Translations under genes and position numbers: made by a program
The notes under the pieces: generated by a model
What the model was told of the DNA's origin: nothing
What the model saw: the letters and a program-made list of their open reading frames with translations, nothing else
The model's database searches: none
In this document: piece by piece, positions 1 through 64,000 of the stretch
How the letters are laid out: every line of letters starts with the position of its first letter
How positions within the stretch are numbered: position 1 is the first letter of the stretch
Source of the DNA: Eledone cirrhosa
Lineage: Eukaryota
Length of the DNA: 64,000 nt
Direction: 5' to 3'
Assembly: GCA_964016885.1 (NCBI GenBank)
Contig: OZ024743.1
Span: 31,248,001-31,312,000 of the forward strand

Positions 1-1085
1 AATCAAGTGAAAAACTGTGTATGAACTCTTTGTCAACCTGGCCGCGTCAGTCAGTTTTGTAGGGTTTCTCCCTCGTGTTGCTGAAAGGCTAAACGATTGA
101 AAGCGCTTTTTGTTGATATTAGGTATGTGTGATATTATTGTTTCCATAGTTTGCGTGAATATCGGACCTATCTGTCCCAGGCCTAGAAGGTGAGTTTGGT
201 TAGAACCGCCATTGTATTTGTGTTATAGCCGTGAAGAACGGTTTAAAGATAGTAGCAAAATATTAGGCCAGATTGATAATATTGTAGGTTGTTGCAATAT
301 ATGCCACCTCTCTCAGAGGCGTGATGAGAGGAGCAAGATCTGTGGCAGTATGTCTAGAAGCCTTCATTTGTTGCTGGGAATTGTATACCCTTGGTGACCA
401 AGCCTCCATATGAAACACGATGGCATATCATTGTACAGAATTGATTGTATGTAAAACGTACGGTTGAGTGAAAGAGACTGAAGACTACGGACAAAGAAAG
501 GCAGCGAACATCGAGAGGAGAGTTGGTAGCGTTTCTGCAATTCGGAATTGGTGTATGTGTTGGGGATTGTGTGTTTTTGTTTTACCTATAACGTGCAATA
601 CTTGAAGCGATATCTTACACTGCATTCTACAGTTGTTCGGTTTATTTAGACGTGTTTTCCTCTTGAAATCTGCTGGTAGTCCGGAGTTAATTAACATGGT
701 TATTACAATTCTATAACAACATGTGTTGATTGAATTCCTCTTTCTGATATAGCCACAAAGGTAATTATGCGTAGATACAAACAGATGTGCACACGTACAC
801 ACATTCACAGACACTTGCACACATACGCTCTCTCTCTCTTTCCCTCGCACACACAAAATAGTGTGTATATGTGGCTAACTCTTCGATTAAATTAATGGAA
901 CTGTTCTATGTGTGAGTGCAGGTGATTTTTCGCTTTTAATCTAATAACGTTTCTGAACGAAGGCAATACTTATATAATTATATCATTATGTAATAATTGT
1001 ATAATTTGTGTCCGTCTTGTGGAGGGTATTGTTTGTGATATTGCTTTCGCATAATATATGACCTATATATATTTATATATACATA

Positions 1086-1137
<52 letters not shown>

Positions 1138-1143
1138 AAAAGT

Positions 1144-1196
<53 letters not shown>

Positions 1197-1400
1197 CAGT
1201 ATTTACGTATCGAGAGAGAGAAAAAAAGGGGAGGATAGGTGATACATATAGTTATTTGCCAAGTAGCGTATTCCAAATGTGCTCGATACTAGTGCCGGAA
1301 GTATTAAATATTCGAAGTGTTAATATTTAGTGGGCTAGAGAGTTAGCAGAGCGTAAGCACGTGGGAAAGTAAGACATCGGAGAATAGACCGTTAAAACAT

Positions 1401-1461
<61 letters not shown>

Positions 1462-1532
1462 AAAAGTACATATATATATAAGGAAAATATATATATATAA
1501 TATATATATATACATATATATATATCAGAAAA

Positions 1533-1584
<52 letters not shown>

Positions 1585-2605
1585 ACTTTTCTTTCATACG
1601 AAAGTTAATTAACAGTTTTTAACCGAGTATTATGATCCGGAATTCGTGTTGCACATTAGCAATTTCATTCTTTTGATTTTCTTTATGCTGTTCAAGGTTG
1701 TAAATTTCTCGTTGAAAATATATTTCATAATAAAAAAAATCAATCCAGAGTATGAACTGTTTATATCGTTTTGGATGGTCTTCTATTCTGAAAGGTGAAG
1801 TAGCTAACCGTATCTTCTGAAGTGTGTTTGACAAATTGCACAATACGTATGCGTTGCAGATGGGTGTTGCACGTAGTTTGATGAAAGATACATCTAGCAC
1901 TGAAGTTGGAAATCAACTAGTTTTTTCTAACCCTTGATCTGATGATAGTCATTCTTCATGCCAAAGTCAACATCTTTCTGTTGAAGAAGGATACATCCGA
2001 TGTATTGTTGTTATATGAAAACTATTGACTTAATTAATGTGAAATGAAAGGCACTGGAGATTATGAGGACATGGCTAATTATTATCTTGATCGTCTTTGA
2101 AATATTGCAAGACTAATTATTGTGTGTTGAGGAAGCAAGACTAAAGAATCACTGGTATTCGAAATGGAAGAAATATGTGTGTAGCGTCATAAATCGAAAG
2201 AAATCCAATGAGATATTGCAAATATTTGGAATGACTAGGGTGTAATAATTCACGGTATAATATGTCGGTTGTTGTCTAACAATACTGGGATATCTATGTC
2301 GTCAGAAAGTTTGCATCTACATGATTTCTGGATGCTTTGTAATGAACTGAAATTGAAAGGGTCTAATTAAGTAGTCTATATTTTCGGGCAGACATCCTCT
2401 GAAGTTATATAGTTTTATTATTCTCATACTTCACGTTAAACACCCTATATTGACAGATTGTGATTTTAATTTTAATACTTTTGGCTAATTGCCATGGGAA
2501 GCAGACTAGTTTATATCATATTAGCAAATACATTGTAAGTAACGTCGATATTCCACCAGGAGATGCTGCTGTCGATAATCCTGCAGCTGCTCGTCCCGCT
2601 GATTG

Positions 2606-2661
2606 GGATGCTGCTGCTGCTGCTACTACTGCTGCTACTACTACTACTACTACTACTACTG

Positions 2662-2709
<48 letters not shown>
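2606..2709. repeat. (GCT)n/(ACT)n trinucleotide microsatellite
   Basis: Direct inspection. Confidence 0.95.
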
Positions 2710-5537
2710 AAATGAATTCAAAATGATACAATATGAGTCTATAAAAATCTAAATGAATCAAAAATTCGTAAAAGTATAAGTCAAATTCAAGACATTCCCC
2801 CGATTATGAGCATACTTCTGAGAGCCGCACCTAAACATACACACAATATCTACAGTCATCATGGCCACCTAACCATGTGTATTATAGTTGCCGTCCTCCA
2901 AATAATAGATGGCTACTCAGATCATGGATCATACATATAATTTTCACCTACTTTTCTATAAATTAGCTGGAAAGCAGCACTCCTCTCCCTACCCTCAATT
3001 ATTTCAAGTTATATTCGAAAAGGGTGATACGGTCTTGAGCCAATAGGAATCCGTCTGTATTCATATCTTAGAAACTGCTCATCCCCACAAACTATTTCTT
3101 CATAGTCACCAGATAAAACAACAACTTGCCTTTCCGGAAGGCGGTGGTTCGATATTTGTAATGGAATCGCATTTTGTGGGGAAAGAACCAGCTTACTGCG
3201 AATTCGCCTGGTTGAACTACAAGACAATATATAACGTTCAGGCCAAAATGTTTAATAAACATGCGATCGAACAATAAACTTACTCCACCGATGTATACCA
3301 TGTCTCGGGAGACACAACGATAATAATAAAGATAATAATTGTCCATTTATTTAGAGCGCTTAATCCGTTAATATTATGCATTATCTTAATGTATTGTTTT
3401 TGGCTCACTTCTCTTTTCATTATCTTTCTCGGATTTCATGCCTGATATTTTTATTTGCGTTAAAGTCTGCCTTCACTTAAAAACATTATTAATTATCTTT
3501 AATTGCCAACAATAATGCTGGTTAGAATGAACAATTTGAGAAAAAGAAACTTCTAGAAACTAAGATAAGATATAATGTTTTTATTTGACTTTATATTTAT
3601 TGTTTTTAATTTTGAAAGACTACACTATCCTTCATATCACTTTTACAACAATAAAAATATAAAATCACATTCTTAAGTGAAATAGAAGTTAGACGATAAT
3701 GAATCTAGTCCAGATGACAATAAGATCGAAAATGTGCAGCATTGCCAACCAAACAGCCATTCATCATCATCACCGTTCAACTAAAGTAGCAAGTATCTAC
3801 AATCTTCCTCCACCGTATGCAGTCACCATACTTAACTATGGTTCCTTCGGCGGGAAATAAGCCTTGGACATCTATTGGATTAAAGTACCTAGAGGAAACT
3901 TGCATTCAGAACGCCAAATCTGTAATCAGTTACTACTGCCTTTGGCTACTGACACTCGAAAAATCCAAAGGCTCCATTGTCATGAAGATTTTCTTTAGTC
4001 TATTGAACCTGAATGAATGATAGACGACTTCCCTAGCGGTTGCATTTGAACGCAGTTGCAGAGAGTCGTAGCAATTACCGCAGCATATTCTATGTAACGA
4101 CACTACGCATTCGTTATGTATGTAACAGGCAATTATATATTCTTCATGAAATTGGAAGGATGTAAGTCGATATCACAATCTCAAATCGTAGATGTTTACC
4201 CTTGATGACTTTGCTAAAATAACATCCCACATACTAAACATTGATGATTCAAATAGGGATAGTATACTTGCTCACGTTACGTTAGTGAAATTACGGTGAA
4301 ATCCATTCACAAAACATCCTACAGTTTCAGAAATAGGTAAACATTGAGCTATTTAATCTAAATATGTACTAAAATTGGATTATGACATCTGAAGAGATCA
4401 GTTATCTTTCTAAATGACATAACAATATCATATCCTTGCTAATTTCTTATCTAACCAGGAAGAAAAACAATAAATCACCGTACAAGTGTTTGTTCGTCTA
4501 CTGCTCTGTCTGACCAAATAATCATATTATAAAAGCAAACACAGATGATTGTGAATGCAATATATAAAGGGAACTAGATAATACAGTGGGTTGTGATTCA
4601 AATATGTGCTATTTCTAGCCGGTCGAACTACCATACATAACTTCCTCCATTGTCTCATATAGTAGCAATAACGTTCCACATTGTATGTAAATAAAACAAT
4701 GCAAAATTACCGATTTTCTCCCTTAAACCCGTTTAAAATGCTGATGTGATCTTTATATTTGTCCTATATACAAAGCATGAGCAGTCCCAAGTCTATAGCA
4801 AAAATCACAATCACTTGTCTGGATTTATATTTTATCAACACATGAAGGATGGAAGCCAAGTTAGATATCGTTGAAATTAGAAATCAGATCGTTCGTGGTC
4901 ATATCTATGTACCGTAAAGCATTTCGTTTGGCGCTCCAATTCTGCTAATAGAGTTATAGTGAATATTTGTATTTGGATAAAAATATGTGTTTATCATTTT
5001 CATAAACTCTACGGTATTAGCCCCGAATGCGCTAATTCTTTAGAAATCAATCATAACCTTCGGTTCCAGTAATCGCCGTGATTAAGAAATTAGAAGATGT
5101 AATTTAGATTACCAAGTGCAAATCACGTTTGAAATGTAACTTTAGGGAATCTTTTAGCAATGGTGTTAAACTCTCTGTTAGAATATAAATGATACTTCTG
5201 TCAATATCTGAAATGAACAGGATTAGTAACTTCTGTGTATATATACATACCCAACTTAGGCGATGAACAGTGATATGTATTGGAAGGAATACGGTTTCCT
5301 CCGGAAGTTAAATCACACAAGCACATTTAATTCCCTATGTGATTTACTTGAAACTATGATTTTTTAGTGTATTATGTTATCATCCAAATGAGAATATCTT
5401 CAAATTATGTATGCACATGTTTTCTCATATAGTGTTATTGTTTACTCTGTAGAATAGATAAGACGTCGTATTTGTTAATTCAGAGGTAAAGATCAAGTAA
5501 AAGGCCGACATTTCAAAACCGCATTTCAAGACCAACC

Positions 5538-5810
<273 letters not shown>

Positions 5811-5812
5811 CA

Positions 5813-5886
5813 AAAATAACAGATTAAAGTTTAAGCAAAGAATCCCTGCTTTCTCCCTTAACGGGATCTTCTGAAACTAACAAAGT
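5813..5886 (-). mobile_element. Naiad-family terminal fragment
   Basis: Near-identical to ~57420-57493 and starts at the end of an (AT)n array. Confidence 0.75.
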
Positions 5887-6299
5887 ATACTATATTATTA
5901 TAAATCATGTCTACAGAATTATTAGATAAAAAAATATATACTCCATTTCCTCTGCCAAACAGCACAATCAACCATATAAAAAATCAATTATACTAAGCCA
6001 TATGGCTTAGTATAATTGATTTTTGTATATAGTATATATTTTGTTTATCTAATAATTCTGTAGACATGATTTATAATAATATATTGCTCTGAGTATTTAA
6101 TTTATTAATTCTTCATAGAGCTAAAAAGTGAACGGTTGTAACATATATAAATGTATGTATATGTAAACCTTTATATGATTATATATATATATATATATGT
6201 CTCTGTATACATGTATGCATGTATACGTGTGTATGTAAGTGTGCATCTATGCGTGTGTATCTATGTGTGTGTATATGGCTCTTTGTCGGTGATCGACGT

Positions 6300-7260
6300 T
6301 CGTGCCGAGACGGTAACATCTTAAATATTAACACCAGTCTACTTTCCAACCACCGTTTCCCGTGCCGGGATTGTCCTATATGCACCCGACATGGCTTTTT
6401 ACAATTTCCATAATCGAGCGATGTTGAGGCGGTTGTGTCTTACAATGTGAGGAACATTTCTCTTTGTTTTTCATAAACTTTATGCTGGAAGCGCAAAGTT
6501 GAAAAGAGTTTGGCTCCTCTTATCCAATTGCTAACTATTTACATTTCCATTCATCAATAGAAATCGTTCTTATTTAAATCGTATCTTAGGGCACAGTTTG
6601 ATCCTTTTTCAATCTGCTAGTGCTCCATAATTGACTAGTTTGTATATCTCTATATTAACCATTTCTGAGAGAAGAGCAAGCCATCATCGACATTTGAATA
6701 CAGGAGGGAAAACCTGCTTTCAGTATCACAGCTATTTCACACATTTTAAAATTCCATTCGATATTGAGAATCATTCCCAGGAATCGCATGTCAAATCTGT
6801 TCAGTTTTCATACATTTCATACATTTCATACATTTCATACATCTCATTCCAATTGAAAGGTAACAACACATGTAGATGAGAAATATAGGCTTTGTTTTTA
6901 ACTTCCTAAGTTTCCCAAATGATGCTGTAGCTTTACCAATTCGGACGCTCAGCCTGTCATCAAGAAATAGCGTGCTGCATAATGTTACCCCCCCCCCCCC
7001 CCCAAAAAAAAATTAATTAATCGCCTCCCTTCCGAGAATTTTGATTCACATTTATGATTGAAGCTAAGTCTATACTTCCGCCAACTACCCAGTCTTTTTG
7101 ACATTAATGTTCAAAGTGATTAGACCACACACTCTTAATAGACTATTCAGCAATGTAGCATCGGTTTCAGCAATGAGGGCAGTATCGTAGAGCACATAGT
7201 ACTTCCCTAATCAGTCATTTACTTCTTGAACAGTAAAGGTGACGTAAACCAGGAAAATGT
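6300..7260 (-). mobile_element. Highly decayed RTE-like LINE RT
   Basis: Remnant motifs D-TALIAET..LNINVKKT (~7095-7190), VRIGKATASFGKL (~6905-6950) and KLNRFDMRFLGMILNIEW (~6750-6810). Confidence 0.6.
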
Positions 7261-7659
7261 ATAGCACTGTCGGGTTGCTTTCGACTAAATCCGCAACCCT
7301 ATCAAAATTTATTGGCGAGGACGGTGATTGCAGAAATCATGTGTAAGGAAACGATGTATATATAAGGTTATATATATATATATATATATACATATGCCCT
7401 TTTATATATATATATATATATAAAAGGACATATATATATGTATACATATATATAAATGACCTTTTATATATATATATATAGATGTATATTTCTCATAGCA
7501 AGAATTGTTCTTCCTGGTTTGTTAAAGTATGTAAATGGATCTAATTTATTCTCTTTGCATACAATTCTTCGTGCCTGAAGTAAACGTTTTCAAGTGTTAC
7601 CGTTATGTCTTTCTGTTTTTTAAATGATGTATATGTATATATATATATGTATATATATA

Positions 7660-7840
7660 TAAGAAACTAGTCAGGACCCCGACGGCTGACCTCCGGCCGT
7701 TTCGACAGATAGATCTGAACAGTTCGAATCTAGCTGTCTAAATCACGGAGCTGTTTTCCTGTTACTCAGTCTACTACACTTATTACTGAGTAATCTGGTG
7801 CGTTATGGTCCACCTGATGTCCTACTACACCCTCATTGTT
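7660..7840 (+). mobile_element. pLTR-like 'family B' cassette with 5' inversion
   Basis: 7660-7710 is the reverse complement of ~57135-57180, and 7755-7840 matches ~57178-57260 directly (ggtgcgttatggtccacctg shared). An HHR-like fold with a long stem II lies on the minus strand. Confidence 0.6.
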
Positions 7841-7847
7841 ATATATA

Positions 7848-8286
<439 letters not shown>

Positions 8287-9760
8287 AAATATTTATTTAA
8301 GCAAACGATTTCTGCATTCCCTCTTTGGCGGGTTGTTCTGAAACTGAGATATATCAACTCTTGGACGCAAATATAAACAAGTCTGAAAAAAACATGAGTG
8401 AAAGTTTCATTTAAAAAATAGAAAGACATGACGGTAACACTTGAAAACGTTTACTTCAGGCACGAAGAATTGTATGCAAAGAGAATAAATTACATCCATT
8501 TACATACTTTAACAAACCAGGAAGAACAATTCTTGCTATGAGAAAATCATGAGACTAATTTTACTTTTAATTTGGGCGAATATTTTCGAGCTACCGTGTA
8601 CGGAAGTAATGTTATCAAGCTTCGTTTTCTACTTTTATAGTTGTAGTTCATGAAGAGTTAGCATGAATCTCTAATGTGCATATCAGCTGATCTTGGTTGA
8701 AATACGTGTGGAAGCTATATACATCATATTCTAATTTAATGTTGGGAGTACTGAATCTTCTAACAATAATTATAGGAAATGTCAATATGCCTAATGAATT
8801 TGATACCGAGGCATTCAAGAATTTCATTTTACTCCACAACCGCATAGAAATGTCTTTAAAATGACATTTTTCCACTATGGTTTTATGAATGCTGTGTAGA
8901 TACAAGAGATGAGACAATAGATTTATCAGGCTGTTTTATACTTATTTCTGAACAATTAGTTTAGAATAGGTGAAACTCAAGTTAGAAGACAATATATCTG
9001 TTATCACTATGTCTACAACGGACAATTTCTGATGTATAATAGACGCTGTCAGCTACGCTTTGCGATAAGAAACTATTTTTAAAACAAAATTCTCATTTCT
9101 GTCTACATAATAATTTTTTCATCAAATGATTTTATTAAATGCTTCCATATTGTGATTCTCCGAGACTCAATTTGATTAGAAATTCCTATGAATCAAATAT
9201 TGATTAAATTCCTCTATTCTAATTTCTTATATTTACAATGAAGTTCCATGCTCGTTCTTTTTACTTCAGACTTTCACTCATTATTCAATGGCCTTTGATG
9301 AAATTACACTTTCTGTGTGTCATTTATTAAATTATGCCTACTGTTTTATTTTTCTGGATTGTGGCCAGACAGGAAGAACACCTTCAATAAATTTTGTTTA
9401 TTAGTGCAGTTGCCTCCATGTCAATATAGGACTCATTTCATCAATTTTATTAGATGAAGCTCTTAGGTACGGGACATGAACTGTCGCTAAATACACAAGT
9501 ACTTTAAACCGTAGACGTTAGTATATACAAGGTTAGTATATACACACCAAAACTCATACCGTCGCACACATATACACTCCACACATACACGTACAAACCA
9601 TCCTTCCACGAACATCCTTTACTTTGTATCAAGTTATCAATTGTACTCCTCTTTTGTTTTTATCAAATTGTGTACGTCGTGGGTGTTTTCATTGCTACTG
9701 CTGTCTGGTTAACTGATCACGTAGAAACACTCTCACAGGTTAATTTTATAATAAGTATAT

Positions 9761-10330
9761 AATTGTTTCTACTTTTGGCACAAGGCCAGCAATTATCCAG
9801 TGCATTACTGGTACTTTATTTTATCGACCCCGTAAGGATGAAAGGCAAAGTTAACCTCGACGGGATTTGAACTCAGACAGTAAAGAGACGTAACTATGCT
9901 GAAAAGCATGGTCTCCGCCCCTCTACCGATACTGCCAATTCACCGCCCAATAATTGTTCCTACGTTTGGCACAATGTCAGCAATTACACAGTACATTACT
10001 GGTACTTTATTTTATCGACCCCCTAAGGATGAAAGGCAAAGTTGACCTCGGCGGGATTTGAACTCAGAATGGAAAGGGACGTAACTATGCTGGAAAGCAT
10101 GGTGTCCGCCCTCTACCGATACTGCCAATTCACCGCCCTATAATTGTTCCTACGTTTGGCACAAGGTCGGCAAATATCCAGTACATTACTGGTACTTTAT
10201 TTTATCGACCCTTAAGGATGAAAGGCAAAGTTGACCTCAGCGGGATTTGAACTCGGAATGGAAAGCGCCGTAATGCTATGCTTCAAAGCATGACTTCCGA
10301 CCCTCTACCGATACAGCCAATCCACCGGCC
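9761..10330 (-). mobile_element. Head-to-tail trimer of tRNA-derived SINE (~190 bp units)
   Basis: Three units (9761-9948, 9951-10138, 10141-10330), each with A box TGGCAGTATCGG-like, B box GAGTTCAAATCCC and central GCCTTTCATCCTT..GGGGTCGATAAAAT. One outer TSD taataagtatat. Confidence 0.9.
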
Positions 10331-11995
10331 TTAAGTCTAATAAGTATATCATGCTGTATTTTACAGTCTCATTCCTGAAGCCGACCAAATATGTACTAAT
10401 CAGAGCCACATAGCTTAAATGTCTCTGATATGAAAGTTCTAATGAAGGTTCTCACTGTAATGTACATACAAATTAATGTGGTCATATGCGATTGGATACG
10501 GGTGGTTACAATTCTTTTATCTGCATAACAATTTTGCTATTCATTATTCATGTCACAGTCTTAGATCTACTGAAGAAATGGTTGTGATGTAATAACGTTG
10601 AATCTTGTATTTATATTGGTGACAACATGTAAAGACTCAATAATTATAGAATAGACAGCCGATAGATAAAACTTTGAAATATTACCTCTGGGGAATGTTT
10701 CATGCGTCAACATAGACAAGTCATGACAAATGAAAGCAACATTTTACTTTTACTGACACTTTTCGTTCATTTCAAAACATATCTTTCGCTAAGTTTACTT
10801 TTTGTTTTTTGTTTTTAACATCTTCGGTCAGCTCTACTTATTCTATAGATTGTGTTACTCGCTTTTTCTAAGAAGCCCCACGTATGTATTCTTTTATTCC
10901 GAATATGATGTTTTCTGTTTAAAAATTTTCGGTGTATTCTAGATGTCTATTTTCCCATAAAATCTCTTAAGCTATCACTTGCGTAATTATTTTTCCGTTT
11001 ACATTTCTGTCAGCCGTTTTCATTCTGCTAAGTTCTAGTCTTCGTTTTTCTATATTCCTTTCATACTATTTCGACCATTTACGTATTTCTTTTCGTACTA
11101 TTTGCATCCTTTGTTTATATATTTTATAACTTCTATATGTATCATTGTAATATATTCCACCCAGAGTTTCTTTTCTATTTTAATCTCCATAACAGTTTTT
11201 ATTATGATTATTTTGTCACGAGGCTTTTATTGTTTCATTATATATTATTTAGCTAATGTGTCTGCGTACAACATTAATGTTCTTCTACGTTGCTTTTAAT
11301 CCATTGTTTTATAATTTATTTTGTTCATCCTATTTCATTTCATATTTCTTACGGTTAGGATTTACTATGTACATTTTTTTTGGATTTTCTTTCCCAAAGT
11401 GTCTTTCTACTTATCTATCTGTCGTATTCATTGTCTATTCAATATTATTATGTTTCGGCTTACTGTCTTTCATATTCCAACTTAAACTATATAGGTAATA
11501 TCGACAAAATAGATGAAAGTATCTAACGTTTCTAGATGCGGGTGGGTGAGTTACTTTTTGGTAACCATATTGTCTTTCTAACAAACTTCTGCCATACACA
11601 TTGAAGTAAAGAAATGTTGGGATTTCATACAAGATATGCTGGTTTCTGTATTTGCGTTGGCCCTAAAATGCAACAGTGTTTCTTATTTAAAGTGTATTTA
11701 TGATCCCCAACGGGCTTGTTCAGTGTTTGAAGAATTATAAGGCAACAACGATGTAGAGGAAACGAATATTAGCTGTCCCAAAACGCTACGTTTAACCACC
11801 CACACACCCATACACCCCAACACATTTATATATATATGATCTCAGTTTGACAATCGACACCGCCACCGACGAATGCGAGAAAGTTCTCCAAGAAAGTTAA
11901 CAAAGAAATTACTAGATCTACCAACACATAATATTATAAAAATAAACCAAATTATTTAGAACTACTATTGAAGTCATTCTTTTACTTTTTTTCCA

Positions 11996-12045
<50 letters not shown>

Positions 12046-14693
12046 TATGTGCGTGTGTGTGTGTATGTGTGTGTGTGTGCGTGTGCGTGTGTGTATGTGT
12101 GTGTGCGTGTGTTTGTATGTGGATGTGTGTGTGCCAGTTTTGTTGCGGTTAGTATATGTGTAGTCTAAGTATGAATATTTAATTTGGATCCCAAGTATGT
12201 TTAGTGACGATTTAGTTCATTCCACATTATTCTGCGAAGCATAATGAATAGTTTTCGGTGAAAATATATATATGTGGGTGGGTGCGATAGTTAGTATGTG
12301 TGTATAAAATGTAGATTGAACTAAATTGGTTTTCTAAGATATACGAATCGATTAACTTATTACAACACACCTATAGGCTATCGCAATATATTGTAGATTA
12401 TAAATAACACTTTGATTTATAATATAGAAACTGAGATGATATGCAATGATCACACTGCTTTATATAGGATATCTCTTTTCAGTGGAGTGGAAAAGACGTC
12501 CACTAGATGGCAGCCGTGAATATTAAACGATTAATCAAGAATTCGTAATTTCCTCTCCATCGTCCTCATTTAAAATATATCAATAAGAATATTTGTATGT
12601 GGGAACAATTATAAATGTTAGTTGATATATACATGAATATGTGTGGTTATGAATGTGCGAGTGGTACCTATATATGCCTGTGTATGCGCTATATAATTAT
12701 AAGAATTCTATGAAAATAAGCCTGTGAATATGTGTATGTACATCGATATAAAATTATATGATCCGTTGTTTATGTTTTTCAGTAAATATTAGTGTTTGTC
12801 TACAGAAAAGTTTGCTTTAAGTAAGCAATATATATATACATACATACACATAGAAGCACGCACAGACACACAGACACACACACATATATATAGAGAGAGA
12901 GATATATGTGGGGGGGGATGTATGTAAGTGTGTATTAAAGAATCCCAAAAGTACAAAATATCTAACTATGAAGAAAGTTTGATAATATAGATGTGATGAG
13001 TTGACCTTTTTTTTACATGCTAAAAAGGTTGGTGTCCACTGCGACCTTGGCATGATATATTTTATTTTAAAATATTACATGGGAGGTAAAATTTGCCGAG
13101 TGTAACATTCTCTTGTTAGTATATAATGACACATGTCTAGAACTTATAGAGTTCATATTTCAAGAACGACAGAAATAACATTTTCTCACTGCATTTAAAA
13201 CTACATATAATTACGAAAGAGAAATATGAACAAAAATCAATACCACATTCAATAAACTCGATCTCAGCAACAACTGTATCAATTCCCCACATGTTTAATA
13301 GTCGATTTGACCGTGACAATTTAACAATCCGCTTACATATACGATCTCCTAGACTCCTTCATTACTCTAATAATATCTACATATATATATATATATATAT
13401 ATATACAAAATGTAAAAATGATAACACACCAGAGAGACAGTGCAGCATCAGTCAAACTGGGAAAAACCACCAGTGTAAGGAATCTATAGCCCTTGGAAGA
13501 CAAAGTAGATACACAATAATTAAAAGTATAAATCAAAGTGCAAACATATACCTTGATAACTATCTAACACACACGTACAAATCCAAAAGGATCTGTTTCA
13601 GTAACTAATTTGTTGACAGAAATTATTAGCCTATGGTTCATCAGCGTGTGTAAGGCTATACATTTCAGACAGCACTAAAATAATGTAAAGCGACAGTCTA
13701 GCCACACGTAGGAGAGAGAATTCACAGCGTGCGGTAACCAGTGGACTAGCGAGAGTCTATGGGTCCGTTAATTTATCGTAATATATATATATATATTCAT
13801 TGGTTAAGCAAAACAAGACCACAAATTTCACAAGGAAGACATTATTAAAAGATTGTCAACATATTTAGTTTGATGTAAGGAATGTAGAGAATAATAATAA
13901 TAATAATATTAATAATAATAATGCCCATTTACAATTGTTTCCCTACTCCGTATAATATTTCTGGATCAGATGACTATGTATCATAATTGATCTGGTTTAA
14001 ATACTAGCACTTAACTATACAATACACACAATCTCTAATCTCTCGAGAAGTTACTGCCCCTGAAACTATCCTCTAATTAGTAAGGTAAATATGCCCTTTG
14101 GCAGCCATCTTGTTACCCATAGGCAGATCTCACACAAGGCAGCCTCGACAGATGAGTACTGCTTTATTATGGCTGACAGCTGATGAAACAAAGGCAGCAT
14201 AGTAAAAACTAATATATGGAACATTATATTATGTGACATTATTTTAATTTATATTCCTTTGAGTTCCGATGAGCCACTCTGTTTTTTTAAATATGTTAAT
14301 TATTTTCAACTGAACCAGATAAATTATGATACATAGTCATCTGATCCAGAAATATTATACGGAGTAGCGAAACAATTGTAAACGGGCATTATTATTATTA
14401 ATATTATTATTATTATTATTCTTTACATTCCTTACATCAAACTAAATATGTTGACAATCTTTTAATAATGTCTTCCTTGTGAAATTTGTGGTCTTGTTTT
14501 GCTTAACTAATGAATATTTCCAGCTCTGCGCACCTAACCTCTACATGAACCAAACCACCTAGCTGCTTTCTACTGCATATTGCACACTGAGCACATGCCT
14601 TTCCGCTTTGGCTTCTAACTAACTCACCAATCTTTCTTATCATATCTCCTCTACTATCTCAATCTCTCTCTTTAAGATTGGTTACTCTTGAAC

Positions 14694-14730
<37 letters not shown>

Positions 14731-14791
14731 GAAGTAATTCCGTCGGAAAAGTCCAGGAAAAAAGAGTGCTCTATGTAGGTAACAGAGCTTA

Positions 14792-15039
14792 ATAGTTATG
14801 TAATAAACAACATAGGGCAATTATTCCATTTACCAGTGGTTTCTTAAAAGCAAAAAATGTTGCTTTCATTCCTCAGAATGAAAAAATCCTGGTCTATTTA
14901 TTGAATTTGGATTTTAAAATCCAAATTCAATAAACAGACCAGGATTTGTTCATTCTGTGGATTGAAAGCAATTTTTTTGGCTTTTAAGAAACCACTGGTA
15001 AATGGAATAATTGCCTTATGTTGTTTATTACATAACTAT
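14792..15039. repeat. ~248-bp spacerless imperfect palindrome
   Basis: Centre ttttaaaa at 14915/14916 with ~124-bp arms. Confidence 0.95.
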
Positions 15040-15046
15040 ATATATA

Positions 15047-15529
<483 letters not shown>

Positions 15530-15584
15530 AGCGTGTGGATACGCATGTGTTACTAGTTAGTGCGTCACGCTTACAATCATGAGG

Positions 15585-15845
15585 TTCATTCACGGACCGA
15601 GCTTTGCGTTGTGTTCCTGAGCAACACACTTTATTACGCGTTGCTCTACAGATGTAAACATGATTTGCGGCGTCACTGGTGCCAAGCTATATAGACCTTT
15701 GTATTTCCTTTGGACAACATCGGTGGTGTGGAGAGAGGAGAGGGATATGCATGGGCGGGTGCTGGTCCTCCATATACTATCTTGACCGGATTTCTAGGTG
15801 CAAAGACCACGCTCATTAATGACTAAACGAGCTATTTATCCTTTT
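15585..15845 (+). mobile_element. SINE-like interspersed repeat fragment
   Basis: ggtgccaagct..catcggtggtgtggagag..atgcatgggcg..tttctaggtgcaa resembles a common octopus repeat from memory; not verified by search. Confidence 0.4.
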
Positions 15846-15847
15846 AG

Positions 15848-15933
<86 letters not shown>

Positions 15934-17979
15934 GAAACTGACTATAGGAAATGTGTATAGTTCTATGTTAGCGTATTATAAGCTGCTACAACGCATGTTT
16001 CATTATACGCCAAACATTTTGGGAACACATTGAACTCACGTCAGATTTGTAACGTTTTCAATCTACTTAATATGCGCTATAGTTGCTTTCAGCATGGTAA
16101 TATATTCAAAAATTGGTAAAATGGTTGATTGATCGTCTAGATCATCTTTATAGCTAAGATTGTAAAATGACTGATAAACAGTTACACTCGCTTTGGGGTA
16201 ATAGTAACATGGCCGTCTGGTATACACCATATGTGATTTTGACGGACTCGGTTTACACTGATCCCTTTTTTCCCATCTTTTAGTGTTTATCTTTTTTTCC
16301 CATCTTTTAGTGTTTTCAAATGTTTAGCAGTCAAACATGTTTTGTAGTAGCTTGCAATAAAATAATATAATTTGAAACTTCTTCATCAGGTCACATCCTA
16401 TCTAGAGATCAATTGGTGTTGTAAAATCACATCGATATTGAAATCGGGACAAATATCGAATTATATCTGTGCTTGTTTCTTTTTATTTCAGTGATTTCAT
16501 TTGTCTGATATTTTCTATCATATTTTATGTTTCGTTTTATATTCATATTTCTACTAATATATGTATTTGAGTTTATTCTGGGGTTAGAATAGTTTTAATA
16601 TTAAACTTTGAGAAAGAAGCACCCCGATTTTCAGTAGTAATATCGCTAATATTTATTGAATCTGTAGTGGAAATATGGAGAGATCTATGCGAGATAGGAA
16701 AATTATTAAATATATTACATTCTTCGTTGAAACTGAAAACACGTCTGTTGAAGGTAATTGCGTTCTTTTTCATTGTATTTCAAATGTTTACTGTCATTGC
16801 ATTTTCTGATCCATTCTCTGGTATTAAAGGATTTATTATTCCTTGCATGAGAGTTTTGAAATACGTCTCAGAATTTTGTTGAATGATTTTCTTTCCTCGT
16901 AAGTATTTTCATATATTTGATCAATACATTCTTCTTCTGCTATGAATCTCTCTGTGGACACACGTGTAAACTGGCTTAACCTCTGTGAAAAAATGAAGAT
17001 TATATCTCTTCATTTCTTCATCGTCTACAAAGTGAAAGACGAAATGTGTTCCGTCACTAGTTTATTGTCTGAGTGTGGCTAATAATTCAAAGACTAATTA
17101 TAAATTAAATATTCTAATATTTGCTGTGTTGAGGATATAAAATGTTTTATTCAATTAGATACATTTCCAAACAAATGCAAGACTCAAAATTAGGATGTCA
17201 ATGTCAGTTAAGATCTAGCACAACATTTACCTCTCTCACATATCCTTATAGAACAAAGCAGACATTTAATTGACATTGAAGAAAATGCTGTAGATTGTGT
17301 AACAGCAACAATAATTTATGGTTTACTGAACAAAAACATTAAAATAGGTGTGATGAGTTGATTATATTTATTTACATTGCGGTTACACTTTAAAAATCGT
17401 TGATTTCAGTACAGTAAAGTCGTGCATAAAGACACATACATATTCACACACACACACACACACACACGTATATATATATATATAGTTATAAAGAGAGAGA
17501 CGGAAAGAGACAGAGAGAGAGAGAGAGAGATCCTTACATATAAATAACACTGATCAACACACTTTCTGCTGATTTAGGTTTTGTTGTTAGTTTTAGATAA
17601 TTCTGAGATGCTGATTTCAAATATGTCATCCGTCTTTTCCTGACACATCAGATTTTAATTCTATACGACATCTATATTTTAATATGCATTGCATGAATAA
17701 TAAACTTAGAATAGATTACTAAGTCTAATAACTTGAAACCATACATTATAATTGCTTCTACTTCTGGCACACGGCCAGAAATTATCCCAGCGTATTACTG
17801 GTACTTAATTTTATCGACCCCCTTAAGTTAATTCAGAGTTAATTCAGAGCCTGATGAGACGTCTCATCAGGCTCTGAATTAACTCTGTAGGTGTTTCTGC
17901 CCCTTCTACCGCGATACCAGAGATATTCTAAGCCACCCACCAATGTAGGCAAACATACGCCTGGTCAACAGCACAATCT

Positions 17980-18668
17980 CTGGTAAGTCAAATATTGGTA
18001 TTCCACAAAGAGCCATCTCGATGAATTTCTTTCTAATCTTAGAAGCTTGAGCGATGAGCATGGCGATCGTTTCCATTAATATATCAAGGTTATGGAAGAG
18101 ATATAACGGTAGATGAAACACACAAATGGTGGCACACAACTGTTGGAGTATTCAAAGAGACTGTAAGCATGAAACACTCGAGGCACACTCGTAAGCGAAA
18201 ATTGTTTCCATTAATATGTTGGTTAGTGTACGATTGTTTGTGTTTAATCCATTATATTTGAGAATTAATAATATGTATTTAATAAAAGCTGATATTATCT
18301 TATATTTCCTCTATCATATCATAATCTATTGACATTATAACGTATGGTCTGCATTCAAATCCCGCCGAGGTTAACTTTGCCTGTCATCCTTACGGCGGTC
18401 GATAAAATTAAGTACCAGTAATACGCTGGGATAATTAGTGGCCGTGTGCCAGAAGTAGAAGCAATTATAACGTATGGTTTCAAGTTATTAGACTTAGTAA
18501 TCTATTCTAAGTTTATTATTCATGCAATGCATATTAAAATAAAGATGTCGTATAGAATTAAAACCTGATGTGTTAGGAAAAGACGGATGCCATATTTGAA
18601 ATCAGCATCTCAGAATTATCTAAAACTAACAACAAAACCTAAATCAGCAGAAAGTGTGTTGATCAGTG
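17980..18668 (+). mobile_element. Chapaev3-like DNA transposon 3' end
   Basis: Remnant HLDEFLSNLRSLSDEHGDRFH..NCWSIQRD (18014-18214) resembles the SDEHGERFHQ..YCW transposase end; terminal CAGTG followed by TTA. Confidence 0.65.
18349..18466 (+). mobile_element. 5'-truncated SINE nested in a Chapaev3-like end
   Basis: Runs from the B box to the tail; TSD attataacgtatggt (18334-18348 / 18464-18478). Confidence 0.85.
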
Positions 18669-18681
18669 TTATTTATATGTA

Positions 18682-18812
<131 letters not shown>

Positions 18813-19189
18813 GTGTGTGTGTGTGTGTGTCAATATGTATGGGTCTTTATGCAGTACTTTACTGTACTGAATTCAACGATTTTTAAACCGTAAATGTGTG
18901 CGTGTGTGTGTGTATGTAGATATGTATGAACATATGTATGCGTGTGTGTGTCTGTGTGAGTACATTAAATATTCCCTTTCAATTCTTAGAACAAGCGAAC
19001 GTTTGTTACAAGAATGGAGATATAGAGCTTAAGTCAAATATATAGAATACACGAGTGGAAAGAATCATCTTTTTCTGTGGATGATTCTTCAGTAGCAATA
19101 TATTGCTATTGATGCCAGTTATATGATATGTTTGTAATATATATATATGATGGACTCTCGCTTCAATATCCGACGTATGGGTGTCCAAC

Positions 19190-19536
19190 AAAAGTTAAAT
19201 GTGAGAAAGTGAACAGATGTTGAACTACCCACAAAAAGTGTTGTTTTAAGTGGGGAAGGCTGGTGCAAGACCAACCGCACCTTTTGTAACTGACGACACA
19301 TATTTTCGGTGCAAATGTTGGCCACGGAAAATACAGCGACAGCCTTAAAAAAAAAAATAATAATTCTATTTGGATAGCCGTTGACACTGTTGAGTTCCTG
19401 CACCATTTGCCAGGTCTTGTATTTCATCCCGCAGGGTGACCAAATATCACACTCCTCACCAAGCAAGCTTGGTGGGGTTGCCGGTTTAGTCGGCGACGAC
19501 CCGACCATGAGACAGGATTTACTGTAGCACTCGAGA

Positions 19537-19537
<1 letters not shown>
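19190..19537 (-). mobile_element. RTE 5'UTR-like fragment
   Basis: GC-richer segment ending at (AT)n; shares gtcaacggctatccaaa-like sequence with the 5' part of the 61701-62156 element. Confidence 0.35.
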
Positions 19538-19608
<71 letters not shown>

Positions 19609-19766
19609 ATATTTTTTTTTTGGGGGGGGGGGGAACGATCGACTTTCGTCGAATCGGACCGAGGGAACAATGTTTTCGTTGGTCTTTCCAATTGCTAATA
19701 CTATCTATCGGTCGCAACTCCAGGTAGAAGGAGCAACGTGAAATAAAGTGTCTTGCTCAAGACACT

Positions 19767-19812
<46 letters not shown>

Positions 19813-20154
19813 TGTGTGTGTTTGCATAGAGCAATAAAGTAACAGGAATTATGCGTAGGTAGATCGTTCATAATTTTACGATAGTTTCAGGGGGAAGGAG
19901 GCGGGGGTCGATTGAACTATGGAGATCGATGTAAAACTACCATGGTAGTGGTTAAGTTACTACCCATTTCTAGTCAGGAAATCCTTCTTCAATCGGCGCT
20001 CTTTCTCAGAAACACTGAGTGACACAGGACGAAACAGCTTGGTACGTGGTTGGGATTTTACATATTTTTATCCGCTTTCTGCCTCTCCCCATGCACCGTC
20101 TACTCCCATGATCACTAGTCTCGTCAATGTCAGCATCACATCACTCTCACTTCC

Positions 20155-20245
<91 letters not shown>

Positions 20246-20519
20246 GTGTGCAATGTTTATATAATTTGTAATTATAATCGTAATTTACCAAGTGTAAATA
20301 TTTTTTTATATATGTAAATATAAGTATGTCTATATATTTTGTGTGTGTAATAAAAGTTACAATATTTAGTGTGCTGCGTGATATATAAGTTGGGTAAGAA
20401 TTAGCGAGCTGCGTTGACGTGTCATCCCGGGAAACTATAACTGCGATCTAATCTCTTTGCAGCCATTGTTAAATGTTTGCTTACTTTTAGTAACAGATCC
20501 TTAAACTTAGGCCGTCGAA

Positions 20520-21125
20520 TGATGGGTAGAGATCAACGAACAAACCTGAAGTTTTTGTTCCGGGTGGAAAATCTCTCTCAGAAGCTCTCTGAATACTACT
20601 GAAAGTGTACGGATATGAGACGATGTTGGGCTCACGGGACATTGAGAGGCCCAAATGGTTCAAACAAGGACGCGATGATGGGGAAGGCAATTCCACTAGC
20701 GGAAAGCCTGCAACGAACTGGCCCGAGGACAGAGTTGTGCGCATGTGGCAGATGGTGCCTGGTGATCTTTGGTTGACTGTTTAACTGATCGCATAAACGA
20801 GCTGAAAAATTATCACCGAGGATTATAGCATGTGAAAGATATGCTCAACGATGGTGCCATATCTGCTGAACAATGACGGAAGATACGGCTGATGCAGTTG
20901 AATCAGTACATGCTCAAGCGTCTTGAAACCGAATCAGATTTGCTGGCGAGAGTCATGACTAGTAAGGGCCATAATGTAGACCGGTTTTCCGGACATTTTA
21001 GCCATCAGAAGATACGTGACGATGGGTCTGCGGAGAATCTTGGGAGAATCCTTCAAGAAGTATATGGCCGCGTGACGGATATAGATGAGAAGTGGCGTTA
21101 GACTCATTGGAGAATATTTTGCAGT
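20520..21125 (+). mobile_element. Decayed, internally deleted mariner transposase
   Basis: Remnants DQRTNLKF..KVYG.ETM..KWFKQGRDD..SGKP, IITEDYSM.KICSTMVPYLLN and LETESDLLARVMTS, plus a C-terminal KCVRL.G.YF-like end. Many stops and frameshifts. Confidence 0.75.
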
Positions 21126-24100
21126 GAGTTCTTTATTTGAGTGATAGACTTGATATCATTATCGATCTACTAAGCAGACGTGTAAATTCAAATCAAAATA
21201 TTTCCAACTGGAAACATTTCCCGTATATAATTTATACACTCTGTTAAGTACAAGCACAACACACGGATACCGTGAGTAGTACAAATTCCTTGAGTATCAC
21301 CTTCCATAATTTCTGGAATAGCATTGAGTGCTGAACCTGGAGTCACGGGCAGTAATCAACAATAAGCTTGAATATGTTACAGAGTCTTATGAACACATAG
21401 GTAAGGAGAACATATTTGTTAGCTTCAAGGATACATTATACAAAAGTGGAACATATGAATCCAATATAAATGAATCCATTATAATTTGGGAGCTATGTTT
21501 ATTTTAAAAAAATTGCCCCAAATAATGGGCCTTTCAAACAACATTTCTGTACATAAAACCGAGTAAATAATAAACGAAATAGCAATATATAACAAATTTT
21601 ATAAGGCTCCAGTCCAAATCGGTTTTAATAGACCTATGAAACAATATATACCCATCTTGAACCTTTCGTCCATTTAGTGGTGTCATGGACAGATGTATCC
21701 ACATGTTTCATTTCATGTATTGTGTTCGCATTTGTCTGTCTACACAAACATACACACACAGAACCAACCACACACACACACACAAACGCACATACACACA
21801 GAGACACACAAACGCACACACATACATACAAAAATACACATATGCGTCTATTTACATTTTAAGACAAGACAAACATGTGTCAAATTTTACTTGAATTCTG
21901 AAAATACCTAAACAAATCAATGTGGAATTACTCTTTCAATTGAAATGCATATATAAATATTAATATAATTTTCGCAGTTAAAAGAATTCCTAGAAATTCA
22001 ACATTGATATTACATAGGCATTGTAAAATAATTTAAATATCGTAATTTAGTGTTTAAATCTAAATAATTATATCACACTGTATGATTAATATTAATAGAT
22101 TTACCGGCAGACTAATTAACATCTCTTCAATAAGGTAGTGATTATCGAAATCAAATACCCTAATTAAAATGCTGCAATGAAATATTTAAAAATATTGAAA
22201 TAATTAATTACCGATGTGTTCGTGTTTCCAAGCATATATATAATTACATAGAAATGTATTGATCTAAAACATCAAATATTTCAAGTCTAATAATACTTCT
22301 CTAAACATGTTAACACTGTATAACCATCACAATGAAAATATTGTTCTCTACCTTTATATTAAATGCTGAATAACTAAATGCATAAATTATCAGTCTCCAG
22401 AATAAGAGAACATCAGTTCATATATATTGCCGACCCTTAGTTGTTTCATTTGAAAATAGATTTAAAACTGCTTGCCATATGTTTTATAATGTTAATGTCA
22501 ATTATCAGCTGAGGCACATATAGGTAGCTCCTATTATCCTATTAATTCTATCCACTAACCTGAAGTAATGTTTACATATCTGAGATAATTTTCAATATAT
22601 GATTTCATCTTTTTAATAGGTGGAGTATAATTCAGTATAATTCCGATTTATTTACTGGATTAATCCACTACACAGATTTTGGTCCTTTGGCTAGCTGACT
22701 CAATTTATGATTTTTCCGTGGTGAGCATATATATTGATGACGTTATGTCACCATAACTGCAACAACTGGAAACCAAACATCCCACCAACCCAACAATGTT
22801 AAATTGAGCAACGGTTCCGTAGATAATATTCATGGAGATCTATTTTGTTTGGAAACATGACTAAAACCAATTAACCTTGGTAAAATATCATTTAATAGTA
22901 GGTTTGTTGAATAACGTTTGATTAGAATCTCAACACAACATGAAATGTATTTTTTCATCATAAATATAGGTGTCGATCGCAAATGATTTAGGCTGGGAAG
23001 GATCCATATTGGTACAATAATTAAGCTACGTTAAATATTATTCATATTCACTATATTTATTTAAGAATGATGTTTATAGATATCCACTCATTTATTTCAC
23101 GTACAATTTTTTTACATTTTCTGTAAGACATTCCGAAGGGATTCTGATACCGTTTTAGATTGATATCTACGTTAGAGGTGAACAACTTGGACAACAAATA
23201 AAGATAGACTTCATTAGTTACAAATTTAAAAATACAAATTTGTTCTGCCTCATTTTCATATAGAATTTCCATAATTTTGAATCAACGTGCTGGACCGAAA
23301 TAACAGCGGTGTAACATGAAGACATATATAACTAGAATGCCAATGATTATTTTGCATCGTTCCAATGGAAGTTGCAGGAGACTTAACGTGCTTCAGATAT
23401 ATGAATATATTTGAATTTAGTTATACATACCTTTCAGAAGTTATACAGCAACGAAATAATTTCGATACATGGCATATAATTGGATTTCAATTTATTGTGG
23501 TTCTATTTTGTAAACTTCATAGTGTGTCGTTTATCTATATTAGTTGAGAAAACATTAACTCTTGCACTTCACAGCGGACACAGGAATGACGAAAGCAATT
23601 GAAAATAGTATTTATAGGTTTGTATATGCTTAAGATTTCTTTGTTTTGTTGCTTTATGTCTATGCCATCTGCATGTCTGCATTAAACAATACGCACTTTT
23701 ACGATCATATATTTCTGAAATATTACAATCTATTACATTCAAAATATATATCACAAAATTATGTAAAACATTGTTTCTAAAAAGGGAAGTATTAATTTTT
23801 ACTTTTATAATGAAATGGTATTTCTTATTTTGTATATATTGTCGAGGTAATGGTGGGGCTTCTATGTGGTCGGTCGCTCATACAGGTTGTTAGAGTAATA
23901 GATCTCCTCCATGTCCCATATATGATTTTTTAGAAAGAATGTTACTCTTGGCAAAATGTTTGCAACTAGACAAAATTACATGCGGCTGTATTTGGAACAA
24001 TTTCCAACATAGGTTTTCGGTTTCAGTGTTTAACTGGATTTTAGATTGATATTATCGAATGTTTAATTGATACTCTTATAAATTATAAGAGATATATGTT

Positions 24101-25229
24101 CACCCACAATGGGTTTTATATACTCTTATCTTTCAGTAACTTACTATACTCGGAGTTGCAATTTCTGTCGCAAAGCATCATGTAGTTAACATGGATTATG
24201 CTCTCCTGTTACTTCATGAACATATATTTGAAAGTTAATCATTTACCCAAACGTATTTCGGCAACTATAGCCAATAGTGACATTTTATCCGAACCAAAAA
24301 TGATTAAGTTTTTATTTTCGAACATATTTTCTCAATGGATGTCTCCTAATCAATGGACATATTGCTAACTTCTAGTTCTTGCTTTGTTCCATTATTACAA
24401 AGCTATTTGAAAAAGTATACGTTTGTTGACCTGGTAGTAAGACATAAAATGTTTAATACAATATCTGCTGGAATATTGCTAACGTTTAACAATTGGCACA
24501 GCTGCAAGTATCTTATTGATATGACATATTTGCCGGAGTTATCCACAATAATGCAGTACCGCAGATCTAATCAAAAACAGGGTAAAATGTATGGTCCGCT
24601 GATGCCTATTATTAATATTATTATTTGTGCATTCTGATAAAATGAATATTTGAAAAATGTTATTCAAGCGCTCCTTGTTCTTTTTGTTTTTTTTTTCTTT
24701 TTTCGGCAACCCTTGCATTATTCAATATGCCATGGAACGTGCTCTCCTTTGTGTTCCGTAAAAATTAATTTCGAACAGTACCCACTTCCTGCGTCTTGCA
24801 TTTCGTAAATAAAGAATTCGAGAAATATATTTGATGAGGTTGATGTAATTGATAGTCATGCTGCACTGCTGCAGGAAAGGCATGTTTTTTAGTTTGTTTC
24901 GTTTCTAGGAAATATTCGTTAAGAGAAGCAATGCAATAAGTGTGTTATTGAGGAAGATACGTCGATATAAGTAGAGGGGGGGGGGATTTCTTTGTTTGCT
25001 ATCTTTGACCCTAGTAACAATATATATGATGGAAAAGGAAACAGGCACATTGTCTCTATAACATATGGGTTTATCACTATTTACTAAACAATTAGATGTA
25101 GATATAAGTTAGAAAAAGAAAATAAACACACAATATTTATATATTCCGGCTGCTCTCGCAATGAAATTGGAATAGAACAGTACGTAGGTTACGCTTTTGT
25201 ATTTTTTGTTGACCATAAGCTGTGCAGAA

Positions 25230-26200
25230 TATATTCTTTTTCTTGCGCCTAACTCTAGTACACATTTTATAGTGTGCCTTTGATAATGTTATTCATATGT
25301 GATCATGCTTACACATAATATTGGTATTATGATTGTGCATGTGTAAATATTGTAAATATTTTAGAACATTGTTTTGAAATATCCCCCCGTTGTTTGGGAC
25401 GAGCTCAATTTTAATAGTTACTTCCTTCGTTTTTATCTGCACAACCTTTTACCACTTACTCATGACATCCTTCATAAATGTTTCTATGGCGAGTTATGCT
25501 TTATTGAGGCCTAGTGTGTATAGTAACGATGTATGTGAAACACTCTCAAACACATTTTCAGTAGGCTCCTTTTGTTTTTTCAGCTTTCTGTTATGGCTTA
25601 CTTGATTATTGTTTCTACATTTGGCACAAGGCCATCAATTACTCATTACATTACTGGCGCTTTATTTTATCGACCCCGTAAGGATGAAAGGCAAAGTTAA
25701 CCTCGGCGGTATTTGAACTCAAACCATAAAGGGACGTAACTCTATGCTGGAAAGCATGGCATCTGACCCTCTAGCGATACTGCCAATCCACTGCTTACTT
25801 GATTATTAAGTGGTCATTAGAGTCATATGAGACATTTCAGGATCTTTTCTGTTCTTCTGGAATCATGCTGCTTTTTTACACGTGTTACTTCAGTTCCTGC
25901 TATACTGTTGCAATTAAAGTTTTGTATATAGTAGGCAGCTATTGTATGAGCCGTTAGTTTTTTGTGTTATGCTATGTCCTTCTTCTTCGGGATCAGTGCA
26001 CTTTCCTCCTTATTGAACCAGTCCAGTGTTTTGTTCTCATATATTCCAATTAGCTGTACGTTAGTAATTATTCGTTTGCAGGATATTCCTAACAGTTATT
26101 TTGTATATCTTCCGTATTTCTATGTTCTTTCCTACTCCTTGTTTTGTTGATTTCTCTCCTATTTCATTTAAGATTGAAAGCTCTTTTCTTTTATTTTCTA
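25230..26200 (-). mobile_element. Decayed R4/Dong-like RT, interrupted by a SINE
   Basis: Remnants DWFNKEESALIPKK, LPTIYKTL, MIPEEQK..SNDHLII and RGIFQ-like. Confidence 0.55.
25608..25795 (-). mobile_element. tRNA-derived SINE, full length
   Basis: Same family as 9761-10330; TSD gcttacttgattatt (25596-25610 / 25793-25807). Confidence 0.9.
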
Positions 26201-26479
26201 TTTATCATGGTTTTTTTTTTAATTTCCATATTTGTGTGTTTTTTTCGTTTATTGGTTGGTGTACATCTAATGTGGTACACTCTATCGTTTTTAACAACAT
26301 CGGCTCCTGCATGCATATATGGTCCAGTAACTCCTGAGGAAGTCGAAGGGGCGCCGTTGACATACGACGTTTCTTCGGCGTTTTGTAACTTGACAGAGAC
26401 CACGTCCTCTCCAGAATGTTATTCCAGAGAATGATAGAGGGAGAATGGAAGTCGGAAGACAATGTAGAGCATGAAACGA

Positions 26480-26632
26480 CTCTAGTATTTGAATGGTACC
26501 TCTATTTATCGACGTAAAATGGATGAAATTCGAAGTGGACAGCGGTGGGATTTTAACTCAGAGAGAAGAGAGCCAAAATGAATTCCGCAAAGCATTCTAT
26601 CGGACGTTCTAACGACTGTAAATTGGCCGCCT
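26480..26632 (-). mobile_element. Older diverged tRNA-SINE
   Basis: Degenerate match to the family core (tatttatcgac..ggatgaaa..gggattttaactcaga). Similar decayed copies lie near 4820-4950, 29430-29620 and 35430-35570. Confidence 0.6.
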
Positions 26633-29600
26633 TTATTATTTAGTCCTGTGATGCTAATGTTTTATTTCTGTTTATTACGTCTATGATGACTAGATTAGCG
26701 TTATTTATAATTGTCATGTTATTATCAATGTTTATCTTTGGTCCATAGAGAGATCTTTTATTCTTTGTAGTTCTTAGATTATTTCCAGCGTTATCCTATT
26801 GTAGTCTTAGAGTTTTTTCTACATATTTATTCTACATATTTCTTTTCATTTGTAGCATCGGTCTTTGTTGCTTAGTATTCTGCATGTCATTTAGGTTTTA
26901 CGAAGGAGATGGTAAAGTCAATCATCAGCTGGAAATGGTATGACTTAATTACGAAATACTGCTCCAAAGATATACAAAATAAAGAGGGGGGAAAATGAAC
27001 AATGGAGCTTCTGAATGATTTATAGCATTATGTACGGGGTTCCTATTTAAACCGGTTGAGGTGTCAATGCAGGGAACTGGTTTGAGGTTGGTAGCGTGGT
27101 AAAGACAGACGGTGTAAAGTTGGCGATCTGAATAGTCGGCATGACTCCGGGCGGCGAAGATCAACATTAAAACAAAGCATCCAGCCTGGTGCGTCTATTT
27201 TTTCCCTTCTAGGCAAGCTGGCTAGCTGCACAGGCTTGCGGCTCACGAGTTGTTGACTTTGGGCTGACGGTGTCGGGGTGTCGTTGTATTTTCCTTCTTA
27301 ATGTATAATATTGCCTTATAATATGCCAAGAAAACTGAAAGCATATTCCCCACGGGCCTATTTGTGTGTTTTTGATTTTATTTGCGGCCGTGTGGTAAAG
27401 TCCAATATCATTTTGGAATAATATCATTTTTGTCGGGTATCTACGCTTGAACAACTAATTTTGTACGCTTCTGCACGTATAGCTTTTCGTATACTTTTGT
27501 CTTGAGTTCGAAGAACGAATATCCGTACATCTATGTGGTTCCTTTGTGTATATATTTCGCTACTTTTATAATATGAACGCTTTGAATGCATGTAACAAAA
27601 AAATGATCGATTGTATTACGAGTGCTTATAGAGCGAAAGGTGTATACACATGAATCACATAGATATAGGAATATTCGTTCTTTGGACTGAAGAAAAAGTC
27701 TGTATAAAGTGCAATGCGCGCGAAAAGGCCGGTATTACTTTATTTGTATTTCTTTATTCTTGTTTGGTTGTCAACAGTTCGAATTGTAAAATGTTTCAAC
27801 TTGCTGCATTTTTCGCACGCGGTCCCTTTATTAAGAAAGGGATATATATCAGCGTGGGAGCAATCTATAGGAATTAACTTGTTTGTTTTGGGGTTTGTTA
27901 TTGTAGTTATTGTTGTTTTTTTTTCATTATATGATACACTGTTGGATATTAGCATCACAATATATTAGGTACGGCGTATAGAAATATTCATACAATTCCT
28001 TGAGTTAAATAATGGCTATGTGAGAATGACATACCATGCCTTGAAAGAGCGTTATAAATAATCTCTTTAGGCATTTACTAAGGTGATATTTTTTCTCTCC
28101 AACTAACAATTAAAAATGGTATGTCATAAGTGCCGGGCTTTCTATGAATTAATATGGAGGTCATTACAGCTCCAATAAATTTCATCTAATTTTTGTAGAA
28201 ACTATGATGTTCAATGTGGTTGAAGTTTTAAAAAATACAGCCTTGTATTTTACCTCGTTGAAAATTGTCGTTTCACTATCATTTACGTGTCATATTACGT
28301 CCGACTGTATACCATGATGCCTACTATCAAATTTCGTGGAAGCTTTTCTTGGAAAAATTCATATAATATCCTGCTTTAATAGGTACATCCCTCACGTAAG
28401 ATTGGTCATAGAATTTGTAGGAAATATAGATATTTCTATGAGTAATTTTAATTATATTTGTTCTGTCTTGTATGGCAAAGATGTTGCTGCCTTATTCTGT
28501 GCAAATATGTTGCTGCCTTATTCTGTGTGAGATCGTGTATGCGGGTATTCGTCAGCTGTAAACAGGTGATAATTCGAACTATAATGGGTGCAGTATGAAG
28601 AATCAGTATGTGAAATTTGATGTTTGCCTGGCAATCAATTAATTACAATATATACACATGGAGTAGATAATATTAAACAGATACTCTTAATAATTTGGAA
28701 AGTTAAGGGGTCCAATTATTGCGCTTTTATCATTGCATTTCTATCTCGTGCTTTCTCTCGCTCTTTCTGTCCCTCTCTTTCGCTCTCTCCCTCTCACGTC
28801 CTCTCTTCCTTTTTCTCAATATTACTCTCTTTTTCTCTCTCCTATTATCTTGTTCTCTCTCTATCACCCTTTCCTCCGTCTCTCTCACCCATGTTTTCAT
28901 TTACCTTCTCATATGTTGACTGAGATGGATGTATGTTCGTTGTGTGAAATATTTAATTCTATTTATATTAAGCTGTTTTGACTATTTTGTCTATATATTT
29001 AAATTGTTATGTTTCATTCTAATATTATATATCTACACATGTATTATGTTAATGACATTGACGTTAGTTCTGCTGTTTAGTATCGGTTGATACTACTTTA
29101 AAAATACGTAGCGTTGCTGGGAAATAAAATATTAAGTTAGTGAGCAATGTTTTAATGAGGACCACGTTAATTCTGTTTAAATAGTTTTATAAAAATGTTA
29201 ATAGTATTTAATATGAATGTACACAGTTCTGTTTTACATCAGATCACTTTCCTTGAGTATCAATAAACGATTATTAAACGAAATAAAACAAACTTTTCCA
29301 TCCGTTGCAATTCAGCTAATATAGATTTAAATATATTTTCAATACACATATAATGTATACTTTCCTATATAATATCAATAAAATATCTGGTGGAGTGGTA
29401 CAATATTATAATATTGCTGAATATGAACGATTGACTGAATTGGTAGTGCTTCGGAAAAGATACTGTTGAGGTATGTGTTTAGACCTTTACATTCTGAGTT
29501 CATATCCCGCCTATATCAAATTTGCATATCATCGGTGTTGATGATTTAAAGCAGCTGTTAAACACAGGCGCTTGTTTAATCAACGTTCGCCTTCTCACGC

Positions 29601-30754
29601 ATTTCCTATCCTTGTGTCTAACTTAGTAATCACCTCTTCGGTTCCTTCCTCATACAACCTGGCCAACCCATGCTGGTCTCCACACACTCCAACACGTTTT
29701 CTATTCTCAGCCCCCCACTTGGGTCTCTGTCCTCAACCACATCAGCCTTGCTGAGCTGATTCTCACACTCAATTGTTTCTCCTTCTCGGCTGAGTTTTAC
29801 TAGCAGTTAATCGAGGTAGCCTAAGCCATACAATCAGGTCCCAGTGACGCTAACATATATGTTGGTTTTGTTGAGACGTTATATCGTCGACAGTACCGGT
29901 GTGAATTCACTCACCTGGCAGTAGATCGAATCCCTTCTCCACCAAACACCCCAGGATCCCTCTCATAGATTTTGCGTTGTCTGTTTCCACGAACATCAGA
30001 AAAGGACAGCACATTATATTTGTTCGTTCAAACCTTTACAAATGCAGAAATGCAGGGCCACTCTCCTCATAGTCGTTTATCGCCCTGCAAAACATTCACA
30101 GCAAAACACAAGCACATCCTCAGCACCAAATGACTAGTTTCACTAATACACCCACTCACACACGAACACTAACACGCATAGACACGCAAAAGCACACAAA
30201 CCAGCACAACTAATTAATTACTTGACCGTACATATATAATTACAATTATACTAACACGACCGACGAACTGTATTAATAGGGTTAATTAACTGAACTAACA
30301 AGACTAAACACAATACTACCACTTCTTTACTAACAGAACCTATTAGTTAAAGGTCCTACACAATTCTACAACCAAACTAACATGACAAAACACGCACACT
30401 CAATCAACCACCACTATCACAAACAGACGCATCTCGCCTTCCCACTGACTATTATAACTCCTCATCCATTGTCACCACACATTCAACCACATGTTCTGTT
30501 ATATATACTCTAAATGTATTTCTATTTTCAGTTTCCTACACGCATCCAGCCCATCTTCCACTTCGTAACTGGTCACCTCCTGAAATTGGACAGACAAGTG
30601 GCTACTACACATCATACCATCATATACTTCAATCACAGTTCTAGATAGTAAACACCTCTCTCTTCTTATTGGATAGACAAATACGCGCGAATACAAAGAA
30701 ACATACAAGCTTATACAGAAAGCTGAAGTAACATACAGGCTTATACAATCTAAT

Positions 30755-30942
30755 AACTGTTTCTACTTTAGGCACAAGGCCAGCAATTACCCAGTGTATT
30801 ACTGGTACTTTATTTTACCGACCCCGTAAGGGTGAAAGGCAAAGTCAACCTCGGCGGTATTTGAACTCAAATCGTAAAGGGACGTAACTATGCTGGAAAG
30901 CATGGCGTCCGACCCTCTACCGATACTGCCAATCCACCGCCC
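30755..30942 (-). mobile_element. tRNA-derived SINE, full length
   Basis: Same family; TSD cttatacaatctaataac (30740-30757 / 30954-30971). Confidence 0.9.
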
Positions 30943-31396
30943 TTTATACAATCCTTATACAATCTAATAACGGCATGAATTCATCCAAGCACATACACAT
31001 TCATTCCACTCATAAACACCCCCACATACATATTCAAACCTAGATGACCATACATGCAGATACACCTGTACACACACATACAAACATACTTTAAAAATAG
31101 ATACACACATAGATACACACATACATACACTTCCAAGGATATACAAAACACACACACAAAGACAAATATGCGCATCCACTAATGTTACTAAATCAGAGGC
31201 TCAATTTCTCCAAACTCCTCTCTCTCAGAACCTTACATTTTCCCGATTAAAAATGTGTTTCCAACAAGATGAGACGATTATTTGCTTCATATTTCTCTTT
31301 TATTTTTCTTCATTCCCAATTGTCTACAACACAAGACTTTGTATTTCTCCTTCACCGTGTTTGACTCGTATATACTTGATAGACTTGAACTATAAT

Positions 31397-31477
<81 letters not shown>

Positions 31478-31706
31478 AAAAAAAAAGTAAATATATGACT
31501 TTACTTGTTTTCTAAATAATTTGATTTAATTTTATAATATCATGAGTTTATGAGTTGGTAGATCTAGAAGATCGACTAGTAGATCTACTAGTTATACCAA
31601 CTCATAATATTATAAAATTAAATCAAATTATTTAGAACAAGTGAAGTCATTCATTTCCTTTTTTTCAAATATACCTAACTGTACCAAGGATCTCACACAT
31701 TTTCCA

Positions 31707-31744
<38 letters not shown>

Positions 31745-31899
31745 TTACACACATTCACACATATATACTTATATATAAATGGGGTCGTACGCATGTTTTT
31801 AGATACAGTCGAAATTGACTGGCAATTAGACGTACTGTACCTTTAGCACGGTCTCCTTTAATTCTCAACGCTGCAGATCATATACATTTAATAACACAC

Positions 31900-32980
31900 T
31901 CGAAGAGAGAACGGGGATCAACAGAGAAATTGATTAATTAAGATTCTGATTAGAAACATTGGACTAATCAGCCATGGAGAATAGTTAAAACTGCTATATA
32001 TGAGAGAGAGAAACTGTAATTAGAACGTTTAATAAACCAGGAGCAGGAAACTTCTTTCAAATCAACTTAATAAACTTTGTTCAACACATATTTGAGCACA
32101 AATATTATGAAGGATATTATAGATACATAGGATAGAAATAGTTCAATGGATATATAGTACACAAAGGAAATATACATTAATATTCTGGTTATCCAAATAA
32201 CATATTATAGTTAGAATACACATAATCGGACTCTAGGTAAACTAGGCAGCTTAGATAGTGAGATAAGACACATTGTTGCCAAGTATAATACAGCGCACAT
32301 TGATATATAATTATATTTTCTAAGCATACATGGAGGTAGCTCTTATGCCTCTAGAAAGCTATTAGAAAATAACCACTTTGTGAAAAGGATATATCGTACT
32401 GGGAGGCTAAAGCAAATATATACACAATACAAACAAAGTAATATGCCAATAAATAAACAAATTCGTATATAATAACAAGGAATAAACGGAAATCAATATC
32501 AACATTCCAAATATAAGATATATGCTCAAATAGAGCTACTCTCTGTCTCTTATATGTGACAAAAATGACCGGATACGGCCATTAATCGAAGGTGATTAAA
32601 ATACTGGCTGCAAAGCTGAGGATGTAACTCTGAGAATGAATTATTCTATATTACAAATTACGCAGACTGTCCCTAATTAGACAACGAATTAAGTAACTGC
32701 ACAATATGTCGAGGTGAGTGAGAAGTAATTAACCGCACTGTCACTAAATGGCCAGACATAGTCAAGTAGAAATAAATCTAGAGGCATGAAATAGTTTTGA
32801 TTTCCTTGTAGATTTAGTGGAAGTTACGGTGTGAAAGTGGGTATTATGGGTAGACAAAAGAAAATATCTCAGTAAATATAAAAAAAGGTTTACACATTGA
32901 TAGTTCGGAATAATAGACTTTAACCAGTAAAAGAAATGCCTCATGATTAATATATTCCTTTCAACAAAAGATAATATAAT
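31900..32980 (+). mobile_element. Decayed R4/Dong-like C-terminal region
   Basis: Remnants resembling DID.LY...HGG, YWL, a C.IC...H....P knuckle followed by RH, and a KCL.I RLE region. A-rich coding strand. Confidence 0.45.
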
Positions 32981-33118
32981 TCTCAAAGAAAGTATTCGCA
33001 CATATATATATATATATGTGTGTGTGTGTGTAAACAGACATATATATATTGGCGTTAAAACCGGCAATAATAGATATAACATTATGTCTTAGGAATGATA
33101 CAAATCCCGCAGATATAT

Positions 33119-33306
33119 AATTGTTCCTACTATAGAAATAAGGCCAGCAAATTACCAGTGCATTACTGGTACTTGATTTTATCGACCCCGTAAGGACGAA
33201 AGGCAAAGGTAACCTCGCCGAGATTTGAACTCAGAATGGCAAGGGCCGTAACTCCATGCGTCAAAGCATGGCGTCCGACACTCTACCGATACTGCCAATC
33301 TACCGC
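33119..33306 (-). mobile_element. tRNA-derived SINE, full length
   Basis: Same family; TSD ccgcagatatataat (33107-33121 / 33303-33317). Confidence 0.9.
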
Positions 33307-33465
33307 AGATATATAATGATCATAAAACACAGGGTATACATATGTGCACAACATACATAACATACACATAAGAAGCACTGTAGATTATTAAACAATTTTA
33401 CTGAAATAAAGGAACTGCAACATAAAACACTGCGCTCAGTAATGTAGTAACAGTAAGCTATTAAA

Positions 33466-33530
33466 TAATTGTTTCTATTTTAGGCACAAGGCCAGCAATT
33501 AACCAGTACATTACTGGTACTTTATTTTAT
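33466..33530 (-). mobile_element. 5'-truncated SINE
   Basis: 3' ~65 bp of the same SINE; TSD agtaagctat(t/a)aaataat on both sides. Confidence 0.8.
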
Positions 33531-33969
33531 AGTAAGCTATAAAATAATGCCTGCAATTTACATAATTATAATGATGATTATGGTGGCAGTGGTGTTGGTG
33601 GTTGGTGTATCGGTGATACTGTTGGGCGATTTTATTATAAGAGTAATGATGATGATAAAATTTAGCAAAGTTGTAGTGATAGAGAAAAATAGCATAGAAA
33701 TGGAGCTAGCAAGCAAATTAGAAAATGCAAATATGAATAACGTTCCAAATGTCAGACTTGCGGTAAGAATGACACTGCGCTATTTCTTCTGCTGGAAACG
33801 ATGAGGAATCGTCACGAGAATGCCTCGTAGTCTAACCTATCGATGAACATAACTCGCTCAATGGGGTCGGGTAGCAGAAGCTGAGAAAGAGAGTGGTATT
33901 TTATGGTGACTAACTCTACTAAATACTGAGTAACTTTCGCTTCATGGCCTCGGTGGATTCACCGAAAAT

Positions 33970-34548
33970 GGGTAGTTGGCGCAATCCCAAACAGGCCTAT
34001 CTGGAATCTTCTGCTCCGCTGATACACTGTCGACAGTCTTATGGATCTAGTCCATGTCAATGGCTAGAAATCTTTCAATAATATCTACAGTCAGCACTCA
34101 GTGTCTCTCATCAACTTAGCCGTTTATAGTCTCGCTTATCAACGATAATTAGACAATCTCCACTGGCACGCAGCTAGATAAGGATAGCCTGCGCATCCGC
34201 GTTTCCTAGAGGCTTGGCTTCCGGATCTGCGAGTCACATAAACGTCGCTGTGGATCCATGATTTCCTGTCGCCACCTTCCACACCATGCTGCCATCAACG
34301 AGTACATAAAGCATGGCTTGGACACTGCACGCTTCCCTTCCCAGCTCGAGCTGGTGGGGCTGGACCGAGGGGACGGCAAAAGGCCAGATGGCATGACCAT
34401 TTCCAGTTCCGTGGTGGCAAACCCCTCGTCTTGGAAGGCACTTGCACAGACACTTTCTCCAGCCGCAAACTCGTGCAGCCTGCGACGAACCTACAGGTTT
34501 GCGGTTGTACCCTTGGCAGTGGAGACTTCTGGTGTCCTCGGCCCTAGG
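33970..34548 (+). mobile_element. CRE-like non-LTR retrotransposon endonuclease (RLE) fragment
   Basis: HHAAINEYIKHGL..QLE.VGLDRGDGKRPDGMTI, frameshifted GKPLV..TCTDTF, and VPLAVETSGVLGP. Confidence 0.75.
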
Positions 34549-34948
34549 GTTAACTCCCTACTGATTGGTACTTATCAAAGACAAGTACTCCACCTGTTTG
34601 CTGAAAATCATGAATGTTTGATTCTTATAGAATTTCTAGTAATAATCAGAAATTGATTATACAGAAATTATTACAGATTATTACTAGAAATTCTATAAGA
34701 ATCAAACATTTATGATTTTCAGCAAACAGGTGGAGTACTTGGCTTTGATAAGTAGCAATCAGTACGAAACATAGCTCTGTCAGCTTTATCTCCCCTGTTT
34801 GCTGAAAATTTAAAGTATGTGAGACTGTCACTACTCTAAAACAATAGCATATGGTCTTCGAAATGCTTTTAATTAAGCATACAGTCTTTTGCAAAATATA
34901 CTATATATACATTCATATATATATAACTATTTCAGAGCGCCAATTATA

Positions 34949-34980
<32 letters not shown>

Positions 34981-34991
34981 GTATATATGTA

Positions 34992-35087
<96 letters not shown>

Positions 35088-36845
35088 AAAAACCACAGGG
35101 GCGTAGATATATATATATATATATGTGCAAACGGTTGATATCGTGTAGGCAGCACATTACAATTTGTTGCAGTGACATATTAACACAATGTACGCTTCTG
35201 TGCCTATCTGATATTATGGGCACTATTTCCCTCTTATTAACACTCAATTTTACATGACTTTCCTTTTTATGTTTCACACAACGAAGTAGGTGTTAACTAC
35301 TTAAACCACACTTGCCTTTATCAATTAGCTTCCTGTCAAAATTACTCATTTTGGAAGGTGCGGAAACATGTAATAATTATTTATTTGTTTAAATATTATA
35401 TAATAATCATTGTTTTCCTCATTGAAGCGCTAGACCAGCAATTGTTTTGTATAACCAAAGTTGATGAAAGGCAAATTTTACCTGAGAGCATTTGACCACA
35501 CAAGCTAACGATTCGGGACACTGCAGCCATGTAGTTTACGGACGTTTTAACCAATCTGTCCATCCATTGATCTTACACAATATAATAATTAAAGCTGTTA
35601 TCGGCTGTGTGACTCTTTCGCAAAACCTTAATAGGATACTAAGTCAGAGGCTACATCATGATAGTTCATTTCTATTATAAATTTAATAGTGATTTTAATC
35701 TATGCGAGATTTGCTTCATTAACTGAATTATAGAAGCTGAGTAATTATGTTGATTGACTTTTCAGTTTGATCAACCGTTTTAGAAAATTGTTTACTGTAA
35801 TCAGTTAAAGATTAAATTTCTAAACGGTCTACGCGTATGCAATTAAAGTGGGGTTGATTTGTTAATCTCTATAAATATGTGTTAAGTTCATCCAATCGTA
35901 TATCGTTACGACTTTTCATTTGTAGGAATAATGCTATTCAATATTAGAATAATGTATTAAATATAATAGTGCGATTTTATACAAATATTTTTTTCCAAAT
36001 GCCATTTAGATAATTACTATTTTTATTGGAAGGATTCAAAAAATTCAATAATTTTTGGTAAAGATATATGTTTCAGATGTTATGTTTTGTTAATAGAAAA
36101 GTATTTACGTCTCAGGGAAGACTGGTTACATTTTTAAAATCATAACACGGAGCTATTAATTATTTGTGTTACTAAGTGTAAATTGTAAGTGCGTCGAGGA
36201 TTACCTGTTTTAGAATAGTATCGGTCAACAATCGGTCAACAATCCTTACGCATTCGATAACATAAAATAAAAGTAATTGGACTGCAGTCCATTTAATCGA
36301 CATACCCACCCTTAAAATTGCTGACCTTGTATCAAACATAGTATAAAACTACGATAATTATTCTCCTTTTGCGATAATTATTCTCTGTTTCGGAGGTGAA
36401 CAATGTGAAATGTCGTATACGTGGTTAAGTATTCCCCAGATACGCGCACGTTTTACGTAAGGCCGAAACATATTCTAATTGACATGATATGAAACATGAC
36501 TAATCTTTCAATTACAGATACAATTCGTCCGTCAGATTTCCCTACAATTTCCTTCGGCCCAAATTTAACTCATAAAGTATAGATCAATCTGCTATTGTGG
36601 TAAACACATTTACCTCGTCTCAACATTCCAATGCAATACGAAGGAATGAGAAAGGCTGATATAACTAAACAGTAGTGTGGTACCCAATGGCTTGTGTGAG
36701 TTGTCGATTAGGGCATGTAAAATAACGTCTTGCAGAAGTGCAGAGGGAACGAACGCACGACTTTGTCAGGTTTGTTAATTGCTGAACATGAACAGAAATA
36801 TATTCACAAATGACTATAAATAATTCTGTATAACTAGAATAGGCG

Positions 36846-36889
<44 letters not shown>

Positions 36890-36929
36890 CGATATTAATA
36901 AATGGAAACTATATTTATAAAACCATATT

Positions 36930-36995
36930 TATTTCATTATACCTATTTCAGGGATACCAAATTAAATTATGGTATGCCTTCATCAGACAAAATAC
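36930..36995 (-). ncRNA. Hammerhead-like motif in a PLE pLTR
   Basis: CTGATGA-aggcatacca(loop)tggtatccct-GAAAT-ag-GTA followed by AATAAA. Paralogous to 38070-38132. Confidence 0.6.
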
Positions 36996-37138
36996 AATAT
37001 ATAACAGTTTTACAAATAAGCTTTGACGTACCCTATTAAAAAGCAACCATTGTTTTTGGAAGTCAATAATATATATATATATATAAAGCACACTTTGTAT
37101 AAATATATATATAAAAAGCACATTTTGTATAAATATAT

Positions 37139-37188
<50 letters not shown>

Positions 37189-37196
37189 CACTTTGA

Positions 37197-37535
37197 GAAA
37201 TCCAGAGAACTTCAATAATGACCTCAGGTCTTTTACACTAACTCTTCTTTATACCTTATCGATAACATTCTAAGGAATACAAATCGCTGAGTGCTTTACA
37301 TCTGTTTACAATAGACGAAATTGAATTATATATATATAAGCAACCTGTAATCTGTTCCACCTCATTTTTAACTCCCCTTCCTCCTCCCAGCTAACTCTCT
37401 CTCTCTCATTCTCTCTCTCCTTCTCCCTCTACTTCTTCTCTGTGGGAATTTGCATATACTATGGTTTGGGCTTACTTTATTCCTATATACATGTTTTAGC
37501 ATGTCAGTTAGATTCAAACGTACAATGATTGGAAT

Positions 37536-37566
<31 letters not shown>

Positions 37567-37915
37567 GTATATATATAGGGGCGGACAATGTATAAAAACA
37601 TTGGTTTCCAGATGAAGGGACATATAGAATGGGACAAATTCATATAGAATGCTAACAGTTTATATTTATAATGAATAAATAAAATTAAAAAAAATACATA
37701 AGTGGAAACAAAGCAGTGCATACAAACTTTTTCGGTGAAATATCTTACATTCTCCAATAATAAATATTATTTATTTTGCGAAATCCAGAGAACTTCAATA
37801 ATGACCTCAGGTCTTTTACACTAACTCTTCTTGATACCTTATCGATAACATTCTAAGTAATACAACTCGCTGAGTACTTTACGTATGTTTACAGCAAACG
37901 AAATTCAATTATATA
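37197..37915. repeat. ~140-bp direct repeat pair
   Basis: gaaatccagagaacttc..aattatatat at ~37197-37335 and ~37780-37915, each ending in (AT)n. Confidence 0.9.
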
Positions 37916-38069
37916 TATATATATATATATTAAGTAGAAGGGATATTTAATTTGTTGGAAATTCAACAAATATAAATGTTTATAACTGATTCAGAACACT
38001 CGACAAGATATCTGGAGTAAATTTTCAATGATATTAAATAATTGGAAACTATATTTATAAAACCATATT

Positions 38070-38132
38070 TATTCTATTAATTATATTTCAAGGGTACCAA
38101 AAACATGGTACCCTTTATCATCAGATAAAATA
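38070..38132 (-). ncRNA. Hammerhead-like motif in a PLE pLTR
   Basis: CTGATGA-ta-aagggtacc(loop)ggtaccctt-GAAAT. An inverted degenerate copy lies at ~38212-38275. Confidence 0.55.
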
Positions 38133-38312
38133 CAAAGTGTGTTTTATAAATGTTGACATAGCCAAGGAAACAAATCTTATCAGTTGAATTTTCCTTATAA
38201 AACACATTTTGTATTTTATATGATGGAAGCGTACCGAAGTTTGTGGTACCCTTGAAATATATATAATAGAATAAATATGGTTTTATAAATATAGTTTCCA
38301 TTTATGTAATAT

Positions 38313-38400
<88 letters not shown>

Positions 38401-38469
38401 AAAAAGGGATGAAATCGAAAATGCAACTGAAGTCTTATTTTTTTTAAAAATATATATATTTATTTGGTT

Positions 38470-38507
38470 CCTTTACCGGTTTCGCAGTTCTTCTGCTTTT
38501 CAAAAGG
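38470..38507 (-). ncRNA. Minimal type I hammerhead ribozyme (inverted pLTR copy)
   Basis: Reverse complement of 39494-39531. Confidence 0.8.
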
Positions 38508-39457
38508 TGAGTTGAGATGGAGGGTCTGTGGTTTTTCTCACATCTGTGAGGTCAAACTTTGCTTTTGTTAGCAATTGCTTCAAATTTTTTGGCTGTCTTT
38601 TACTAAGAGTCAAAGATCGATCTGTGATTAAGCCTTTTAATTCATTACTTTGAGCAATGATCGATAGGTTTGCTTTGGCAGTGTTCAATATATTCTGGTG
38701 ACATGGGTTGTGTGTCATTATAAATGGTATGACCAGTTCTTGGTTTCTTCTTCCTTTGGTTGTTCTAAGTTGTTGTATAGGTATTTTTATAGCTCGCTGT
38801 ATGCCATTTTCTATAAGTAGAGATGGGTATTTTTGTTTGAGCAAAAATTCTCTTAGTTCTGTTAGGCGTTTGTACCTGGTATTCGTATCTTCTACAATGG
38901 TACAAATTCTTCTGGCTAGGCAGTATGGGATGTTGCGTTTTGTATGAGGTGGATGGCACGACATAAAATTCAGATATTGATGGGTGTCTGTGTGTTTATA
39001 ATATATATCCGTGGTAATGGTGGTGTCGTTTTTGATTATTGATGGGTGTCTGTGTGTTTATAATATATATCCGTGGTAATGGTGGTGTCGTTTTTGATTA
39101 TCATTATATCTAGGAATGGTAATTTGGTCCTACTCATCTCTTTTGTGAATTGGAGAGATGGGTGTAGGTTATTCAGGAGGATATTGAACTCATCCAGAGT
39201 ATCTAGAGATTCTGTCCAGATGATGAAACAGTCGTCAAGGTATCTCTTCCAAGATTTTTCAATGTACTTTCTAAAGTCAGTACTATATTTTTCCTCTATT
39301 TCTTGGTAGAGTTGTTGTTCTAAGTATCCCATTACAGAGTTCGCGTAAACGGGAGCAAACTTCGTTCCCATCGCTGTGCCTCTAATTTGGATGTAATTCT
39401 TTCCATTGAAGAAGAAAGTGTTGTTTTCCAGAATAAGTTTAACTGCGTCTAATATAA
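38500..39457 (-). pseudogene. Penelope-type reverse transcriptase (core motifs plus thumb), frameshifted
   Basis: Motifs GTAMGTKFAPVYAN, WKRYLDDCFIIW, LPFLDIMI, IYYKHTDTHQYL, SCHPPHTKRNIPY and RQPKNLKQLL. The frame is broken by a 62-bp tandem duplication (38975-39036 / 39037-39098). Confidence 0.92.
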
Positions 39458-39493
39458 ATGTGAGAAAAACCACAGACCCTCCATCTCAACTCA

Positions 39494-39531
39494 CCTTTTG
39501 AAAAGCAGAAGAACTGCGAAACCGGTAAAGG
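39494..39531 (+). ncRNA. Minimal type I hammerhead ribozyme, U3:A8 core variant
   Basis: cctt-TTGAAAA-gcag(aagaa)ctgc-GAAAC-cg-GTA-aagg: stem I cctt/aagg, stem II gcag/ctgc, palindromic stem III ACCGGT. Confidence 0.8.
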
Positions 39532-40004
39532 AACCAAATAAATATATATATTTAAAAAAAAGATAAGACTTCAGTTGCATTTTCGATTTCATCCCTTTTT
39601 CTTTATACTTCGACTCGTGTAGGACACCTCGGTTATTTTTCATTTTGTAAAAAAGAACCTCACTTTCTAATATATATATATATATATATACCTACATAAT
39701 TAAAGACAGGCAGACAGATGGGGTAGAGAGAAATACAGTATTACTATTACTTTGAAGAATAGTGTATTCAAATTTCAAAATAAATGTTGCTTCTGTGTAG
39801 ATAAGACTTCAAATATTTATTTTGAAGTATATTCTAGCGCATACGTTAGTCAACCATATGTAAAAATAGTGATTTGATATACCCAAATAATCCAAACAAT
39901 TTACAGAAGAACATTCCATCTAGGAGTGTTTAAATTTTGAAATCAATAAGTGTGAGCTTTCGAATATTTTTCACAATATATATAATGAATACAAAAATTA
40001 AACA

Positions 40005-40200
40005 GAAATAACGAAGCAAACGACTCGATGGGGAAATATATTAGTTTAACGTTTTCTATAGGAAGCAAGGCGTTTAACGTTTCGACCACAGCTCTTTCGT
40101 CAAAATATATAATGTGAAATAGGAGATGAAATAGAATGTTAGAGAATAAAAAAAGAAGTGATCGAAAAAATATTGTTCAGAAATACACATGCGCATTTGG
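40005..40200 (-). mobile_element. Solo PLE pLTR remnant with degenerate hammerhead
   Basis: Minus strand TTGACGA-aagagc-tgtg-gtc-GAAAC-GTT-aaa at 40073-40105. Confidence 0.5.
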
Positions 40201-40404
40201 TCAACAATTCGAATAAAATGGCGGAATAGGTATACGCACATATGTTAACGTGCGTGAGGATAAATATTCATATAGCCTAGTTGAACCGAAGATTAACCTG
40301 TGCACTCACAGTATTATCGGTCAAAATATATCTGATGTTCCTGCGAGTGCACAGGTGGAACTCCAAAGAAACAGGGTGCGCAATGTGGCTATAATAAAAG
40401 ACTG

Positions 40405-40444
<40 letters not shown>

Positions 40445-40588
40445 AATTAAAATACTAGACTGTGTTGGATTTAAACACCCTCTTCGCATTATAGAAATGA
40501 CAGTAAAGATATAGCTCAATGTAATTAAACAGACCCGAAAAATTATGAATATAAACCAAAGAAACCTTCAATACATCAAAAGTCTTTA

Positions 40589-40631
40589 TTGGCCAACAAT
40601 GTTTCGTCCTATTAAGGACTCATCAGGGCAA
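40589..40631 (-). ncRNA. Minimal hammerhead ribozyme with canonical core
   Basis: ttgcc-CTGATGA-gtcc(ttaata)ggac-GAAAC-att-GTT-ggccaa, overlapping a downstream AATAAA. Confidence 0.82.
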
Positions 40632-40983
40632 GTAAAGCTATAAGAACAACTATCGGCCAATACAAGCCAGAAACTCAGAAGAATATGGAGTATACATACA
40701 TTAAAGCATAGGAAAATTATGAAGTAAAAATTGCTAAGGAAGTGAATAACATTTTGAACCATATTACAAATATAGTACAATGCAAAGACTAAAACTAAGC
40801 ACAAGTGGTGATATAAAGCGAGAATTACGGTACGATATATAATATAATATAATATAATATAATATAATTGATAAAGATAATAATAATAATATTAATAATA
40901 TTAAAAATATTAAAAATATTAAAAATACTAAAAATAATTAAAAGGCCTAATATACATATATATATATATATATATACATATGT

Positions 40984-41023
<40 letters not shown>

Positions 41024-41834
41024 CCATCAATACAAACACAAAGTAACACTTATTAAGAGTTTAAATATAAATATAATACATATATTATTTACAGTATAAA
41101 GAAATGAATAAAAATAAACATATAATATATAATATACTATATAATTATATAATTTATAATCTCCGGTCAATTTGCTCAAACAATATAAATATTACAATAA
41201 CACTATAATAACAATATTATAATATATTGGCATATAACTTAACAAATCATATAAAGTTACACACAGGGTAAGAAAAAAAAATATCATACAGAACTAAATT
41301 GTGTTGAAAAAATTGTGCTGGAAAAATATCTATACCGTTGTAACAAAACAGACGGAGGTCAAGTTTTTATACAATTGGTACAAATAAATATTATCTAAAC
41401 ATTATAAAAATTATAAAAACATATTACAGAATTTACAAAATTTAACATAATGGTACATTGAATAATCGGTAAATATTTAAGATCTATAGTACGATTACAA
41501 ACAGTGATATGATATAACAACTTCAATATTAAATAACAAACATAGTATAAGTATACATAATTACATGGCTGGTAGACAGACATGTGTGAATAAGTTAATA
41601 AGAACCAGACAGAAACTACGCACGGTAGTAAATAAACATAAATAAAATCAACCGGAAATAAAAAAACAAAAACAAATATATTTACTTAGGTGAACACAGG
41701 CAGTTAAGTAAAAAAATTAGGAATCAAACCCGGATAAATGATTACTTTTATAAGGTTTTCTAGTCATTTATCCGGGTTTGATTCCTTATTTGTTTACTTA
41801 ACTGCCTGTGACACCTAATTAAATATATTTGTTT

Positions 41835-42236
41835 GATGACCCCTTAGCCTTTGTATAAGCAGAATTCTAGGAGAAGGAAACCTCTGATATAACACCTGCA
41901 ACTGTGATGGTTTCCAATGATGTTGACTTGTTCTTCTTTTTGGTAAATATCATCTTGGTTAAGAGAGTGGGACTGGCTTTGTGCAGTGCCTTTGCTCACT
42001 ATAAAAGCTTCACGCCACAGGCATTGCTTTATATCTGGAGATTGCTCTTCACTTGTCGTCACATGGTACCATGAGCCCAGCATTATGTGTTAATAGTTGT
42101 CACAAGTGTAGTGTTTGTACCAGATTTTTCAAGTCGCTGGCTGGACTAAGAAGTCACACTCGTTCAGCGCATCGGTGAGTGTTTTACATACATATAAAGT
42201 AGTGGCCGTACTCGAAAACGAGTTGGCATCCACCAT
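41835..42236 (+). mobile_element. Non-autonomous bipartite RTE-derived element, 5'-truncated
   Basis: RTE 5'UTR-like motif ctaggagaaggaaa.ctctgat joined to an RTE-type C2H2 end (CSVCTRFFKSLAGLRSH), then hairpin actcgaaaacgagt and an (AT)n tail. Second copy at 61701-62156. Confidence 0.7.
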
Positions 42237-42320
42237 ATATTCATATATATATATATATATATATATGCGCTGAACGAGTGTGACTTCTTAGTCCAGCCAG
42301 CGACTTGAATAATCTGGTAC

Positions 42321-42438
42321 CCGAGGAAGCGCTTATGCCCGAAACGTCGTCCCCCACCAACACCCGACTCTCCAGAGCGTGAAATTAATAAACATTCGTT
42401 GTACTTCCTCTCTGTGTTGTCCCTGTTCAAATTTTTCC

Positions 42439-42440
<2 letters not shown>
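42321..42440 (+). mobile_element. Solo PLE pLTR with hammerhead-like motif
   Basis: CCGAGGA-agcgc(ttat)gccc-GAAAC-gtc-GTC, then AATAAA, ending in (AT)n. Shares ttatgcccgaaacgtc-type sequence with 50968-50995. Confidence 0.6.
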
Positions 42441-42471
<31 letters not shown>

Positions 42472-42825
42472 AACTGATATGCAGTATTCTCAACTCCTGT
42501 AGAACTATTACTTCATAATATAGTATGTGAATTGAAGGTATATCTCAGCAATGAATTCATATATATAGTTCTATTAATTCATTGTATTTAGTGTTTATGT
42601 GTATGTGAAATTCGTAATTGCTTTTAAATACAAATTATTTGAATGATATCAGTTGAGTGACGATTCTTTATTTACTATATTAGACACACGATTCAAAGCC
42701 TCACTTGAACAGATTATGCTGAACATTAGTGGGATATTTGTAATCAGCCTCATATTGTTGGCAGGCTAAAATATATTTTGATTTCACGTAGAGTTGCAAG
42801 AATCACGATAGTCATATATAAATAT

Positions 42826-42891
<66 letters not shown>

Positions 42892-64000: not shown

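Follow-up and report, generated by a model that had tools for sequence, protein, structure and literature searches.

The window, which is the whole stretch of DNA that was analyzed, comprises 64,000 nt of Eledone cirrhosa (assembly GCA_964016885.1, contig OZ024743.1, positions 31,248,001 to 31,312,000, forward strand). Its open reading frame list contains two Penelope-type RT frames on the minus strand, at 39485-39036 and 39057-38500, which result from the splitting of one RT by a 62-nt tandem duplication at 38975-39101. The C-terminal end of the second frame is ...KAKFDLTDVRKTTDPPSQLTF, and the minus-strand chimeric frame reads ...RQPKNLKQLLTKAKF-DLTDVRKTTDPPSQLTF. Its stop codon (38502-38500) is a UGA within a hammerhead core, and neither a linker nor a GIY-YIG domain was found downstream of the RT frame at the locus, which bears out the original prediction that a Penelope RT frame runs into a pLTR and stops inside the hammerhead with no GIY-YIG endonuclease (EN). 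Two copies of the repeat are present, whose first common bases, ATGTGAG, lie at 38543 (minus strand) and 39458 (plus strand). They are 98% identical over 150 nt and are inverted, head-to-head, with (TA)n at both outer ends of the locus; repeat finding over the whole window was dominated by (TA)n. The sequences between these ends were assigned to two Penelope-like element (PLE) families, here called A and B, and the features of the locus are as follows.

38318..38397, no strand: (TA)n target microsatellite, left flank, from repeat annotation
38394..38546, minus strand: short-end arm of the family B pLTR, comprising 150 nt and the native CAG, in the orientation of the RT piece; 98% identical to the right arm, and many family B loci have this 150-nt end
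38470..38507, minus strand: predicted minimal type I hammerhead motif in which the chimeric frame has its stop codon; U3-A8 core variant with palindromic stem III, its stems checked on the near-identical right arm
38545..38550, plus strand: left junction TGTGAG, copy 1 of a 6-nt direct repeat; AG at 38549-38550 is common to family A (2-nt microhomology); junction unique
38549..39460, minus strand: family A pol internal fragment, RT residues 357-640 of 775, with GTAMG, YLDD, LPFLD and thumb and without motif A, linker or GIY-YIG
38975..39101, no strand: 62-nt tandem duplication that frameshifts the RT piece, not in the family A copies compared
39458..39464, plus strand: right junction, with ATG common to families A and B (3-nt microhomology) and the second TGTGAG at 39459-39464; junction unique
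39458..39672, plus strand: family B pLTR arm of 215 nt, of which 65 nt form a tail; opposite in orientation to the RT piece
39494..39531, plus strand: second copy of the minimal hammerhead motif, stems checked; predicted to be cut after 39527, going by hammerhead numbering
39670..39690, no strand: (TA)n, right flank, by sequence inspection

The family to which the RT piece belongs was established with a 221-nt junction query, for which the best 40 of 2,031 candidates were scored. All 39 non-self matches among those scored ended between query positions 152 and 157, at the beginning of the repeat, and each of the 29 that were fetched ran on into a CNDNRCGTC linker and an LIYC...YVGQT endonuclease, some with stops or frameshifts. 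A full family A unit (L046) carries a 775-codon RT-linker-GIY-YIG frame and its own pLTR, which differs from the arms at the locus. The RT piece was 96 to 99% identical to the family A protein, compared to 50 to 63% for family B, and the RT proteins of the two families are about 55% identical. Its closest relative among the 40 scored, L031 on another contig, showed 2 differences in 847 nt (99.8% identity), had 3 rare variants in common with the RT piece and carried an unbroken 775-codon frame through GIY-YIG; the other full-span family A copies compared differed at 5 to 14 positions. No family A donor copy was found elsewhere in the 64-kb window, and a 5' breakpoint hotspot in family A was unsupported, the 26 block starts being spread along the unit with only that of L046 within 2 nt of the break in the window.

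The original prediction of a retained RT did not hold. The piece spans residues 357-640 of 775 only and is without YGLPK(VHK), LRPI(IAG) and FDVVSLY. The last of these carries the first catalytic aspartate of RT, and in its absence the piece cannot be a working RT; the missing motif A together with the frameshift from the 62-nt duplication therefore demonstrates that RT function was not retained. Both parent families have the endonuclease. Pfam GIY-YIG scored above its cut-off in the C-terminal part of family A (24.7 bits) and in family B (31.9 bits), RVT_1 scored just below its cut-off in both, and the CX2-5CxxC motif is present in both RT-EN linkers, as CNDNRCGTC in family A and CGRSNCGTC in family B. 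In both families, ORF1 and RT are split at a U_UUU_UUA heptamer that is in frame for a -1 slip, seen in 10 family A rows (the listing being restricted to rows with a T run) and 2 family B copies (L046:5055-5145 for family A; the ORF1/ORF2 overlap of L114 and L115 for family B); an optional ORF1 frameshift is mentioned in the legend to Fig. 1 of PMC8557442.

The arms have a different origin. Nothing in the family A unit matched the 215-nt arm significantly (the best E value, 0.01, was to AT runs), and in L053 to L055 the arm lies approximately 1 kb behind a different GIY-YIG frame, the one with the CGRSNCGTC linker, which defines family B. Elements of both families have (TA)n targets, an inverted terminal copy and a one-sided tail, and the arms at the locus end at the two usual points of family B, 150 and 215 nt. 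Thus, the earlier observation of two pLTR copies with the same start base stands as far as the common ATGTGAG is concerned, but the copies are inverted and come from family B, not from the RT's own family. In the minimal hammerhead, CCTT/AAGG and GCAG/CTGC pair, and the 3-8 pair, stems I and II, GAAA and the cleavage triplet are present. Its stems recur in the minimum free energy fold, the stability of which was no better than that of shuffled sequences (z = -0.78), and the hammerhead of the arm was not detected by Rfam. The minimal hammerheads of PLE pLTRs described in PMC4209133 are likewise type I, and the U3-A8 core variant and pairs of close motifs on opposite strands are described there as well; compared to that part of the source available to us, nothing substantive differs, the spacing of approximately 1 kb here being due to the insert.

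Several other features of the window and of family B loci were recorded. An Rfam HH9-like hammerhead match below the gathering score at 40572-40642 on the minus strand (31.4 bits, E value of 0.00018) is probably the pLTR of another PLE family, and more hammerhead-like motifs were seen by eye at approximately 40055-40100 (minus strand) and 42322-42350 (plus strand). A long, near-perfect hairpin at 41670-41832, with sub-threshold Rfam miRNA matches attributable to chance, is likely another fold-back insertion. An inverted and repeated AT-rich unit (...GGAAACTATATTTATAAAACCATATT...) at approximately 38040-38310 and 36890-36990, flanked by (TA)n and also found beside other loci, probably represents another short fold-back family. 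Two very long degenerate (TA)n arrays occupy 53796-57126 (3.3 kb) and 59286-63747 (4.5 kb). Elsewhere, family B insertions are directly adjoined by RT and GIY-YIG frames from different Penelope-type families (L113:3821-5544 and L114:4714-6119), as would be expected if elements pile up in (TA)n targets that they share.

Copy numbers were then determined by a pattern search of the whole genome (3.0 Gb) allowing up to 2 mismatches, with 29- to 30-mers as junction probes. The left and the right junction each gave 1 match, and the native family A join of RT to linker at the equivalent place gave 1,163. For family A, the thumb end, this join and the EN core were matched 830, 1,163 and 1,374 times, respectively, a rise from 5' to 3' that is predicted by 5' truncation and not by a subfamily without EN. 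Exact matches to the 24-mer of the thumb end with a non-native next base numbered 3, namely, the window and 2 copies that still enter the linker and EN. The junction search that had been proposed as a means of finding many independent copies without EN thus returned the window itself; in this assembly, the other copies that were fetched keep GIY-YIG and the junction is unique. Of the original suggestion of a one-off deletion, the one-off character stands and the deletion does not: because the RT and the repeats come from two families, the locus is a capture, or chimera, rather than a deletion within one element. The first 28 nt of the arm were matched 12,872 times genome-wide (1 mismatch), and the TATA-containing stretch directly upstream of the arm was matched 3,635 times. 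Bare family B hairpins of 150 plus 215 nt that begin at the putative transcription start described below are many (e.g., L085/L086, L099/L100, L121 and L141).

We investigated the shared start base in 77 family B arms, sampled from the first positions reported for contig C1 (30 loci and a further 47 matches from 35 regions, with paired arms counted apart). The native upstream sequence was departed from 1 to 5 nt before GTGAG in 45 of these arms, at least 40 nt of it was kept in 29, and 3 were between. Thirty-one of the 45 hotspot arms face an inverted arm within 40 nt, 1 faces an inverted arm farther away, and 13 face none. In the family B pLTR, the A of CCAGATG lies 30 nt downstream of the first base of TATAAAA, and 30 nt is the usual spacing from TATA to start. 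The TATA motif 30 nt upstream, together with the clustering of junctions, suggests that the shared start base, the family B hotspot, is likely a transcription start.

At the left junction, read on the plus strand, the arm ends in ...CTCACATCT and is followed by GTGAG, the last two letters of which also belong to family A. At the right junction, family A extends to ...ATAAATG, the ATG of which is also the arm start. TGTGAG consequently flanks the insert on both sides, and when the insert is left out, the center of the locus is the same as the real hairpin centers at L121 and L141. Snap-back or filler letters occur at other hairpin centers (L106, L109/L110 and L137), and L106 and L137 show GTGAG snap-back additions without a foreign insert. 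L128:380-1200 holds a second sporadic join without EN: a family B RT fragment runs straight into its own pLTR, at a point 29 nt upstream of the arm start, and the thumb, linker and EN are left out. At L117:1038-2479, the EN/3' part of family B is joined to an inverted, family-A-like pLTR (82% identical to family A), which is possibly a reciprocal cross-family chimera or a nested insertion. These two loci indicate that sporadic jumps are not rare in this genome.

The best reading of the locus is that family A sequence was captured once, at the center of a hairpin insertion of family B in (TA)n, via template jumping or later repair. More specifically, we favor, with a probability of about 0.6, a single-copy, non-coding chimera with an 847-nt family A RT piece between head-to-head family B arms, formed by a template jump during family B insertion. 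It is established that the chimera derives from two families, that it is unique and that its frame is broken, and the letters of its junctions, with their microhomologies, are established as well; the steps that we infer for its formation would be as follows. The family B pLTR promoter, with TATAAAA 30 nt upstream, would produce a short RNA starting at approximately AGAUGUGAG. An intact PLE RT-EN, supplied by an ordinary EN-containing element, would cut (TA)n and prime at two sites, from which the ends of 150 and 215 nt would result, and the two cDNA ends would normally join head-to-head. Here, one cDNA end may instead have snapped back by approximately 5 nt and jumped, via the 2-nt microhomology, to a family A template, either an L031-like copy or its RNA. 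Approximately 850 nt of family A would then have been copied with one 62-nt slip, and the other arm joined via the 3-nt microhomology. The product has no predicted function. For a Poseidon element in vitro, two RT start sites define the tail and both strands are cut at AT-rich DNA (PMC11167929).

The same chimera could also have arisen later, if a finished family B hairpin was broken at its center by a cruciform or a nick and then mended by microhomology-mediated repair, with family A DNA or cDNA as the template. We consider this a possible but clearly less probable origin. The TGTGAG on both sides of the insert would fit insertion into a finished hairpin equally well, the insert-free sequence corresponds to real hairpin centers, microhomologies of 2 to 3 nt lie at both ends, and one near-identical candidate donor exists in L031. 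However, that donor-like copy is on another contig and the window holds no family A copy from which to patch; the snap-back additions at L106 and L137 indicate that the direct repeat needs no second event; and approximately 900 nt is long for a repair patch.

An artifact of assembly or library construction that joined reads of two high-copy repeats is improbable, although the uniqueness of the junctions would be expected of one and inverted PLE repeats are a known assembly problem (PMC8557442). Among the longest pieces listed from 7 public runs, which may come from other individuals or species, none bridges either junction, so that the evidence for the junction is the assembly itself; the native continuations of each family appear in these runs as loose ends at 38546 and 38549. 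Conversely, the form of the junction, with snap-back and microhomology, recurs at other loci, the arms show the usual 150/215 asymmetry of family B, and the RT piece has both its 2 differences from the closest scored copy and a duplication of its own.

We regard as very unlikely a spliced product, in which the CAG before ATGTGAG served as an acceptor and removal of an intron deleted the linker and EN. An AG does precede the arm start, and PLE pLTRs can hold introns (PMC4209133). The acceptor-like letters ttgacctcacag that had been noted are indeed present before the left copy, but they were created by the junction, TTTGACCT being family A and CAG being native to family B; the native context at this position is ...CCAACCAG. 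Family A and the arm do not belong to the same transcript, and family A continues with TAAC at the break, with no GT donor. Moreover, a splice acceptor is hard to reconcile with a break that wanders by 1 to 5 nt and with the variety of sequences found upstream of the arm start, since an exon join would be fixed. The least probable explanation, and one that we dismiss, is the originally proposed PLE lineage that retains RT, lacks EN and uses (TA)n breaks or a borrowed nuclease: the local frame does pass from thumb into pLTR without EN, and EN loss within EN-containing clades is reported elsewhere (PMC8557442), but there is a single junction copy, all 29 fetched relatives and L031 keep EN, the RT is frameshifted and without motif A, 4 of the 5 substitutions that set it apart from the family A majority alter the encoded amino acid (numbers that give a formal selection test no power), and the repeats belong to another family.

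The parents of the chimera fit the Neptune/Nematis type of EN-containing PLE, with C-terminal GIY-YIG and a CX2-5CxxC linker (PMC8557442, Craig et al. 2021). Compared to those elements, the locus is a fragment of one family inside the ends of another and not an element of either, and its tail is 65 nt, against the 30 to 40 nt given there. Parallels are also found in the rotifer Adineta vaga (PMC3846280), in which pLTRs are described that enclose unrelated sequence, have palindromic junctions in inverted orientation, are joined through microhomology and contain TATA and Inr-like motifs; template jumps are proposed. In that case, host DNA was captured, with an NRPS gene between direct pLTRs, whereas here an RT piece of another PLE family lies between inverted arms cut at a putative start site. 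The PLEs without EN, Athena, Coprina and MjPLE01 (PMC8557442), resemble the locus in having an RT followed by a hammerhead-bearing repeat without EN, here at one locus; unlike them, the locus has no telomeric-repeat stretch, complete RT or second copy and is interstitial. Telomere association was rejected separately, the locus lying 31 Mb into a 379-Mb contig with no reverse-complement telomeric repeat array nearby. A literature search, in which most matches were judged by title alone, found no title on cross-family PLE chimeras, and the part available to us of a bioRxiv retrozyme paper (10.64898/2026.07.22.740005) has no bearing on the junction.

Taken together, these results leave the lineage claim without importance, as the locus is one dead copy, a real but ordinary chimera. 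Its value is modest: it provides a clean record of the completion of a PLE insertion, with both junctions, a candidate donor and insert-free hairpins in one genome. It also calls for caution, since an RT that runs into a pLTR need not be one element, and RT and repeat should be assigned to families separately. We tentatively suggest that a short, promoter-defined family B pLTR RNA may act as an abundant mini-element, with cDNA ends that jump to other templates, among them those of other PLE families. If true, the locus would be the fossil trace of a template switch between families, and such switching would offer PLEs a way to lose, gain or swap domains.

Follow-up and report, generated by a model that had tools for sequence, protein, structure and literature searches.

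How did a piece of an older repeat come to lie, in reverse, against the 5' end of a Penelope-like insertion in the genome of Eledone cirrhosa? The question is raised by a single locus in the window, the stretch of 64,000 nucleotides that was analysed here (positions 31248001-31312000 of the 3.0-Gb assembly, contig C4), whose features are collected in the table. The first-pass annotation had described 42265-42320 as a 56-bp reverse complement of 42117-42172 with one mismatch, and this is what we find: over 56 nt the two arms agree at 55/56 positions (98% complementary), separated by a loop of 92 nt. The sole mismatch, at 42310, lies in the copy arm and is a new change that arose there. Both joins carry microhomology of 2 nt. 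At the left join, AT (42265-42266) is common to the copy and the (AT)12 tract, and because these bases belong also to the (AT)n tail, the net insert amounts to 52 nt (42267-42318). At the right join, AC (42319-42320) is common to the template and the Penelope element; in the best other copies the sequence upstream of the pLTR part mostly ends in ...CTCAC, and the dinucleotide therefore belongs to template and element alike. The direct fusion of the inverted piece to the pLTR was thus rightly called, with the correction that the element-derived part begins at 42319, owing to the shared AC, and not at 42321. The segment 42265-42320 is an inverted copy made on a local template, and it marks the 5' junction of a Penelope-like insertion that is truncated.

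Table. Features at the inverted junction (positions are those of the window)
Feature	Positions	Strand	Remarks
Upstream repeat	41835..42236	+	5'-truncated copy of a ~610-bp non-autonomous repeat, SINE-like
Template arm	42117..42172	+	carries rare variants T at 42125 and G at 42150
AT dinucleotide	42171..42172		within template arm; putative priming site
(AT)n tail of upstream repeat	42235..42266	none	pure (AT)12 at 42243-42266
Inverted templated copy	42265..42320	-	net insert 42267-42318; one new substitution, 42310
Penelope element end	42319..42440	+	last 122 bp, 5'-truncated, Neptune-like, 3' pLTR end
Hammerhead-like core	42321..42351	+	CUGANGA box, stem II, GAAA, near-palindromic stem III; read by eye
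Downstream (TA)n tract	42441..42469	none	followed by flank of low depth

The origin of the template is indicated by two variants shared between the arms. T at 42125 is present in both arms and in 0/30 other aligned copies of the upstream repeat, and G at 42150 in both arms and in 7/30 of those copies; among the first 100 matches listed for the family pattern (16,664 genome-wide), none carries either variant, and each stands at less than about 1% of contig depth. A pattern holding both variants occurs at two places in the 3-Gb genome, namely the two arms. Since this haplotype is confined to the arms, against 16,664 family matches, the proposal that local DNA was the template at the 5' junction is well supported.

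Nor do the 56 bp belong to a pLTR consensus carried by many copies. The best 29 other copies of 42321-42440 all (29/29) align only from query position 54-55 onward and therefore none carries the inverted piece, which rules it out as a part of the family end. The paralog at 61692-62101 (92% identical to 41835-42236) also lacks it, as had been claimed. The description of the piece as locus-specific holds on the strength of the 29 copies, the single paralog having been too weak a basis for it.

The upstream repeat is the older element, and its tail served as the Penelope target. The ~610-bp non-autonomous family to which it belongs has a fixed 5' end. The copy at 41835-42236 may be RTE-derived, as the first-pass annotation has it; what it shows is a C2H2 zinc-finger remnant (42005-42175; Pfam E=0.0003, below cut-off). 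Other copies of this repeat (L087, L104 and L118/L119) show twin-priming-like 5' self-inversions, with an antisense 5' part before the junction, and in one of them the inverted pair is 57 bp apart.

Further upstream in the window, a second Penelope-like family is represented by its 3' end (41018-41760, minus strand); where copies of it are longer, they contain an ORF that has a cysteine-rich linker and matches GIY-YIG weakly (L174, E=0.0029). An older, asymmetric hairpin (41670-41744 and 41761-41834, with arms ~88% identical) is centred on an AT-rich palindromic site of this family and is fused to the 5' end of the non-autonomous repeat; it forms a second fold-back within 500 bp of 42265-42320, and L175 is arranged head-to-head at about the same site. 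This palindrome was rejected as a family terminal repeat, being absent at 10/11 other loci, with L175 as the exception; it could be assigned to neither adjoining element. In L183, the flanking DNA downstream of the second family's segment holds a canonical-looking hammerhead core (CTGATGA ... GAAA).

The inserted element belongs to an abundant family, with 862 exact matches to one pattern of the pLTR end and at least 1,634 to another; the window copy differs from the family majority at 5 positions over 120 nt. Long copies reach ~4.5 kb and contain a broken RT, a CSRPRCNTC linker and GIY-YIG-type motifs (L071, L072). P0001, which passes RVT_1, shares 52% identity with their RT segment. On the broken frames of L071 and L072, Pfam returned RVT_1 at E=0.048 only and no GIY-YIG match, and the endonuclease was assigned from the GIY-YIG-type motifs. 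The predicted order, an RT followed by a putative C-terminal GIY-YIG domain, is that of an EN+ Penelope-like element. Neptune elements are described as having a CX2-5CxxC linker before the endonuclease and as targeting microsatellites, the linker being present also in Nematis and Naiad and hence not exclusive to Neptune (PMC8557442); with such a linker and microsatellite targeting, the family appears to fit a Neptune-like Penelope element. An AT tract adjoins 103/151 of its 5' junctions, and (TA)3 or more follows 140/151 of its 3' ends. Truncation at the 5' end is the rule, and one copy in 179 is clearly 3'-truncated. In 5/179 copies the 3' end leads across a short run of TA into the 5' region of the element, the partial tandem arrangement that defines pLTRs. 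In the tandem copies L190, L011, L140 and L291 the 3' end continues through TATATATA into the copy's own 5' region; the near-invariant 3' end of insertions therefore sits at an internal (TA)4, and reverse transcription may begin with pairing between the element RNA and the (AT)n target. Other copies (L055, L141, L203, L226, L274, L275 and L293), with the 5' region fused directly to the 3' end, resemble non-autonomous internal-deletion derivatives. Upstream of the near full-length copy in L071 lies a diverged (~76%) relative of the pLTR end (L071:4549-4632), followed by a short AT tail.

The pLTR end opens with the motif that the first-pass annotation had called HHR-like. Its core boxes are recognisable by eye against the hammerhead consensus, and boxes and stem II are present in the family; the copy in the window has C in place of the U of the box (42322) and a change in stem II (42330). 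In 41000-43000, searched against Rfam to E=10, there was no hammerhead match (the matches were miRNA-type hairpins only, below their thresholds), and no stem I formed in folds.

Inverted copies of the flank are also found at other 5' junctions of the family. The survey sample consisted of 179 distinct copies, mostly from contig C1 together with the best matches, and is not random. Excluded were 17 copies without a resolved junction and 250 bp upstream and a further 11 (8 with the element's own 5' region upstream, 3 with mis-called junctions), leaving 151 junctions including the query copy, that is, 150 others. With an information-weighted score for inverted copies that derive from the 500 bp upstream and end at the junction, 5/150 other junctions reached at least 20 bits; swapped flanks predict 0.25 and shifted positions 1.66 (P=0.026 for the latter). 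Under a filter of AT anchor and 90% identity, which was chosen after the hits were known, 4/150 stand (L016, L144, L190b and L256) against 0.40-0.54 expected (P=0.0008-0.002). Candidates dropped were L147 (the terminal repeat of a repeated element), L149 (at 84% identity and lying within a repeat), L030 (a family copy 600 bp away), L018 (a direct duplicate in a local array) and L145 (a hairpin of 14 nt, 17 bits).

In L016, ~60 nt were copied, primed on an upstream AT tract. L144 took two steps, of which the first gave a hairpin about the AT tract and the second was a jump to a point further upstream. L256 is a hairpin round the AT tract with arms that differ inside the microsatellite part; in its flank family (3,256 matches), 30/30 sampled loci have no second arm across the tail. 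L190b reproduces the terminal repeat of an adjacent element, for which a direct copy of the far repeat is an alternative. We regard two of the four as firm and two as probable. Scars of this kind recur at a few percent (~3%) of the family's 5' junctions, and this recurrence supports the tie to the 5' junction. In the mirror test, restricted to copies keeping most of the last 120 bp, fold-back was seen at 0/175 3' ends (one-sided Fisher against the 4/150 5' ends ~0.044, calculated by hand), which ties the inverted copies to insertion. Homology on the AT side is present in 5/5 cases (the window and the four others), and microhomology on the element side measures 2, 2, 2, 0 and 0 nt. Two junctions (L257, L258) contain antisense pieces of the element itself. 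In the non-autonomous repeat 70 junctions were examined, and the only one with a non-microsatellite inverted repeat upstream is that in the window; 4/150 for Penelope and 0/69 for the non-autonomous repeat do not differ significantly (P=0.31). There was no sign of a large hidden class of junctions with mirrored microsatellites, 8 reaching at least 16 bits where the shifted control gives 6.7.

We consider it somewhat probable that the (AT)n end of the cut target turned back on itself, was elongated by a repair polymerase and was then joined to element cDNA. The (AT)n tail was the insertion target and would also have been the fold-back primer. The element inserted into the tail of the older repeat, as its position and the habit of the family show, and reverse transcription, presumably by TPRT, stopped after ~122 nt, as is seen in the 5' truncation. 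The upstream end would then have been resected and its 3' AT annealed in cis to 42171-42172, as the microhomology suggests; 54 nt would have been copied leftward to 42117 on the template established above, most likely by a Pol theta-like polymerase in SD-MMEJ; and the new AC end would have annealed to the cDNA and primed the second strand. An inverted insert of local flank, a primer repeat (AT) and a microhomology repeat (AC) are together the layout of snap-back SD-MMEJ. As to which strand primed, we infer from the AT-side homology in all five cases, the lack of any on the element side in two of them and the tract-centred hairpins that the evidence leans mildly to target-end snap-back over an RT jump; the element-side lengths set beside the constant AT side fit priming from the AT side.

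It is possible, if doubtful, that instead the 3' end of the cDNA was extended, by the element RT or a host polymerase, onto the flank at AC/GT 42117-42118, with 56 nt copied and AT annealing to the target. The end product is identical to that of snap-back, and the AT-side homology on which the latter leans comes nearly free in a self-complementary tract. The 92-nt loop and 54-nt copy are also long compared with the primers described in PMC5728401. Junctions of R2 have been interpreted as cDNA snapping back onto nearby DNA (PMC11371274) and the templated insertions of L1 in an SDSA-like way (10.1101/2024.08.27.596794), and L257 and L258 show that cDNA or RNA of this element can be re-primed. 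Microhomology on the element side occurs in 3/5 cases, and the lack of any further case at 69 junctions of the non-autonomous repeat, although a host pathway might be expected there as well, would fit a habit specific to the enzyme; the post hoc choice of the AT-anchor and identity filter likewise weakens the case for snap-back, the unfiltered excess being the 5 against 1.66 given above. Yet a cDNA jump requires that the upstream duplex be opened 90-150 bp from the nick, it finds no element-side homology in 2/5 cases, and the hairpins centred on AT tracts (L144, L256) are the direct product of folding back in cis.

Other readings place the event later or elsewhere. TA repeats are known to break, with repair through Pol theta MMEJ (PMC13645644), and a later break at the fragile (AT)n could have been mended by MMEJ with deletion of the 5' part of a longer element, leaving the templated piece behind. 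The arms have one change in 112 bases and the element 4 near-private ones in 120, a hint of a scar younger than the element that falls short of significance (P=0.37). We nevertheless hold this to be distinctly improbable: such repair should affect both flanks equally, against the 4/150 5' ends, 0/175 3' ends and single clearly 3'-truncated copy, and 5' truncation is already the rule in the family. An antisense fragment of the same repeat family that was independently inserted or captured in trans, and later homogenised by gene conversion, has abundance in its favour, and inverted arms so close together are able to convert. Its likelihood is very slight, as the piece is internal to the repeat, without the family's 3' end and tail, stops exactly at the Penelope junction with microhomology, and shares with its partner a haplotype found nowhere else in the genome, which nearly refutes this reading. 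Finally, among the contigs and reads checked across the fusion at 42265-42320 none spans the junction, as would be the case for a fold-back artefact of assembly or library. The contigs are shattered in these repeats, so this gap in coverage proves nothing; the one-base difference between arms, microhomology at both joins, normal continuation of the flanks and the same layout at four other loci make an artefact hardly credible.

The closest parallels come from repair and from non-LTR elements. In SD-MMEJ by Pol theta (PMC5728401) the flank is copied in inverted form from a short inverted-repeat primer, TA and AT being among the most used in snap-back, with a new microhomology at the end, and there are multi-step cases comparable to L144. 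Primers in that system lie mostly less than 10 bp apart and up to ~30 bp from the break; here the loop (92 nt) and copy (54 nt) exceed its usual products, and the other end is retrotransposon cDNA. Short local genomic DNA is likewise copied into L1 junctions: 22 templated insertions were reported among 3,598 in tumours, from templates under 250 bp and within 15 bp of the site (10.1101/2024.08.27.596794), and in induced clones inverted DNA was present in 3 insertions and locally templated DNA in 3 (PMC11702581). Our case differs from these in being germline, in a Penelope-like element and a palindromic (AT)n target, with the template end 92 nt from the junction; the rates (~3% here, ~0.6% for L1) come from methods that are not comparable. 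For R2 a snap-back class of 5' junction has been named, an opposite-strand copy for which cDNA is the usual template and nearby rDNA the rarer one (PMC11371274), R2 there being an engineered, site-specific non-LTR element in rDNA with junctions interpreted as cDNA-primed. Microhomologies and target rearrangements accompany R1 and R2 junctions in Drosophila (PMC2718515). In Penelope-like elements, inverted self-copies and junction palindromes have been ascribed to self-priming (PMC8557442, PMC3846280); L257 and L258 are alike, while 42265-42320 differs in that host flank is inverted. We found no report of inverted host-flank copies at Penelope junctions in the literature searched, outside of which lay most subscription journals and the supplementary junction figures for L1, and the accessible portions of PMC13580325 and 10.64898/2026.07.22.740005 hold nothing on such junctions. 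The type of mechanism is already known from L1 and R2; its host-flank version in Penelope, at a palindromic target, seems unreported.

The locus is a real and unusually well-documented templated insertion of snap-back layout at a Penelope-like 5' junction, one of a small recurrent class, and taken singly 42265-42320 is a neutral scar without sign of function. Because (AT)n is its own reverse complement, folding back of the target end might even be routine when microsatellite-targeting Penelope elements close their 5' junctions, possibly carried out by the telomerase-related RT; we think this unlikely. If it were so, the ~3% with copied flank would be the visible tail of events that mostly copy AT alone and lengthen the tract unseen, and Penelope elements would expand AT microsatellites and seed local hairpins. 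The steps that finish a Penelope-like insertion, in second strand and 5' junction, are left without validation in the accessible text of an in vitro study of a Poseidon element (PMC11167929). What the junctions described here point to is an upstream target end that can lie free, and be copied in cis, ahead of closure, in the manner of L1 and R2, and inverted-flank junctions provide a signature that can be scored for host repair as against the RT of the element.
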